Shown in pieces: positions 1 to 64,000 of a stretch of 64,000 nt of DNA. Both the position numbers and the translations under genes were made by a program. The stretch is from an uncultured Pseudomonadota bacterium (GTDB lineage: Bacteria; Vulcanimicrobiota; Vulcanimicrobiia; Eremiobacterales; Eremiobacteraceae). The number at the start of each line of letters is the position of its first letter. Position 1 is the first letter of the stretch. The notes under the pieces are model-generated. The model saw nothing but the letters and a program-made list of their open reading frames with translations, was not told where the DNA came from and searched no databases. The stretch spans positions 736,001 through 800,000 of the forward strand of contig CAVTNB010000001.1 in assembly GCA_963736005.1 (NCBI GenBank), in the 5' to 3' direction.

Positions 1-1229
1 AGGTCGATTGCAGCCGCACGCGTGAGGCGGCTTCGTCCATGAGATCCACTGCCTTATCCGGCAAGAAGCGATCCGTGATGTAGCGATCGCTGAGACGAGC
101 CGCTGCGTCGAGCGCCTCGTCGCTGATCTTCACCCGATGATGTGCTTCGTAGCGGTCGCGCAGACCCTTGAGGATTTCGATGGTCTCCTCGACCGATGGG
201 CTCGCCGACCATGATCGACTGAAAGCGGCGCTCCAGCGCCGAGTCTTTTTCGATGTGCTTGCGAAACTCGTTGAGCGTGGTGGCGCCGATGCATTGCAGT
301 TCGCCTCGCGCCAGTGCCGGCTTGATGATGTTGCTCGCGTCAATTGCGCCCTCGGCGGCGCCCGCGCCGACGAGGGTGTGCAGTTCGTCGATGAAGAGAA
401 TGATCTCGCCGCAAGCGCCACGGATTTCATCCATGACGCGCTTCATGCGCTCCTCGAACTCGCCGCGATATTTGGTGCCCGCGACGAGGCCGGCAAGGTC
501 GAGTGTGATGACGCGTTTGTCGCGCAAAGGCTCGGGCACATCGCCACTGATAACGCGCTGCGCCAAACCCTCTGCAATGGCGGTCTTGCCGACGCCGGGC
601 TCGCCGATGAGTGCCGGGATTGTTCTTCGTTCGCCGCGAGAGGATCTGGATGACCCGCTCGATCTCGGTGTTGCGACCGATGACGGGATCAAGTTTGCTC
701 TCGCGAGCAAGTTGGGTAAGATCGCGGCCGTAGGCGTCGAGCGTCGGCGTTTTGCTCTTGCCTTTGCTCGTGCTTTGTACTTGTGTTTCCGCTCCGAGCA
801 GCGAGGTAGTCTGGACGCGTACCTTCGCAGGATCGACGCCCAGGTTCGTGAGGACGCGGGCAGCGACGCCTTCGCCTTCGCGAATGAGGCCGAGCAGCAG
901 GTGCTCGGTGCCGATGTAGTTATGGTTGAGCTGACGCGCCTCTTCGAAAGCGAGTTCGATGACGCGCTTGGCTCGCGGGGTGAACACCATCTCCTGCTGG
1001 ACGGTCTGCCCGCCTCGACCGACGATCGCTTCAACTTCGGCGCGAACCTTCGCCAGGTTGACTCCTAGAGTTTCCAACACTTTGGCGGCCAGGCTCTCGC
1101 CTTCGCTGATGATGCCGAGCAGGATGTGTTCCGTCCCGATGTAGTTGTTACCGAGCCGCTGCGCTTCTTCTTGTGCCAGCACGATTGACTGCGGCGCGCA
1201 CGCTCGGTGAACGGTTCCCACATGGACAT
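1..1229 (-). pseudogene. clpC: ATP-dependent Clp protease ATP-binding subunit ClpC, 5' part; runs off the window; three frameshifts as sequenced (possibly sequencing errors)
   Basis: Stitched frames give [90 protein letters not shown]. Extra bases near 1187, 616 and 197. AAGGAG RBS at 1241-1246. Confidence 0.9.
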
Positions 1230-1405
1230 TGTTACTTTGACTCCTTGGGCGCGCTACGGGACATCGTGCCCGATTGACCGCCTAGTTGGCGGCCCTTACT
1301 CCCGCTTGTATGTTCGACAGCTAGCTCTTGTTCTTCTTTTCCCTCTTTTGTGATTAACGTTGCAGGGTGCGCTTCCGGTTCACAGTTTCATTATCGGCAA
1401 AGGAA

Positions 1406-1583
1406 AAGCCTCAAGGATCACGGTCCGTGCTGTACTGGTGCCCGATATTCTCAGGATGACGTATCGGCTTTCGGTCGATTGGTAGTGCCAATCGCTACGC
1501 CCGGATTGCACAATCCGGATGCGGGTTCGTCGCTCGACCCGCTCGCCGATCAGTACGCCTTGGAGCGTGGCCGCTTGAGGCCT
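1406..1583 (-). ncRNA. Candidate structured ncRNA of ~178 nt (6S-sized; family unassigned)
   Basis: Closing stem 1574-1583/1406-1415, nested stems 1551-1556/1432-1437 and 1545-1550/1463-1468, three internal hairpins. 5' end coincides with the predicted TSS; U-rich tail. Confidence 0.6.
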
Positions 1584-1589
1584 ACCGCG

Positions 1590-1618
1590 ATAATACTTGC
1601 GACCTCGCTGCGTGTCAA
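1590..1618 (-). promoter_or_regulatory. sigma70-type promoter TTGACA-N17-TATTAT
   Basis: -35 at 1613-1618, -10 at 1590-1595, 17-bp spacer. Confidence 0.75.
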
Positions 1619-1669
1619 GTCAATTGCCGGATTCGTTTCGAAACAAAACGAAGGGAGCAAGCGACGCCA

Positions 1670-3205
1670 ATGTCCTCTACACAATCTTCCCAGCCAAGGC
1701 CGCAACATCGCGTCGCAATTGCAATTGGGTCCAATCTTGGAGACCGTCAGGGCAATGTGGGCGCTGCTATCCACAGGCTGCGCTCGTACGTGACGATCGA
1801 TCGTCTTTCGTCCACGTATGAAACAAAGCCGGTCGGCTTTACGGAGCAACCTGACTTCCTCAACCTCGCGTGCACCGGATGGACGACCTTGGCGCCTCAG
1901 CGGCTGCGGGATGCAATGGCGAAGATCGAGCGCCAAATCGGGCGCCGGATCAGCGTGCCTTTGGGGCCGCGCGCGATCGATTTGGATCTTTTGCTCTATG
2001 ATGACGTCATATCGAGCGACCAAAGTTGTACAATTCCGCACCCTGGATTGGCCACGCGAGCATTTGTTCTCGTCCCCCTAGCGGAGATCGCACCCGAACT
2101 TGTCGATCCGCGATCCGGAAAAACAATCGGTGAACTTGCTGCAACCATCGACCGGTCTGGTGTGACGATTCGCGAAGGCGGTCTTTTGACTCGCACGCGA
2201 CGCGACGTCCAAGAATCCAGACCCCAAGTACCTCTGGCGCTCAATCGAGTGGGCATAACCGGCGTCAAGACGCTGATCAACCTGGAGAACGATGCTATCG
2301 GAGGGCAAGCAAGCTTCGCGACTCTCGATATCTACGCTGATTTGGACGCGGGCCACAGCGGCGTGCACATGTCGCGTTTCTCGCAGGATCTCGAGGATGC
2401 GCTCGCAGACCTGCGCCTGGAACGCTTCGGCATTGATGGGCTTGCACTGGCCCTCGCGCAACGCGTGGTGGAAAGTCAGAATGCGGAGCGGGCTGAGGTC
2501 CACTTGACCGCCCCGGTTGCCCTCGAGCGCTTCACCCCGGTGAGCGCGCTTCGCACGCGTGAGTTCTATACGGCGATCGGGCGCGCGGCAGTTACTCGTC
2601 GCTTTTCACGCCGGCTCCTTGGCGTCGAAGCCGAAGGTATGACTGCCTGTCCCTGCGCGCAGGCGATGGTTGCCGACTACTCACGCGAGCGGCTCCTCGC
2701 TGAGGGTTTCTCTGAGGAGCAAGTGGCCAAGATCTTGGCGGCCATCCCAGTTGCGACGCACAACCAGCGCGGCGTCGGAAGGCTCCTTGTTGGTTCCGAG
2801 CGGCCCGTTTCGCTCGCGCAGCTCGTTGAAATTGTCGAGCAATCGATGTCTTCAGAAACGTATGATTTGCTCAAGCGCCCGGACGAGTTGTTCGTCGTCA
2901 ACAAGGCACATCAGTCGCCGCGCTTTGTCGAAGATGTCGTGCGCGAGATGCTTCGCTATGTGAACGACGCGCTTGTCGACTTTCCCGGCGACACCTTTGT
3001 CTTCGCCCGACAGATCAATTTCGAGAGCATTCACAAGCACGATGCCGTGGCCGAGTCTTGTTGCACGCTTGACGAACTGCGCCGCGAGCTTCGCGGCCAC
3101 ACCGACGTTGGGCACACGAGCCTCGAGCAATGGATGCATGGTGACGCCAAAGGTCTTGGGGCGACTTTCCAAGCGCCCCCTACAGATTTCGAGAAATCTC
3201 TATGA
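1670..3205 (+). CDS. folK-folE2: Fusion of HPPK (FolK) and GTP cyclohydrolase IB/MptA family (FolE2)
   Basis: N-terminal IAIGSNLGD..SSTYET..GPRAIDLDLL..IPHP. C-terminal GVHMSR, TACPCA, THNQRG, LLKRPDE, PRFVEDVVR, ESIHKHDA. Confidence 0.9.
   Translation: MSSTQSSQPRPQHRVAIAIGSNLGDRQGNVGAAIHRLRSYVTIDRLSSTYETKPVGFTEQPDFLNLACTGWTTLAPQRLRDAMAKIERQIGRRISVPLGPRAIDLDLLLYDDVISSDQSCTIPHPGLATRAFVLVPLAEIAPELVDPRSGKTIGELAATIDRSGVTIREGGLLTRTRRDVQESRPQVPLALNRVGITGVKTLINLENDAIGGQASFATLDIYADLDAGHSGVHMSRFSQDLEDALADLRLERFGIDGLALALAQRVVESQNAERAEVHLTAPVALERFTPVSALRTREFYTAIGRAAVTRRFSRRLLGVEAEGMTACPCAQAMVADYSRERLLAEGFSEEQVAKILAAIPVATHNQRGVGRLLVGSERPVSLAQLVEIVEQSMSSETYDLLKRPDELFVVNKAHQSPRFVEDVVREMLRYVNDALVDFPGDTFVFARQINFESIHKHDAVAESCCTLDELRRELRGHTDVGHTSLEQWMHGDAKGLGATFQAPPTDFEKSL
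3158..3184 (-). repeat. GTAG-hairpin REP family B, in frame within the FolE2 C-terminus
   Basis: ggggcgactttccaagcgccccctaca. Confidence 0.65.
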
Positions 3206-4425
3206 TGGATTTTGAAAGGGCTGCGGTTCCCTACTGGCCGATACGTCGCCGCAAGATCTTGCGGCGAAATCTCGCGATCGCTGCTGCTCTTTTCCTCATC
3301 GTGGGTACCATCGTCCTGATCCGCCACCGGCTTGCGACCGAGTCCATCGGCGAGCGGGTTTTCGATGAAGTTGCGACGACGGTCTCCGTTCGCTACTACG
3401 ATCGAGCGTTCCACGGCCTCAATTGGAATGGAATCGTTGAGCGCTACCGGCCGCTTGTGGAAAATGCACCAACCCAGGCACGCCGCTACGAGCTCTTGCA
3501 ACAGATGCTCGCACGCCTTGGCGATAGCCACACCGCGATTTTTTCGCCTGCGCAAGTGAATGACGTGGAAGCCGAGGATGCCGGAACCCTCGGAGCATTG
3601 TTCGCAACAATCGGGCAGGATCGTGTGGTCGTGCGCGTTGCGCCGCGATCCCCGGCCGCAAGCGCCGGGCTGCGCCCGGGCTACATTGTCGTAGAACGTG
3701 CCTCCGAGGGCGGGGCTGGATCCTCGGTTCGCTCGTTTGCCGTGCGCGATCCGTTAACGGGGCGTTCCTGGCGTGCACTCCTGCATCCATCGACAAGCGA
3801 TTCGTTTGACGCTGTGGTCTTACCCGATGTGGACTGGGGCACGCTCGCCCCCCACGTGGGCTATCTGCGCATGACCTCCTTTCCCAACAACATCGAGGAA
3901 GAGCTGGGATGGGCCGTTTCTGACATTGGCACGCAGCCGGCAATGGTGCTGGACTTGCGCGGGAATCCCGGCGGCCTTATCGACGCGGTCGACGCAACCG
4001 CGGGCATTTTCTTGCAGCCTGGCACTCTCGTCGTGAGCGGCGCTGGCCGCTATTCATTCTTCCGGCGGCGCTTTCTCGCGACGGGCGATGCGGACGTGCG
4101 CTACCAAGGGCGTCTTGCAGTCCTGGTTGACGGCACGAGCGAAAGCGGGGCCGAGGCGTTAGCGTCCGCGCTGCAAATCTATCGGCGGGCGGAGATCGTT
4201 GGGGAACCGACCGCCCGTCACGTGCTTGGGGTTGAGGTTGAAGAGCGACTAGCCGACGGAGGTCTGCTGCGCGTGGCGACGCTCGACATGCGCGACGCCC
4301 GCGGGAACATTCTTGAAGGCCGCGGCGTGGCACCTGACATTACGGTAGCGCGAACTCCGGCGGACATTGCCCGCGGGCGCGACCCTCAACTGCGCGCCGC
4401 CATCTCGTATCTCACTCGCCTGTAA
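3202..4425 (+). CDS. S41 family (tail-specific/CtpA-like) peptidase with N-terminal TM
   Basis: LGDSHT, SPAASAGLRPG (PDZ-like), GYLRM, LDLRGNPGG, SESGAE, LEGRGVAPD, DPQL. Confidence 0.85.
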   Translation: MMDFERAAVPYWPIRRRKILRRNLAIAAALFLIVGTIVLIRHRLATESIGERVFDEVATTVSVRYYDRAFHGLNWNGIVERYRPLVENAPTQARRYELLQQMLARLGDSHTAIFSPAQVNDVEAEDAGTLGALFATIGQDRVVVRVAPRSPAASAGLRPGYIVVERASEGGAGSSVRSFAVRDPLTGRSWRALLHPSTSDSFDAVVLPDVDWGTLAPHVGYLRMTSFPNNIEEELGWAVSDIGTQPAMVLDLRGNPGGLIDAVDATAGIFLQPGTLVVSGAGRYSFFRRRFLATGDADVRYQGRLAVLVDGTSESGAEALASALQIYRRAEIVGEPTARHVLGVEVEERLADGGLLRVATLDMRDARGNILEGRGVAPDITVARTPADIARGRDPQLRAAISYLTRL

Positions 4426-4435
4426 TCTCTCAATC

Positions 4436-4489
4436 TCTAAAATGTAGTCTCGCGAATCTAAAATGTAGTCTCGCGAATTTATTCGCGAG
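4436..4489 (+). repeat. REP family A: truncated copy plus full copy (21-bp tandem duplication)
   Basis: tctaaaatgtagtctcgcgaa x2, then tttattcgcgag. Confidence 0.85.
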
Positions 4490-4844
4490 TATTAGCGATC
4501 GCTGCGGCCACGACATCACCCAGGGCGCTTCGCTCGACGATTTGCGCGCGCGGTGCTGACTCGTGCGCCCGTGCAAGATCCTTGGGCGCGACGTCGACGA
4601 GGAACACGGGGATGTCGCGCGTGTTAAAGCCTTCGCCCAGGTAGCGGGCCGCTTCGAAAGCATGCGAGGGTATCGTGCTCGCCGCGATGACAATAATGTC
4701 CGGACGCTGCGTGTTGACAGCCTCGAAAAACGTTGGCCATGCTGGTTCCGCCTCTGCCACCGTCACCCCCGCCTTTTGAAGCATCTCGCTTCGTTGCGCG
4801 CACGCTGGATCGGTGCTGAATTGCAACAGAAGAACCTTTATCAT
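4479..4844 (-). CDS. Small receiver-like (CheY-fold) protein, atypical
   Basis: KVLLL..QRPDIIVI..TRDIPVFLV pattern; acidic pocket and phospho-Asp not evident. Confidence 0.6.
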   Translation of the reverse strand: MIKVLLLQFSTDPACAQRSEMLQKAGVTVAEAEPAWPTFFEAVNTQRPDIIVIAASTIPSHAFEAARYLGEGFNTRDIPVFLVDVAPKDLARAHESAPRAQIVERSALGDVVAAAIANTRE

Positions 4845-4961
4845 GCCTCAACCTGATTCGACCCAGAGCGGTGTCGGTCATTCGACGCGATTTCAATGCA
4901 GCTACATTCGCCAAACGACCGAACAGAGGTCCGTGGCCTAATCAGCGGAAACGAGCGCCTC

Positions 4962-6512
4962 ATGAGCCATGAGTCAGAGATGGATTTGTTACGGACCAAA
5001 TCGCAGCAAGCAGCTGAACCGGCCGGGCACAATGCAATCAAGAAACAGCATGACCGTGGCAAGCTAACCGCCCGAGAACGGGTGGCGCGCCTGCTCGACC
5101 CCGAATCGTTCGTAGAGCTCGACGCGTTTGCGGTCCACCGCACCGACGCGTTTGGCTTAGGCGAAAAGAAATTTATGGGCGATGGCGTCGTCACTGGCTA
5201 CGGCAGTATCGACGGCCGTAGAGTATGCATTTTCTCGCAGGACTTCACCGTTTTGGGCGGCTCGCTGGGAGAAGTTTTTGCCGAGAAGATTTGCAAAGTC
5301 ATGGATCTTGCGGTAAAAATCGGATGCCCGATTATCGGCATTAATGATTCGGGAGGCGCGCGCATTCAAGAGGGCGTGGTCAGCCTTGGAGGTTACGCTG
5401 AAATCTTTTGGCGCAACGTGCAGGCCTCCGGAGTGGTACCTCAGATTTCGATCATTGCGGGTCCCTGCGCGGGCGGAGCCGTCTACAGCCCAGCGATGAC
5501 CGATTTTGTCATCATGGTTGATAAGATCTCGCAAATGTTCATTACTGGACCGGAGATTATCAAGACGGTCACCGGTGAGGAAGTGTCGTTCGAAGAGCTC
5601 GGTGGCGCAACCACCCACAACACCAAGAGCGGCGTCGCCCAATTCATCGCGGCGGACGAAAACGATGCGTTTGAGCAGACCCGTCATCTTCTCTCCTTTT
5701 TGCCCCAAAATAATGTCGATGATCCACCCATCGTGGCCTGCGATGACGACCCGCAACGGAGTGATGCCTCGTTGATCGACGTCATTCCAGCATCTTCAAA
5801 TCTTCCGTACGATATGCGCGAGGTTGTCGGCCGCATCGTTGATGACGGCGAATTTTTTGAAGTTCAAGCGCTCTACGGTGGATCGCTGCTCGTAGGGTTC
5901 GCCCGGCTTGCGGGGCGCCCGGTGGGCGTGGTTGGAAACCAGCCGAAAGTGCTCGCCGGTGTTCTCGATATCGATTCGTCAATCAAAGGCGCGCGATTTG
6001 TACGCTTTTGCGACGCGTTCAACATCCCGCTCGTCACCTTTGTGGACGTGCCCGGGTTCTTACCTGGTCTCAATCAAGAGTACGGCGGCATTATCAAGCA
6101 CGGGGCAAAACTGCTGTACGCGTTTGCCGAGGCGACCGTGCCAAAACTGACCGTCATCACGCGCAAGGCGTACGGCGGCGCCTACGACGTTATGTGCAGC
6201 AAGCACATTCGTTCCGATTTCAACGTCGCGTGGCCCACTGCCGAGGTAGCAGTCATGGGTCCGCAAGGAGCGGTGCGCATCATCTTCCGCGATGAGATCG
6301 CTCGCGCCAAAGATCCAGCCAAGCGGGCGGAAGAGCTTGTCAACGAGTATCTCGAGCGCTTCGCCAACCCGTACGTGGCTGCCGAGCGTGGCTATCTCGA
6401 CGCCGTCATCGATCCTGCCCAGACGAGGCCGGTCCTCATCCACGCCCTGGAGGCGCTGGCGACCAAACGGGTGGCACGGCCGGCGCGCAAGCACGGCAAC
6501 ATTCCGCTGTGA
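4962..6512 (+). CDS. pccB: Acyl-CoA (propionyl-CoA) carboxylase, carboxyltransferase beta subunit
   Basis: [54 protein letters not shown]. Confidence 0.93.
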
Positions 6513-6757
6513 TCATCCTTTCGATTGAACCGCAACCCTCGCCGGAGGAAGCGGCGGCCATCGAATTGGCGCTGAGAAAACTCGTTCGGTCAAACGCGAT
6601 TACACCAAGCCTAGCGTCACGTTGGACGAACCGTCGGGCGACACGCGCGAATGAATTCGCGCGTCTACAACACTGGCAATCGCCCGCTGCAAATAGCCGA
6701 AAGCCAACCACCTGGGCGCGAGCAGCGCGCGGCGAGGCAATCGCACCAAGTGTTTAA
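6509..6757 (+). CDS. Putative acyl-CoA carboxylase epsilon-like small subunit
   Basis: [19 protein letters not shown] pattern; overlaps pccB stop and pccA start. Confidence 0.6.
6635..6691 (-). repeat. REP family A copy (6643-6669) nested in a degenerate family B copy
   Basis: cgggcg-acac-gcgcgaatgaattcgcgcgtctaca-acac-tggcaatcgcccgctgca. Confidence 0.65.
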
Positions 6758-8495
6758 ACGGGTCCTGATCGCGAACCGGGGAGAGATTGCGCTCCGCGTG
6801 ATTCGTGCCTGCCGCGAACTTGGGATTGCATCGGTTGCGGTGTATTCCGATGCGGATCGGCACGCGCTCCACGTCAAGGCCGCGGATGAAGCGATCCATC
6901 TCGGTGAAGCGGCGCCCTCGCAATCGTATCTCAATGTCGAACGCATTCTCGAGGTGGCCGCCCGTACGAACTGCGATGCTATCCATCCGGGGTACGGCTT
7001 CCTCGCGGAGAATGCTGCCTTTGCTCGAGCAGTTGCGCAGCGCGGACTTACCTTCATCGGTCCCTCTCCCAGTGCGATGAAACGCATGGGCGACAAACTT
7101 GCCGCCCGGACGGTCGCCAAAGAAGCAGGCGTTCCAATCGTTCCCGGCACGACGCAGCCCGTGAGATCGGTAAACGAGGTGCTCGCAATTGCAAAATCGA
7201 TCGGTTTTCCGATCGCTGTTAAGGCTTCGGCCGGCGGCGGAGGCAAGGGATTGAAAGTGGCGGCGTCGCCAGCTGAGGTGGAAGCGGCGGTATCGCTTGC
7301 TTCAAAGGAAGCATCGGCATATTTTGCCGACGACACGGTCTATGTCGAGCGATATCTAAAAAGTCCGAAGCATGTCGAAGTGCAGGTGCTCGGGGATAAA
7401 CATCGTGCCGCGGTGCAGTTGGGCGAGCGAGATTGCTCGATGCAGCGCCGACATCAAAAATTGATCGAAGAAACCCCTGCTTCCATCGGCGCCGGGCTCC
7501 GGCAGCGCATGCACGATGCGGCTCTCTCGCTTGTCCGCGCTATTGACTACGACAGCGTGGGAACCGTCGAGTGCCTGGTGGAGGGCGATAATTTCTATTT
7601 CTTGGAAATGAATGCGCGCATTCAAGTCGAGCACACGATCACCGAGGAAACGTACGGATTCGATTTGGTCAAGGCGCAAATCCGAGTTGCCGCCGGCGAG
7701 CCGCTTTGGTTTTCTCAGTCTGATTTGGAACCGCGCGGCCATGCGATCGAATGCCGCATCAACGCGGAGTCTCCCGCTGACTCGTTCGCTCCAAGCCCCG
7801 GCCGCATCACGCGCTACATCGAGCCGGGTGGTCCGGGAATTCGGGTTGACAGTGCAGCGTTTGCGGGCTGGGAGATTGGCAACGACTACGACTCGCTAGT
7901 TGCCAAGCTCGTCGCGTGGGGAAGCAATCGGGAAGAGGCAAGACAGCGCATGCTCCGGGCGCTTTCAGAATATTCTATCGAGGGGATTTTGACCACGATA
8001 CCCTTCTATCGCTCGTTGCTGTGTGGCGACGCGTTCGCGAGCGGCACGTATTCAACGTCAAGCGTGGAAGCGTTCGTTGCGCCCAACACCGTCCGTGGGA
8101 GCCAACCCTTGGGTTCGCCCGAAAAAGGCGCGCCCATGCCGACACCGCTTGACGTTACCGTGGAGGTCAACGACAAGCAGTTTCGTGTGCGCGTGACGGG
8201 CCTCAACCTCGCAGCGAACAGAGGCGCGCTGCCCCGCGCGCGCAAGTACCAAAGCTCGCGCAGCATTGCGCACGTCGGATCAAACATCGTCGCGCCCATG
8301 CACGGGATCGTCGCGGAGATCAAAGTTAAGGTTGGGGACGAGATCTCATCCGGTCAGGTCGTCGCGGTCGTTGAAGCGATGAAAATGATGAACGAAGTGT
8401 TCGCTCACAGGACGGGCAAGGTTGTCGCCATCAACGCGAAAACCGGCGAGACGATAGAGTCCGGCTCATCGCTCATTTCCCTCGCAGACCTGTAG
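6750..8495 (+). CDS. pccA: Biotin carboxylase/biotin carrier subunit of acyl-CoA carboxylase
   Basis: VLIANRGEIA, HPGYGFLAEN, GGGGKG, QRRHQK, EMNARIQVEH, C-terminal EAMKM biotin motif; GTG start. Confidence 0.92.
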   Translation: MFKRVLIANRGEIALRVIRACRELGIASVAVYSDADRHALHVKAADEAIHLGEAAPSQSYLNVERILEVAARTNCDAIHPGYGFLAENAAFARAVAQRGLTFIGPSPSAMKRMGDKLAARTVAKEAGVPIVPGTTQPVRSVNEVLAIAKSIGFPIAVKASAGGGGKGLKVAASPAEVEAAVSLASKEASAYFADDTVYVERYLKSPKHVEVQVLGDKHRAAVQLGERDCSMQRRHQKLIEETPASIGAGLRQRMHDAALSLVRAIDYDSVGTVECLVEGDNFYFLEMNARIQVEHTITEETYGFDLVKAQIRVAAGEPLWFSQSDLEPRGHAIECRINAESPADSFAPSPGRITRYIEPGGPGIRVDSAAFAGWEIGNDYDSLVAKLVAWGSNREEARQRMLRALSEYSIEGILTTIPFYRSLLCGDAFASGTYSTSSVEAFVAPNTVRGSQPLGSPEKGAPMPTPLDVTVEVNDKQFRVRVTGLNLAANRGALPRARKYQSSRSIAHVGSNIVAPMHGIVAEIKVKVGDEISSGQVVAVVEAMKMMNEVFAHRTGKVVAINAKTGETIESGSSLISLADL

Positions 8496-8517
8496 GGGGC
8501 GATTGGAAAATCGCCCC
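8492..8517 (+). repeat. REP family B; its GTAG supplies the pccA stop
   Basis: gtagggggcgattggaaaatcgcccc. Confidence 0.85.
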
Positions 8518-8522
8518 ATGAC

Positions 8523-9440
8523 CTACGCCGATGCCGAATGGCTGTGGCGGTTCGCCGTCTTCTTTCCGTAGCGCTCCGCAATGAAATCATCAAGACGAGT
8601 CGGTTCAAAGGGGAAGCGCGCAAGCAGCGGCGCCATCTCGACGATCATAGGTTGGGTGTCCATCATGATGGCTGTCTGCACTTGCCGGCTAAACGCCGGC
8701 CGCATCGTTCCGGTGACTCCCGCCATCAGGTGCATTGCCGCGGGCGCAATATGAGTTACCTGCGCGCTGCGCCCCGTGAATCGCGCGAACGAGGCAGCGA
8801 CCTCATTCATGGTAAGTGGTTCGGGTCCGCCGATGTCCAGCGTTTCGCCGACGAGTTCTGGTGCGCGCAGCGCGAGCGATCCAAAGTATGCGACATCGCT
8901 TGCCGCAACGAATGTGATTGGATTGGACCCTCGACCGAAGATCTTCGTGCGGCCATCCTTCAAAAGAGGTTCGCCGATGAGCGCGCCCCAGGTATCCATA
9001 AATGGGCTTGGGCGAAGGATCGAAAAACTCAAGCCACTCTCCCGCAAATAGGTTTCAGTTTCGAACTTGATGCGAAAGAAATCGATTGCGTGATCGGCAC
9101 GCGCACCCGCAACGGAGGTAAAAACGAAACGATCAATGCCCGCACGCTTGGCTGCATCGATCAGGTTGCGGTTTCCCGCACCGTCAACAAGCTTAGGACT
9201 GCTTTCGCCCGCCCCCATGAATGAGTGGGCGGCAGCGAGCACCTTGTCCGTGCCGCGACAGGCCCGTGCTAGAGATTCCGGATCGCGCAGGTCGCCCACG
9301 TAAATCTGTGCGCCCATCCGGCGTAATGAATCCGCCTTTTTTGCGTCGCGAGTGAGAGCGCGGACATGCGTTCCCGAACGAAGGAGCAACGCTATGAGAG
9401 CGTTTCCCAAATGGCCCGTGGCGCCGACAACAAGAATCAT
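8523..9440 (-). CDS. NmrA/SDR family NAD(P)-binding oxidoreductase
   Basis: MILVVGATGHLG Rossmann motif, GDLRD, ILRP, IGGPE. Confidence 0.88.
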   Translation of the reverse strand: MILVVGATGHLGNALIALLLRSGTHVRALTRDAKKADSLRRMGAQIYVGDLRDPESLARACRGTDKVLAAAHSFMGAGESSPKLVDGAGNRNLIDAAKRAGIDRFVFTSVAGARADHAIDFFRIKFETETYLRESGLSFSILRPSPFMDTWGALIGEPLLKDGRTKIFGRGSNPITFVAASDVAYFGSLALRAPELVGETLDIGGPEPLTMNEVAASFARFTGRSAQVTHIAPAAMHLMAGVTGTMRPAFSRQVQTAIMMDTQPMIVEMAPLLARFPFEPTRLDDFIAERYGKKTANRHSHSASA

Positions 9441-9493
9441 TGCAGTGCTGCGGATTGGGTACCGGTCTGACGAGCCTGATACCTTGAGTCAGG

Positions 9494-9515
9494 GGGCCTA
9501 AAGGTCCACTGCTAC
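9494..9515 (-). repeat. REP family C (degenerate)
   Basis: Reverse complement gtagcagtggacctttaggccc. Confidence 0.55.
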
Positions 9516-9538
9516 ACTCCCGATGAACGCCCGATTGT

Positions 9539-11126
9539 ATGCGACGCCGCAAGACGGAAAGCGGGATCGAGATTAAGCCCGTCTACCAGGCTGATGACGT
9601 CTGCGACCTGGACCTGGCGCATCAGTCAAAACCAGGCGAGTTCCCATATACCCGCGGCATACAAGAGTCGATGTACCGCGGGCGGCTTTGGACCATGCGC
9701 CAGTATGCCGGCTATGCCACGGCGCGCGAGTCCAACGCACGCTATCGCTACTTGCTCTCGCAGGGCCAGACGGGATTGTCCGTCGCGTTCGACCTGCCGA
9801 CGCAAATGGGTCTTGACTCAGACGCTCCGCTGGCGGCTGGTGAAGTCGGCCGTACCGGCGTCGCCATCGATACCGTCGAGGACATGGCGGCACTCTTCGA
9901 TGGCATACCAATGGCCGACGTCAGTGTCTCCATGACGATTAACGCGCCAGCCGCCATTCTTCTTGCCATGTATCTTGCGGTTGCGCGTCGCCGCGGCATC
10001 CCTTTCCCTAAGCTCTCGGGGACTTCGCAAAACGACATTCTTAAGGAATACGCCGCTCGGGGAACCTACATCTTTCCACCCCAGCCGTCGATGCGCTTGG
10101 TCACCGACCTCATGCGCTACTGCGCAGAGCACATTCCAGGATGGAACACCATTAGCGTGAGCGGTTACCACATTCGAGAGGCTGGCGCAACCGCGGCCCA
10201 AGAGGTCGCCTTCACGTTGGCCAATGCTCGCGCCTACCTCCGTGCGGCAATCGATGCGGGCCTAGGCGTCGATACCGTTGCGCCGCGCATGTCGTTTTTC
10301 TGGAACGCTCACAACAACTTCTTTGAAGAAATCGCGAAGTTTCGAGCAGCGCGTCTGTTGTGGGCGACCATCACTCGCGACGAATTTGGAGCGCACTCAC
10401 CGAAATCGTGGCTAATGCGCTTTCACACACAGACGGGCGGATCCACGCTGACCGCGCAGGAGCCGGACAACAATGTCGTGCGCGTGGCGCTCCAGGCATT
10501 AGCCGCCGTGCTCGGTGGCACGCAGTCGTTGCACACCAACGCTTCGGATGAAGCGCTGGCACTTCCGACGCAAGTCGCAGCAAAACTCGCGCTGCGCACG
10601 CAGCAGATCATTGCCTTTGAAAGTGGCGTACCGGACACGGCGGATCCCCTCGGCGGTTCGTACTTCGTCGAACGTCTCACGGCAGAGGTCGCCGAGGCCG
10701 CTCGCAAGATCATGAACGACATTGCCGAGCGCGGCGGAGCGATTGCCGTCATCGAAGGCGGGTGGATGCAGCAACAAATCGGCGAGAGCGCCTATCGTGC
10801 CCAGCGAGCAATCGAGTCAGGCGAATCGATCATCGTTGGCGTCAACAAGTTCGTCGATCCCGGCGAAACGTCAGCGGATCCCAGCGTTCAGAAAATCGAT
10901 GCGGCGCTCGAGCGGGAGCAATGCAAACGCTTGGCCCAGGTGCGCGCGCAGCGCGACGCAGCGCGCGTTGCGGGCTGCTTGGCGTCTGTCGTTAAAGCTG
11001 CCCGATCGGGCGCCCCGCTCATGCCCGAATTTATTGAAGCAGTCGACGCCCGATGCACGCTCGGGGAGATTTGCGATGCGCTGCGGGGCGTTTTCTCCGT
11101 CTTACCGCCCGGCTCGCGCGGTCTGA
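9539..11126 (+). CDS. mutA: Methylmalonyl-CoA mutase, N-terminal (substrate-binding) subunit; reads through into mce as sequenced
   Basis: [61 protein letters not shown]; no B12-binding domain. Confidence 0.9.
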
Positions 11127-11536
11127 TGACTTTTGGCCAGCTGGACCACGTGGCGATCGTGGTCGCGGATCTCGAGGAAAGCGAACGGGCGTATGCGGGG
11201 CTCGGCTTTTCGGTGTTGTACCGCGAGCGGCTTGCGGAGCAAGGTGTGAACATCGTGGGCATGCGCGCCGGTGAGAGCTCGATCGAGCTTCTCAAGCCGT
11301 TGCGCGACGATTCCCCACTCAATCGCTACTTGGGCGAGCAACGGTCAAAGCTGCATCATCTTGCCTATCGAGTCGAAGACCTGGTGGCGGAGCTTGCCCG
11401 ATTGAAGTCGCTCGGCGTGCCCCTCATTGACGAGCGCCCCCGCCAAGGCGCACACGGCAATAAGATCGCCTTCATTCACCCCTCGTACTCCGGCGGCACG
11501 CTGATAGAATTGTGTCAGGCCAAGCGCGCCGTGTGA
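11126..11536 (+). CDS. mce: Methylmalonyl-CoA epimerase (VOC family)
   Basis: [39 protein letters not shown]. Confidence 0.9.
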
Positions 11537-11587
11537 TCTGAGTCACGCCGCCTCTGGTCACCTCGAAGAACCGATACTCTAAGGAAT

Positions 11588-14062
11588 ATGGCCATCATAG
11601 CTGACGCGATTCTGACATTCGATGAGCGCGGCACTATTCAGTCGTTCAATGCAGCAGCCGAGCGCATGTTCGGACACAGTGGGTCAGACATCGTAGATGG
11701 CAATCTGAGCAATATCATCGCAGAGTCACCGCGGCCCGGAGTCTTCGATACGACCGGACGGCACAAAGACGGATCGACGTTCCCGGTGCGCTTCACCATC
11801 CATGAGATTGCGGCAGGCAGCGGCAGGCTGTTCGTTGGCGTTGCCAGAGAATCGGCACTACGGGCACGCGCCTACGAAGAGCTGCTCAACGAACACTCCT
11901 TGCTGCTCGCTACGCTCGAAGCAACGGCGGACGGGATCCTCGTCGTCGATCGCACCGGCAAGATCGTGCGGTTCAACGATCGGTTTCGACGCCTGTGGCG
12001 CATCCCGGAAGAAATCCTCGCCTCTCGAGACGACGATCGGGCGATCGCCTATGTCCTGTCGCAGCTCAAACATCCGGACGCCTTCATCGCGAAGGTGCAA
12101 GAGCTTTACGCACATCCGGACGCCGAAAGCTTTGATGTCATCGAGTTCAAGGACGGCCGAGTTTTTGAGCGACTTTCCGTTCCGCAGCGTGTCGACGATC
12201 AGCCGGTCGGCCGGGTGTGGTCGTTCCGCGATGTTACTGAGCTTGCCGTCGAAGAACGGCGCGCGAAGCGCCGCCTTGGCCGGCTCGACGCTTTGTGGCG
12301 CCTCGTTTCGAAGTCTGAGGCAAGGCGTGAAGACTTGGTGCGGCAAGTGCTTGAGGAAGGCTCGCGCGCGCTCGCCTTTGACATCGCGCTTATCGCCCAT
12401 CGCGAGGGGTCATCCGTCATTTTGGATTACGCGAGCTCACCGGGTGATCAACGCAGCAACAAGTTGCGCGCGGGGCACGAGCACGTTGCAGGCGTGATCT
12501 TGGACGCGAAAGCCAGCTTGATGACGGCGGACATAGAAAAGGATCCGGCGCTGGCAGAGCGTCTCGCCTTGCAAGCGCCTGGTGTGCGCGGACTCATCGG
12601 CACACCCGTGAAGGTCGGCAAAAAGACGTATGCAGTCATTTTTGCCTCACCCACGCCACTGACGACGGCATTTGACGATGAGGATCGCACCTACGTCGAA
12701 CTGCTCGGCGATTACATCGGGCGCATCTTGATGATGCGCGAACAGGATCGCCAGATCTCTTACCTCGCATATCATGATGCGCTGACGGGCATCGCCAATC
12801 GAATGCAATTTGTGCTCCGGCTGGGTGAAACAATCTCGGCTGCGAAGCGACGAAACCGCCGTTTCGGCCTCGTCTACATCGACCTTGACCGATTCAAGGA
12901 AGTCAACGATACGCTCGGGCATGCCGGCGGGGATGCGATCCTCGTCGAAGCTGCTCGCCGCATCAGCCGGGCTGTGCGCGAGGAGGATCTCGTGGCGCGG
13001 CTTGGCGGTGACGAATTTGCGGTGCTGATCACCGAGATCGAAGGACCCGATGACGCCCGCGAACTCGCGCAGCGCATCTGCACGGTCTTGTCCACGCCGT
13101 TTCGCACCGGTCACCATGATTTCTATCTGTCCGCCTCGGCGGGCATTGCGCTCTTTCCTGAAGATGGAGACTCCGCGGAGACGCTCTTCACCAATGCGGA
13201 TGCGGCAATGTATCGGGCTAAAGAGGAAGGACGCGATAAGTTCACGTTTTACAGCAATGAGATCGCGCAAAGTCTGCAGCACCGCCAGCAAATTCGTGAG
13301 GGTCTGCGCCAAGCGTTGGCACAGTCCGAATTGGTTCTCTACTACCAGCCTGTGTTGAATATCCGTTCGAACGAGGTCATTGGATGCGAGGCGCTCATGC
13401 GCTGGCAGCACCCGCAGCGCGGTTTGCTGTTGCCCGGCGAGTTCATCCCGCTGGTCGAGGAAACCAACCTCATGGTGCGCATGGGAACATGGGGGCTGAC
13501 GATGGCCTTTCGCCAATCGCGGCGCTGGGCAGATCTGGGCATTGTGTTGCGGTTGGCGGTTAATTTATCTGCGCGGCAGTTCCAAGACCCGCAGTTTGTG
13601 ACGATGCTGCGCAGCGCGCTCGCCGAGAGCGGCGCCAACGCTACCAGCATCGAACTAGAAATCACTGAGAGCGTTGCGCTCCGAGATCCGAGCGTCGCCC
13701 AAACGACGATCGATGAATGCCGGCGCCTAGGCTTCCGCGTCGTTCTTGACGATTTCGGCACGTATTATTCATCCCTATCGTATCTCAAGAAACTTGGTGC
13801 CGACACCATCAAGATCGATAAGTCATTTGTCGATGGGCTGCCGGGCGATGATGGCGATGCAGCGATCGTGCGTGCTATCATCGCACTTGGCCGCAGTCTC
13901 GGGCGCGAAATCATCGCTGAAGGCGTCGAAACACTCGAGCAAGCGCGCTGGCTCGTGCGCGAGGGCTGCACAACCGCGCAGGGCTTCCTCTTTGCCCGGC
14001 CGATGACCGCCGAAGCATTTGAACGCTGGCTTGCGACACGCGATACCGTCATCGCCGTGTGA
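11588..14062 (+). CDS. PAS-PAS-GAF-GGDEF-EAL diguanylate cyclase/phosphodiesterase
   Basis: Intact GGDEF with RxxD I-site (REED), EALMRW, DDFGT, KIDKSF. Confidence 0.92.
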
Positions 14063-14240
14063 ACTCGCTCAAGACAGCGAACAGCATGATGAACGAACTC
14101 TTAACAACGGCTTTCGAAACCCAAGAGTCATCTCTTAAGAACCTAAAGAATCGTTAACTTTTCGCAACTTTCTCGAACTTGTGTTGTATCCACAGCGATG
14201 AGACCCGGACAACACATCCCGGGGAAAGGAGCTCTTCGCC

Positions 14241-14681
14241 ATGCATCCCCTTTGGAAGTTTTTTGAATCGTTGGCGCTGGTCGCGCTTGCCGTTGCCACG
14301 CTTTCGGGCTCGGCCGCATCCGCGGCAGCAGCTACGAATGTGGCGGCCGCACAAGTCGCTTGTGGAACCGTCGATCTCGCATCTGCGAGCTCGAGAGATA
14401 CTGCAACCGCATTTGATTGCTTCACAAAAGCGTTCGCCCATTGCGATTTCGCCTCGCTCGCCACGACGCAAACGGATGGGACGGCATCCGTCAGCTCGAC
14501 GTTTGTCACCTTTGCTGGGGACAACGGCTGCAGCATTTCGGAAACAGTTTCGCGATCGAGCGGCAGCGATGGCAGCGTTGATTCGTACGTGTGCAACAAC
14601 GTGAGCGAAGCCGACGGCGCGTTGCACTTCACGGGCTGCGGCGCTCAGAGAGAGGTCTGGTTGAAGCCAGCAAAGATGTAA
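14241..14681 (+). CDS. Hypothetical secreted Cys-containing protein
   Basis: Signal-peptide-like N-terminus, 6 Cys, AAGGAG RBS. Confidence 0.6.
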   Translation: MHPLWKFFESLALVALAVATLSGSAASAAAATNVAAAQVACGTVDLASASSRDTATAFDCFTKAFAHCDFASLATTQTDGTASVSSTFVTFAGDNGCSISETVSRSSGSDGSVDSYVCNNVSEADGALHFTGCGAQREVWLKPAKM

Positions 14682-14721
14682 AAGCAAGAGACACCGCGTG
14701 CACCGAGAAGCAGCGCCGCAG

Positions 14722-15510
14722 ATGGCGCTGCATATCGGCACGTGTGGGTTCTCGTACCGCGATTGGATCGGACCATTTTACCCCCAAGGCATCAAGCCGC
14801 TCGACATGTTGCCCTTTTATGCCGAGCGCTTTGATGCCGTTGAAATCGACAGCACGTACTACGCTATTCCGAAACCCCAGCTCTTTGAGAGCATGGACCG
14901 GCGCACACCGAGTCACTTTCGCTTTGCAGTCAAAGCACCCGGAAGCATCACGCACGTCCCCCTTGAGGCGACACCACTGAATGATGACGCCGTCGCCTTC
15001 CGCGCCTGCTTAGAACCGATTCGCCAGAGTGGGAAGCTCGGCGCCGTGCTGGCGCAATTTCCCCATAGCTTCCGACCGAGTCCCGATGCCTACCGGCGCC
15101 TGCGCGATTTGGTCACATGGTGGCCCGATCTTAATCTTGTGACCGAATTTCGGCACCGCTTATGGCAGGACGATCGCACGCTCGATGCATTGCGCGAGCT
15201 GGGGATTGGCTTTTGCAATGTTGACGAACCCCGTTTCGCCTCGCTGTTGCGACCCGGCTCTGAAATAACCTCGAGTGTGGGCTACATTCGCTTTCACGGT
15301 CGCAACTACAGCAGGTGGTGGAAGCAAGAGCGCGCCTCGCACGAGCGCTACGACTATTTGTACACGAGCGAGGAGTTGACCGAGTGGATCCCACGCATCG
15401 CAGCGGTCGACGAGCAAGCCAAGCACGCGTATGTGTTCTTCAACAACCATCACCTTGGCAAAGCGGCGGCCAATGCCAAACAATTGGCGCAGATGCTTGA
15501 CAGGTTTTAA
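14722..15510 (+). CDS. DUF72 (YecE-like) protein
   Basis: IGTCGFSY.DW.G.FYP, VEIDSTYY, EFRH..W, YIRFHGRN, RYDYLY, FFNNH. Confidence 0.9.
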   Translation: MALHIGTCGFSYRDWIGPFYPQGIKPLDMLPFYAERFDAVEIDSTYYAIPKPQLFESMDRRTPSHFRFAVKAPGSITHVPLEATPLNDDAVAFRACLEPIRQSGKLGAVLAQFPHSFRPSPDAYRRLRDLVTWWPDLNLVTEFRHRLWQDDRTLDALRELGIGFCNVDEPRFASLLRPGSEITSSVGYIRFHGRNYSRWWKQERASHERYDYLYTSEELTEWIPRIAAVDEQAKHAYVFFNNHHLGKAAANAKQLAQMLDRF

Positions 15511-15525
15511 ACAATCGTTTAAAAT
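15497..15525 (+). promoter_or_regulatory. sigma70 promoter TTGACA-N17-TAAAAT with overlapping palindromic operator
   Basis: TTTTAAAC-aatc-GTTTAAAA at 15505-15524, directly upstream of the TetR gene. Confidence 0.75.
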
Positions 15526-15536
15526 TCACCCTTAGA

Positions 15537-16172
15537 ATGCGCTCACGTGGCTCGACCGCTCGTGATTCGACGCGCCGAGCACTGCTCGAGGCTGCGGCGA
15601 CAATCTTCGCGGAGAAAGGCTATCATGAGGCCACGGTCCGCCAGATCGCGAAGCTTGCGCGCGCGAATATCGCGGCCGTGAAATACCATTTCGGCGACAA
15701 GCTCGGGTTGTATTCCGAGGTCTTGAGGAAGACCGTTTTGAGCGCGGGCCACGAACTCGTGCCGACCATTGTCGATCAGGATGCGCCGCCAGAACGCATC
15801 CTCCAGCAGCTCATCCATACGCTCGTGGGGCGCATCGTCGGAGCGGATCGGCCCGACCTCCGCTTTCGTTTGATTGCGCACGAACTCGCGCGGCCCACCC
15901 CCGCACTCTCGCGCTTGGTTAAAGAAATTATCCAGCCGAACTACGACCGGTTGCGAAACCTGGTCGGGAAAATGCTGGATTTGGCGGCCGACGATGAACA
16001 AACATGTTTTTGTGTGCTCAGCATTGTCGGACAAGTCATCCTCTACGTTCGAGCTGGCTCCTTTTTTGGTTCGCTTCGACCTCAGTTGAAGCTCACGCCA
16101 AGACGGGTCGAGCGTCTTGCGAACCACATCGCAGCGTTTTCGCTTGCGTATCTCCAGTCGGTGACGGTATGA
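15537..16172 (+). CDS. TetR family regulator, CecR/YbiH-like
   Basis: TRRALLEAA..FAEKGY..TVRQIA..AVKYHFGDK HTH; heads a HlyD-ABC operon. Confidence 0.88.
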   Translation: MRSRGSTARDSTRRALLEAAATIFAEKGYHEATVRQIAKLARANIAAVKYHFGDKLGLYSEVLRKTVLSAGHELVPTIVDQDAPPERILQQLIHTLVGRIVGADRPDLRFRLIAHELARPTPALSRLVKEIIQPNYDRLRNLVGKMLDLAADDEQTCFCVLSIVGQVILYVRAGSFFGSLRPQLKLTPRRVERLANHIAAFSLAYLQSVTV

Positions 16173-17197
16173 AAACCAATTGGATTGTTTTCTTGTGCTG
16201 TGCACTCTTGTGCGCCTCGTGTGCCGCCCAAGACCGGTTTGCGTACAGCGGCACGCTGCAAGCCGAATCGGCAAATGTCGGCAGCACCATTGGCGGCCGC
16301 GTCAGCCTTGTGGCTGTGAGCGACGGGCAGCTAGTCAAGCGCGGTCAAGTGCTCGTTTTTCTTGACGACAAAGAGCTGCGCGCCGATCTTGATGCGACAA
16401 TGCACCAAGAGGCGCAGGCGGCTGCCGCAGTGGGGCAGGCGCAAGCAGAGCTCACCAAGACCTCTTCCTCGCAGCCTCATCAACTTCGCGTCGCCCATGA
16501 AAACGTTCGTCAAGCGAGGGCGGCCCTTGCTGCGGCGCAGGCTCAGGCGACACAACAATCGCTGACGTACCATCGATCCCAAACACTCTTTTCGCAGGGG
16601 GCGATCGCTGCGCAAACGCTCGATGATGCTCGAGCCACCTATCAAAGCAGCCAGGCTGGGGTTGCCTCGGCGAGAGCTGGTCTGGCTTCAGCGCGCGCAC
16701 AGCTGGCACAGCTCGAAGCGTCTTCGCAGCCTCAGGATCTCGCTGTTGCGCAACAAAGCTATCAAGCCGCGGTGGCCAGCCGTGAGGCAGCCAGTGCGAA
16801 TGTCGCCGCCGCGCAAAGCCGCCTGCGCGAAATGGTCGTGCGCGCGCCCGCAGACGGAGTCATCGATGCGCTCGACTTACGACCTGGCGACATGGTTGGT
16901 CCTCGCGCGCAAATCGCCTCGGTGCGCGAGTTCCTCAATCCGTACGTTCGCATCTACGTTGCGCAACAAGATCTTGGTCGGGTGCGGGTCGGTGCGTCGG
17001 TAAGCATCCGCTCGGATGCGCTCGGCGGCCGGATCTTCAACGGTGTGGTCGAGCAAATCGATCAAGACGCGCAATTCACCCCGCAAAACACCCAAACCGC
17101 CGAAGACCGCGCAAATCTGTCATACGGCGTCAAGGTGCGCGTTCACGATCCACATCATGAGCTGCACGGCGGAACGACTGTCGAGGTTGCCTTATAA
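16169..17197 (+). CDS. HlyD family membrane-fusion protein (YbhG-like), probable lipoprotein
   Basis: GGRV..V.V.DG..VKRGQVL, coiled coil, AP.DGVI, AQFTPQN; LCASC lipobox-like. Confidence 0.88.
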   Translation: MKTNWIVFLCCALLCASCAAQDRFAYSGTLQAESANVGSTIGGRVSLVAVSDGQLVKRGQVLVFLDDKELRADLDATMHQEAQAAAAVGQAQAELTKTSSSQPHQLRVAHENVRQARAALAAAQAQATQQSLTYHRSQTLFSQGAIAAQTLDDARATYQSSQAGVASARAGLASARAQLAQLEASSQPQDLAVAQQSYQAAVASREAASANVAAAQSRLREMVVRAPADGVIDALDLRPGDMVGPRAQIASVREFLNPYVRIYVAQQDLGRVRVGASVSIRSDALGGRIFNGVVEQIDQDAQFTPQNTQTAEDRANLSYGVKVRVHDPHHELHGGTTVEVAL

Positions 17198-18139
17198 ATG
17201 AGCGCCGTTATCAGCGCCCATACATTAACGAAGCGCTACGGCGATCACGAGGTCGTTCGCAATCTCTCGTTCGCGGTGCCCCAAGGATCGATCTTTGGAT
17301 TTCTTGGGCCGAACGGCAGCGGCAAGTCGACGACCATCAAGATGCTGTGCGGGCTGGTCGAACCAAGTGGAGGGTCAGCCTCAGTTAATGGCTTTGACGT
17401 CGTGAAGCAGGGAGACGACGTGCGCCGGTCGATCGGCTATATGTCGCAATCGTTTTCGCTCTACACCGATCTCACCGTGGCCGAGAATCTTCAATTCTAC
17501 GGGCGCGCCTATGGACTCAACCGCGCTCGTCGCAATCAGCGCGCGCAAGACGTTGTGACCCTTACCGGATTGCAGCGGTATTCGCACCAGTTGGCAGCCA
17601 CGCTTTCGGGCGGTTGGCAGCAGCGACTGGCACTGGCCTGCGCGCTTTTGCATGAACCAAGCGTCGTTTTCTTGGACGAGCCGACCGCAGGCATCGACCC
17701 CGTCGCGCGACGAGATCTTTGGGACTTGCTCTTCAACCTCGCCGGCCAGGGTGTGACGCTCTTCGTCACGACCCATTACATGGATGAAGCCGAGCGTTGT
17801 TCGGCACTTGGCTACCTCTACGAAGGCAACCTTATCGCGCTCGGCACCATCGACGAGCTGCGTAATCTCCCAGGCGTGACGCCCGTTGGAACCATTCGGT
17901 ATCGCGTGACGGTCGAACGAGTCATGCCCGCGTTTGTACAAGCTCAACACCTCCCCTACGTCCGCGATGTCACCATTTTCGGACGCGACCTGCACTGTGT
18001 GGTCGATCAGGACGTGCCCGCGGAGCGATTGCGAGACGATCTCGCTGCGGCGGCCGGGCGCATCGAGAGTCTTGACAAAATCGAGCCTTCAATTGAAGAC
18101 GTCTTTGTGGCGCTGACTCGCGCCCGCGCTGCAGCATGA
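17198..18139 (+). CDS. ABC transporter ATP-binding protein (YbhF-like)
   Basis: GPNGSGKST, LSGG, FLDEPT, TTHYMDEA. Confidence 0.92.
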   Translation: MSAVISAHTLTKRYGDHEVVRNLSFAVPQGSIFGFLGPNGSGKSTTIKMLCGLVEPSGGSASVNGFDVVKQGDDVRRSIGYMSQSFSLYTDLTVAENLQFYGRAYGLNRARRNQRAQDVVTLTGLQRYSHQLAATLSGGWQQRLALACALLHEPSVVFLDEPTAGIDPVARRDLWDLLFNLAGQGVTLFVTTHYMDEAERCSALGYLYEGNLIALGTIDELRNLPGVTPVGTIRYRVTVERVMPAFVQAQHLPYVRDVTIFGRDLHCVVDQDVPAERLRDDLAAAAGRIESLDKIEPSIEDVFVALTRARAAA

Positions 18140-19260
18140 GATCTTCGCTTAACTTCACTGGCTTCACGGCCGTTCTGTATAAAGAACTCGTGCACATCAC
18201 GCGCGACCGGCTCACGCTCATCCTTGCGTTGATGTTGCCTATCGTCCAGCTCTTCATTTTCGGCTACGCTGTCAACATGCGCGTCGAGCATATCGGAACT
18301 GCTTTTTTCAATGAAGACCGCGGCGCACTGTCGGTTCGAGTCCTCGATGCGTTGCGCGCCTCCAATCAATTCGATCTCGTCCACGAAGCCCGATCGCGCG
18401 ACGAATTGCGCCGGCTCATTGTCGGCAACCGCGTCAAAGCTGCTTTCGACATACCCCCGAATTTTACGGCTGACGTTGCGAGCGGGCGGGGGGCTTCGCT
18501 TCAAGTGCTCATCGATGGCTCCGACAGCAATATCGCGCAGCAGGCCTATGCCGCTGCGACGGCTATCGGCGGCGTCCTCTCAAGCGAATACGGCCCGCAG
18601 GTCACAATCGCGCCGGCGATCATCGACGTGCGTCCACGCATGCTCTTCAATCCGAGCCTACGGAGCGCGAATTTCTTTGTGCCTGGTCTCATCGGCGTCA
18701 TCATGCAGTTGATCACTGTGTTCCTTATGGCGCTATCCATTGTGGGCGAGCGAGAACGAGGAACGCTCGATCAGTTGCTCGTGACGCCCATCGGGGCCAC
18801 CGGCCTCATGCTTGGAAAAATCGTGCCCTACGCGCTGATTGGTATGATCGATTTCTTCGGAGTCCTCGCAGCAATGGTTTGGGTCTTCCACGTGCCGATT
18901 GCCGGTAGCTTAGGGTTGCTCTTGACGCTCGCCGCGGGATTCCTCGTGGCCGCGCTCGGCCTCGGCTTGCTCATCTCTGCGATCGCGAGAACGCAAGTGC
19001 AAGCACTCCTCATGACGTTTGCTGCCACCTTACCGTCCATCTTGCTCTCAGGATTTGTCTTCGAGCGAGATCTCATGCCCACGATCCTGCAGTGGCTCGG
19101 CTACGCAATTCCATTGACGTACTTCTTGGAGATCTTACGCGGCATCGTGTTGCGCGGCGCTGGCATTGAAGACCTGTGGCCTTCAGTCGTCGCGATGCTC
19201 GCGCTTGGGCTCTTCCTCGTCACTTTTGCCAGCGTGCGGTTTTCCCGCCGAGTCGCTTAA
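18136..19260 (+). CDS. ABC-2 type permease (YbhS/R-like)
   Basis: RDRLTL, FFVPG, ERERGTLDQL, GK..PY, LSGF, multiple TM segments. Confidence 0.9.
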   Translation: MRSSLNFTGFTAVLYKELVHITRDRLTLILALMLPIVQLFIFGYAVNMRVEHIGTAFFNEDRGALSVRVLDALRASNQFDLVHEARSRDELRRLIVGNRVKAAFDIPPNFTADVASGRGASLQVLIDGSDSNIAQQAYAAATAIGGVLSSEYGPQVTIAPAIIDVRPRMLFNPSLRSANFFVPGLIGVIMQLITVFLMALSIVGERERGTLDQLLVTPIGATGLMLGKIVPYALIGMIDFFGVLAAMVWVFHVPIAGSLGLLLTLAAGFLVAALGLGLLISAIARTQVQALLMTFAATLPSILLSGFVFERDLMPTILQWLGYAIPLTYFLEILRGIVLRGAGIEDLWPSVVAMLALGLFLVTFASVRFSRRVA

Positions 19261-20153
19261 GCTTCGCGCAGAATTGAGCGCAGATTGCCGCCGGCACGCG
19301 AGAGCTTTGTCTTGGCTTCAGTCGCATCACAGTTGCAGAGCAACATGACAACCGCGGTTTTCACCTGATAACCCGCACGCTCGAGCGCTTGTTTGCACGC
19401 GCGCGCATCCTTCCCGCTAATTCGTTCGGTCAGCCGCTCGGCACGTCCGCGCAGTTTCGCGTTGGAGGCAATGAGGTCAACCATCAAGTTGCCATAAACT
19501 TTTCCGAGTTTCACCATGACGGCGGTGCTGATCATGGTGAGGGCCATCTTCTGCGCGGTGCCGGCTTTCATGCGGGTCGAGCCGGCGATGACTTCGGGGC
19601 CGGTGCGCAACACGATCGGGATCTGTACCGATCGGACAATGGGACTCTCGGGGTTGCTCGTGATGCAGGCGGTGAGCGCACCAGCCTGGCTTCCCGTATC
19701 CAGGGCGCCGAGCACGTAGGGCGCACCGCCCCCCGCGGAGATGCCGATCAAGGCATCCGCTCTTCCGATGCCGGCCTCACGAACCTCAGTGCCGCCAGCG
19801 CCAGCGTCATCTTCTGCTCCTTCAACCGAAGCCATGAACGCCTCGGGACCGCCGGCGATGTGCGCGACTACCAGATCGCCAGCGCTAAAGGTTGGCTGCA
19901 ATTCCGCCGCATCAAGCACGGCAATGCGGCCGCTGGAGCCGGCACCGAAGTAATGGAGCTTGCCACCTGTTCGAAGACGCTCGGTGATGGCGTCCACAGC
20001 GGCGGCAATCACGTCGATTTCGCGTTCCACCGCCCACGCCGCGCGACGGTCCTCATCGTTGATGCGATGCAGCAAGTCAGGCGTTGTCAGCAGATCGAAA
20101 TCTTCCGTCGAGGGGTTGACTTGCTCGGTCAGCGGGAGTGGAAGTTTATCCAC
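19257..20153 (-). CDS. murQ: N-acetylmuramic acid 6-phosphate etherase
   Basis: TEQVNP, GAGSSGR..VLDAAE, EGAED, TGPEVIAGSTRMKAGTAQK, GKVYGNLM; GTG start inferred. Confidence 0.92.
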   Translation of the reverse strand: MDKLPLPLTEQVNPSTEDFDLLTTPDLLHRINDEDRRAAWAVEREIDVIAAAVDAITERLRTGGKLHYFGAGSSGRIAVLDAAELQPTFSAGDLVVAHIAGGPEAFMASVEGAEDDAGAGGTEVREAGIGRADALIGISAGGGAPYVLGALDTGSQAGALTACITSNPESPIVRSVQIPIVLRTGPEVIAGSTRMKAGTAQKMALTMISTAVMVKLGKVYGNLMVDLIASNAKLRGRAERLTERISGKDARACKQALERAGYQVKTAVVMLLCNCDATEAKTKLSRAGGNLRSILREA

Positions 20154-20173
20154 ATCGAGCGGTTTACACGAGT

Positions 20174-20246
20174 GCGGCAGCGGACCTTTAGGTTCGCTTT
20201 GTTGTAGGGGGCACAAAAATGTAGGGGGCGATTGGAAAATCGCCCC
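20174..20246 (+). repeat. Composite REP cluster: family C, truncated family B, full family B
   Basis: gcggcagcggacctttaggttcgct; gtagggggc; gtagggggcgattggaaaatcgcccc. Confidence 0.8.
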
Positions 20247-20252
20247 TCGCAT

Positions 20253-20897
20253 TTAGTGAAGCGGGGCTAGTTTGACTGTCGTTGCGCCCAGGGCTTGCGC
20301 TAGGTCGTAAAATGCCTGGTTGCTAATCAAATGATAGCTGAGATCAGCGGCTTTGCCGAAGCCGGGTTCTTTGTCGATGTCGTTCATGACTTGGACGTGA
20401 ATCTTGTGTGATACCGCCTTGTCGAGAAGTAACTCGATTTGGAAAGTACCGTCGGGCGCGACGCCGGCTTTCACGAGGGTCGTTGCCAGGTCTTTGCCTG
20501 AGAGCGTGGGTGCCGGAAGTTTCACTCCAGCTGCCGTTGCAATCTTAAGCGCGTCCTTGACTGCAAAGTCGAAGGTCTTGAGCCATTGCGTCACTTTGTC
20601 GCCGCCGTACTGTTTTGTGAGCTTGGCGACTTCAGAATTGACCAGCGTCCCGCCAACCATGTTGGTCAGGGCAGTTGCCGTGGAGTAGCTGTCCGCGCCA
20701 CCGCCAGCGGCGACGAGCGAAGCTGTTACCGCTAACGCGGGCGGGCCGTTGTATATCGGGCCACCGAAACGCCCCATCATGGTTCCGCCCGACATGGTAT
20801 CTTGGCCGTTGTCCATCGGCTGGTCAGCGTACGCCACCGAGCCTGCAATCAGGCAGGCGACGACCGCGAGCGCCGAGGCCGCGAGTCTGAATTTCAT
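20253..20897 (-). CDS. Hypothetical secreted protein
   Basis: Signal peptide (AYA-D), helical body with His residues, GAGG RBS. Confidence 0.75.
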   Translation of the reverse strand: MKFRLAASALAVVACLIAGSVAYADQPMDNGQDTMSGGTMMGRFGGPIYNGPPALAVTASLVAAGGGADSYSTATALTNMVGGTLVNSEVAKLTKQYGGDKVTQWLKTFDFAVKDALKIATAAGVKLPAPTLSGKDLATTLVKAGVAPDGTFQIELLLDKAVSHKIHVQVMNDIDKEPGFGKAADLSYHLISNQAFYDLAQALGATTVKLAPLH

Positions 20898-20951
20898 TGA
20901 ACCCTCCTCAAAGTAGTGGGCATGCGTAAATCCACCTGTGCATGCAACGAA

Positions 20952-21872
20952 TCATTGGCCGGTTTGGATGACGCCGGCCGCCTCCAATGCGAGGAAAGCA
21001 GCACCGTGTGCTGGTTCTAACGAGGGACGTTGCAGGGTACTCTTACCCGTTTCTTCGGCGCCGACACGAACGGCTTCGAACAGATCCGGAACCGCATCGA
21101 ACGCGCCGCCCGAGGCAATGACCGGAAGGATCAAAACCGTTCTCACGCTTGCCGCTACGGTGCGGACCTGCTCCCGCAGGCTTTGGCAAGCATCGCGAAC
21201 GATACGCGTGGCGGCCTCGTCGCCGGCTTCGGCGGCGTCGCCGACGAGCGCTGCGAGGGTTGCGATGGCGCCGACGTCAGGCGGCCAATGGTGGACCAGT
21301 TCGACAAGTTGCGCTACCGACGCCGCCCGCAAAGAACCCAGTACCGCATCGCTCAGCCCGCTCCTTTCTTCGAGATGGTCAAGGACGCGCGCCGCATGCT
21401 TCAGCGCGGAGACGCCGATTGAATATCCGCTCGGTGTGTCTCCGATAATGGCTCCATATCCTCCGCACCGAACGCCCTCGCCGCTCGCGCGCTCGCCATA
21501 GACAAAACTGCCGGTTCCTACGATAACCACGAGTGCTGGCCGCTCCTTTGTGCCCGCTCGAAGTGCGATCTGCGCGTCATTGCGCAGCAACACGGTTGTC
21601 TCGGGGCGCACAAGAGACCGAACGACCGATTCGAAAAATTCGCGATCCGATTCTCGCGCGAGTCCCGCCGCTCCAATGCAGACAGCACTAACCTCGCCCA
21701 CCGATAGCAATGGAACGAGCGCTTCTTTCAGACTCTCTTCTGCTTTTTCTCGCCCGACCGAGTGTATGTTAGCGCCGCCAGCACGACAGCGAGTCACTAC
21801 AAGACCTGATTCGCTGACAAGCACGGCGAGAGTTTTGCTGCCGCCTACATCGATACCGATGACGTGTTTCAA
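20952..21872 (-). CDS. BadF/MurK-like N-acetylglucosamine/MurNAc kinase
   Basis: IGIDVGGSKT, GAAG, NDA.IAL, IVGTGS, GG.G..IGD; TTG start inferred. Confidence 0.85.
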   Translation of the reverse strand: MKHVIGIDVGGSKTLAVLVSESGLVVTRCRAGGANIHSVGREKAEESLKEALVPLLSVGEVSAVCIGAAGLARESDREFFESVVRSLVRPETTVLLRNDAQIALRAGTKERPALVVIVGTGSFVYGERASGEGVRCGGYGAIIGDTPSGYSIGVSALKHAARVLDHLEERSGLSDAVLGSLRAASVAQLVELVHHWPPDVGAIATLAALVGDAAEAGDEAATRIVRDACQSLREQVRTVAASVRTVLILPVIASGGAFDAVPDLFEAVRVGAEETGKSTLQRPSLEPAHGAAFLALEAAGVIQTGQ

Positions 21873-21884
21873 CCGCTTACCTTT

Positions 21885-21971
21885 CGGGCGATTTTCCAAT
21901 CGCCCGCTACCATGGCGATTTGACAGTCGCCCCCTACATGGCGACTTGACAGTCGCCCGCTACAGGGCTAC
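21885..21971 (-). repeat. Three tandem REP family B copies after the anmK stop
   Basis: Copies at 21885-21910, 21914-21938 and 21940-21964, each ending ctac on the + strand. Confidence 0.88.
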
Positions 21972-23143
21972 GAAAAAATGGAGCGCATGAGTGGCACAAA
22001 ATTTCTTCCGGGAACGATCTTCCCCATCACGACCGGCCGTCGCGCACCGGTTGCGCTTGGCAACATATTGTTCTTGCCACGCAGCGCCTCGTACGCGAGA
22101 ATGGCAAAGGTTATCGCCTCTTTGGCATCCGCAGTGAATCCGAAAGCATCTGCGCTTGCGATGCGGGGCGGACTCTCTCGCCTCGCCAGGTTTCGTTCGA
22201 TCGCGCTTATGAGCGTGAGGTTGTGGACGCCTCCACCCGACGTCACAAGCAAACGACAATCGCCCGGAATCGCATCAACGATTGTACGCGCGCTGAGCTC
22301 GGTTAATGTCGCAACGAAATCCTCACGAGGGCACGATAGCGCGCGAGCCTTTGCATAAGCGCGATCGAAAAATGTTATTCCGAACTGTTCGACGCCAGCA
22401 GTCTTCGGCGGAGATTGAGCAAAATATGGGTCCGCTAGCAGCCATTCGAGCAAAGGCGCATTCAGCTCGCCTGACGCTGCGAGCTTGCCGTCGCGATCGA
22501 ATCCCGGACCCTCCGGAAATAACGTGCGTGCCGCGCGGTCGAGGAGCATGTTTCCGGGCCCCGTATCGAAGGCTCGCACTTCTTCTGCCGCACACCCCGC
22601 CGGCATCAACGTCACGTTCGCGATGCCTCCGATGTTGAGCGCGGCGCGCGATTCGCCTTCGCTTCGAAGCAAAAGAAAATCTGCGAACGAAACCAAGGGT
22701 GCACCTTGACCTCCGGCCGCGACGTCGGTCACCCGAAAGTCGCCGACGGTTGTCAAACCGGTTTGCTCGGCTATAACCGCCGGCTCCCCCAATTGTAAGG
22801 TTGACGCGACGCGGCCGGACGACCCGTCGGGCCGAGGTTCGTGAAAGACGGTTTGACCGTGCGAGCCAACGAGCGACGCGTCAGGCACGCGTTGCAATAT
22901 CCCCACCGCCGCTTTTGCAAATGCGTCGCCAAGGGCAAAGTTTAGCGAACTGATCTCCGCCACACCCGCGGCTGCCGGGGATGTTTGGAGCTGCTCGAGT
23001 GCCGTTCGAAGCGCCTTCGGGTATGGCGTTGTGGCAAATTCCAACAACACAAAGGTGATGCGGTGATCCGTGTCGTCGAGATCGACCGCAGCCGCGTCGA
23101 TACCATCCATTGAAGTGCCGGACATGAGCCCGATGACGCGCAT
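21968..23143 (-). CDS. anmK: Anhydro-N-acetylmuramic acid kinase
   Basis: GLMSGTSMDGID, GSHGQT, GGQGAPL, NIGGIAN, FDTGPGN, KEA..FA. Confidence 0.93.
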   Translation of the reverse strand: MRVIGLMSGTSMDGIDAAAVDLDDTDHRITFVLLEFATTPYPKALRTALEQLQTSPAAAGVAEISSLNFALGDAFAKAAVGILQRVPDASLVGSHGQTVFHEPRPDGSSGRVASTLQLGEPAVIAEQTGLTTVGDFRVTDVAAGGQGAPLVSFADFLLLRSEGESRAALNIGGIANVTLMPAGCAAEEVRAFDTGPGNMLLDRAARTLFPEGPGFDRDGKLAASGELNAPLLEWLLADPYFAQSPPKTAGVEQFGITFFDRAYAKARALSCPREDFVATLTELSARTIVDAIPGDCRLLVTSGGGVHNLTLISAIERNLARRESPPRIASADAFGFTADAKEAITFAILAYEALRGKNNMLPSATGARRPVVMGKIVPGRNFVPLMRSIFS

Positions 23144-24222
23144 TAGGCTAAGTCTTCGACCACCGCGTCGTGGACCGCGGCGCGAAGGCTCCGGATGGGT
23201 TCAGCTTGGCGACTGAAGAGCACGCGATTCGTGAGCAGCACGATGGTCAGCGAACGCTGCGGATCAACCCAGACCGATGTCCCCGTGTAGCCCGTGTGGC
23301 CAAACGAGCTTGACGAGAGTTTCTCTCCGCACGAGTGTCGACCCCTAGCTTTAAGCGCCCATGTCAGTCCGCGTCGCTCGTCGACGCCAACAGCTTGCTC
23401 GCGAACGGCTTCCTGCGCGGTCGGCCTCAAGAGGACGCGGCCCGCTCCAGCGGCCCCTCCGTTGCGGTACATTTCTGCCAAGCGCGCTACGTCTGTAGCG
23501 GTACCGAAGAGGCCTGCATGCCCCGCTACGCCTCCCATGGCCCAGCAGTTTTCGTCGTGGACCTCCCCGCGCAATAAGCGCTTCCGCCACTCGTCGTTTT
23601 CGGTGCACACGATGCGATCGGCCAGTTGATGTGGCGGACGATAGGTCGTTTGCCGGATTTCCAATGGTGCGCAAACGAGCTCGAGCATCGACGCATCGAG
23701 CGGTTTGCCCGTCACCCGCGCAATCGTCTCGCCCGCCAGCATGAACCCCAAATCGCTATACGTGACGGTTGTTCCGGGCGGCGCCTCAAGCGGGGTGGCG
23801 CAAACGCGGGCGATGACAGCTTTTGCCCCCAACTCGTCTCGAAAATTGACGTGCGCCGGCAGACCCGACGTATGGGTCAGGAGATGCCGGTAGGTGACGC
23901 GCAACCGGCGATTATCCAAACCAGCGAATTCGGGCAATCGGTCAACGATGGGATCGTCGAGGGAAATCCGCCGTTGGTCGAAGAGCACCAGCATCGCTGT
24001 GCCCGCAAACAATTTGGTGAGAGACGCAAGGTCAAAGAGCGAATCGGCGACGACTGGATCACCGTGCGGCATGCGCTCTCCGAATGCAGCTTCGAAAAGC
24101 ACCCTTCCATCGTGACGCACGTGCAGGACCGCACCGCCACAAATCTCGCCGATAGCGCGTTTCACGACCTTCATCGTTCGCGGCAGGGTCGATGCCTCGA
24201 GTGAGGTTTTCCGTGCGCTCAC
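23143..24222 (-). CDS. Serine hydrolase, beta-lactamase family (AmiE-like)
   Basis: ASLTK, LLTHTSG, YSD, GHAGLF, GHTGYTG, LTNR. Confidence 0.88.
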   Translation of the reverse strand: MSARKTSLEASTLPRTMKVVKRAIGEICGGAVLHVRHDGRVLFEAAFGERMPHGDPVVADSLFDLASLTKLFAGTAMLVLFDQRRISLDDPIVDRLPEFAGLDNRRLRVTYRHLLTHTSGLPAHVNFRDELGAKAVIARVCATPLEAPPGTTVTYSDLGFMLAGETIARVTGKPLDASMLELVCAPLEIRQTTYRPPHQLADRIVCTENDEWRKRLLRGEVHDENCWAMGGVAGHAGLFGTATDVARLAEMYRNGGAAGAGRVLLRPTAQEAVREQAVGVDERRGLTWALKARGRHSCGEKLSSSSFGHTGYTGTSVWVDPQRSLTIVLLTNRVLFSRQAEPIRSLRAAVHDAVVEDLA

Positions 24223-25808
24223 GGCGCGGCTTGCACCGGCGCGCGCAGCGACACGGGCAGCTTTCCTGATGGCGAGATCTTGCCTAAAATGACATCAGCT
24301 GCAGCTTGCATTGCACCCGCATCTTCGCCGTAGCTCGCGATGACCGTCAAGGCAGCCGGCAATACCTCAGCATCGTATGGCTCGCGTCCGGCCACCGCGA
24401 TCACTCGCTTGCCAAGCATCGCTAGGTCTGCGACCCCACGCACCTGCAAGGGATGCTGTTTGGCTCGCGTGGTGATCGCGACGACCGCGTTGGCAGATCC
24501 GGACGCCATGAGCATCTGTTTGTACTCGTGACCCGCAGGATCGAGCGACCTCACTTGTTCGTGGAGGCGCGCCTCGCTTGCGCCGAGAGCGGCGCCTATA
24601 ACCGTTTTGCGATGGCGATCGACGTCTTCTACCCCGGAGGATTGTTCGTCGCCAAACTCGATGACGAGCAAGCGCTCTTCCTTGTTCAAGCGCAGCGGCA
24701 GCAGAGAGTTCGGATCGCGGACCAAGGTGATCGCGCGGCGAGCGACCTCCAGCGCAGCTTGCTTGTGCCGTTCGCTTCCGACCGTGTCGAGGGGCGGCCT
24801 TGAGATGTTGTTCGCCGCGAGACGCCGCCGAAGTTTTGCAACGCGTTGGAGGCTTTGCTGCACGCGCTCACCGGACAAGCGCCCCTCCAAAACCGCGGCG
24901 CGCAGGGCATCGCGAGCCCGGCGCACCTTATCGGGAGTATGCGAAAACAAAATGAGGTCTGCGCCCGCCGCAACGGCTTCAACCGCCGCCGCCTCGGGCG
25001 TGTGGTGCGCTTCTATCGCTTTCATTTCCATACAATCGGTGACGATGACACCCTGGTACCGCAGCTCGTCTCGCAGAAGCTCGCTCAGGATTCGGTGCGA
25101 AAGCGTCGCTGGTTTGCCTTGCTCTTCGATTGCTGGAAAGAGCGCGTGTGCGGTCATGATCGCATCCACACCTTCGGTGATGGCTGCGGAAAAAGGTACG
25201 AGTTCGACCGCCCGGACGTGAGCGAGATCGTGGGGAATCGATGGCAAATCGAAGTGGGAATCGATCGTCGTATCGCCGTGACCTGGAAAGTGCTTCGCAG
25301 TGGCAGCGACGGATGCAGCGTGCAACCCGCGAATGGCCGCCCGCACATTCAAACCCACCGCGTGCGGGTCGTCACCGAACGAGCGCAACCCAATGACCGG
25401 ATTGTCCGGATTGTTGTTGATGTCTGCGACCGGCGCAAAATCAACAGTGAAGCCGAGAGTGCCCAGCTCGTCACCGATGAGACGGTACATCGACTCGGTT
25501 GCTGCGGGATCGCGAACCGCGCCCAGCGCCATCGCGGACGGCGTGGTCGTGCCTATCTGCGCGAGCCGCGAGACGGTGCCACCCTCTTGATCCAAGGCGA
25601 TAAGCGGCGGCGCTTCGCCGTCGCGGGCGAGCGAGCGGATAGCGTCGGTCAACTCGCGCACTTGTTGCGCATCTTTGATGTTGCGGCGAAAGAGGACCAC
25701 ACCTCCAGCCTGCGCGACGAGATCGCGTGGCACGTCCGCAGCGGCTGTCCCCTGAAAACCGAACATGAGGAGCCCGGCAACCTGGTCTGCAAGCATTTTG
25801 TCGACCAC
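24219..25808 (-). CDS. nagZ: GH3 beta-N-acetylglucosaminidase
   Basis: DQEGG.V.R, PVAD, RSFG, KHFPGHG, DSH, TDCMEM; C-terminal GH3 domain. Confidence 0.92.
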   Translation of the reverse strand: MVDKMLADQVAGLLMFGFQGTAAADVPRDLVAQAGGVVLFRRNIKDAQQVRELTDAIRSLARDGEAPPLIALDQEGGTVSRLAQIGTTTPSAMALGAVRDPAATESMYRLIGDELGTLGFTVDFAPVADINNNPDNPVIGLRSFGDDPHAVGLNVRAAIRGLHAASVAATAKHFPGHGDTTIDSHFDLPSIPHDLAHVRAVELVPFSAAITEGVDAIMTAHALFPAIEEQGKPATLSHRILSELLRDELRYQGVIVTDCMEMKAIEAHHTPEAAAVEAVAAGADLILFSHTPDKVRRARDALRAAVLEGRLSGERVQQSLQRVAKLRRRLAANNISRPPLDTVGSERHKQAALEVARRAITLVRDPNSLLPLRLNKEERLLVIEFGDEQSSGVEDVDRHRKTVIGAALGASEARLHEQVRSLDPAGHEYKQMLMASGSANAVVAITTRAKQHPLQVRGVADLAMLGKRVIAVAGREPYDAEVLPAALTVIASYGEDAGAMQAAADVILGKISPSGKLPVSLRAPVQAAP

Positions 25809-25905
25809 CTTTTTGGGCTACCTCGCTCTCGGCGCTTGCACCTGTATTTGCGTGGAGGCAGCGGTGGAGGTCAGGTGAGCGAGCTGGCGGAAAGCGCCCG
25901 TCATC

Positions 25906-28566
25906 ATGCGAGTTGCCATCTGCGCCGGCGCCGTTTTGGCGGCGGTTCTCCTCCACTCTGCCGCTCCTGCGCGATCACAGAGTTCGGACGTTGCACGTGC
26001 CACGCTCCCAAACGGCATGCGGGTTGTCGTCGTTCGCGACGCGCTCGCGCCCGTCGTGACCGTAGAATTGAATTACTTGGTCGGCTCTGCCGAAACGCCG
26101 ACGGGGTTCCCTGGCTTGGCGCACGCGCAGGAGCACATGATGTTTCGCGGCAGCACCGGTTTGTCCACCGGGCAGCTGGCAAACATTAACGCATCAATGG
26201 GCGGCGACATTGATGCCGACACGCAAGATACGGTCACGCAGTTCTTTGCCACCGTTCCCGCCGACGACTTGGACATCGTCTTGCATGTCGAGTCCATCCG
26301 TATGCGCGGCGTTCTTGACACGTCGCAAGAGTGGGCACAAGAGCGTGGCGCCATTGAACAAGAAGTGTCGCGCGATCTGTCCGCCCCATTTTATAAGTTC
26401 TTAACCGCCGCGCGGGCAAGCATGTATTCGGGGACACCGTACGAGCACGACGCGCTCGGCACACGCCCGTCGTTTGAATTGACGACGGCGGCGATGATTA
26501 AGTCTTTTTATGATGCTTGGTACCATCCCAACAACGCCATTTTGGTCATCACGGGAGACGTCGATCCTCAAGCGGCTATCACTGACGTGCAAAAATATTT
26601 CACCAGCATCCCTAGCGCTCGGCTTCCCGCTCGCAAGCCCGTCAAACTCGGGCCCCTAAAGGCAGCACGTATCGAGCTCACCTCCGACCTGCCAGTGCCC
26701 CTCGTTGTCGCGGCCTACCGGTTTCCTGGCTATCAAAGTCCCGACTATGCGGCCGGGGAAGTGTTGAGCTCCGCCCTTGCAAGCCAGCGGGGTGCTCTTG
26801 CCGACCTCGTCGTCTCTGGAAAAGCGCTCGCAGCCGGCTTTTTCCCGGGCAGCACGTTGCCGCAGTCTGCGACGGCCATGGTCTACGGCGCGTCGCAAGG
26901 CGGCGATACGCAAGCGCTGCTAAAGCTCGTCCAAGGTGTGCTGGATAGTTATGTTAAGAACGGTGTGCCGGAAGATCTTGTGGATGCATCGCGCCGCCAG
27001 CTCGTCGCGCAAGCGGAATTCAATAAGAATTCGATATCGGGCTTGGCCGATGCGTGGTCCGAGGCAGTCGCCGTCGAGGGCGTCTCCTCACCGGACGAGG
27101 ATGTAGCGCAATTGGGCAAGGTAACCACAGCTGACGTCAATCGTGTTGCACGAACGTATCTCAAGAACAATACGGCGGTGGTCGGCATTCTTACGCCCCG
27201 GCCGTCGGGCGGACCCATTGCAAGCCACGGGTACGGGGGCGCGGAGTCATTCGCTCCGACCCAAAATGCCGCCGCGGTTATGCCCGACTGGGCCAGCAGC
27301 ACCCTAAGCTCGCTCAACGTACCGCAGTCGAGCATCAATCCAAACGCAATCACCCTGCCGAACGGCATCCACCTTATCGTACAACAAGAGAGCATTACGC
27401 CGACGGTGAGTGTGGTCGGTCGGGTGAAATCAGACCCCGATCTTGAAACGACACAAGGCAAAGAGGGCGTTTCCGGCGTGCTCGATGCCCTGTTCTCGTA
27501 CGGAACGACCGACCTTGATCGGGTTGCCTTCCAGCAAGCGCTTGATCGTATTGCGGCCTCGGAAAGCGCCGGTGCTGACTTTTCGCTGTCAGTCCTTTCG
27601 TCCGATTTTGATCGTGGTGTCCAGCTTCTTGCAGACAACGAATTGCATCCAGCGCTGCCGCCGCAGAACTTTACGATCGTCCGGTCCCAAATCGCGTATG
27701 AATTGCGCGGCGAGTTGCAGACTCCGGACTACCTGACCGACCGGGCGCTGAACAACGCGCTGTATCCAAAGGATGACCCGACGCAGCGGGAGGCAACACC
27801 CGACACCGTTTCGGCGCTCTCGGTCGATGACGTCCGCAACTACTATGCGAAGGTTTTTCGGCCCGACCTGACCACCATCGTTGTCATTGGCGACGTGACG
27901 CCAGCACAGGCGCAAGCCTCGATTGGAAAATGGTTCGGCGGATGGACGGCTTCGGGCACGCCGCCCGTGACCGATCTTCCAGCCGTGCCCAACAACACAC
28001 CGGCAACCGTCACCGTTCCCAATGCGTCGCGCGTTCAGGATAATGTGACGCTTGCGGAAACCGTGGGCATCAGTCGCTCCGACGCAGATTACTACGCTCT
28101 CGTCGTCGGCGATCACGTGCTTGGCGGCGGATTCTACGCCACGCGGCTCTACCGCGACGTGCGCCAGCAAGCCGGGCTCGCCTACGAGGTGAGCAACGAG
28201 CTCAACGTCGGAAAACTGCGGTCGCTGTATTCGGTCTCGTACGGTTGCGATCCGCAAAACGTCGGGAAGGCTCGATCCATCATTGTTCGCGATCTCCACG
28301 ACATGCAAGTGAGCCAGGTAACGCCGAGCGAGTTGCAACTAGCCAAAGCGCTGCTCCTTCACGAGATTCCGCTGCGCGAGTCAAGTGAGGATGCCATTGC
28401 AGGTGGATTGTTGAGCCGCTCGGTCGCCGGCCTGCCACTCAACGACCTCGAGCTATCGGCTCAGCGCTACGTGGCAGTCACGGCGGCTCAGATCCAAGCT
28501 GCCTTCGCGAAGTGGATCCGCCCGGATGGGTTCGCGCAGATAACACAAGGCCCGCCGCCAACGTAG
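25906..28566 (+). CDS. Secreted M16 zinc peptidase (pitrilysin family)
   Basis: Signal peptide, TLPNG, HxxEH (HAQEH), duplicated M16 halves. Confidence 0.92.
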   Translation: MRVAICAGAVLAAVLLHSAAPARSQSSDVARATLPNGMRVVVVRDALAPVVTVELNYLVGSAETPTGFPGLAHAQEHMMFRGSTGLSTGQLANINASMGGDIDADTQDTVTQFFATVPADDLDIVLHVESIRMRGVLDTSQEWAQERGAIEQEVSRDLSAPFYKFLTAARASMYSGTPYEHDALGTRPSFELTTAAMIKSFYDAWYHPNNAILVITGDVDPQAAITDVQKYFTSIPSARLPARKPVKLGPLKAARIELTSDLPVPLVVAAYRFPGYQSPDYAAGEVLSSALASQRGALADLVVSGKALAAGFFPGSTLPQSATAMVYGASQGGDTQALLKLVQGVLDSYVKNGVPEDLVDASRRQLVAQAEFNKNSISGLADAWSEAVAVEGVSSPDEDVAQLGKVTTADVNRVARTYLKNNTAVVGILTPRPSGGPIASHGYGGAESFAPTQNAAAVMPDWASSTLSSLNVPQSSINPNAITLPNGIHLIVQQESITPTVSVVGRVKSDPDLETTQGKEGVSGVLDALFSYGTTDLDRVAFQQALDRIAASESAGADFSLSVLSSDFDRGVQLLADNELHPALPPQNFTIVRSQIAYELRGELQTPDYLTDRALNNALYPKDDPTQREATPDTVSALSVDDVRNYYAKVFRPDLTTIVVIGDVTPAQAQASIGKWFGGWTASGTPPVTDLPAVPNNTPATVTVPNASRVQDNVTLAETVGISRSDADYYALVVGDHVLGGGFYATRLYRDVRQQAGLAYEVSNELNVGKLRSLYSVSYGCDPQNVGKARSIIVRDLHDMQVSQVTPSELQLAKALLLHEIPLRESSEDAIAGGLLSRSVAGLPLNDLELSAQRYVAVTAAQIQAAFAKWIRPDGFAQITQGPPPT

Positions 28567-28645
28567 TCGCGCGTGTATTGAGATGTAGTCGCGCGAATTT
28601 ATTCGCGCGTATATGCAGATGTAGTCGCGCGAATTTATTCGCGCG
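28563..28645 (+). repeat. REP family A: one truncated plus two full copies between convergent genes
   Basis: gtagtcgcgcg..; gtagtcgcgcgaatttattcgcgcg at 28585 and 28621. Confidence 0.9.
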
Positions 28646-29834
28646 GGCGCTCGATTGCCAGCGCGGTACCCCCGCCCGTTCCGTGACAGAGTGCGGCGAT
28701 GCCGCGAGTGCCGTTGCGTTCCACGAGTGCGTTGAGCAATGTGACGACGAGCCGTGCGCCGGTCGCGCCGAGCGGATGCCCAAGTGCTATCGCGCCGCCA
28801 TGCACGTTGAGCTGGTCGCGCGAAACGTCCAGTTGGCGCTCGAAGAGCAGCGTGCTTAACGCGAACGCCTCATTGTTTTCAAAAAGATCGAAGTCGCTCA
28901 GCTGCATGCCAAGCTTCGTGAGCAGTTTGCGGACCGCGGGAATGGGTGCCTCTGCGAAGCGCCAGGTGGGTCCCGCAGACCAGCTCCCACCCAGGATTTT
29001 CCCGATGGGTTTGAGCTGGTGACGCTCGACCGCGCCTTGACTTGCGAGCAGAACTGCCGCCGCCCCATCGGAGATTTGGCTCGAGTTGCCTGCCGAGAGT
29101 AGCCCTGCACCGCCTGCGAACGACGGACGCAGTTTACTCAAGATCTCAAGGGTGGTTTCAGGCCTAATCCCTTCATCCCGGTCGACCATCTCAACGCCCT
29201 TTTTCGTTTTGACTTCGACTGGAACGATTTCTCGCGCAAAGACGCCGGATTGTGTTGCACGTGCGGCGCGCTGATGCGAGGTCGCCGCGACGGTGTCGAG
29301 TTCGGCGCGGCTGACGCCGTACTCGCGGGCTAAGCGCTCTGTTTCTTCACCCATGCCTTCACCTGTGATTGGGTCAGTGAGCCCGTCGTAGGTGAGAACG
29401 TCAATCAATTGTTCCGGAGCGCCGGCGAGCGACTTGTATCCCCAGCGTGCGCGCGGCGAGAGCATGAAGCCAGTTTGCGTCATGGATTCAAAGCCACCGG
29501 CCAGCACGAGGTCTGCATCGCCGGTCGCGATGGCGTGCGAGGCGCTCATGAGACTCATCATCGCCGACGAACACACCATGTCGATGGCGTAACCATCCAC
29601 CGTGTCGGGGATGCCCGCAGCAAGCGCGGCTTGGCGCGGCAAGAGCTGTCCCCATCCTGCCCGCAGCACGTTCCCAAAAACGTACAAGTCCAAGTCTTTG
29701 CCGGGGATATGAGCTCGCGCCAACGCCGCGCGCATAGCGTGAGATCCAAGCACGATGGGAGAGAGGTCGCGCAAAACGCCGCCGAACTTGCCGATTGGCG
29801 TGCGCGCGCCGGAAACGATAAAAACGTCGTGCAT
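28635..29834 (-). CDS. Acetyl-CoA C-acyltransferase (thiolase)
   Basis: ARTPIG, VCSS, GNSSQISDGAAA, NEAFA, GGAIALGHPLGATG, LCHG.GGG. Confidence 0.93.
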   Translation of the reverse strand: MHDVFIVSGARTPIGKFGGVLRDLSPIVLGSHAMRAALARAHIPGKDLDLYVFGNVLRAGWGQLLPRQAALAAGIPDTVDGYAIDMVCSSAMMSLMSASHAIATGDADLVLAGGFESMTQTGFMLSPRARWGYKSLAGAPEQLIDVLTYDGLTDPITGEGMGEETERLAREYGVSRAELDTVAATSHQRAARATQSGVFAREIVPVEVKTKKGVEMVDRDEGIRPETTLEILSKLRPSFAGGAGLLSAGNSSQISDGAAAVLLASQGAVERHQLKPIGKILGGSWSAGPTWRFAEAPIPAVRKLLTKLGMQLSDFDLFENNEAFALSTLLFERQLDVSRDQLNVHGGAIALGHPLGATGARLVVTLLNALVERNGTRGIAALCHGTGGGTALAIERPRE

Positions 29835-29847
29835 GCGGTCGAGCTGC

Positions 29848-30216
29848 TTAATGAACCACGACCGAATTGGCGATCCACTCGCCGCCGCGGATGACGCCCG
29901 AGGCGGTGATTTTGCTGCCGTGCCGGATATCCGAAATGCTGCCTGCCTCACCTCGGAGTTCGATCGCCGTCGTCGGCGTAATCTCAATTTCGAGATGCCG
30001 TCCGCCCGCATTGAGGATCACGCTGTTGCTGACGTAACTTACCGACTCCACCACGCCCGACACGTTGAAGCGCTTATTCGCGTCAGCAAGAAGCCATATG
30101 CTTTGCGCCGTGGCTTGCGGTGATGCCGAAATCGGCTGTATCGCGCTAGCGCACATCACGCTCGCCGCAACAGCGATCGCCCATATCCAGTTGCACGCTC
30201 TCCATGGATGCTTCAT
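29848..30216 (-). CDS. Hypothetical secreted OB-fold-like (DUF5666-like) protein
   Basis: Signal peptide; GVVESV..ITPTT.I..ISDIRHG.KI...G pattern. Confidence 0.6.
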   Translation of the reverse strand: MKHPWRACNWIWAIAVAASVMCASAIQPISASPQATAQSIWLLADANKRFNVSGVVESVSYVSNSVILNAGGRHLEIEITPTTAIELRGEAGSISDIRHGSKITASGVIRGGEWIANSVVVH

Positions 30217-30319
30217 ACCGGTTCGATAACGCTTTTACTCCCCGTTTTGTTTCGCCTGCACGGCGCGCAGACACACTGTGATGCGAGGCGCATTGCCTCG
30301 CAAGCTCGAAGGCGGCTGC

Positions 30320-31162
30320 GTGAGCGTGACACTTTTGCCCGAGCGGAATCTCGGCGCGACAAACGTCAAGGCAACGGTCTTGGGGCTCGGCGGCGAGGGT
30401 GTCTTGCGAACGTTTGGGTATGAGTCGCAGGCGCGCGAGGTTATCGAAGCCGCGTTGGAAGAAAAGATCACCTATTTTGACTCCGCGCGCGCATATGCTG
30501 GGAGCGAGCAATACTACGGCGCAACCTTGGGACGAAGGCGAGACCAAATCTTCCTCACCTCAAAGGCCCACGATCGCACGCGGCGCGGCGCATTGGCGAT
30601 GCTCGACCAGACGCTCGCCAACATGCGCGTAACGCACCTGGACCTGTGGCAATTGCACGACCTGCGCACGTGGGAAGAGCTCGATGCGATTACAGCTCCG
30701 GGCGGGGCCTACGAGGCATTCGTGGAGGCCAAGCAATCCGGCAAGACGCGCTTTATCGGTGTCACGGGCCACTACGACCAAGATGTTTTGCTGGCGGCAA
30801 TCGAGCGCCTCAAATTTGACACCCTCTTGATCCCCGTGAATCCATGCGAAGCGCAAGCGACTGCCTTTGCGACAAGAGTTGGAAGGCGAGCCATAGGGTT
30901 GGGCATGGGGGTCATCGGCATGAAGGTTCTCTCTCGCGGACTGCTCACGAGCTTGCCAGATGCGCCCGGCCTGCAAGAACTTATTGATTACGCGCTCAGC
31001 CAACCCGTGCATGTGATCATCATTGGATGCGATTCGGTGCAGCAGGTTCGGGAGAACGCCACAGCCGCACGAAGATTCACCCCAATGGCGCCCGCGGCGC
31101 AGCAGGAGCTCGAGCAACGGCTGAGCCCTTATTCCACAGAGATGCTTTATTATAGAAAATAA
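30320..31162 (+). CDS. Aldo/keto reductase
   Basis: LGLGG, YFDSA.AY.GSE, TSK, DLWQLH, IGVTGH, GMK. Confidence 0.9.
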   Translation: MSVTLLPERNLGATNVKATVLGLGGEGVLRTFGYESQAREVIEAALEEKITYFDSARAYAGSEQYYGATLGRRRDQIFLTSKAHDRTRRGALAMLDQTLANMRVTHLDLWQLHDLRTWEELDAITAPGGAYEAFVEAKQSGKTRFIGVTGHYDQDVLLAAIERLKFDTLLIPVNPCEAQATAFATRVGRRAIGLGMGVIGMKVLSRGLLTSLPDAPGLQELIDYALSQPVHVIIIGCDSVQQVRENATAARRFTPMAPAAQQELEQRLSPYSTEMLYYRK

Positions 31163-31184
31163 CCGCGCCGCGCGGGGTCTCCTT

Positions 31185-31210
31185 GGGCGATTCGACAATC
31201 GCCCGTTACA
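31185..31210 (-). repeat. REP family B (GTAA variant) supplying the mqnD stop
   Basis: gggcgattcgacaatcgcccgttaca. Confidence 0.8.
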
Positions 31211-32051
31211 TGACGAAATCGATGGTGGGAAGAGCAGGGATCAGCGCCGCGTCTTCCGCTCGCTGCAAGAAGTGTTCAATGCTCGCGCGACCATCCGGAC
31301 CAAGATCCACCGTGCGCTCATTGACGTACATGCCAACGAACGTGTCGGCGGTTTCCTTTTTCATCCCGCGAGAATATTGCAGTGCCCAATCCAATGCTTC
31401 CGCTCGATGTGCTAATCCGTACTCAATGCTCTCGCGCAAGTGACGCGATGCCAGCGTCTTGACGACCTCGGGCAGCGATCGTCGGATCGCATTCACGCCC
31501 AGCGGCAGCGGCAACCCAGTTTCCTCGTACCACCACGCCCCAAGATTCACAATCGAGCTCAACCCGTGCGCTTCGTGCGTCAGCTGACCCTCGTGGATCA
31601 AAAGGCCGTACTCTATCTTGCCGCCTGCAACGGCTTCCATGATCGTGTCGAACGGCATGACGACCGGCGTGAAGTCTCCAATACAGAGACGCAGACCAAG
31701 ATACGCGCTCGTCATGAGGCCGGGAACCGCGATTGGAACTCCGCGCAGCTCGTGGGGGTTCACCTTTCGTCGCGCGACGACCATTGGCCCGTAATCGCGA
31801 TCTCCCATTGAGGCGCCGTGATTGAGAATCGCGTACTTGTCGGCAACGTACGCGTAGGCGTGTACGGAGATCGCCGTCGCGTCCAAGCGCCCCTCCGTTG
31901 CCCACTCGTTCAGTGTTTGAATGTCTTTGAGAACATGTTCGTACGACAAATCATCCGTGGAAATTTTGCCGCTCGCGAGGGCATAAAACATGAACGCGTC
32001 ATCGGAGTCCGGTGAATGGCCGAGCGTGAGTTGTCGAATTCCGTCAGTCAT
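31206..32051 (-). CDS. mqnD: 1,4-dihydroxy-6-naphthoate synthase (futalosine menaquinone pathway)
   Basis: GHSPDSDDAFMFY, DIQTLN, IHEGQLT, TGLPLPLG, GMYVN. Confidence 0.88.
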   Translation of the reverse strand: MTDGIRQLTLGHSPDSDDAFMFYALASGKISTDDLSYEHVLKDIQTLNEWATEGRLDATAISVHAYAYVADKYAILNHGASMGDRDYGPMVVARRKVNPHELRGVPIAVPGLMTSAYLGLRLCIGDFTPVVMPFDTIMEAVAGGKIEYGLLIHEGQLTHEAHGLSSIVNLGAWWYEETGLPLPLGVNAIRRSLPEVVKTLASRHLRESIEYGLAHRAEALDWALQYSRGMKKETADTFVGMYVNERTVDLGPDGRASIEHFLQRAEDAALIPALPTIDFVM

Positions 32052-32107
32052 GGCACCGCCGGTTCTCGCAGGGATTCTTCTTCTCCGCCGATAACAACGT
32101 GAAAAGT

Positions 32108-32467
32108 ATGAATCCACAAGAAACACCGGAAGCGCAAGCGGCCTCGGCTGCGGTCAACGAACCACTGACCGAAGAGCGGGTCCGCTCGGAGCTGCGCAAC
32201 GTGGTCGATCCAGAAATCGGTATCGACATGGTGAGCCTCGGCCTGATTTACGGCGTCAAGATCGAGGGTACGGTCGTCTCGGTCACCATGACGCTCACCT
32301 CACCAGGCTGTCCGGTAGCTGGCATGTTCATCAGCGCGGTGCATGCGGCACTGATGTCCATTCCTGGCGTGACCGATGCGAAAGTAGACTTGACGTTCGC
32401 CCCACCGTGGGATCCACGAACCATGGCGAGCGAGGACGCCAAAATGATGATGGGGATCTACTACTAA
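32108..32467 (+). CDS. DUF59/SufT-like metal-sulfur cluster assembly factor
   Basis: DPEIGID.V.LGLIY, MTLTSPGCP, PPW. Confidence 0.9.
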   Translation: MNPQETPEAQAASAAVNEPLTEERVRSELRNVVDPEIGIDMVSLGLIYGVKIEGTVVSVTMTLTSPGCPVAGMFISAVHAALMSIPGVTDAKVDLTFAPPWDPRTMASEDAKMMMGIYY

Positions 32468-33223
32468 TTGCAGCGTGACAACGGCGCTCCGAGCGCCGTT
32501 TCTATCCAGCATCTCACGAAGCGCTACAAAACCGTCACCGCGGTTGACGACCTCTCGTTCGAGGTTGCTCCTGGCGAGTTTTTTGGTTTTCTGGGGCCAA
32601 ACGGCGCCGGCAAGACGACGACGATTAACGCCATGGTAGGCCTCGCGACGATTCAAGGCGGCAGCATCAGCATTTTTGGTCACGATGTCATCACCGATTA
32701 TCGTCGCGCTCGGTCCCTCATTGGTTTGTCACCGCAAGAATTCAACTTCGATCGCTACCTGACGATCGAGGAAATCCTCATCTATCAGGGTGGTTACTAC
32801 GGCATGCCGCTGGCTTCGGCGAAACCGCGGGCTCGCGAATTGCTCGATCAATTCGAACTCACAGACAAGCGGCGCAACAGCTACCTCGAACTCTCTGGTG
32901 GAATGAAGCGGCGGCTCTCGCTTGCCCGAGCGCTCATTCACAGCCCAAAGCTGCTCATTTTGGACGAACCAACTGCCGGCATGGACGTTGAGCTGCGTTT
33001 GGAGCTATGGGATTTTCTCAAGATCATCAACGCCGGGGGCATGACGGTGTTCATGACCTCGCACTATATCGAAGAAGTCGAAATGTTGTGCAACCGGATT
33101 GGCATCGTTAATTATGGCAAACTCGTGGAACTAGAAGACAAAGCCGCGCTCATGGCACGGCACAGCGAGCAGTCACTGCAAGAGGTCTTCTTAGAACTCG
33201 TGGGACGTCGCACGCATGGTTAA
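32468..33223 (+). CDS. ABC transporter ATP-binding protein (YadG-like)
   Basis: GPNGAGKTT, LSGGMKRR, LDEPTAG. Confidence 0.92.
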   Translation: MQRDNGAPSAVSIQHLTKRYKTVTAVDDLSFEVAPGEFFGFLGPNGAGKTTTINAMVGLATIQGGSISIFGHDVITDYRRARSLIGLSPQEFNFDRYLTIEEILIYQGGYYGMPLASAKPRARELLDQFELTDKRRNSYLELSGGMKRRLSLARALIHSPKLLILDEPTAGMDVELRLELWDFLKIINAGGMTVFMTSHYIEEVEMLCNRIGIVNYGKLVELEDKAALMARHSEQSLQEVFLELVGRRTHG

Positions 33224-33980
33224 TTACGTCGGCTTGGGGACGCTCATTCGGCGCGAGCTCAAACGCACGTACATGGTGATCAATCAAGTTGTGTGGCCGC
33301 CGGTCATCACAACGTTGCTCTTCCTTTTCATTTTTGGCCTGTCCCTTGGATCGCGCATCAAAATTCTCGGCGGCGTGCCCTATGTCGAGTTTCTCTTGCC
33401 CGGACTGGTCATGCTCAACGTCATTTCGTCGAGTTACGACGAATCAGCGTCATCGCTGTTTCAGCAGCGCTTCATGAACTCAATTCAAGAACTTCTGATT
33501 GCTCCGCTCTCGTACATGGAACTTATCATGGGCTTCTTGACGGGCTCCGTCTTGCGAGGCCTGGTCATCGGCAATCTTGTCATGATCATTGGCCTCTTGC
33601 TCGTGCACGCGCACCCCAAAAACGCGCTGATTTACTTTTATTTCATGGTGATGACGGCGTTGCTCTTCTCTGCCGTTGGTATGATTGCAGGGTTGCTCGG
33701 TAAGACTTGGGACAATCTTGCTATCTTTACCACGTTCGTCATCACGCCGTTGACGTATATCGGCGGCGTTTTCTCAAGCATCGCACTGTTGCCGTCCATC
33801 TTTCGAAAAATTTCATTATTCAACCCAATGCTCTATATGATTGACGGCTTCCGCAGTTCGTACACTGGTGTTGTTGACGTGAGCCTCACAGCCGACGCCG
33901 CCGTCGTAACGATCTTGGCTTTCGCCGCACTCGCTATTGCCGTCGTGTTGACCAAGCGTGGAGTAAACTTGCGCGTCTAG
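33216..33980 (+). CDS. ABC-2 permease (YadH-like)
   Basis: PPVITT, PGL, PLTY.GGVF, NP..YMIDGFR, six TM segments. Confidence 0.9.
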   Translation: MVNYVGLGTLIRRELKRTYMVINQVVWPPVITTLLFLFIFGLSLGSRIKILGGVPYVEFLLPGLVMLNVISSSYDESASSLFQQRFMNSIQELLIAPLSYMELIMGFLTGSVLRGLVIGNLVMIIGLLLVHAHPKNALIYFYFMVMTALLFSAVGMIAGLLGKTWDNLAIFTTFVITPLTYIGGVFSSIALLPSIFRKISLFNPMLYMIDGFRSSYTGVVDVSLTADAAVVTILAFAALAIAVVLTKRGVNLRV

Positions 33981-34075
33981 GTCTTTTGTCCGATGTTTAT
34001 GGCACACCGGCGCGCGAAAATTAAGTTCGTCAATAACAAAAAGGAAGCAGACTCGAACGGCGGAACCACTCTGTT

Positions 34076-36439
34076 GTGCATTTAATTTTTCTCGCCTTAT
34101 GCTGCCTCATTAGTGGCAACGTGCATGCGCAATCCGGTGCGCCTTTGTCGCACGTGCGTATCGCTCTTTTGGGGGCTGCTTCGCTTGACACAACGAGCGA
34201 CGCGAAAGGAAATTTTTCCTTAAGCGCCCCCCAGGGAGCGTACGTCTTGAGCGCTTCGGTTCGGGGCTTTTCACCTGTTGCGATCGCACTAAAGGTCGAT
34301 CGCGATGTCACCGTGGATGTTGCGCTCGAAGCCCTCGACTCGCCGAAACTTCGCCAAATAGGAACGGTGACCGTCGATGGACGCCTCGCGCCGATTCGAG
34401 GAGTTATCCCATCGATCGATCTTACCCGATCGGATTTCGACCGGCTTGGTAACGATCGCCTCATCGAAGGGCTGCAAGCCCTACCTTCCGTTACCTTTTC
34501 GCGACCCAACGGCGGTTCGGCCGCTGCCATTTCGGTGCTTTCGCTCCGAGGGCCAGACCCTTCTGAGGCGCTCGACACGCTCGACGGCCAGCTGCTCAAT
34601 GATGGCAACACGGGCGATCTCGACCTCTCGCGCTTTCCGGTAGCGGCGTTTTCCTCGGTCGATCTCACCGAGGGCTTGGGACCTGAGGACGCTGAGGGCA
34701 GCAATACATTCGGTGGCGGGATTAACTTCGTCTCGCTGCGTCCGACGCAAGAACCCCACTATGCTTATTCGGTGTCGGGTGGGTCGTTTGGTCGCAGCGA
34801 AGTTTGGTTCAACACGACCGGCACCCAAGGACGCCTTGGCTACGGCGGCGCGCTCGACGATCAAAACGAGAGTGGCTTCGTCAATCAAACGGTCCAATTG
34901 TACCAGGCAACACCTCTTGGAACGACTCCCTCGCCGCCTCTTCCCGTTGCGCTTGGCTCGTCGGTTGCGTCGCACTTGGGACTCGCCAATCTCACCTGGA
35001 CGTTTTCGCAGAACGCCGATCTCAACGCTCGTGTCTTTGTGCTGGGCGACAACCGCGACGAAAGCAGCGCGCTCAACGGCATCGATGGTCACACGGGAGA
35101 TTCAACCTTCGGCCTTTTCATTGGACCCGGAGCGCAAACGTTTGGACAAACGATCCGCGCGTATATGCTCGATGGCCGGCTCCCGCTGGGTGCTGGCGAG
35201 TTGACGGCCTCCGCGCAAGAGAGCGATAACAATATCGCTATCAACGGTCAGAATTTTATTAATCCCTACAGCGTGAATCATCTCGACCATCGGTATAACG
35301 GGGCGCTGACGTGGCAACGGACCTTCGCAACGTCGCAATTTGCCTTGGGGGGTTACACGCGATACGAGAACCTTACGTTCGTCTCACCACCAGGCGCCGG
35401 GCCAGCGTCAGCTAATCTCGGCCAAACGATCGATGTTTTTTACGCGCGCGGGGGCTTTGCACCGACCGAGAAACTCCGTCTCGATGGCGGCGTATTTGAG
35501 TCGCGTTACACCTCGTTCGGGTCGAACCTAGATGGTCGTTTTGGCGCGATCTACAATATGGATCCAAGAACTGCGCTGCGCTTTTCGGTTGGCACAGGAT
35601 TTAGGGCGCCGTTACTGGCTGAGCTCTATCGGCTTTCGGCAACACAGCTGGCCCAGGACGCCAACGGTGTGTTTGTCGGACAGGGAAACCCAAACGAGCA
35701 CCCCGAGCACGCGACGCTGTACGAACTTGGCGTGTCGCACGAATTCTCGCCGGAATCGACGCTTGATTTCTCGCTGTATCGGACGAATCTGCGCAACCCC
35801 ATCGAGGTCTTCTATCCGCTCAATGCCACTGCGCCGCCGCCCGGCCCAAATTGTCTGAGTCCGAGCAACACCCCGCTCACCCCATTTCCGGGCTGCTTCT
35901 CATACAATAGCAACGTCGGAACCGCGGTGTATCAGGGCACTGAGATTCGATTCGTCAGCCGCTTCGTGCCGCAACATCTTTTCCTCACCGCGCTGTATGG
36001 CATCAACGTTGCGTATCCGTCTAATTTCACTGCGGAGTTTTCAAATCCAACCTCCGGGGGCAGCCTTGTCGACAACGCCCAGTTCCTAGGCATCCCACAG
36101 CAACAGGGATCTCTCCAGCTTGACTGGGCCAGCAGCGGATGGCACGCCTCCGCCGCTTCGATCTTCCGGGGTAGGAATAACGAGCTCAGCGTGCCGCCAT
36201 TTATGATTGTCAACGCCATGCTCGGCAAACAGGTGAGCCGGCACGTCGACCTATCGCTTGCCGGCACAAACCTTTTCAACGCAGCAGGGGGTCCGTTTAC
36301 CGTGTTCGGGGCCGGCGTGCCCTACCGAGGAGTTGTTGGTCAAGACGCGAGCCTCAATCCGATCTATGGTCCGTTGCCCACGGATGCACGTCACATCGAG
36401 CCTGCGGGCGTTCGACTGATCCTCACCGTTCGCGACTAA
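34076..36439 (+). CDS. TonB-dependent receptor with N-terminal carboxypeptidase-regulatory-like domain
   Basis: Plug motifs LRG..LDG..GG.INF; GTGFRAP, GNP.EHPE, GTNLFN; beta-strand-rich. Confidence 0.85.
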   Translation: MHLIFLALCCLISGNVHAQSGAPLSHVRIALLGAASLDTTSDAKGNFSLSAPQGAYVLSASVRGFSPVAIALKVDRDVTVDVALEALDSPKLRQIGTVTVDGRLAPIRGVIPSIDLTRSDFDRLGNDRLIEGLQALPSVTFSRPNGGSAAAISVLSLRGPDPSEALDTLDGQLLNDGNTGDLDLSRFPVAAFSSVDLTEGLGPEDAEGSNTFGGGINFVSLRPTQEPHYAYSVSGGSFGRSEVWFNTTGTQGRLGYGGALDDQNESGFVNQTVQLYQATPLGTTPSPPLPVALGSSVASHLGLANLTWTFSQNADLNARVFVLGDNRDESSALNGIDGHTGDSTFGLFIGPGAQTFGQTIRAYMLDGRLPLGAGELTASAQESDNNIAINGQNFINPYSVNHLDHRYNGALTWQRTFATSQFALGGYTRYENLTFVSPPGAGPASANLGQTIDVFYARGGFAPTEKLRLDGGVFESRYTSFGSNLDGRFGAIYNMDPRTALRFSVGTGFRAPLLAELYRLSATQLAQDANGVFVGQGNPNEHPEHATLYELGVSHEFSPESTLDFSLYRTNLRNPIEVFYPLNATAPPPGPNCLSPSNTPLTPFPGCFSYNSNVGTAVYQGTEIRFVSRFVPQHLFLTALYGINVAYPSNFTAEFSNPTSGGSLVDNAQFLGIPQQQGSLQLDWASSGWHASAASIFRGRNNELSVPPFMIVNAMLGKQVSRHVDLSLAGTNLFNAAGGPFTVFGAGVPYRGVVGQDASLNPIYGPLPTDARHIEPAGVRLILTVRD

Positions 36440-36885
36440 CGAGTCTCTTTTTCAATCGCCGCCAAAGAGCGGCCTTCGAAATCTTCGATCTGCTGGCGGC
36501 GCAGGTCTGAGACCTGGATCGACTTTCCCTTCGCGTAGTCGAACATGACTTGGATGGACGTCATTTCAAAAACCAGCTGACCGGTGTTGGCGTTACGGAC
36601 TTCATGCTCCATCACAAAGCTCGAGCGGCGCAGCTCCGTTACCCGGCAGCCCGCGATCAAATCATCACCCAGCTCCGCAGACAATCGATAGCGAGCCGTC
36701 AACTCCGCCAAGACAAAATCGAACTGCTCAAGCTTCTCGATGCCCGTCACCTTCATCCAATACTCGGTTCGAGCTGCCTCGGCGTACGATAAATAGACGG
36801 CATGATTGACGTGGCGCATTCCGTCAAGGTCGCGAAACATGACTTTGATTGGGCGAAGGAGCCTAAATCGATTTTCTTCCGGCAC
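36436..36885 (-). CDS. Acyl-CoA thioesterase (4HBT family)
   Basis: DLDGMRHVNHAVYL.Y.E.AR. Confidence 0.88.
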   Translation of the reverse strand: MPEENRFRLLRPIKVMFRDLDGMRHVNHAVYLSYAEAARTEYWMKVTGIEKLEQFDFVLAELTARYRLSAELGDDLIAGCRVTELRRSSFVMEHEVRNANTGQLVFEMTSIQVMFDYAKGKSIQVSDLRRQQIEDFEGRSLAAIEKETR

Positions 36886-36906
36886 GAAGTCGAACGAAGC
36901 GTTCGG

Positions 36907-37287
36907 CTAGGCGGACTTCTTCATTGGCGCTTCGCCCAGCGGCGACGGAACGATTTCTTGCCGCGCCAGCAGCGTTTCGGAGTTGGCGACCGCCCAGTTG
37001 TGAAGCTGCTGCAAGATGGGCAGCAGACTTCGCCCCAGCGCCGTGAGCGAGTACTCGACCCGCGGCGGTATTTCGGCATACGCTTTGCGCGTCACAAGGC
37101 CATCATGCTCGAGATCGCGCAGCTGGCGCGTCAGGACTTTTGGCGTTACTCCCTGCATGGCGCGCTGCAACTCCCGAAAGCGCATGGTACCCTCGCCCAA
37201 GTTGGCGATGACGATGACCTTCCACTTGTCAGCGATCATCGCAATGGTTCTTTGTATGGGGCACGTGAGCTTGGTGGAGTAGGTCAT
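36907..37287 (-). CDS. HxlR family winged-helix regulator
   Basis: CPI..KWK..RFREL..LRDLE.DGLV..PPRVEYSLT. Confidence 0.92.
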   Translation of the reverse strand: MTYSTKLTCPIQRTIAMIADKWKVIVIANLGEGTMRFRELQRAMQGVTPKVLTRQLRDLEHDGLVTRKAYAEIPPRVEYSLTALGRSLLPILQQLHNWAVANSETLLARQEIVPSPLGEAPMKKSA

Positions 37288-37449
37288 CTGGAGGTCTCCT
37301 GCCGCGACTGGCGATGGGGGCAGGCTAAGTTCCTTTTGGCCCCACGCTTTCCTTTTGGACCTGATTGGTTGGTGGCAGATTTAGCGGTGGGTATTGCATG
37401 ACAACGTGTCCCGGCATCGCTGCGCGAGGATCGACGGTACGTCGCCGCT

Positions 37450-37529
37450 GGCGATTTCGGGCGATTTCGGGCGATTTGACAATCGCCCACTACATTTTCC
37501 TTTGGGCTATTTGACAATCGTCCGCTACA
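37450..37529 (-). repeat. Two REP family B copies plus 10-bp stutter; the outer GTAG supplies the Hpt gene stop
   Basis: (ggcgatttcg)x2, gggcgatttgacaatcgcccactaca; gggctatttgacaatcgtccgctaca. Confidence 0.85.
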
Positions 37530-37902
37530 TTTTTTTTATTACGAGCGCTCTTGCCTCGGACGCAAACCGATCGTACGCTCCGGCGAGTGATGCTGCCCAA
37601 CCGTCTATTGGTTCGCGCGGACCCGTTGCCAATTTTGTTTGCAGGTCTGCCGCGATTGTGGTTAGCTCTTCAGCGCCGATGTTCGCACAGACGCCTTTGA
37701 TCTCGTGGGCTAGAGCGTGGGCGTCATTTGATCTCCCGGCGGCCAGCTCGATTCGGAGGCGCTCGACGAGCGTTTTGAGCGAGACAATGGCCAGCTCTAG
37801 GATTTCTGAGATCGATACCCGGTCGGTGCCGAGCAATTCAACCAATCGATCGGGGTTGAGGGCCGCTCGACCCGCTAGAGGTCTGTGACTCGGCTCATAC
37901 AT
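37525..37902 (-). CDS. Hpt (histidine phosphotransfer) protein
   Basis: AHEIKG..ANIGA Hpt motif. Confidence 0.85.
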   Translation of the reverse strand: MYEPSHRPLAGRAALNPDRLVELLGTDRVSISEILELAIVSLKTLVERLRIELAAGRSNDAHALAHEIKGVCANIGAEELTTIAADLQTKLATGPREPIDGWAASLAGAYDRFASEARALVIKKM

Positions 37903-37948
37903 TCTTCGTACAAAGACTCGTCGTTCTGATGCGGGACCGATAACTTCT

Positions 37949-39091
37949 ATGAGCAACGTATTGGACGGTTTCACTGTGCGGCAACCTATCAAACCTCTTG
38001 TCATCGCGCGCGAGCAACGCCCGGCTTTTGCATCTGGCATTGCTGTTTCTTTTACTGTTCTTATTGTCGACGACAGCAACGTAAACCTTAAGCTCTACGA
38101 GAAGCTCGTGAAGAGCGTTGGGTGCGGCGATGCTGCCTGTTTTAGCACGTCGGCCAGCGCGCTCGCATGGGTTGGCGACCACGACGTCGATCTGATCATC
38201 GTCGACTACAAAATGGCAGCGCCGGATGGTTTGAAGTTTATCCAACTCATTCGCAAGATGGCGGACAAGGAACACGTGCCGATTTTGATGGTCACTGCTG
38301 ATCAGGCAAAACAGGTTCGGCGCGCCGCTCTTGAATTGGGTGCGAACGATTTTCTCGCCAAGCCTATCGACCCCGACGAGTTCACCGCTCGGATCAAAAA
38401 CATGCTGAGCTTGCGCCAGAGCCAAAAGCAGCTCGCAGAAACTGCTTCATGGCTCGCCGATCAGGTGAATGCTGCGACTGCCGAACTCGTCGCGCGCGAG
38501 CGCGAAACAATTCTCACGCTTTCGATGGCGGCGGAACGGCGCGATCCCGAAACGCCTTCCCACCTCGCTCGGATGGCTCACTATTGCGAGAGCATTGCTC
38601 GTGCCGCGGGCTTACCTAAGCCGAAGCAAGAGCTGATTTTGGCAACTGCCCCGCTCCACGACATCGGAAAGATCGGTGTCCCAGATCATGTTCTTCAGAA
38701 GACAGGGAAACTGACGCCCGCCGAATTTGCCTTGATGAAACGCCACACGATCATTGGGTATGAAATTCTGAAGCACGGCCGCTCGAGCACCATGCAAATG
38801 GCGGCACAAATCGCGCTCACCCACCATGAGCGCTTTGATGGATCGGGTTATCCACACGCTTTACGCGGCGACCAGATACCTCTCGTCGGTCGCATCTGCG
38901 GTGTCAGCGACGTCTTTGACGCGCTGACCTCGGCGCGATCATACAAGGAATCCTGGCCCGTTAAGGACGCGATCGCCGAGATCAATGCAGGCTCTGGCCG
39001 CCAGTTCGACCCGGAAATCGTCTCGGCGTTTAACGCCGTTTTGCCCGAGATCGCAGACATTAAGAGGAGATTCCCGGAGGAACGAGGCTGA
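37949..39091 (+). CDS. Response regulator with HD-GYP phosphodiesterase domain (RpfG-like)
   Basis: REC (VDD..D..KP), RDPET..H, HDIGK, HHERFDGSGYP, DVFDAL. Confidence 0.92.
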   Translation: MSNVLDGFTVRQPIKPLVIAREQRPAFASGIAVSFTVLIVDDSNVNLKLYEKLVKSVGCGDAACFSTSASALAWVGDHDVDLIIVDYKMAAPDGLKFIQLIRKMADKEHVPILMVTADQAKQVRRAALELGANDFLAKPIDPDEFTARIKNMLSLRQSQKQLAETASWLADQVNAATAELVARERETILTLSMAAERRDPETPSHLARMAHYCESIARAAGLPKPKQELILATAPLHDIGKIGVPDHVLQKTGKLTPAEFALMKRHTIIGYEILKHGRSSTMQMAAQIALTHHERFDGSGYPHALRGDQIPLVGRICGVSDVFDALTSARSYKESWPVKDAIAEINAGSGRQFDPEIVSAFNAVLPEIADIKRRFPEERG

Positions 39092-39096
39092 CGCTT

Positions 39097-42000
39097 GTGT
39101 CCTTAAAGCTCAGCCACAAACTGCTCATCATCACTGCGGTTCCCCTCGCGTTCATCTTGGCGCTGCTGTTTGCAGTGGACCAGATGCACGACCGGGTCGC
39201 CTCGGCCGAATACTACGCCCAGCGCTCCGAACTGGTCATCGTCCAAGCTCAATCACTTTCCCGCAACTTAGCGCGCGCCGAATCAAGTATTCGAGGTTAC
39301 GCCTTGACGGGAGACCCGAAACTTGCCGAGCCCTACCAGGCCGCGGCTGTCGATATTCCCGATCAATCCGATCGACTCAAGCAGCTGGTCAGCGAGAATG
39401 AAGACCAAGAACTAGCGGCAGCGCGGCTGGCTCAGCTCGCGCATCGGATCTTAGGTTCGCTCGCGCAGGTCCGGATCGTGGCGGACGCGAGCGGCAAGAA
39501 CCGACCACACGTTCAAGCCGCCGTGATCGCAAGTGGCGAGCTCAACGACCTGTTCGTGAATACCATGGAGCAATTTATTGCGGACGAACGCCGTTTAAGC
39601 GCGATTCGCGACGGCGACCTGCAAGGTGCGTGGCATCAGTTTGACGTGTTGTTGGTTGCCGGCGCGGTCGCGGCATGTTTTTTGACCCTCGCCCTCATGG
39701 CACTGTTCAGTCAAACGACGGCGCGACGACTGTCGATGCTAAGCCAAGCAGCCCAGCGCTTCGCGGCAAGTGGCGAGGTGGGGCCGCAGGTTGGCGGCAA
39801 CGATGAGGTGGCACAGGTCGACGAAGCGTTTCATGCCATGGCCGCGGTGCTCAAAGAACGCCAGGCAACGCTCGCGATGTACAAGTTGCTTTCTCAGCAC
39901 GCCCGCGACGCGATGATTTTTGCCCGCCGGAGCGATGGTCGCGTCATGGAGGCCAACGACGCCGCGCTTCAGATGTACGGATACACTCGCAGGGAAATCC
40001 TCTCACTCCGCGTGCACGATCTCCGCGATCCTGCGGATCTTGCAACCCTCGAGTCGACCCTGGCCGAAGCCGAACGCGGCGGCGTAATCTATGAGACAAG
40101 AAACAAGCGCAAAGATGGCTCGATCTTCCCAGTCGAGGTGGGGGCCCAAGGCGCCATCATTGGGGGAGAGCGTACGATCATGGGCATTGTCCGCGACATT
40201 ACCGAGCGCAAACAGTTCGAGCGCGAACGCCAACGCTATTTCGATCTCTCGATCGATCCCATGTGCGTCGCTCACATCGGCGGAAAATTCGTTCGAGTCA
40301 ATGCAGCCTTCGCAAACATTCTCGGATTCACGCAAGACGAACTGCTCGCTACGCCCTTTAGCGATCTCGTTCATCCCGATGACAGCGCGCTGCGAATGGA
40401 ACAACTGCGAAAACTGGAAGCTGGGGAGAAAGTGGTCGGCTTCGAGGTCCGTTGTCGCCGCAAAGACGGCACCTATGTGTGTTTGGTTTGGGATGCGGTG
40501 CCAGCGGGAGAAGGTGATCTCGTTTACGCCATGGGCCGCGACGTCACCGAACAGAAGGCCGCAGAGACCGCTCTTGCTCAAGCCAAAGACAAGGCAACCG
40601 AAGCGTCTCGCCTCAAGTCCCAATTTCTCGCCAACATGAGTCACGAGATCCGCACCCCGATGAACGGCGTCATCGGCATGACGGAACTTCTTCTTTCGAC
40701 CCCTCTCTCACGCGAGCAAAACGAATACGCAGGCGCAATCCGCGAGTCTGGGGCAGCATTGCTGGCAATCATCAACGAGATTTTGGATTTTTCCAAACTC
40801 GAAGCGGGAAGGCTCGATTTGGAGATTTCGGAATTTTCGCCGACCGCTGCGGCGGAGAGCGTCGCCGATCTGCTGGCCTCCCAGGCTCGTCAAAAATCGC
40901 TCGCCGTCCAGTCGTTTGTCGCAGCGGACGTGCCGCGCTCGTTGCGCGGCGATCCGGGCCGGCTGCGTCAAGTCCTCATCAATCTGGTTGGCAACGCCAT
41001 AAAATTTACCGACGTCGGCCGCGTCACACTGCGCGTCACCAGCGAAGCGACACAAGGCAACGGGGTGACGTTGAAATTTGCGGTTACCGACACAGGCGTC
41101 GGCATCCCTGTTGCGGCTCGATCGCGGCTCTTCCAGCCGTTCGTTCAGGCAGACGGTTCGGCTGCCCGATACGCCGGAGGCACCGGCCTTGGTCTTTCTA
41201 TCTGCAAGCGGCTTGTGGAACTCATGCACGGCGAAATTGGTTTTGAAAGCGAGCAGGGGAAGGGCTCGACCTTTACGTTCACGGCTCAGTTTGCAAGAAG
41301 CACGGTTGCTACGGCGGAGCCGCCCCGCACAGAACTGCAAGGCCATCGCGCGTTGGTCGTCGACGACGACCCCATCGCGAGAGAGATCATCCACGCCTAT
41401 GTCGTTTCCTGGGGAATGCGGGCAGAGGGCGTTGCGAGTGGCGGCGAGGCGCTCAACATGCTTCGCAAGGCCGTGCAGACAGGCGATCCTTACGATATTG
41501 CGATCGTCGATTTTTGGATGCCGCAGATGAACGGACTTACCTTGGCACGCAACGTCCGCTCCGACTCGACGCTGAGCCACACAAAGCTCATCCTCATGAC
41601 CGCCTTCGATGCAAATTTGCACCGCAATGAGGCAACCCGCGCCGGCTTCGCCGCTTACCTTACCAAACCAGTCAAGCAATCGCAGCTGTTCATGAGCATT
41701 TCGTCAGCAATTCGTCATGGCAATGCCGGCACGCCCGATGCCGCGGTGACCGCCACCATCCTCGAGCAGCTCGAACCGCGCCCCGGAGCGCTTGCATCGG
41801 CGAGGATTCTCGTCGCCGAGGACAACCTCATCAATCAGAAGCTCTCCGCGGCTCAACTGAAACGGCTAGGCCTTGACGCTGATGTTGTCAAGAATGGCCA
41901 GGAAGCAGTCGACGCGCTCAAGACCAAAGACTACGCACTCGTCCTCATGGACTGCCAAATGCCCGGCATGGATGGTTTCGAGGCAACTCGTATGGTGCGC

Positions 42001-42192
42001 GCATCCGAATTGGGCACGAGAAAGCACACGACTATTGTTGCCATCACGGCCAACGCGCTGGATGGGGATCGCGAAGTCTGCGTCGCCGCGGGCATGGACG
42101 ACTACCTCTCCAAGCCGGTGCAGCTTGACGCCCTGCGGGCGCTTGTGCAGCGCTGGTTGCCAGGCTTCGGCAAAGAGACCGCAAGCGCATAA
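39097..42192 (+). CDS. Hybrid sensor kinase CHASE3-HAMP-PAS-PAS-HisKA-HATPase-REC-REC
   Basis: Two TM segments, FLANMSHEIRTP, NAIKFT, DTGVG, GGTGLGL, two receiver domains. Confidence 0.93.
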   Translation: MSLKLSHKLLIITAVPLAFILALLFAVDQMHDRVASAEYYAQRSELVIVQAQSLSRNLARAESSIRGYALTGDPKLAEPYQAAAVDIPDQSDRLKQLVSENEDQELAAARLAQLAHRILGSLAQVRIVADASGKNRPHVQAAVIASGELNDLFVNTMEQFIADERRLSAIRDGDLQGAWHQFDVLLVAGAVAACFLTLALMALFSQTTARRLSMLSQAAQRFAASGEVGPQVGGNDEVAQVDEAFHAMAAVLKERQATLAMYKLLSQHARDAMIFARRSDGRVMEANDAALQMYGYTRREILSLRVHDLRDPADLATLESTLAEAERGGVIYETRNKRKDGSIFPVEVGAQGAIIGGERTIMGIVRDITERKQFERERQRYFDLSIDPMCVAHIGGKFVRVNAAFANILGFTQDELLATPFSDLVHPDDSALRMEQLRKLEAGEKVVGFEVRCRRKDGTYVCLVWDAVPAGEGDLVYAMGRDVTEQKAAETALAQAKDKATEASRLKSQFLANMSHEIRTPMNGVIGMTELLLSTPLSREQNEYAGAIRESGAALLAIINEILDFSKLEAGRLDLEISEFSPTAAAESVADLLASQARQKSLAVQSFVAADVPRSLRGDPGRLRQVLINLVGNAIKFTDVGRVTLRVTSEATQGNGVTLKFAVTDTGVGIPVAARSRLFQPFVQADGSAARYAGGTGLGLSICKRLVELMHGEIGFESEQGKGSTFTFTAQFARSTVATAEPPRTELQGHRALVVDDDPIAREIIHAYVVSWGMRAEGVASGGEALNMLRKAVQTGDPYDIAIVDFWMPQMNGLTLARNVRSDSTLSHTKLILMTAFDANLHRNEATRAGFAAYLTKPVKQSQLFMSISSAIRHGNAGTPDAAVTATILEQLEPRPGALASARILVAEDNLINQKLSAAQLKRLGLDADVVKNGQEAVDALKTKDYALVLMDCQMPGMDGFEATRMVRASELGTRKHTTIVAITANALDGDREVCVAAGMDDYLSKPVQLDALRALVQRWLPGFGKETASA

Positions 42193-42193
42193 T

Positions 42194-42247
42194 GTAGTGT
42201 CACGAATTTATTCGTGACAAGAAGCGCGAATAAATTCGCGCGACTAC
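42194..42247. repeat. Inverted REP family A doublet (REPIN-like) between convergent genes
   Basis: gtagtgtcacgaatttattcgtgaca + gcgcgaataaattcgcgcgactac. Confidence 0.85.
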
Positions 42248-42248
42248 G

Positions 42249-42590
42249 TTAAGGTAACGTGTTCGCGTCCTTTTGCGCTTGCAACTGATCTTGCGCGTCG
42301 CTGGTTCCTTGATCGACACCACTTTGGCCAGCGTTTTGCCCTGCCTGCGGCTGCGTATCCACTTGCGTCTGAGCGGCGATTGCGAGCTTGCAATCTTGCG
42401 TGTTTTGTTGATCGGGATGCGCGTTGCAGTAACTGAGCATAGTCTGGCGGTCGCTGTCGTGGCTGACCCAGTACTCGACGGTTGCTTTATCGTTGGGGTC
42501 GTGGGAGACTGACGGAGCAAACTCTGACTTGGCCCAATACCCAATAATTGCGACGACGAGCAAGAGACCGATGAGGCTGAAGTTTCTCAT
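42249..42590 (-). CDS. Membrane-anchored small protein with EexN (entry exclusion)-like motif
   Basis: N-terminal TM; TVEYW..H..DR...L..C..HP....T.DC..A..A. Confidence 0.6.
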   Translation of the reverse strand: MRNFSLIGLLLVVAIIGYWAKSEFAPSVSHDPNDKATVEYWVSHDSDRQTMLSYCNAHPDQQNTQDCKLAIAAQTQVDTQPQAGQNAGQSGVDQGTSDAQDQLQAQKDANTLP

Positions 42591-42913
42591 GCATGATATA
42601 TCGGTTCATGCCCGGGCGAATCATCGACCGTGATCATGATCACCTAAAGGAGGTCTGCTTACCTAGACGGCTTCCTCCCAGCTCGCCATTTCTGGGCAGA
42701 TAAGGGCCCTCGCGCGATCCGTGCCTGCGTTCCATTTCCCAACGAACAGCTCCTCAAAACGGCCTCGCTCAGCCGAAGCGGCACACCAGCCGACCGCGCG
42801 AGCGGTCCGGTGCGGCTATTTCAGTGATTCGAGTCACGGATACGACCAACGTACTGCCACATTAACAACTCGGCAGAGTCCTGTGCGCGTATATGCTACC
42901 GATAACCAGTGGT

Positions 42914-43345
42914 GTGCGACACGCCTCACGAGCCTTCACACTGTTGGAACTAATAATTGTTGTCGCCATAATCGCGATCTTATCAGCAATCTTGATTCCC
43001 AACTTTTTGCATGCTCGGGCCGAATCAATAACTGCCGCTTGCGAATCCAACGAGAAACGCCTAGCGATTGCTGAAGAGGAGTATGCTGTCGACCATCGTG
43101 GCAGCTATGCCCTATTAGCGGCGCTGACAACACCCTACCTTACGACCATGCGCACTGATCCAGTCAAAAAGGGAAATCGCTATCGTATTCTTATCCCAGG
43201 CGGCTCAAGCGGATCATATCTCCTCACAGACGCGGGTGGCCATGATCCCTCGACGATGCGAAGATTGAGAAAGACCTCAGGAGCAGTATGCATCAACTGC
43301 ACCAGCGTTCTATATGCGCAAAATTCCGGCATTCATGGGAATTAG
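42914..43345 (+). CDS. Type IV pilin/pseudopilin-like prepilin
   Basis: RA|FTLLELIIVVAIIAIL class III signal, IPNF..AR..AC; GTG start inferred. Confidence 0.85.
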   Translation: MRHASRAFTLLELIIVVAIIAILSAILIPNFLHARAESITAACESNEKRLAIAEEEYAVDHRGSYALLAALTTPYLTTMRTDPVKKGNRYRILIPGGSSGSYLLTDAGGHDPSTMRRLRKTSGAVCINCTSVLYAQNSGIHGN

Positions 43346-43467
43346 TCGTTCTTGGGTTATGCTGGCAGAGTAAGGCTATTTCTTTTTGACAGAGGCGGTT
43401 AGTTGGATCCGAGTGCACGATCTTAACTTCTGTCCAATGGGCGCTGCTGACCATCTCTCCTTAGATT

Positions 43468-43490
43468 CGCGCGAAGAAATTCGCAAGACA
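43468..43490 (-). repeat. Degenerate REP family A just after a stop codon
   Basis: cgcgcgaagaaattcgcaagaca. Confidence 0.5.
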
Positions 43491-43493
43491 ATC

Positions 43494-44537
43494 TTACTTT
43501 GTGCATGTGAGGTCGATGCGGAAGTCCGCAGGCGGACGATAGTGCGGCATGCCGGGCAGTGCGTTCTGTATTGCAGCATTGAAGGTTACGAGCAAGCGAA
43601 CCGGCTTGTCGGTGCCGTTCAGATCACCTCCGGCGAAGAGCTGTGAGAACGTAAATGACCCACCGGGCGGAAAAACAACGTTTCGAGAACCTAAAGCAAA
43701 GCCGCCTACCACGTTAAATGATGAAGCATTGTTCCCGCTCTGTGTGGCAAGAAACTCGTCGGACACATTTGAGGGCGCTTCTCCCGGACCGTACAATCCG
43801 TCCGGCCACAGCCTACGACTCGTGGCGTTGACCCATGTCTGCGTCACGTGCCAGCCGTATTGGTCTTCTGGCTTTGCGTCAGACGGAAATGGGGTTATTG
43901 CGGTCACGCGCATCTTCCAAATGCCATTGGTCATCCATTGGTTCATGCAACCTGGGGTCGCAGCGATCTCATTGGCCCCGCCTTCGGCGTTGGCAGCCGC
44001 GCCCGTCGCGACGCAACCCAGGTTGAAGTGAAAGTTATACTTTGAGGTAGTGAACTGCGGCTTCGACTTCAATTGGGCAAGCAGTACTCCGTTGAACGTG
44101 ATCTCAAGACCCTTTGGTTTGTTCGACGGATCGACGTTGGAGTTCCAGAATATTTGTTTATATGTCATCTGCCCGGCGGGCGCAAACGTATTGTTGCCCA
44201 CGTTTCCCATTGACATACTACCCGCTGTCGACTCCTTCGCGGTGATGGCACCGCTTCCGAGTTCCAGTCGCTGGTCTAGGAGCTGAGCGTCGCCGGGGGA
44301 GGTTTCTCCCGACGTTCCGTTGCGCCACACTTCGGTGACTAGCCAACCAACTTGCTGGCTGCCGTTCATGTATGGCTCAACGTTTGTGACTTTCACGCGC
44401 CACACTCCATTGAAGAGCCATTGATTCATGCAACCCTCGCGGCTATTCGCATCGCTCAGACTTGCCGAGCGTGTAACAAGAACGCAACAAGCGACGAGTG
44501 CGACGAGTAGTGACGATCGGGACAAGTTTTGTCGCAT
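43494..44537 (-). CDS. Secreted hypothetical protein with two tandem homologous domains
   Basis: Signal peptide, AAGGAG RBS; GCMNQWLFNGVWRVKVT / GCMNQWMTNGIWKMRVT. Confidence 0.8.
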   Translation of the reverse strand: MRQNLSRSSLLVALVACCVLVTRSASLSDANSREGCMNQWLFNGVWRVKVTNVEPYMNGSQQVGWLVTEVWRNGTSGETSPGDAQLLDQRLELGSGAITAKESTAGSMSMGNVGNNTFAPAGQMTYKQIFWNSNVDPSNKPKGLEITFNGVLLAQLKSKPQFTTSKYNFHFNLGCVATGAAANAEGGANEIAATPGCMNQWMTNGIWKMRVTAITPFPSDAKPEDQYGWHVTQTWVNATSRRLWPDGLYGPGEAPSNVSDEFLATQSGNNASSFNVVGGFALGSRNVVFPPGGSFTFSQLFAGGDLNGTDKPVRLLVTFNAAIQNALPGMPHYRPPADFRIDLTCTK

Positions 44538-44679
44538 GATCTCTCTCCTTACTGGCCACGATAGTCGGTGTGAAAGAAAATTCTGTGCATCAACAGGGCG
44601 GGCAACGGCTGCCAGTTCTATCACTGATCGCCATGTCCGGTGACTCACGCTGATTCCTTCGGGATGAAGTGCGTCGGGC

Positions 44680-44701
44680 ACTACAGGTTTACTACAGGTT
44701 T
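44680..44701. repeat. 11-bp tandem direct repeat near the tRNA 3' end (integrase arm-site-like)
   Basis: actacaggttt x2. Confidence 0.5.
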
Positions 44702-44745
44702 GGGGGCAACTTTCGGCGTTTTTTGGCGGTCCTTGGCGTAAAGTA

Positions 44746-44791
44746 AAGAACCCCACGATAAAGGTGTAAGCCTTTATTTCATGGGGTTCTT
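44746..44791 (-). terminator. Long hairpin immediately 3' of tRNA-Asn
   Basis: aagaacccca/tggggttctt outer stem, ataaagg/cctttat inner stem. Confidence 0.55.
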
Positions 44792-44793
44792 AA

Positions 44794-44869
44794 TGGCTCC
44801 CCGAGCTGGACTCGAACCAGCGACATTCTGATTAACAGTCAGACGCTCTACCAGCTGAGCTATCGGGGA
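44794..44869 (-). tRNA. tRNA-Asn(GTT)
   Basis: tccccgatagctcagctggtagagcgtctgactGTTaatcagaatgtcgctggttcgagtccagctcggggagCCA; 76 nt. Confidence 0.97.
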
Positions 44870-45136
44870 ATACTTTGTTTCAAGGGCTTCGTTGGCGCGT
44901 TTTCTGTTGTTATCCCTCCACGTGGCCCACTAAAGAGCGCGAAAAACCGATTCCTGCAGTTCACCCCATACAGTCGGTCGTTTCCCAACCATCGCGCCAA
45001 TCTCCACGAGGACGCGTTTTCTGACACCTTCTTCCATCGCAACCCCTGGCCGAAGGGCTCGGCATCACGATGGATCGATCAACTTACACAATCCTGCTCC
45101 ATGGGGACATGAGAGCGTCGGGGACTGAGGGAAAAG

Positions 45137-45865
45137 GTGGGCATGGATTTCGTTAACTCTTACCAGGATGTCATCCGTGCCGGCGCATACGCCAGGCTTG
45201 AGTTCGCAAATACGTATTACCTCGCATACCGTGATCTCCCCGCGGTTATTTCAGAGCATGTGACGGGTACGAGGGCGCTTGATTTCGGTTGCGGCACCGG
45301 CCGGTCAACACGGTTTCTGCGCAAACTCGGTTTTGATGTCACTGGTGTCGACATCTCGGAGGACATGTTAAGGATTGCACGCGCTTTGGAGACTGCGGGT
45401 GATTACCGTATTTTGCCTGGGGGCAATTTGACCGACTTTGCATCAGAACATTTCGACCTGATAGCTTCACTTTTTACCTTCGATAATATTCAAAATGCAG
45501 CGAAAGGCCTGATTCTCTCCAACCTCAGAAGACTTCTACGACCAACCGGCACCATCATTAGCGTCGTCTCATCTCCAGAAATCTACACACATGAATGGGC
45601 TTCGTTCACGACCAAAGACTTCCCAGAGAATTCATCTGCGCGCAGCGGCGATCTTGTACGCATTATTGTGACCGACCACCAAGACATCAGACCGGTTAAA
45701 GACATCCTTTGTACGAATTATTCGTATCAAGAAGTGTACAGGGAAGCGGGTCTTAGGACGGATCAGATCCTTAAGCCGCTGGCCGAAGGCAACGAGCCAT
45801 ATACATGGGTCAACGAAATGAAGATACCACCATGGGTTATCTACGTGTTGAAGCGAGCGGCTTAA
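45137..45865 (+). CDS. Class I SAM-dependent methyltransferase
   Basis: ALDFGCGTG, GVDIS, FDLI, LRPTG. Confidence 0.88.
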   Translation: MGMDFVNSYQDVIRAGAYARLEFANTYYLAYRDLPAVISEHVTGTRALDFGCGTGRSTRFLRKLGFDVTGVDISEDMLRIARALETAGDYRILPGGNLTDFASEHFDLIASLFTFDNIQNAAKGLILSNLRRLLRPTGTIISVVSSPEIYTHEWASFTTKDFPENSSARSGDLVRIIVTDHQDIRPVKDILCTNYSYQEVYREAGLRTDQILKPLAEGNEPYTWVNEMKIPPWVIYVLKRAA

Positions 45866-46014
45866 GCTCGTAGCACGAGCTCGATCTTCATTAGAGTCTG
45901 TTGTCTGCTGCGAACCTAAGGGATCGAGCGGCCTTTGGAGACCATGCTGGTACCCGGCGCGCTCGCCCTTCTGTCAGCGAATCGCCGTTACCGACTCCAG
46001 CTAGACGCAGCTCC

Positions 46015-46713
46015 TCACAGGAATGTGACCTCCCCTGTTTCGAGCTGATAATACGCGCCGACAATTTTGAGTTGACCGGCACTTATCAAGTCAGATAACA
46101 CGGGGCTCGCTTGCAGCGCGTGCATCGCGAGCCGGATGTTGTCCATCGTCGCGTTCACGGTCCAATTGCCCGCTTTACCTTTGCTGGATAGGGCAGCCGG
46201 TTCAATAACCTTTGCGAGGTCTTGGATTTTGCCGGGAAACGATTTGCCTTGCGCAAGCTCGATGGCCGCTTTGACTGCGCCACACGAAGAGTGCCCCATG
46301 ACAACAATAAGTGATGATTTGAGCACCGCCGCGGCATACTCAAGACTTGCCGTCTCGGTGACCGTTGCGACATTTCCGGCGACTCGCACGACGAAGATGT
46401 CGCCCAAGCCTTGATTGAAAATGATCTCCGGCGTCGTCCGCGAGTCTGCGCATGAGAGCACAGAGGCAAAGGGCGCTTGCCCTGCGCCAAGAGCGGCACG
46501 CTCCTCGATGGTTTGCGACCGCGTTTGAGTCATATGCGCGACGAATGTGGCGTTGCCTTGCTTCAGCTTTCCGAGTGCGTCATCTGGAGTCATGACTGCT
46601 GAGGCGTTGGCCGCAATGGATCGGGTCGGATTGGCGATGGGCAGCGCCACTACCACAGCGGCCCCACCTATGAATGCTCTCCGCGTGAGCGAAAATGATC
46701 GATTGTGATCCAC
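46015..46713 (-). CDS. Beta-class carbonic anhydrase with Tat signal
   Basis: TRRAFI, GN..F, CADSR, RVAGN, GHSSCGAV. Confidence 0.92.
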   Translation of the reverse strand: MDHNRSFSLTRRAFIGGAAVVVALPIANPTRSIAANASAVMTPDDALGKLKQGNATFVAHMTQTRSQTIEERAALGAGQAPFASVLSCADSRTTPEIIFNQGLGDIFVVRVAGNVATVTETASLEYAAAVLKSSLIVVMGHSSCGAVKAAIELAQGKSFPGKIQDLAKVIEPAALSSKGKAGNWTVNATMDNIRLAMHALQASPVLSDLISAGQLKIVGAYYQLETGEVTFL

Positions 46714-46735
46714 ATTGGTTTCCTTTCTCAGTTGA

Positions 46736-46755
46736 GCGCGAATAAATTCGCGCGA
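46736..46755 (-). repeat. REP family A (GTAG degenerate)
   Basis: gcgcgaataaattcgcgcga. Confidence 0.7.
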
Positions 46756-46760
46756 GGACG

Positions 46761-47408
46761 TTATTTGCGGAGGAGTTTGAAGGCGTGATTCCAGTCTTGA
46801 TAGCGCAGTCCACAGGTAACCCAAAGGATACACATCGGCTCGAGCAACCGCGCACCTTCGATCCCTCCGATGTCAATTACCGACCACCCGAATTGCTTTA
46901 AGAACTCCGTGACCGTTTTCTTGGCGCTATCATCGTTTCCCGCAATGAACATGTCGGGCGGCCCGCCTTGGAAGTCTGGATGCACCATGTGGGCATTGCC
47001 GACTATGTTAAAACTCTTGACGACGCGGGCACCCGGCAGCCAGCGCTGCACTTGTTCGCCACCCGAGTCGTTCCATCCAAGCGCGAGGTGTGGCGGCGGT
47101 TTGCCACACGGAAAGACAAGCGGGTTGGTCGCGTCGATGACAACCTTCCCGACGAAGTTCTTTGGATCGGCGAGCTGGATGGCATTTTCTGTACCACTCC
47201 AAACCGTCGCAAGCACGATCACCTCACCGAATTGAGCCGCGTCCGCGAACGTTCCACCCGAAGCATTTTTGCCGTTGGCCGCGACCCAGGCGCTGAGTTT
47301 GTCGTTTTTTGGGTCACGCGAACCCATCTTCACCACATGTCCAAGGGAGATGAAGCCGCTGCCGAGCTTTTGACCGACATCGCCGGTGCCAAGGATAGCG
47401 ATTCTCAT
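46761..47408 (-). CDS. NADP oxidoreductase, F420-dependent family
   Basis: IAILGTGDVG, GSRDP, IDATNP, VVKSFN, ARLLEP. Confidence 0.88.
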   Translation of the reverse strand: MRIAILGTGDVGQKLGSGFISLGHVVKMGSRDPKNDKLSAWVAANGKNASGGTFADAAQFGEVIVLATVWSGTENAIQLADPKNFVGKVVIDATNPLVFPCGKPPPHLALGWNDSGGEQVQRWLPGARVVKSFNIVGNAHMVHPDFQGGPPDMFIAGNDDSAKKTVTEFLKQFGWSVIDIGGIEGARLLEPMCILWVTCGLRYQDWNHAFKLLRK

Positions 47409-47438
47409 TTGGATCTCCTTGCGGTCGAATAGGTTGCG

Positions 47439-47464
47439 GGGCGAGTTGACGGTTGCCCTCTTAC
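47439..47464 (-). repeat. Degenerate REP family B at the hemG stop
   Basis: gggcgagttgacggttgccctcttac. Confidence 0.5.
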
Positions 47465-48915
47465 GACAGGGCTGTGCGGGAAGTTGCGATGCAGTCGGTC
47501 ACTGATGGACCTTTTAGGTAGCTGCCACACAATCGGACACCCGGCAGCCGCGCCAAGCAATCTCGAATGACTCCTATTTTTTGCGCGTGCCCTACATTAT
47601 ATTGTGGGATTGCCTCCTGCCACCGAAAGCCCGCCACGATGTGCGGTGCGACGTCGCTGATCCTCATGACGCCTCGCAGCTCTTCATGGGCCTGACGTGC
47701 GAGTTCTTCGTCACTTTGCTCGGCCACTAACGAGTCTGTTGCACCGCCCAAGAAGGCGGTCACGAGAACCTCGTTCTCCGGGCAGCGATCGGCAAACATC
47801 GCCGAGTTCCAGACGCACCCCAGGATTCTCAAACCTTCTGTGCGGGGCACGAGAAAGCCAAAGCCGTCGAGTGGCACACCAAGAGCAGTTCGTGGATATG
47901 CAAAGGCAATCTGGACGACCGTCGGATACTCAAAGGAACGTAAGGCTGCTGATGCGTGCGGCTCGAGCGCGTCGAGCAACTCGGCTGCCGCCCCCGCGGG
48001 TGTTGCGACCACCACGTTTTTTGCAACGACCCGGCTATCCACGTTGCCACCGACCAGTAACTCCATCCACTCGCCACGCTGCCATAGGGCTTTCACGGGA
48101 GCGTTGAGGCGCACGTCCGTACCCATATGTTGAGCGAGAGCTCTGGGCAACACGTCATTGCCACCACGAAATCCAAAACTGCGACGGCGCGCTCTGCCGG
48201 GAGATTGATCTCCGGAGCGGACCTGAAGGTCCGCTGCTACATTGGATGCTGCTACATTGGATGCTGCTACATTGGCCGCTGCTACATTGGCCGCTGCTGC
48301 GTTGGCCCTTTGTTGTCTCATGCGAGCGAGAGCGCCTCTGATAATGCTGCCGTGCTCGCGTTCCATCTCGGCCATCATCGGGAAGGCGCTGCGAACCGAA
48401 AGCTGGTTTGGGTCGCCGGCGAAAATTCCGGAAACGTATGGCCCAACGAGGTTCTGTAAGACTGCCGCACCCGCACGACGCCGCACGAAGTCTGCGACGG
48501 ATTCGTCGCTTGCGTCGCTGGGGCCAACAAGTGGCTCGCTCAGCGCGCGGAGCTTCGCAAGCGGCGAGAGCAAAGGCGTCAGGATCATTTGCTGCGGTGA
48601 CTGCGGCACAGCAACGAGTCGGCCATGGAAGTAAAGGTATGGCCGAGCTGCGCTTTCCAATGCCGGCAAGACCAGGGCATCGAGACCGGCGTCTTTGACC
48701 AACTGCGCGATTGGCTCGGAGGGCAGGAAGCTCTGCGGACCGCCATCGGCGATGTACGCGCCAGAGCGAACGCTTGTGATGCATCCGCCCACCTTTCCCG
48801 ATGACTCGAACAAGATAACCGAGCGCCCTAAACTCTTTGCCCAAAAAGCGCAAGCGAGACCGGAAATGCCGCCGCCGATTACTGCTAGGTCAACTGGTTC
48901 GAAGACATCGCTCAC
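47461..48915 (-). CDS. hemG: HemY-type proto/coproporphyrinogen oxidase
   Basis: IGGGISGL, GIFAGDP..LS, GFGFLVP, IPQY.VGH; contains an in-frame repeat insertion. Confidence 0.92.
   Translation of the reverse strand: MSDVFEPVDLAVIGGGISGLACAFWAKSLGRSVILFESSGKVGGCITSVRSGAYIADGGPQSFLPSEPIAQLVKDAGLDALVLPALESAARPYLYFHGRLVAVPQSPQQMILTPLLSPLAKLRALSEPLVGPSDASDESVADFVRRRAGAAVLQNLVGPYVSGIFAGDPNQLSVRSAFPMMAEMEREHGSIIRGALARMRQQRANAAAANVAAANVAASNVAASNVAADLQVRSGDQSPGRARRRSFGFRGGNDVLPRALAQHMGTDVRLNAPVKALWQRGEWMELLVGGNVDSRVVAKNVVVATPAGAAAELLDALEPHASAALRSFEYPTVVQIAFAYPRTALGVPLDGFGFLVPRTEGLRILGCVWNSAMFADRCPENEVLVTAFLGGATDSLVAEQSDEELARQAHEELRGVMRISDVAPHIVAGFRWQEAIPQYNVGHAQKIGVIRDCLARLPGVRLCGSYLKGPSVTDCIATSRTALS
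48216..48300 (-). repeat. REP family C plus four 15-bp tandem 5'-end copies, in frame in hemG
   Basis: agcggacctgaaggtccgctgctac followed by attggatgctgctac x2, attggccgctgctac, attggccgctgctgc. Confidence 0.85.
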
Positions 48916-48937
48916 GTTCGATCACCTTGGTTGGCAT

Positions 48938-49004
48938 GGGCGACTTGACAGTCGCCCACTACAATCCGCCGCTGGATGGGGCGATTTTCCAATCGTCCCC
49001 TACA
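48938..49004 (-). repeat. Two REP family B copies; the first GTAG supplies the hemH stop
   Basis: gggcgacttgacagtcgcccactaca; ggggcgattttccaatcgtcccctaca. Confidence 0.88.
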
Positions 49005-50010
49005 AGCTCGTGGTCAGATAGGTCGATTTTATTTGCGTTGTGGCCTTTTCGACTTGGTTTGCTAAGCACGCAATGTAGCGAGGATGGCACTTGACCGCAC
49101 ACGCGCGGTAAAACTCTGTGACGCCGGATTCCTTTGCAATAGCGCCATACTGAATGTCAATTTCGTTAAGCGTCTCGACGTGCTCCGAGACAAACGCAAT
49201 AGGAACAATGCACATCGCCTTCGCCCCCGAGCTACCAAGTTCGCGGATGAGCTTGTCCGATGCGGGTTCGAGCCACTTCTGTGGTCCGAGACGGCTTTGA
49301 AACGACGTGTGAATCGGGCCCGGGTGACCGAGCGCCTGCGACACCGCCTTGACGCTGCGCTGAACGTGGCTGAGGTAGGGATCACCATCTTCGATGTATG
49401 AGAGAGGCAAACCATGAGCAGAAAAAATGAGGTGCACTTCGCTCGCCGGCGTTGAAAATGCGCGCAAAGCTCTGCGCGTCACGTCGGTGACGGCCGCAAC
49501 GTAGTCGGGATCGTCGCAATGCTCTTCAAGTGCGATTATGTCTGGGTGATAACCGAGCGGGTCCATCGCTTTTCTGAGGCCGGTGAGGCCAGAGAGCGTC
49601 GTGCTAAATGAGTACTGCGGGAACAGCCCGATGACGATCAGCTGAGTCAAACCCGCATCGCGCGCGGCGGACAGCGCGGCAAGAGAATTTGGCTGGGAAT
49701 GCCTCATGGAGACGAACACCGGAAGGTCAAGACCGCGATGGCGCAATTCCCGAGCCAACGCTCTGGCTTGTGCTTGGGTTTGACCCAAAATTGGCGACCC
49801 GCCTCCAATAGAAGCGTACAGCGAACGACTGTAGGGCGCCCGAAACGTTGACAGCGACCAGGCAAACGCACCTTGCAACGGCTTCATCCACGTGGGCAAA
49901 CGAATGAGGTCTGGGTCAGAAAAAAAACTGCGAAGGTATGGACGGACCGCATCCAGGTTGTCAGGTCCGCCGACTTGTGTGAGGATAACCCCGGTTTTGG
50001 AACTAGCCAT
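49000..50010 (-). CDS. hemH: Ferrochelatase
   Basis: GGP, IGGGSPI, FPQYS, FSAHGLP, GDPY, FQSR.GP..WL.P, FVSEHVETL.EID. Confidence 0.93.
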   Translation of the reverse strand: MASSKTGVILTQVGGPDNLDAVRPYLRSFFSDPDLIRLPTWMKPLQGAFAWSLSTFRAPYSRSLYASIGGGSPILGQTQAQARALARELRHRGLDLPVFVSMRHSQPNSLAALSAARDAGLTQLIVIGLFPQYSFSTTLSGLTGLRKAMDPLGYHPDIIALEEHCDDPDYVAAVTDVTRRALRAFSTPASEVHLIFSAHGLPLSYIEDGDPYLSHVQRSVKAVSQALGHPGPIHTSFQSRLGPQKWLEPASDKLIRELGSSGAKAMCIVPIAFVSEHVETLNEIDIQYGAIAKESGVTEFYRACAVKCHPRYIACLANQVEKATTQIKSTYLTTSL

Positions 50011-51041
50011 CACGCGTGTGCGCCGAAAGTCTTGGGCGCATCGATGAATGCTTGCGCGCAATCAAGCGGCGTTGCGGGCAAAATTCCGTGGCCGAGGTTG
50101 AGTATGTGACCCTTTGGACCCGCAGCCCGCATCGCGACGTGGGCTGCCTCACGAACGGCATTCGGCGTCGCCAAAAGCACCGCTGGATCCACGTTACCTT
50201 GCAGCGCGCACTGCATGCCGATGCGCGAACGAACTGTCTCCAGGCCAATACGCCAATCCACGCTGAGCACGTCGGCTTGGGCGTGCGTCAAAAGTTCGAG
50301 CACGCCTGCACAGCCGTTCACGAAGAGCATCGCGGGGACGCCCGTCGCTTTAATGTGCTCGATGACCGCCTTTTGATACGGCAAGGCGAAGCGGGCGTAG
50401 GCATCGGGGGCAAGCTCGCCGGCCCACGTATCGAAAACTTGCACGGCCTGCGCACCCGCAGCCACTTGGGCCACCGCATATTTTGCAACCGTGTCGCTCA
50501 GTTTGGCGAGCAAGGCATGCAGCATGGCTGGCTCGGAGTACAGCATGGCCTTGGTCGTCGCGTAGTTCTTGGAACCTCCACCTTCGATGAGGTAGGAGGC
50601 AAGCGTAAAGGGTGCACCGCAGAATCCAATGAGCGCCGTGTCGTTGTGCAGTACCGCTCGTAGCATGCGCATGGTTTGCAACACGAACGGCATCTGTTCG
50701 GTGGGATCGGGGATTTGGAGCTTATCGATATCGGCGATGCTGCGCACTGGGTATTCGAGGACCGGTCCTTGATCCGTGAATGCAAGTGGCGCGCCCATCG
50801 CTTCGACCGGGATCAGGATGTCGCTAAAGATGATGCAGGCGTCCATGCCAAAGCGCTTGACTGGCTGCAGTGAAACATCCGCCGCCAAATCGGGCGTCTT
50901 GCACAGCGTCAGAAAACCAACTTTCTCGCGAACGGCGCGGTATTCAGGCAAGTAGCGCCCCGCCTGGCGCATCATCCAGACCGGGGTCCTATCAACCGGC
51001 TTGGACGCGCAGGCCGCGAGGAAGCGTTGGGCTCCGTTCAT
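50010..51041 (-). CDS. hemE: Uroporphyrinogen decarboxylase
   Basis: PVWMMRQAGRYLPEY, FSDIL, GAPFTLASY, QGNVDP, NLGHG. Confidence 0.95.
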   Translation of the reverse strand: MNGAQRFLAACASKPVDRTPVWMMRQAGRYLPEYRAVREKVGFLTLCKTPDLAADVSLQPVKRFGMDACIIFSDILIPVEAMGAPLAFTDQGPVLEYPVRSIADIDKLQIPDPTEQMPFVLQTMRMLRAVLHNDTALIGFCGAPFTLASYLIEGGGSKNYATTKAMLYSEPAMLHALLAKLSDTVAKYAVAQVAAGAQAVQVFDTWAGELAPDAYARFALPYQKAVIEHIKATGVPAMLFVNGCAGVLELLTHAQADVLSVDWRIGLETVRSRIGMQCALQGNVDPAVLLATPNAVREAAHVAMRAAGPKGHILNLGHGILPATPLDCAQAFIDAPKTFGAHA

Positions 51042-51059
51042 ATTTTGCTACGTTCGGCA

Positions 51060-51085
51060 CGCGCGAATAAATTCGCGCGACTACA
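51060..51085 (-). repeat. REP family A directly after the metK stop
   Basis: cgcgcgaataaattcgcgcgactaca. Confidence 0.88.
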
Positions 51086-52324
51086 TTAACTGAAGACGGG
51101 GGCGGGGAATTTTTCCTCATCTATCTTGACGCCCGCCGCTTCGCGCAGCGTGAGCGCGAGGTCGGTCTTCTCCCACGGCAAGTCCAGATCCGGACGACCG
51201 AAATGACCGTAGGCTGACACTTGGCGGTAGATGGGCCGGCGCAAATTCAATTTTTCGATGATCGCGCCGGGGCGCAAGTCAAAGTGCGCATCGACCAGCT
51301 GGCAAATTCTCTCTTCTTCTACTCTGTTCGTGCCAAAGCACTCGACGTAGATCGAGACCGGCTTGGCCACGCCGATGGCATAGGCAACTTGCACTTCGCA
51401 GCGGTCTGCAAGACCCGATGCAACGATGTTCTTGGCGACGTATCTAGCTGCGTAAGCACCCGATCGGTCGACTTTGGTCGGATCTTTCCCGGAGAACGCG
51501 CCACCACCATGGCGCGCCATGCCCCCGTAGGTGTCGGCGATGATCTTGCGCCCCGTGAGGCCCGCATCACCGAGCGGGCCGCCGATAACAAAGCGTCCGG
51601 TAGGATTCACGAAGATTCGCGTTTCCTTGTCGCGCAAGTGACCGTCGATGGCGGTGTCAATGACATGGCTGACGATGTTTTCGCGGATGACGTCGAGGGG
51701 ATAACCGTCGGCGTGTTGCGCCGAGACGACAATCGCGTCAACGCGCGCCGGCTTGAAACCATCGTACTCGACGGTAACTTGTGCCTTGCCGTCTGGCCGC
51801 AAGTACTCGATGACTTTGTTCTTTCGAGCTGCGGCGAGCGTGCGAGTCAATCGATGCGCGAGGACGATGGGCAGCGGCATGAGTTCTTTGGTTTCGCGGC
51901 AAGCAAAGCCAAACATCATCCCTTGGTCGCCAGCACCGAGCGCTTCGAGGGCATTCTTTGCGCTGAACTCGCCTTCTTTGACCTCAAGCGCCTTATCGAC
52001 ACCCATTGCGATGTCTTGGGATTGCTCGTCGATGGACACTGAAATGCCGCACGTGTCGGCGTCGAATCCGTATTTGGCCCGCGTATATCCGATATCGCGA
52101 AGCACTTGGCGCACGATCCTGGGAATCTCCACGTAACAGTTCGTGCTAATCTCTCCGGCGATGTGCACCTGGCCGGTGATAACAAACGTCTCGACGGCAA
52201 CGCGCCCGGTCGGGTCTTGCCCTAAGATCGCGTCGAGCACGGCGTCCGAAATTTGGTCTGCCACCTTATCTGGGTGACCTTCGGTGACACTCTCAGAAGT
52301 GAACAGTTTCTTGACTCTTGACAT
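51086..52324 (-). CDS. metK: S-adenosylmethionine synthetase
   Basis: [33 protein letters not shown]. Confidence 0.97.
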
Positions 52325-52329
52325 TACCT

Positions 52330-53634
<1,305 letters not shown>

Positions 53635-53810
53635 CTATGACGTAGCACGCGGACTTCTGACTCCAGTGTCGCGGAATCCTGGCTCGTACGGTGTGGCGCT
53701 GCGACGTTTGGTTGGTCCGAAGCTTCGCACATGCGCGCGACAAGGACACCGTGAAGGCGCGCGCTAAACGGCCAGATGCTCTTGTGGGGTGATTGGCCGG
53801 GCGAGTGGGT

Positions 53811-53864
53811 GGGGCGATTCGCCAGTCGCCCCCTACAAGGGCGACTTGACAGTCGCCCTCTACA
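53811..53864 (-). repeat. Two tandem REP family B copies
   Basis: ggggcgattcgccagtcgccccctaca; gggcgacttgacagtcgccctctaca. Confidence 0.88.
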
Positions 53865-53886
53865 CAGTAACCCGAGGGGAGATTTC

Positions 53887-54522
53887 GTGCCGCTTACTGC
53901 GCTCTCGATGGAGGCCTTTGCCCGCAAGTTGGCCTCGGCCGATCCCACACCGGGAGGCGGAAGCGTTGCAGCAGCAGTTGGTTCGTTCGGGGCCGGTCTT
54001 GTGCGGATGGTTGCCCTGCTCACCAGCAACTCGCCCAAACACGCCAGCGTCTCCGCGCGATGCCAAGCGATTGGCGACTCCGCCGGCAGTCTGTGCGAAG
54101 CGTTGCTGCGGCTCGTCGACGAAGATACAGAAGCGTTCGATCGCGTGAGCGCTGCCTACCGACTGCCAAGAAATACCGACCCGGACAAGGCAACGCGCTC
54201 TGCGGCGATTCAACGAGCATTAGCTGGGGCAATCGTACCTCCGACCAAAGTCATCGCTCACGCACGCGAGATCTGCGAACTAGCCGTTGAGCTCGCCGAC
54301 ATTGGCAATCCAAACGCGCTGAGCGATATCGGCTGCGCGGCGTTGTGCGCACGGTCGGCTGCAGAGGGTGCCGCCCTCAACGTCGACGTTAACGCGCGCT
54401 CGCTCAAAGATCGCGCCGAGGCACAGAAACATTTGGATCGAGCCAACCAGGGAGTTGCACAAGTTAGCCTTCTCTCCGAGGTGATCTTGGGCAAGTTGCG
54501 CGGCATGGTGGAGTTCGGATGA
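53887..54522 (+). CDS. fchA: Cyclodeaminase/cyclohydrolase family protein (FchA-like)
   Basis: LAS..PTPGGGSVAA, D..AF, GNPNALSD, LNV..N. Confidence 0.85.
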   Translation: MPLTALSMEAFARKLASADPTPGGGSVAAAVGSFGAGLVRMVALLTSNSPKHASVSARCQAIGDSAGSLCEALLRLVDEDTEAFDRVSAAYRLPRNTDPDKATRSAAIQRALAGAIVPPTKVIAHAREICELAVELADIGNPNALSDIGCAALCARSAAEGAALNVDVNARSLKDRAEAQKHLDRANQGVAQVSLLSEVILGKLRGMVEFG

Positions 54523-55370
54523 GTCCTGCTCGCGTGCTCGACGGCAGGCCGGTTGCCGCGGCGATTCGAGAACAAGTCAAAGCACGCGCTTCGAAGCTGC
54601 GCGAGCGCAACACTACACCGACGTGCGCCATCGTTCTCGTCGAAGGCGATGAACCCGGCGGCCTGTATGCCGCGCAGATCGCCAAGAGTGCAGCGCCGCT
54701 GGGCGTGAACGTCGAGATTCGCCAATTGCCTCGTGACGCGACCACCAATGATGCGCTGGTGGCGGTGGCGAGCATTGTCGACGATCCGCACATTCAAGCC
54801 ATGATGGTGCAGCGGCCGCTCCCGCCCGGGCTCGATGCAGAACGAATCGCCGAAGAGATCGATCCCCGTAAGGACGTCGACGGAGCACACCCATACAATC
54901 AAGGGCTCCTCGTCGCGGGAGAGACTTTTTTTGTTCCCGCGACAGCTGCTGCGGTTATGGAGCTGCTTCGGCAACCCTCACTGCCATCGCTCGACGGAGC
55001 CCGAGCTGTCGTCCTTGGCCGTTCTGCGGTCGTTGGGCGACCGGTCGCGCTGTTGCTCACCGCCGCGAATGCCACGGTCACGATTTGTCACTCGCACACC
55101 AGGGATTTGCCGGCGGTGGCCCGCGAGGCAGAGATTCTCGTCGCCGCGGTGGGGCACCCGAAGTTTGTTACGGCGGCGATGGTGAAGCCCGGCGCTACGG
55201 TGATCGATGTCGGCACGAATTTCGTTGCCGGACACTTCGTTGGTGACGTCGATGAGGACGCGGTCGCGCCCGTTGCTGGCGTCATCACTCCCGTGCCCGG
55301 CGGCGTTGGTCCTGTGACCACAGCCGTCTTGTTGCGCAGCATTGTTGAAGCCGCGGAGCGATCTCGATAG
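54519..55370 (+). CDS. folD: Methylenetetrahydrofolate dehydrogenase (FolD family)
   Basis: KDVDG, GRSAVVGRP, TICHS.T, IDVG, TPVPGGVGP.T. Confidence 0.93.
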   Translation: MSPARVLDGRPVAAAIREQVKARASKLRERNTTPTCAIVLVEGDEPGGLYAAQIAKSAAPLGVNVEIRQLPRDATTNDALVAVASIVDDPHIQAMMVQRPLPPGLDAERIAEEIDPRKDVDGAHPYNQGLLVAGETFFVPATAAAVMELLRQPSLPSLDGARAVVLGRSAVVGRPVALLLTAANATVTICHSHTRDLPAVAREAEILVAAVGHPKFVTAAMVKPGATVIDVGTNFVAGHFVGDVDEDAVAPVAGVITPVPGGVGPVTTAVLLRSIVEAAERSR

Positions 55371-55371
55371 C

Positions 55372-56193
55372 ATGCTCAAAGTTGATTTGCACACGCACAC
55401 AACCATCTCGGATGGACGGCTGGATCCGGCGGCGCTCGTACGAGCCATCGCGACCTCCGGGCTGGACTACTTCTCGATCACTGACCACGATACGATGGGT
55501 ATGTATCTTCAGCATGGCGCGCTGCTCGAAACGTTCGGTAACAAGGTGATCAGCGGCGTTGAAGTCAGCACCTTTGGTGAGGGCCGTGAAGTGCATATCT
55601 TAGGCTACGGTTTGCCCGTGGGTCCGGCAACGCTGGATGGCGTGCTCACCGATCGCCGGCTGGCGCGACACAATCGGGCGGCTCTCATCGTACAAAAGCT
55701 TCAGGATATGGGTGTGAATATCTCGATGAGTGAGGTCCAAGGCAAGGCTCAGGGAGGCATGATCGGTCGGCCGCACATCGCGCGGGTTCTCGTTGAAAAT
55801 GGGGTGGCTCGTGACGTGAGCGACGCGTTCGATCGCTACATTGGGTCGGCGTGTCCGGCGTTTGTTCCGTCCAGTACGCTCACGCCTGTTGCCGCCATCC
55901 GGGCGATCAACGAGTGCGGCGGGGTATCTGTCCTCGCGCACCCCACTCGCAACAAAGCGGAAGAGCTGCTCGAGAATCTCGTGCACAAAGGGTTGCGTGG
56001 CGTCGAGGCATATTCGACCAGTCACACAGCGCACGACGCGCAGCGCCTGCGCGCGATTGCGCACAAACACAATCTTGTGATGACGGCCGGCACGGACTTT
56101 CACGGGCCAACGGATCTCAATCCGCTGCCAGGTTGCGAAGTCGACGACGACGACCTGCGCGGTTTCCTCGAGCTCGTCCGGGCGCGCGCATAG
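55372..56193 (+). CDS. PHP domain phosphoesterase (TrpH/YciV-like)
   Basis: DLHTHT..SDG, ITDHD, GVE, GRPHIA, LAHP, GTDFHG. Confidence 0.9.
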   Translation: MLKVDLHTHTTISDGRLDPAALVRAIATSGLDYFSITDHDTMGMYLQHGALLETFGNKVISGVEVSTFGEGREVHILGYGLPVGPATLDGVLTDRRLARHNRAALIVQKLQDMGVNISMSEVQGKAQGGMIGRPHIARVLVENGVARDVSDAFDRYIGSACPAFVPSSTLTPVAAIRAINECGGVSVLAHPTRNKAEELLENLVHKGLRGVEAYSTSHTAHDAQRLRAIAHKHNLVMTAGTDFHGPTDLNPLPGCEVDDDDLRGFLELVRARA

Positions 56194-56224
56194 GGACGCA
56201 GACGTTCGCGAAGAAGCTCGTGGC

Positions 56225-56812
56225 GTGACCGCACGACCCCGTCGGCAGGACGAGCCGCCGTCTAACGATCAGAATGCCTTTCTCGAACACGCCATGACGA
56301 CGTACGGCCGCCAAACCTACAATTATGCGTACCGGTTGACCGGCAATGAAGCGGACGCTCGCGACCTAACGCAAGAGGCTTTCATACGCGTGTTTCGCGC
56401 CTGGCGTTCATTTCAAGCGGGAACGTCATTTCTGTCGTGGATCTATCGGATCGTCACGAACCTTCACCGCGACGAATTGCGCAAGCGCAAAGGCGTCTTC
56501 TTGCAGGAGCTGCCGGATGACAACATGGCGCATGAGCTGCCCAAAGAAGCCCGGGAACACGATCCAATTGCCCTGATGCACGACCGGCAGCTATCAGCGA
56601 CGGTGGCGGCCGCCTTACAACAGTTGACGGCTGACCAACGGGCTGTTGTACTTCTCGCGGACGTCGAAGAGCGGTCCTATCAGGAGATAGCCGATATCAT
56701 GGCATGTTCCATTGGAACTGTGCGCTCGCGCCTGCATCGGGCGAGGCTGCAACTGCGAAAGCTCATTCCAAAGCGGCGCGAGGAAGAGCAAAGGCAGGGG
56801 TTTTCGGTATGA
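56225..56812 (+). CDS. ECF RNA polymerase sigma factor
   Basis: DARDLTQEAF, SWIYRI, SYQEIA..GTVRSRLHRAR. Confidence 0.93.
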   Translation: MTARPRRQDEPPSNDQNAFLEHAMTTYGRQTYNYAYRLTGNEADARDLTQEAFIRVFRAWRSFQAGTSFLSWIYRIVTNLHRDELRKRKGVFLQELPDDNMAHELPKEAREHDPIALMHDRQLSATVAAALQQLTADQRAVVLLADVEERSYQEIADIMACSIGTVRSRLHRARLQLRKLIPKRREEEQRQGFSV

Positions 56813-56835
56813 AACGTATTTGCGGGACAGGGACG

Positions 56836-56861
56836 CTCGCGAATAAATTCGCGAGACTACA
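56836..56861 (-). repeat. REP family A
   Basis: ctcgcgaataaattcgcgagactaca. Confidence 0.88.
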
Positions 56862-56865
56862 TAGC

Positions 56866-56891
56866 GGAACGGAACGACCCTCACGCCCGTT
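56866..56891 (+). promoter_or_regulatory. Putative ECF promoter GGAAC-N17-CGTT upstream of the anti-sigma gene
   Basis: GGAAC at 56866-56870, CGTT at 56888-56891. Confidence 0.45.
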
Positions 56892-56942
56892 ATCTAGAGT
56901 GAGGGGATTGCGAACCACGCCTCCTTTGAGAGACTCAATATC

Positions 56943-57425
56943 ATGACGTGCCAAAACTGCCGCGAACTGCTCGCTGATTATCAGCATGGTGAACTCGACG
57001 CCGCCGCCGATGCGACCGTGTTCGAGCATATCTCAACCTGCGCTTCGTGCCGCGAAGAGCTCGCAGCGCAGACGGCCATGACCGAGACGCTGCGAGGCGC
57101 GTTTGCCGAAGAACTCGATCTGCCGATGTCCGTTGTCGCCGGGGTGCGACAAGCGGTGCATCGAGAACGCAGCGTGACCTTCGTCAACGCACTGCGCGGG
57201 TTGTTGAGACCGATTGTGCTCGCGCCAACCGCCGTGGCCATCATGCTGGTTGCCGGCGTGGCCTCATACGTTCACAACGGCTCGAGTGCTCCGCTAGTGT
57301 CGGCGGACTATCTCGTGCGGCAGCACGTCGTGCATACGATGAATTCGCAATCGGGCGATCGCGCCTGGAACGCGTACCTCCTCACTTCGGCTACGAGCGA
57401 AGACGCGAATGGTCCGAACAAATAA
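56943..57425 (+). CDS. Zinc-binding anti-sigma factor (zf-HC2) with TM
   Basis: C..C at N-terminus, HxxxCxxC (HISTCASC), one TM segment. Confidence 0.88.
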   Translation: MTCQNCRELLADYQHGELDAAADATVFEHISTCASCREELAAQTAMTETLRGAFAEELDLPMSVVAGVRQAVHRERSVTFVNALRGLLRPIVLAPTAVAIMLVAGVASYVHNGSSAPLVSADYLVRQHVVHTMNSQSGDRAWNAYLLTSATSEDANGPNK

Positions 57426-58455
57426 ACTCTGGGTGCGTCTCCTCGTCTTGCCGCTCGCGCTCGCGTCGGTGCTTTTTGCGCGTTCTATCGGCCTCGCTGG
57501 CACGAACGGCGCTGCGCTCTACAGCGAGGCGGTGGAAGCCGACGACCACGTTTCCTATTATGCCACCCTCACGTCGGTCGTGTACGAGAGCGATCACGCA
57601 GCGTCAACCGTCGCGCGCATCGAGCATCAAGCGCCGCACTCGTGGCGGCTCTGGTATATGGCACCAGCCGATGCCTATGGACGTTTGATCGTCAGCAACG
57701 AACAACAAACCTACCAATACGAGCCAAAGCTTAATCGCGTCATTAGCCACGATTGGAACGCCTCGGCTCCCGGGGTCGCGCAACCTGTCGATGTCAGCGT
57801 GGTTCTGAAAAACTACAATGTTGAAGTCGGTCCTGCCAGTTCGATCGCCGGTCGCGCGACGCACAGTCTGTCGCTCGTGTCACGCTACACGGGGAATGTG
57901 GTGCAACGCGTGTGGGTGGACGATAAGACGAAGCTTATTTTGCGCCTAGAGAACTACAATGGCGACGGCGAGGTCACCATGCATACGAGTTTCGACAGCA
58001 TCCGGGTGGGTGGCGATTTTCCGCCAGAGTTGTTCGCTCTTGAAGTGCCCAAGGGCATGACCTTGGTGCGTGGTTTCGACTACGGGCAATCAACATTGAA
58101 CACGACTGACCTTTTGAAGGCGGCAAATTTTCAATTTGCCGAACCTAAGTATTTGCCCGACGGCTTTGCGCTTGTTTCAGGAAGCGTTGCGATGCGCAAC
58201 GGTGTGCAGACGATTCAACTGGTGTACGGCGATGGCTTGCGGACGTTTTCCCTCTTCGAAAACGCGACCGGCCGCCTGCCGAGCTTCGACGAAGCAACGC
58301 CGAAGCCAATCCAGGTGGGCAGTGCGAGCGCCGAGTATGCGGACATCGAAGGCAAGACGCTTGTCTCATGGAACGACGGCGGACTCAATTTGACGATCGT
58401 CGGTGACCTCTCCGAAAAGGAAAGCGCGACGATCGGAGCCTCAATTCATCCTTAA
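57409..58455 (+). CDS. RseB/MucB-like periplasmic sigma regulator (LolA-like fold)
   Basis: Signal peptide, IAGR.T, WVD..T.L.L, P.YLP.GF, YGDGL..FSLF. Confidence 0.8.
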   Translation: MVRTNKLWVRLLVLPLALASVLFARSIGLAGTNGAALYSEAVEADDHVSYYATLTSVVYESDHAASTVARIEHQAPHSWRLWYMAPADAYGRLIVSNEQQTYQYEPKLNRVISHDWNASAPGVAQPVDVSVVLKNYNVEVGPASSIAGRATHSLSLVSRYTGNVVQRVWVDDKTKLILRLENYNGDGEVTMHTSFDSIRVGGDFPPELFALEVPKGMTLVRGFDYGQSTLNTTDLLKAANFQFAEPKYLPDGFALVSGSVAMRNGVQTIQLVYGDGLRTFSLFENATGRLPSFDEATPKPIQVGSASAEYADIEGKTLVSWNDGGLNLTIVGDLSEKESATIGASIHP

Positions 58456-58474
58456 AGTTTACTTCGATCCGGTC

Positions 58475-59479
58475 ATGGAGCGACACGACACGGGACTCAG
58501 CCACCCGGAACGCGCTGAGCGTCTCGAGGCCTTTGCGGTTGGGTTGGAAGCCGGTGGCGTCGCGCGCTCGGCGTTTGTGAAACCGAAGGTCGCCAGTCTT
58601 GCTTCGATCCAGGCCGTGCATCCGCAAGCGTACGCGGCGATCGTGGAAAGCGTCTGCAACCAGACCCCGCCCGGATCGCTTGCCGAGTTGCCCACCGGTG
58701 ACACGGTAGTTTCGCACGATAGCTTTGCGATTGCGCTCACTGCCGCGGGCGGCGCGCTCGATGCAGCAGCGGCCGCAACCAGCTCGCAACCCGCGCTCGC
58801 GCTTATCCGCCCCCCGGGGCACCACGCCGAACCGGCCCGTGGCATGGGATTTTGCCTCTTCAACAACGTTGCGATCGCGGCGGCATGGGCGTTGCGAGAG
58901 CGCGGCAACGTGCTCATTGCCGATTTCGACTATCACCACGGAAACGGCACGCAAGCGTGGGTTGAACAGGCGCTCGAGCAAGGACAGCATGGCCTTGGGT
59001 TTGTTTCCACGCATGCCTATCCCGCGTATCCGGGGACGGGGGCTTTCGATGAGTCGCGCGTGAGCGATGCAGGATTCGTCATTGACATCCCGCTCGCGCA
59101 CGCAACCGGCACGGATGATTTTATTGCGGTGTGGAGCAGCCTTCTGCCCGCAGTGGTGCAGCGGGTCAAGCCGCAAATCATTATCGTTTCGGCGGGGTTT
59201 GATTTTCTGGCCGGCGATCCGATTGCAGGACTTCCGATCGCGACGCGCGCGGTGGATGCGCTGTGCGCTCTCCTGGGGTCCGCCGCAGCGCACAGCAATG
59301 CCACGCTCGCGCTCGTCCTCGAAGGCGGTTATTCGCTCGACAATTTGCGAGCAAGCGGGGCTGCATTGGCAGCGGACTTTGGTTCGGCGACTGCGAGCGT
59401 CCACGTGCCGTCTTCGCAATCGCCGCGCGATGAGCGCCTGCGCTCGATGGTTAGTGAAGCGTTGGGTTGGCTTCGTTGA
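58475..59479 (+). CDS. Histone deacetylase family protein (start uncertain, may extend upstream)
   Basis: HPE..RL, RPPGHHA, GFCLFNN, DFDYHHGNGT, SAGFD, LEGGY. Confidence 0.9.
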   Translation: MERHDTGLSHPERAERLEAFAVGLEAGGVARSAFVKPKVASLASIQAVHPQAYAAIVESVCNQTPPGSLAELPTGDTVVSHDSFAIALTAAGGALDAAAAATSSQPALALIRPPGHHAEPARGMGFCLFNNVAIAAAWALRERGNVLIADFDYHHGNGTQAWVEQALEQGQHGLGFVSTHAYPAYPGTGAFDESRVSDAGFVIDIPLAHATGTDDFIAVWSSLLPAVVQRVKPQIIIVSAGFDFLAGDPIAGLPIATRAVDALCALLGSAAAHSNATLALVLEGGYSLDNLRASGAALAADFGSATASVHVPSSQSPRDERLRSMVSEALGWLR

Positions 59480-60958
59480 CTATTGGGCTAGCTGTTTGAT
59501 GTAAGAGCGCGCTTTGTTGGCTCCATCACCAGTCGGTACGTAGGCCAGATATCGCTTGTATGCCAGGGTTGCAGCTTGCTTGTCGCCCTGGTGACGACAC
59601 GTCTCACCCAGAATAAACCACAACTGCGGATCGGGATGAGCCTTATCTTGGTGGGCGGTCAGCGCCTCGAAGACTTCGCGAGCGTGTATGTAGTCCTTTA
59701 GGTTGAAATATGACAAGCCTAAGTTGAAGAGGCTCGTATACGTATGCATCAAGTCGAATGATGCTTTGAAATTGTCGCGCGCCTGCGCCCATTGCCCTTG
59801 CGCGGCGTATGATTGCGCGAGCCAGAATAAAGCTTCCGCATTGCCGGGCTCAAGGTTGCCGATCTTGGAAAAGGCGTCTTGTGCCACGGTGAAATGCCGC
59901 ATGCTGAGCAGCTCAAAACGTCCATACTCAAAGAGGAGCGTTGTATTTTGCGGCGCGAGGGCGAGGGCTGATTGGAATTCCTTTTCGGCCTGCGTGCCGT
60001 TTTTCTGCTGCAAGTCATATTCGGCTTGGAGCGCCCACGGTTCGGAGTCCTTCGGGTGGTCTTTGATGGCTTGGGCGAACTCTTGACGCGCTTGATCGAC
60101 CATCTTTTTTTGGAGATATAATTGCGCAATATTGTCTTCGGGCTCGACCGAGTCAGGTTCGAGCTTCACGACCTGTTGGAGCGCCGCCACTGCGTCCGTC
60201 ACATCGTTCTTTTGCGCAAGCGCTTCAGCTTTGCCGGCCAAAGCGTCGACGTTCTTGGGATCCTCAGTCAACACTTCATTATAAATGCCCAGCGCCTTAT
60301 CGGCGTCCGGACTCTTTTGCGCGAGATACGACTTGGCGATGAGGAGCTTCGCTCGCGTGTCTTTGGGATCGATCTGCAGTGCCCGATTGAGCGAAGCTCG
60401 GCCTTGGTCTAGTTTTCCTTGGTTCAGTTGCACCATCCCAAGCTGCTCATAAGAAAATGCTTCGGCGGGATGCAGCTCAACGGCGCGATTTGCGACGCGC
60501 AGCGCATCGTCCAAACGTCCAACCTGCAGATATGCACCGATCAAGCTTTGGAGCACAGCCGGGTTGGCGGGGTCCAAAATTTCTGCCCGCTCGAAGGAGG
60601 TGACGCTGTCGGCAACGTCACCGAGCTCGCTGTCGGCAATACCGATAAAATACCACACCTCAGCATCGTCCATGCCCAGGCGTACGGCTGTTTCGAGATG
60701 GTCTCGGCCATCGCTTGGATCTCCGGTCTCAACGAGAAGTTGCCCGAGTTCGGCGTGTGAGGCCTTGTCGTTGGGATTGTCTTTGACCGTCTGCGTCAAC
60801 GTTGTAATGCGCTCTTGCGGAGTCGGTGTTGGCGATTCGCTGGGTGACGGGCTGGGCGTCGGGCCGTGTGGCCTTGCTGCGACGCCGGCCGGCTGCTGCA
60901 GCGCCACGATCGCAAGGATGAACAAACCGACCAAGGCGATGACGAAATAACGGGGCAA
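59480..60958 (-). CDS. TPR repeat protein, exported or membrane-anchored
   Basis: N-terminal hydrophobic segment, Pro/Ser linker, many TPR helical repeats. Confidence 0.88.
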   Translation of the reverse strand: MPRYFVIALVGLFILAIVALQQPAGVAARPHGPTPSPSPSESPTPTPQERITTLTQTVKDNPNDKASHAELGQLLVETGDPSDGRDHLETAVRLGMDDAEVWYFIGIADSELGDVADSVTSFERAEILDPANPAVLQSLIGAYLQVGRLDDALRVANRAVELHPAEAFSYEQLGMVQLNQGKLDQGRASLNRALQIDPKDTRAKLLIAKSYLAQKSPDADKALGIYNEVLTEDPKNVDALAGKAEALAQKNDVTDAVAALQQVVKLEPDSVEPEDNIAQLYLQKKMVDQARQEFAQAIKDHPKDSEPWALQAEYDLQQKNGTQAEKEFQSALALAPQNTTLLFEYGRFELLSMRHFTVAQDAFSKIGNLEPGNAEALFWLAQSYAAQGQWAQARDNFKASFDLMHTYTSLFNLGLSYFNLKDYIHAREVFEALTAHQDKAHPDPQLWFILGETCRHQGDKQAATLAYKRYLAYVPTGDGANKARSYIKQLAQ

Positions 60959-60975
60959 CTGCGGTCCTTTCCCAA

Positions 60976-61002
60976 GGGGCGACTTGACAGTCGCCCGCTA
61001 CA
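60976..61002 (-). repeat. REP family B
   Basis: ggggcgacttgacagtcgcccgctaca. Confidence 0.85.
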
Positions 61003-61019
61003 TTATAGTGATATAACGA

Positions 61020-62000
61020 TTAGGAGGCGCCCTTGCGTTCCCTTACAAGCTTTGTCAGTTCCGGCACGATGCCAAACAAATCGCCGACCACGCCGAAATC
61101 GCAAAACTCGAAGATCGGAGCATTGGAATCCTTATTGATAGCAACGATAATGCCTGCACTGCGCATTCCGACTTTGTGCTGAATTGCGCCCGAGATGCCG
61201 CACGCGATGTAGAGTTGCGGCGTTACGGTTTTCCCTGTTTGACCAACTTGGTGCGCATGAGGGATCCAACCCGCGTCGACTGCAGCGCGCGACGCCCCTA
61301 CCGCTCCGCCGAGCGCGTCGGCGAGTGCTTCGATAATGTCAAAATGCTCTGGACCACCCAGACCACGGCCACCCGAGACGACAATGGTCGACTCCTCGAC
61401 CGTGAGTTTTCCAGCTTCGGCGGCGACGCGTTCCTCGACGCGGGCGGTGTAGTCACTTCGCGTCGGAGCCGCAAGAGCCACGATCTCCCCCTTGCCCTTT
61501 TCGTTACGAGCGGCAAAGCTGTTCGGACGGCAGACGATCACCTGATAGTCCGAACTCTTGAACTCGATCGTGCTGACGACCGAGCCCCCGAACTTTGGGG
61601 ACTGGATGACAAGCTTTCCATCCTTGACGCTCACGTCGTTCGCTTCGGTCACCACGCCCGCGCCGAGTCGAACCGCAAGGCGCGCCGCGGTATCTTTTCC
61701 CGCGTTGGTGGAGGGCACGAGCAGGGCTGCGGCGCCTGCCTGCTTGAGCAAAATTTCGAGGCTATCAACCGCCGGATCACCGAGGAATGCATCGATCGGC
61801 ACGTCGGCGCCCGTGTAGATTCGGTCGACCGGCGTTGCCAAGAGCGCCTCGGCTGCCTTGGCGGCGTCTTTGCCAAGCACGATCGCGGCCGAGGGAACGC
61901 TTAGCGCTTTGCCCAGGTCGGCCGCTTTGGTCGCCATCTCCAAGCCAACGCGACGAACTGCTCCACCTTCCTGCTCGACGAGCGCAAAAACGGCCTTCAC
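61020..62000 (-). CDS. etfA: Electron transfer flavoprotein alpha subunit
   Basis: VSGGRG, GASRAAVD, QVGQTGK, LYIACGISGAIQH. Confidence 0.95.
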   Translation of the reverse strand: MKAVFALVEQEGGAVRRVGLEMATKAADLGKALSVPSAAIVLGKDAAKAAEALLATPVDRIYTGADVPIDAFLGDPAVDSLEILLKQAGAAALLVPSTNAGKDTAARLAVRLGAGVVTEANDVSVKDGKLVIQSPKFGGSVVSTIEFKSSDYQVIVCRPNSFAARNEKGKGEIVALAAPTRSDYTARVEERVAAEAGKLTVEESTIVVSGGRGLGGPEHFDIIEALADALGGAVGASRAAVDAGWIPHAHQVGQTGKTVTPQLYIACGISGAIQHKVGMRSAGIIVAINKDSNAPIFEFCDFGVVGDLFGIVPELTKLVRERKGAS

Positions 62001-62001
62001 G

Positions 62002-62793
62002 TTAGATCACTTTTTTCGCGATTAAGAAGTCCAGGATCTGGCGTGCGCCTTCCTTCGGATCCGAGACCGTGATGACGGTACCTTTCGCTCTGGCACCCAC
62101 CGCCGCAAACGAATCAACCTGCGTCTTGCTCCCTGCGTCGCCATAGCGTCCTGCCTCAGCGCCAATATCAGCGAGCGTCAACGTTTTGATTTCCTTTTTC
62201 TTGGCGCCCATGATGCCTTTGAGCGTGGGGTAGCGAGGCTCGTTGATGCTCTTGGTTACCGAGACGAGCGCCGGCAGGGACGCCGTGACGCGCCAGTAAC
62301 CGCTTTCGGTCTCGCGTTGAATTTCCACCTTGCCATCGCTCACCGTGAGCTTCTTTGCATAGGTAAGGCACGGAATGCCGAGATGTTCGGCGACGGCCGC
62401 GGGAACGATGCTGTTGATCGCATCGGTGCTTTGCGTTCCCGAAAGAACGAGATCGAAACCAATGTGCTTGAGGGCGAGCGCAAGCAGGTAGGCGGTTGCC
62501 ATCGTGTCGCTGCCGCCGACCGCGTCGTCGGACAGCATCGCCGCGTTATCGGCTCCCATGCCCAAAGCTTTGCGCACGATCTCCCCACCGCTTGTGGGCG
62601 CCATGGTCAAAATAGTGACCGTCGTGTCGCCGCCAATCGACTCCCGCAACCGCAGCGCTTCTTCGATTGCATATTCGTCGAATGGATTGAGGACGTTTTC
62701 GATCGAGCTTCGGTTGAGCCGCTTGGTCTGCGGATCAAAAGTCTTTTCCGCGTTCGTATCCGGGACTTGCTTGACGGTGACGACGATTTTCAA
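62002..62793 (-). CDS. etfB: Electron transfer flavoprotein beta subunit
   Basis: VKQVPD, NPFDEYA.EEA, NEPRY. Confidence 0.95.
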   Translation of the reverse strand: MKIVVTVKQVPDTNAEKTFDPQTKRLNRSSIENVLNPFDEYAIEEALRLRESIGGDTTVTILTMAPTSGGEIVRKALGMGADNAAMLSDDAVGGSDTMATAYLLALALKHIGFDLVLSGTQSTDAINSIVPAAVAEHLGIPCLTYAKKLTVSDGKVEIQRETESGYWRVTASLPALVSVTKSINEPRYPTLKGIMGAKKKEIKTLTLADIGAEAGRYGDAGSKTQVDSFAAVGARAKGTVITVSDPKEGARQILDFLIAKKVI

Positions 62794-62813
62794 AGCAAAA
62801 AGCAGCGCTCTTC

Positions 62814-63461
62814 TTAAGCGCGCGCGAGATCGCGCCGCTGCGCAAGCAACAGCGCCAGGCGTTCGATGAGATCAGTCGCCGCATACGGTTTGCGCAGCAT
62901 CATGAGAGGCCAGCGTTCTGCGGTGCGCAGCACGTCCTCTTGCTCTAGGTAACCGCTGGCCACAATCAACCCAAGCGTCGGTCGGCTGCTCTTGATATAC
63001 TCGACGATCTCAAGACCATTCATATCCGGCAGACGGAGATCCAACACGATGGCGTCAAAAGGGTCGCGCGTGCGAAGCCGCGCGAGCGCATCCTGACCCG
63101 TGAGGGCGACGTCGACCTTGTGGCCATATTCACGCAACGCCGAAGCAATGGTTTCGCAGAGCACGTCGTCATCTTCGACGAACAAAACCTTACCAAAGCG
63201 TTTGTGGTTGCGGCGAGGACCGTCCACGACGAAGGTCCCAGCACCGTGACGGGCTTCCACAACGCCTTCTTGCTCCAGGAGCGCGAGTGCTTGACGCACG
63301 GTCATCAGCGCAACCCCATATTGTTTGGCTAGGCTTGCCGATGCGGGCAGCTGCTGACCCGGCTTGAGCGAACCACGCGAAATGCGGTCGCGGAGATCAA
63401 CGGCGATCGATTGATATTTTAATATTCGGCGATCTGAAACTGGCATGTAAAACGACGGCAC
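62814..63461 (-). CDS. GntR wHTH regulator fused to a C-terminal receiver domain
   Basis: Y..IA..LR..I..G.LKPG.QLP..GVA.MTVR.AL..G.GTFV, then VEDDD..LDL.LP..G.E..KP. Confidence 0.85.
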   Translation of the reverse strand: MPSFYMPVSDRRILKYQSIAVDLRDRISRGSLKPGQQLPASASLAKQYGVALMTVRQALALLEQEGVVEARHGAGTFVVDGPRRNHKRFGKVLFVEDDDVLCETIASALREYGHKVDVALTGQDALARLRTRDPFDAIVLDLRLPDMNGLEIVEYIKSSRPTLGLIVASGYLEQEDVLRTAERWPLMMLRKPYAATDLIERLALLLAQRRDLARA

Positions 63462-63517
63462 CGGTCTATTGGCGTCTGACAGAGGGGCAGTTTCTGGACT
63501 TTTCCAAACATACCCTC

Positions 63518-64000
63518 GTGACCCAACACGCCGAGTGGCCCTTGCAGTTTGGCGACATCACAGCAGCCGAGCAGCGTCTGCGCGGGGAAGCCTGGCACAC
63601 GCCCGTCTTGCGAATCGAAGAGCTCGACAAACGATCGGGCAATGCGCTCTTCGTCAAGTGCGAGAATCTTCAGCGCATAGGCGCCTTCAAGTTTCGCGGC
63701 GCTTATAACCGGCTCTCCCAGCTGAGCGCGGACGAGCGACGCGCCGGGGTCGTGGCCTTCTCCTCAGGCAATCACGCGCAAGGAGTCGCGCTGGCTGCTC
63801 AGCTGTTGGGCATCAAAGCGACCATCGTCATGCCCGCCGATGCGCCTGCCACAAAGCTCCAATCCACGAGGGAGTTGGGAGCTCGGGTTGTCACGTTCGA
63901 GCGACGTACCGAAGATCGCGAAAAGATTGCTGAGCAGATTCGCGCTGAAAATAACGCCACGCTGGTGCCACCATTCGATGACTACAGGATCATGGCCGGG
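63518..64000 (+). CDS. PLP-dependent threonine/serine dehydratase family protein, partial (runs off the window)
   Basis: My translation: HTPV..KCENLQRIGAFKFRGA..SSGNHAQG..VMP..PPFDD..IMAG. Confidence 0.9.
   Translation, partial: MTQHAEWPLQFGDITAAEQRLRGEAWHTPVLRIEELDKRSGNALFVKCENLQRIGAFKFRGAYNRLSQLSADERRAGVVAFSSGNHAQGVALAAQLLGIKATIVMPADAPATKLQSTRELGARVVTFERRTEDREKIAEQIRAENNATLVPPFDDYRIMAG

Follow-up and report, generated by a model that had tools for sequence, protein, structure and literature searches.

Several described bacterial RNAs come close to the element that we report here. As described (PMC10861870), the raiA motif RNAs of Bacillota and Actinomycetota are single-copy, highly structured RNAs of about 200 nt with a riboswitch-like pattern of conservation; they lie before raiA in 66% of cases, at a distance of hundreds of nucleotides, and are abundant, have their own promoter and terminator, and carry no assigned function. 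Our element shares with them the size class, the single copy, a stress-related gene downstream at a distance, and a promoter and candidate terminator signals of its own. However, the orientation and gene context of raiA motif RNAs vary, whereas the element always stands in the same orientation before clpC, and they occur in two phyla, whereas the element occurs in one bacterial family and has no Rfam match. Similarly, the taxon-restricted orphan RNA motifs, such as the candidates in PMC5737381, are conserved and covarying structures recognized from sequence in one lineage, as is our element, which lies outside Rfam 15.

The element is also similar in length to 6S RNA (RF00013); like it, the element has ends that pair in a long helix and a promoter of the housekeeping type, and it would likewise be a stable RNA. 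6S RNA is mostly a long double-stranded rod, the large bubble at its centre imitating an open promoter, and it binds the sigma-70 holoenzyme and templates pRNA; in contrast, the element has a branched core and fails the RF00013 model. Transcription-terminating riboswitches resemble the element in their 5' position on the strand of the gene, in a multi-helix junction closed by P1 and in a terminator signal right behind it, but in the element no antiterminator pairing was found and a long unconserved spacer with a promoter-like motif follows; none of the known aptamer classes in Rfam matches it. Finally, the HK022 put and Bacillus EAR RNAs are structured from or near +1 and are followed by terminators before downstream genes, as the element is, but the element far exceeds them in size and has no sequence relation to them, and the RNA-library contigs described below do not bridge into the spacer, a weak point of difference.

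The element lies on the minus strand between clpC and a folate gene, near one end of the window (the whole 64,000-nt stretch of DNA that was analysed). The features of the locus are the following:

1..1229, minus strand: clpC, with its ATG at 1229-1227; the window edge cuts the gene
1312..1345, minus strand: candidate own promoter of clpC, GAAGAAC..N..GTCGAAC, with GTCGAAC at 1318-1312, 89 nt before the ATG
1355..1381, minus strand: second ECF-like motif, GAACC-N17-CGTTA, found by eye
1399..1407, minus strand: U-run that follows P1, UUUUCCUUU, where transcription may terminate in the window genome, read from the sequence
1406..1583, minus strand: structured RNA of about 178 nt, starting near 1583 (+1) and ending with P1 at 1406
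1590..1618, minus strand: sigma-70-type promoter of the RNA, with the -35 box TTGACA at 1618-1613, a 17-nt spacer and the -10 box TATTAT at 1595-1590
1670..3205, plus strand: fusion of HPPK (FolK) and GTP cyclohydrolase FolE2, 511 aa (PF01288, 1e-34; PF02649, 1.4e-65)

In the window assembly, clpC is read in four frames instead of one; its intact counterpart in a relative (L012) encodes Clp_N, AAA and AAA_lid_9 domains. At all 58 loci, clpC lies downstream of the RNA on the same strand, with a gap of 121-282 nt from the RNA to the ATG, and at every locus the folK-folE2 fusion gene is divergent from the RNA. Because this second neighbour is as constant as clpC, synteny does not discriminate between the readings considered below.

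The element is single-copy in its own genome. BLAST recovered it in 24 of 24 other Eremiobacteraceae genomes and a covariance model in 31 of 31 (32 of 32 with its own); without three unpublished genomes (G008, G011 and G013), these counts are 21/21 and 28/28. It is full-length at 27 of 27 metagenome loci, and covariance-model scores range from 153 to 203 bits across the 58 loci. It was found in none of 119 other genomes of the class and none of 141 other genomes of the phylum (260 in total, without removal of overlap). When 185,579 species genomes were scanned with a pattern, 30 loci came up: 26 were true, all in Eremiobacteraceae, and four were chance matches. Viral contigs gave no match. In five genomes of other families, the region upstream of clpC held no comparable element and the neighbouring genes differed. 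Within the scope of these searches, the RNA is restricted to Eremiobacteraceae, a family of the candidate phylum Eremiobacterota / Vulcanimicrobiota.

The RNA has not been catalogued in the sources that we searched. In Rfam 15 (4227 models, which we take to include raiA, Ms1, EAR, Y RNA/YrlA and all riboswitch classes), no model, RF00013 included, matched 1150-1750 at E<=10, and none matched 16 divergent homologous loci on either strand at E<=1; at gathering score, the only match in the whole window was a tRNA at 44797-44869. No description of this RNA was found among the papers searched.

The promoter is conserved as well. The first-pass annotation had read TTGACA-17-TATTAT on the minus strand with a +1 at about 1582-1583, and a consensus scan confirmed this: the site matches the consensus at 11 of 12 positions and is the sole sigma-70-like site in 1100-1800, where shuffles give 0.3. 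From its position, the predicted +1 falls at about 1583/1582; BLAST alignments place the onset of conservation in relatives at query 42-45 (1584-1581), which is this predicted +1, and the end of conservation at query 218-230 (1408-1396), at the end of P1. TTGAC[AGT]-N17/18-TANNNT is kept at all 48 loci that have upstream sequence, while the sequence of the promoter spacer drifts. The -10 box ends 7-8 nt before GCCUCA, and the start predicted from this near-consensus promoter lies 1-2 nt ahead of P1. A promoter of its own directly upstream, as expected of a stand-alone small RNA gene, is present at each of these 48 loci. In the same genome, the tmRNA gene has a sigma-70-like TTGACC-N17-TAGAAT 11 nt upstream, and weaker sites of this type were seen by eye ahead of the 6S and RNase P RNA genes. 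The sequence GTCGAACA occurs 148 times genome-wide (76 expected), but because its copies lie mostly in coding DNA and show three-base periodicity we rejected it as a general promoter element; an 11-mer identical to GTCGAACA lies in the region upstream of the SRP RNA gene.

The RNA folds into eight helices: a closing helix P1, a rod P2-P3, a three-way branch with P8 and a four-way junction of P4-P7. Between 1400 and 1585 on the minus strand, the minimum free energy is -79.9 kcal/mol (z = -4.46), and none of 200 shuffles is as stable. The parts of the fold, in 5' to 3' order, are:

1574..1583, minus strand: 5' strand of P1, AGGCCUCAAG, pairing with 1406-1415
1562..1567, minus strand: 5' strand of P2, CGCUCC, pairing with GGACCG at 1421-1426, with a conserved C-C mismatch between
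1551..1558, minus strand: 5' strand of P3, GCGUACUG, pairing with CAGUAC-A-GC at 1429-1437
1545..1550, minus strand: 5' strand of P4, AUCGGC, which closes the four-way junction with GCCGAU
1521..1542, minus strand: hairpin P5, GCGGGU...ACCCGC, with a variable loop
1500..1519, minus strand: hairpin P6, UCCGGAUU-GUGC-AAUCCGGG, with a four-base loop
1494..1499, minus strand: near-invariant junction strand J6/7, CGUAGC
1477..1493, minus strand: hairpin P7, GAUUGG...CCAAUC, with a variable loop
1469..1476, minus strand: conserved junction strand J7/4, GACCGAAA, in which CGAAA is invariant
1463..1468, minus strand: 3' strand of P4, GCCGAU, pairing with AUCGGC
1441..1455, minus strand: hairpin P8, CCUGA...UCGGG, a 3'-side branch between P4 and P3
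1429..1437, minus strand: 3' strand of P3, CAGUAC-A-GC, pairing with GCGUACUG
1421..1426, minus strand: 3' strand of P2, GGACCG, pairing with CGCUCC
1406..1415, minus strand: 3' strand of P1, CUUGAGGCUU, pairing with 1574-1583

Much of this architecture had been anticipated from the letters of the DNA. The proposed 10-bp stem joining the two ends is P1, the nested stems GUACUG/CAGUAC and AUCGGC/GCCGAU are P3 and P4, and the three junction hairpins return as P5, P6 and P7. The proposed multibranched apex also stands, but what had been taken for a one-sided bubble is a further hairpin, P8.

Covariation in relatives, which the annotation had named as a check, supports the eight-helix fold as read from the aligned sequences. 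Across the alignment of the conserved element (58 loci; 47 distinct sequences), pairing is kept in 96.1% of pair cells, and both sides have changed in 15 of 52 pairs, compared with 8.7 +/- 1.4 in shuffles (0 of 500 reach 15) and 2-8 in slid controls. The eight core pairs of P1 are 100% paired in the 47 distinct sequences, six of them invariant, and an extra outer pair (alignment columns 2/195) covaries (AU 33, UG 6, GC 4, GU 1). Both sides have changed in one of the five pairs of P2 (98.7% paired), in five of eight pairs of P3 (for example, UA 41 / CG 6), in three of six pairs of P5 (UA 33 / CG 11), in two pairs of P6 (93.4% paired) and in three of six pairs of P7. P4 is 100% paired, and since its sequence is nearly invariant it adds no covariation support by itself. 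P8 differs in length among genera and keeps a CCC/GGG base; its outer pairs are only 81.7% paired because fixed columns ignore these length changes. The junction strands are invariant or nearly so (in J6/7, five of six positions are invariant and one is C/U, with a single U among 25 aligned sequences and likewise among the 47 distinct rows), while the hairpin loops vary freely in sequence and length. A search for pseudoknots by pairwise covariation over all columns yielded nothing but isolated pairs following the clades; the one further P1 pair was the sole addition to the helices.

The strand had been left ambiguous by the first-pass annotation, and for folding energies this stands: the plus strand folds about equally well (z = -3.68; mean minimum free energy -82.0 against -80.5 for the minus strand, with the minus strand better in 15 of 47 sequences). 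Overall, however, the ambiguity is removed. In the minus-strand consensus pairs, G-U wobbles number 52 and A-C 10, and the alignment consensus energy is -54.3 for the minus strand compared with -47.5 for the plus strand; the wobble counts, the conserved promoter and the downstream terminators make the minus strand the functional one.

Contigs lying wholly within the element are present in three soil RNA studies. One of 169 nt corresponds to 1412-1580 with one difference, one of 156 nt to 1413-1568 with none, and one of 171 nt to 1424-1572, where it runs into sequencing adapter; the first two stop 1 nt apart (1412 and 1413) without a loose end. These contigs, which carry no information on strand, ends or level, are a weak hint of a discrete expressed RNA. 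A 637-nt contig of a relative (RNA run X5) covers the 5' half of the RNA and crosses the promoter into upstream sequence, so this library holds DNA or transcripts beyond the element. In four RNA runs, no contig covers 1275-1399 (the spacer) or 1600-1720 (the promoter and the start of the folate gene), an observation that we do not count as evidence. Heavy cover at 1108-1148 inside clpC consists of short contigs with 2-4 differences each, which we take to come from many organisms and to be uninformative on this genome.

At the 3' end, the U-rich tail that had been noticed behind the closing stem is there, UUUUCCUUU at 1407-1399. In the window genome, a simple scan calls no canonical terminator, because P1 is not a plain hairpin, and the candidate 3' signal is P1 followed by this U-run. 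A U-run, defined as five or more U among the 8 nt that follow P1, is found at 28 of 49 distinct loci. A separate T-tailed hairpin 17-55 nt after P1 is found at 18 of 49 loci by an energy-based rule (hairpin dG <= -9 plus a T-rich tail), for which the controls give 4 of 49 (reverse complement) and 3 of 49 (shuffles); a stricter rule that demands perfect stems and five or more T in 7 finds 6 of 49. The two classes are nearly complementary and jointly account for 45 of 49 loci, the other four having neither signal by the criteria used. In whole-transcript minimum-free-energy structures, the terminator and the complete fold coexist at 17 of the 18 separate-terminator loci, which argues against an antiterminator, and no conserved alternative pairing that competes with the terminator was found at these 18 loci.

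The spacer between the RNA and clpC is unconserved apart from a promoter-like motif. GTCGAA is present in the spacer at 48 of 49 loci, 11-93 nt before the ATG, and at least 29 nt before it except at L004, the sole copy of which lies at 11 nt. With a laxer pattern, G[TC]CGAA at least 21 nt before the ATG, rows could be anchored for 48 of 49 loci (none for L004), and their consensus is aGA.gaAg..N..cGTCGAACa. By comparison with known consensus sequences, the GTCGAAC motif may be an ECF-sigma-type promoter; it is not a CtsR box. The second motif, GAACC-N17-CGTTA, was seen by eye in five of six representative spacers (genera g1, g2 and g6), and the one from g8 has AAACC-N16-CGTTC. CtsR (PF05848) was found in none of 81 genomes searched. 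McsB (PF00217) was found in a single genome of family f3, directly before clpC, and in none of the 32 Eremiobacteraceae and 48 f2 genomes searched; as this profile does not separate RNA-bearing from RNA-free families, we rejected the RNA as a substitute for CtsR-McsB control of clpC.

Our preferred reading, held with somewhat better than even confidence, is that 1583-1406 on the minus strand is a self-contained gene, the product of which is a stable, structured small RNA from a family that had not been catalogued. The earlier suggestion of an undescribed RNA with its own promoter is supported by the promoter kept at 48 of 48 loci and the empty Rfam search. Transcription would stop just behind the fold, in some genera at the U-run next to P1 and in the others at the separate hairpin, and clpC would be driven mainly by its own stress-type promoter in the spacer. 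The invariant junction core, the variable periphery and the paired termini suggest that the RNA works through its three-dimensional fold. Judging from the conservation pattern alone, its most likely mode would be the binding of a protein or small ligand in trans, as is thought for 6S, Ms1 and raiA motif RNAs, and not an antisense seed. That the RNA always stands next to clpC could point to a connection with proteostasis or be no more than local synteny.

The alternative that survives best, although we consider it unlikely, is a cis-acting attenuator or riboswitch of clpC, in which the junction would sense a ligand or protein and the formation of P1 would decide between termination and read-through. 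The RNA does occupy the position of a 5' leader on the strand of the gene at 58 of 58 loci, and in this respect the earlier proposal of a leader controlling clpC stands. Moreover, an invariant junction core with variable loops is an aptamer-type pattern of conservation, within the window the promoter scan gives clpC no sigma-70 promoter besides that of the RNA, and the U-run directly behind P1 at 28 of 49 loci means that P1 stability could set termination. However, 18 of 49 loci use a separate hairpin, and at 17 of these 18 the terminator and aptamer pairings are not mutually exclusive; since the terminator coexists with the fold and no conserved alternative pairing was found, switching cannot operate throughout the family. 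In addition, the long spacer lacks conservation outside a promoter-like motif of its own, and the 3' strand of P1 is complementary to the clpC ribosome-binding region (CUCAAGG) in some genera only, by eye in about 17 of 48 rows; we rejected an anti-Shine-Dalgarno role as a feature of the whole family on the same count. The RNA-library contigs lying wholly inside the element weakly point the same way. Thus, the terminator signal of its own at 45 of 49 loci, the lack of a competing pairing and the spacer unconserved but for a promoter-like motif make the clpC-leader reading the weaker one.

It is also tempting to speculate, at a still lower probability, that the element represents a new type of RNA sensor devoted to the Clp proteostasis machine or, alternatively, a small ribozyme or the RNA subunit of a particle. 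The invariant four-way junction may bind a metabolite, or a protein such as ClpC or a ClpC adaptor; P1 may double as the terminator stem, and the bound state may set how far transcription from the strong promoter reads through into clpC.

We see only a slight chance that the element is a base-pairing small RNA acting in trans, with the conserved single strands CGUAGC and GACCGAAA as seeds. Its own promoter and terminator, its small size and its abundance in RNA libraries would suit such an RNA. However, the conserved unpaired stretches are 6-8 nt long and lie inside multi-helix junctions, the hairpin loops vary freely, and a small RNA that acts through a seed would need far less structure than these eight helices, which either covary or are invariant. 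Candidate seeds of 6-8 nt are too short for significant target matches.

If anything slimmer are the prospects of a promoter-proximal RNA for processive antitermination of the put or EAR type, the fold of which would modify its own polymerase and so allow read-through into clpC. The order of promoter, RNA from +1, terminator and gene is found at 45 of 49 loci, and the linkage to clpC is strict. Against this, the Rfam families, which we take to include EAR, give no match, and the element is far larger and more branched than put RNAs, which have two hairpins. In addition, clpC is preceded by a separate promoter-like motif, and in two studies the contigs stop where the element has its 3' edge, none bridging into the spacer, although this last point is weak.

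We regard as very improbable a second, highly divergent 6S-like or Ms1-like RNA that would sequester RNA polymerase, despite a size near 180 nt, ends that pair with each other and a strong promoter of the housekeeping type. The idea of a divergent 6S RNA, raised by the first-pass annotation, fails because a canonical 6S RNA is present elsewhere in the genome (RF00013, 83.8 bits, C1:1843467-1843652). The element is below the RF00013 threshold of 46.4 bits, without a match even at E<=10 in the window or at E<=1 in 16 divergent relatives, and where a 6S-type rod has its central bubble the element has a three-way and a four-way junction. Divergent versions of other housekeeping RNAs were rejected likewise, since the genome encodes SRP RNA (RF00169, 72.3 bits), tmRNA (RF00023, 166.7 bits) and RNase P RNA (RF00010, 260.7 bits) at other places. 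Finally, it is hardly credible that the plus strand is the functional one. On that strand, the element would serve the divergent folK-folE2 gene as its leader or riboswitch, with its end 87 nt short of the ATG. Riboswitches are known to control folate genes, the plus strand has a comparable folding energy, and the A-C mismatches at two inner positions of P6 (in 10 and 15 of 47 sequences) are G-U on the opposite strand, but the wobble counts and consensus energy favour the minus strand, which also carries all of the conserved -35/-10 boxes and T-tailed terminators, and Rfam gives no match on either strand.

A conserved eight-helix RNA outside 4227 Rfam families adds to the complex bacterial RNAs such as raiA, OLE and ROOL, and RNAs of this sort have repeatedly proved to be ribozymes, sensors or parts of ribonucleoproteins. 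We know of no RNA sensor for AAA+ unfoldase genes; if true, the sensing reading would put such a gene under a riboswitch-like or autoregulatory RNA. The covariance model and the 58-sequence alignment are a basis for an RNA family entry, and the consensus sigma-70 promoter together with the compact size makes expression and probing in E. coli or in vitro easy, without culture of the host. To our knowledge, Eremiobacterota are a widespread soil phylum almost without cultured members and without experimental RNA biology. For the family Eremiobacteraceae, the RNA accounts for a 440-bp 'empty' intergenic region across its genomes, and the invariable adjacency to clpC offers a concrete first hypothesis, namely a link to protein quality control.

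The element lies on the minus strand of the gap between clpC and a divergent folate gene, and a consensus scan found a single sigma-70-type promoter in this gap, where 0.3 such sites were expected in shuffles.

Features of the window and, last, the 6S RNA gene elsewhere in the same genome (G000)
Between the clpC ATG at 1229 (-) and the folate gene at 1670-3205 (+): intergenic gap of 440 bp, with the RNA on the minus strand
1618-1613 (TTGACA), 17 nt, 1595-1590 (TATTAT), -: sigma-70-type promoter, 11/12 matches in the consensus scan
1583-1406, -: structured RNA of ~178 nt
1355-1381, -: another ECF-like pair, GAACC-N16/17-CGTTA, spotted by eye in 5/6 representative spacers of genera g1, g2 and g6
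1312-1345, -: candidate clpC promoter motif, (A)GA(G)GAAGC, ~15 nt, CGTCGAAC(A); same place in loci L002-L112, the spacer being otherwise unconserved
44797-44869, -: tRNA gene, the sole Rfam hit in the window at gathering score
G000:C1:1843467-1843652, + (locus L026): canonical 6S RNA, 83.8 bits, followed by the hairpin terminator GGCCCGGTCGATCGACCGGGCC-TTT

The predicted RNA start at 1583 is 7 nt beyond the -10 box, and the first ten bases pair with 1415-1406 in the closing stem, P1. As TTGAC[AGT]-17-18 nt-TANNNT, the promoter is kept in 48/48 loci with upstream sequence; its spacer letters drift, and the distance from the -10 end to GCCUCA is 7-8 nt. A sigma-70-like site is also present ahead of the tmRNA gene of G000, with weaker ones, seen by eye, ahead of its 6S and RNase P RNA genes. 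The folate gene encodes a single 511-aa fusion of HPPK (FolK) and a FolE2-type GTP cyclohydrolase I (Pfam), which is conserved across Eremiobacteraceae, and an S41 peptidase gene comes next.

The segment 1400-1585(-) folds with an MFE of -79.9 kcal/mol (z = -4.46), and 0/200 shuffles fold equally well. All the stems listed in the first-pass annotation are within this fold, which confirms that observation; what it described as a "one-sided bubble" proves to be an additional hairpin, P8 (1441-1455), at a three-way branch. P8 differs in length among genera. The structure was counted on A2, a model-guided alignment of 58 rows (47 distinct), as 52 pairs in eight helices. Observed cells are paired in 96.1% of cases, compared with 93.4% in 500 shuffles and 27-48% in slid controls, and 15 pairs have changed on both sides, compared with 8.7 +/- 1.4 in the shuffles (0/500 reach 15) and 2-8 in the slid controls. 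Similarly, the covariation score is 0.126, against 0.081 +/- 0.003 (500 shuffles) and slid controls not above 0.045. Double changes fall mostly in P3 (5/8 pairs), P5 (3/6) and P7 (3/6); P1 and P4 are uninformative on covariation either way because their sequences are almost invariant, and one extra outer P1 pair covaries (AU 33, UG 6, GC 4, GU 1). Scanning all column pairs of the alignment revealed neither a pseudoknot nor an additional helix. At two inner positions of P6 (1504-1515), A and C face each other in 10/47 and 15/47 sequences, perhaps as an A+-C wobble that is tolerated or protonated, perhaps as an irregularity that the helix has conserved.

A 230-nt query of the region has one copy in G000 and matches 24/24 other Eremiobacteraceae genomes (BLAST; 10 genera, 72-99% identity); against 16 genomes from elsewhere in the class, BLAST gave only one 24-nt, chance-sized match. 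In divergent genera, the matches start at query 42-45 and end at 218-230 (window 1584-1581 to 1408-1396), and on these alignments the limits of conservation coincide with the predicted RNA ends. R1, a covariance model built from 25 sequences, gives a single forward match over the full length (158-203 bits) in G000 and in 31/31 other genomes of the family, and matches 0/119 other genomes of the class and 0/141 other genomes of the phylum. Genomes G008, G011 and G013 are flagged as unpublished; without these three, the family counts are 21/21 (BLAST) and 28/28 (R1). A two-invariant-block pattern run over 185,579 species (one genome each) returned 30 loci, 26 with the full element and 4 chance matches (L058, L067, L071, L081), and the true matches are titled Candidatus Eremiobacteraceae, Eremiobacter or Vulcanimicrobiota, with a few MAGs under other labels. 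A second pattern retrieved 27 metagenome contigs, each of which carries the complete element, and matched no viral contig. Within these searches the RNA has a narrow range, limited to a single family of an uncultured phylum.

In every locus, clpC lies downstream of the RNA and on its strand, and the folate gene is oriented away from the RNA; synteny cannot tell a leader from a neighbour because clpC and the folate gene are equally constant. The 121-282 nt between P1 and the clpC ATG are unconserved, and a predicted stop signal is present in 45/49 distinct loci. In 28, including G000 (UUUUCCUUU), U fills 5 or more of the 8 positions that follow P1; in 18, a strong hairpin of its own with a T-rich tail, typically GGGAGGG-loop-CCCUCCC-UUUU, stands 17-55 nt beyond P1. 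Just one locus combines the two signals, and four lack them; the separate-hairpin rule is satisfied by 4/49 reverse complements and 3/49 shuffles. The main rival explanation, a clpC attenuator or riboswitch with P1 doubling as the terminator stem, draws on the perfect linkage to clpC and on the U-run abutting P1 in those 28 loci. However, a non-competing terminator follows the RNA in some loci, so this is not the family-wide mechanism, and we regard the idea as unlikely. When the whole transcript is folded through the terminator, P1 and the terminator coexist in 17/18 loci, and no conserved alternative pairing competing with the terminator was found.

We consider it somewhat more likely than not, from the pattern of conservation, that this is a self-contained stable RNA acting through its junction core. 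The strong housekeeping promoter would make a discrete, stable RNA with its termini locked in P1, and the folded junction core would act, rather than an antisense seed, because the junction strands (GA, CGUAGC, GACCGAAA) and the internal loop of P2 hardly change and every hairpin loop is free to vary. Invariant junctions with free loops are typical of ribozymes and of RNAs that bind proteins or ligands. With such loops, a seed-type sRNA seems improbable; a processive antitermination RNA, with the constant place upstream of clpC in its favour, seems a shade more so. The same conservation-pattern reasoning has been applied to the raiA motif RNA, an RNA of unassigned function (PMC10861870). That RNA is the closest analogue in behaviour, being single copy and abundant, and it usually lies ahead of a stress gene, yet hundreds of nucleotides away (PMC10861870).

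The first-pass annotation had also likened the length and rod of the element to 6S RNA. This reading fails because the 6S model does not match, the architecture differs and the role is already filled in G000 by the canonical 6S RNA; a second 6S-like RNA is very improbable. Among Rfam 15 families, none besides tRNA reached threshold in the window, none matched 1150-1750 at E<=10, and none matched 16 divergent homologous loci at E<=1. Elsewhere in G000 are the SRP RNA (72.3 bits), tmRNA (166.7 bits) and RNase P RNA (260.7 bits).

Folding energies do not decide the strand of the RNA. The plus strand folds comparably (z -3.68), the per-sequence mean MFE is -82.0 kcal/mol on plus against -80.5 on minus, with minus better in only 15/47, and the A-C mismatches in P6 become G-U pairs if read on plus. 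We take the minus strand as functional because of its excess of G-U over A-C among consensus pairs (52 vs 10), its alignment consensus energy (-54.3 vs -47.5 on plus), the universally kept promoter and the terminators, whose T-tails are on the minus strand. A plus-strand folate leader is hardly credible.

Public RNA libraries contain the element. Words of 1000-1720 are shared by 24 runs, 18 of them recorded as RNA, all with small shares, and contigs of four RNA runs, which cannot show strand, ends or level, were compared with the window.

Contigs from RNA libraries of three studies
1412-1580: X1 contig, 169 nt, aligned end to end, 1 difference
1413-1568: X4 contig, 156 nt, aligned end to end, 0 differences
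1424-1572, then Illumina adapter: X6 contig, 171 nt, depth figure 279, 0 differences

The X1 and X4 contigs leave no loose end and break off one base apart at the 3' edge, which counts as a weak hint. A second X4 contig (158 nt) passes the likeness threshold in its central 37 nt alone, and its loose ends seem to resemble the version of the RNA in genus g5. Against this, a relative's 637-nt contig in the fourth run, X5, goes from 1488-1596 onward into upstream sequence, so this library has DNA, or transcripts that extend beyond the element.

In the clpC spacer, GTCGAA occurs in 48/49 loci, usually with GGAAGC-like letters ~15 nt upstream. ECF-sigma promoters have the form GGAAC-N16-17-CGTC/CGTT, and this resemblance makes the motif a candidate for a clpC promoter of the ECF (stress) type. 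It was also considered as a CtsR box and rejected, since CtsR was found in 0/81 genomes of the class. For the ECF-like pair at 1355-1381, the g8 representative spacer has AAACC-N16-CGTTC (by eye). At locus L113 (G000:C1), the SRP RNA gene is preceded at ~30-50 nt by GGTCGAACATACAGTCGAACC, with the clpC-spacer 11-mer GTCGAACATAC doubled; genome-wide, the 8-mer of this 11-mer is mostly in coding DNA.

In the G000 assembly, clpC (1-1229, -) is split into four frames (ORFs 1065-1229, 427-1221, 54-1034 and 2-430), the first shift coming already after codon 13. Uninterrupted clpC ORFs of 841-878 aa are present in five genomes from two neighbouring families, f2 and f3, and Eremiobacteraceae relatives match ClpC N-terminus residues 9-202 without breaks. 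With 84% completeness in only 6 contigs, the breaks look more like small indels that arose as long-read assembly errors than like a pseudogene. In G038 (family f3; L123/L128), clpC directly follows a protein-arginine-kinase gene (McsB-like, PF00217), the order known from Firmicutes; searches of the 32 Eremiobacteraceae and 48 f2 genomes found no McsB. In G030 (family f2; L125), a REP-like array of short CCTGTCGAAGGATGAG / CCCTTCGACAAGCTCAGG units in both orientations lies ~150-450 nt upstream of clpC.

A description of the RNA was found neither in Rfam 15 nor in the literature searched; it is a new family within a familiar class, that of bacterial small RNAs that are structured and self-contained. 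The promoter, the RNA and the predicted terminator, followed by a clpC with a candidate promoter of its own, together indicate a separate transcription unit for the RNA.
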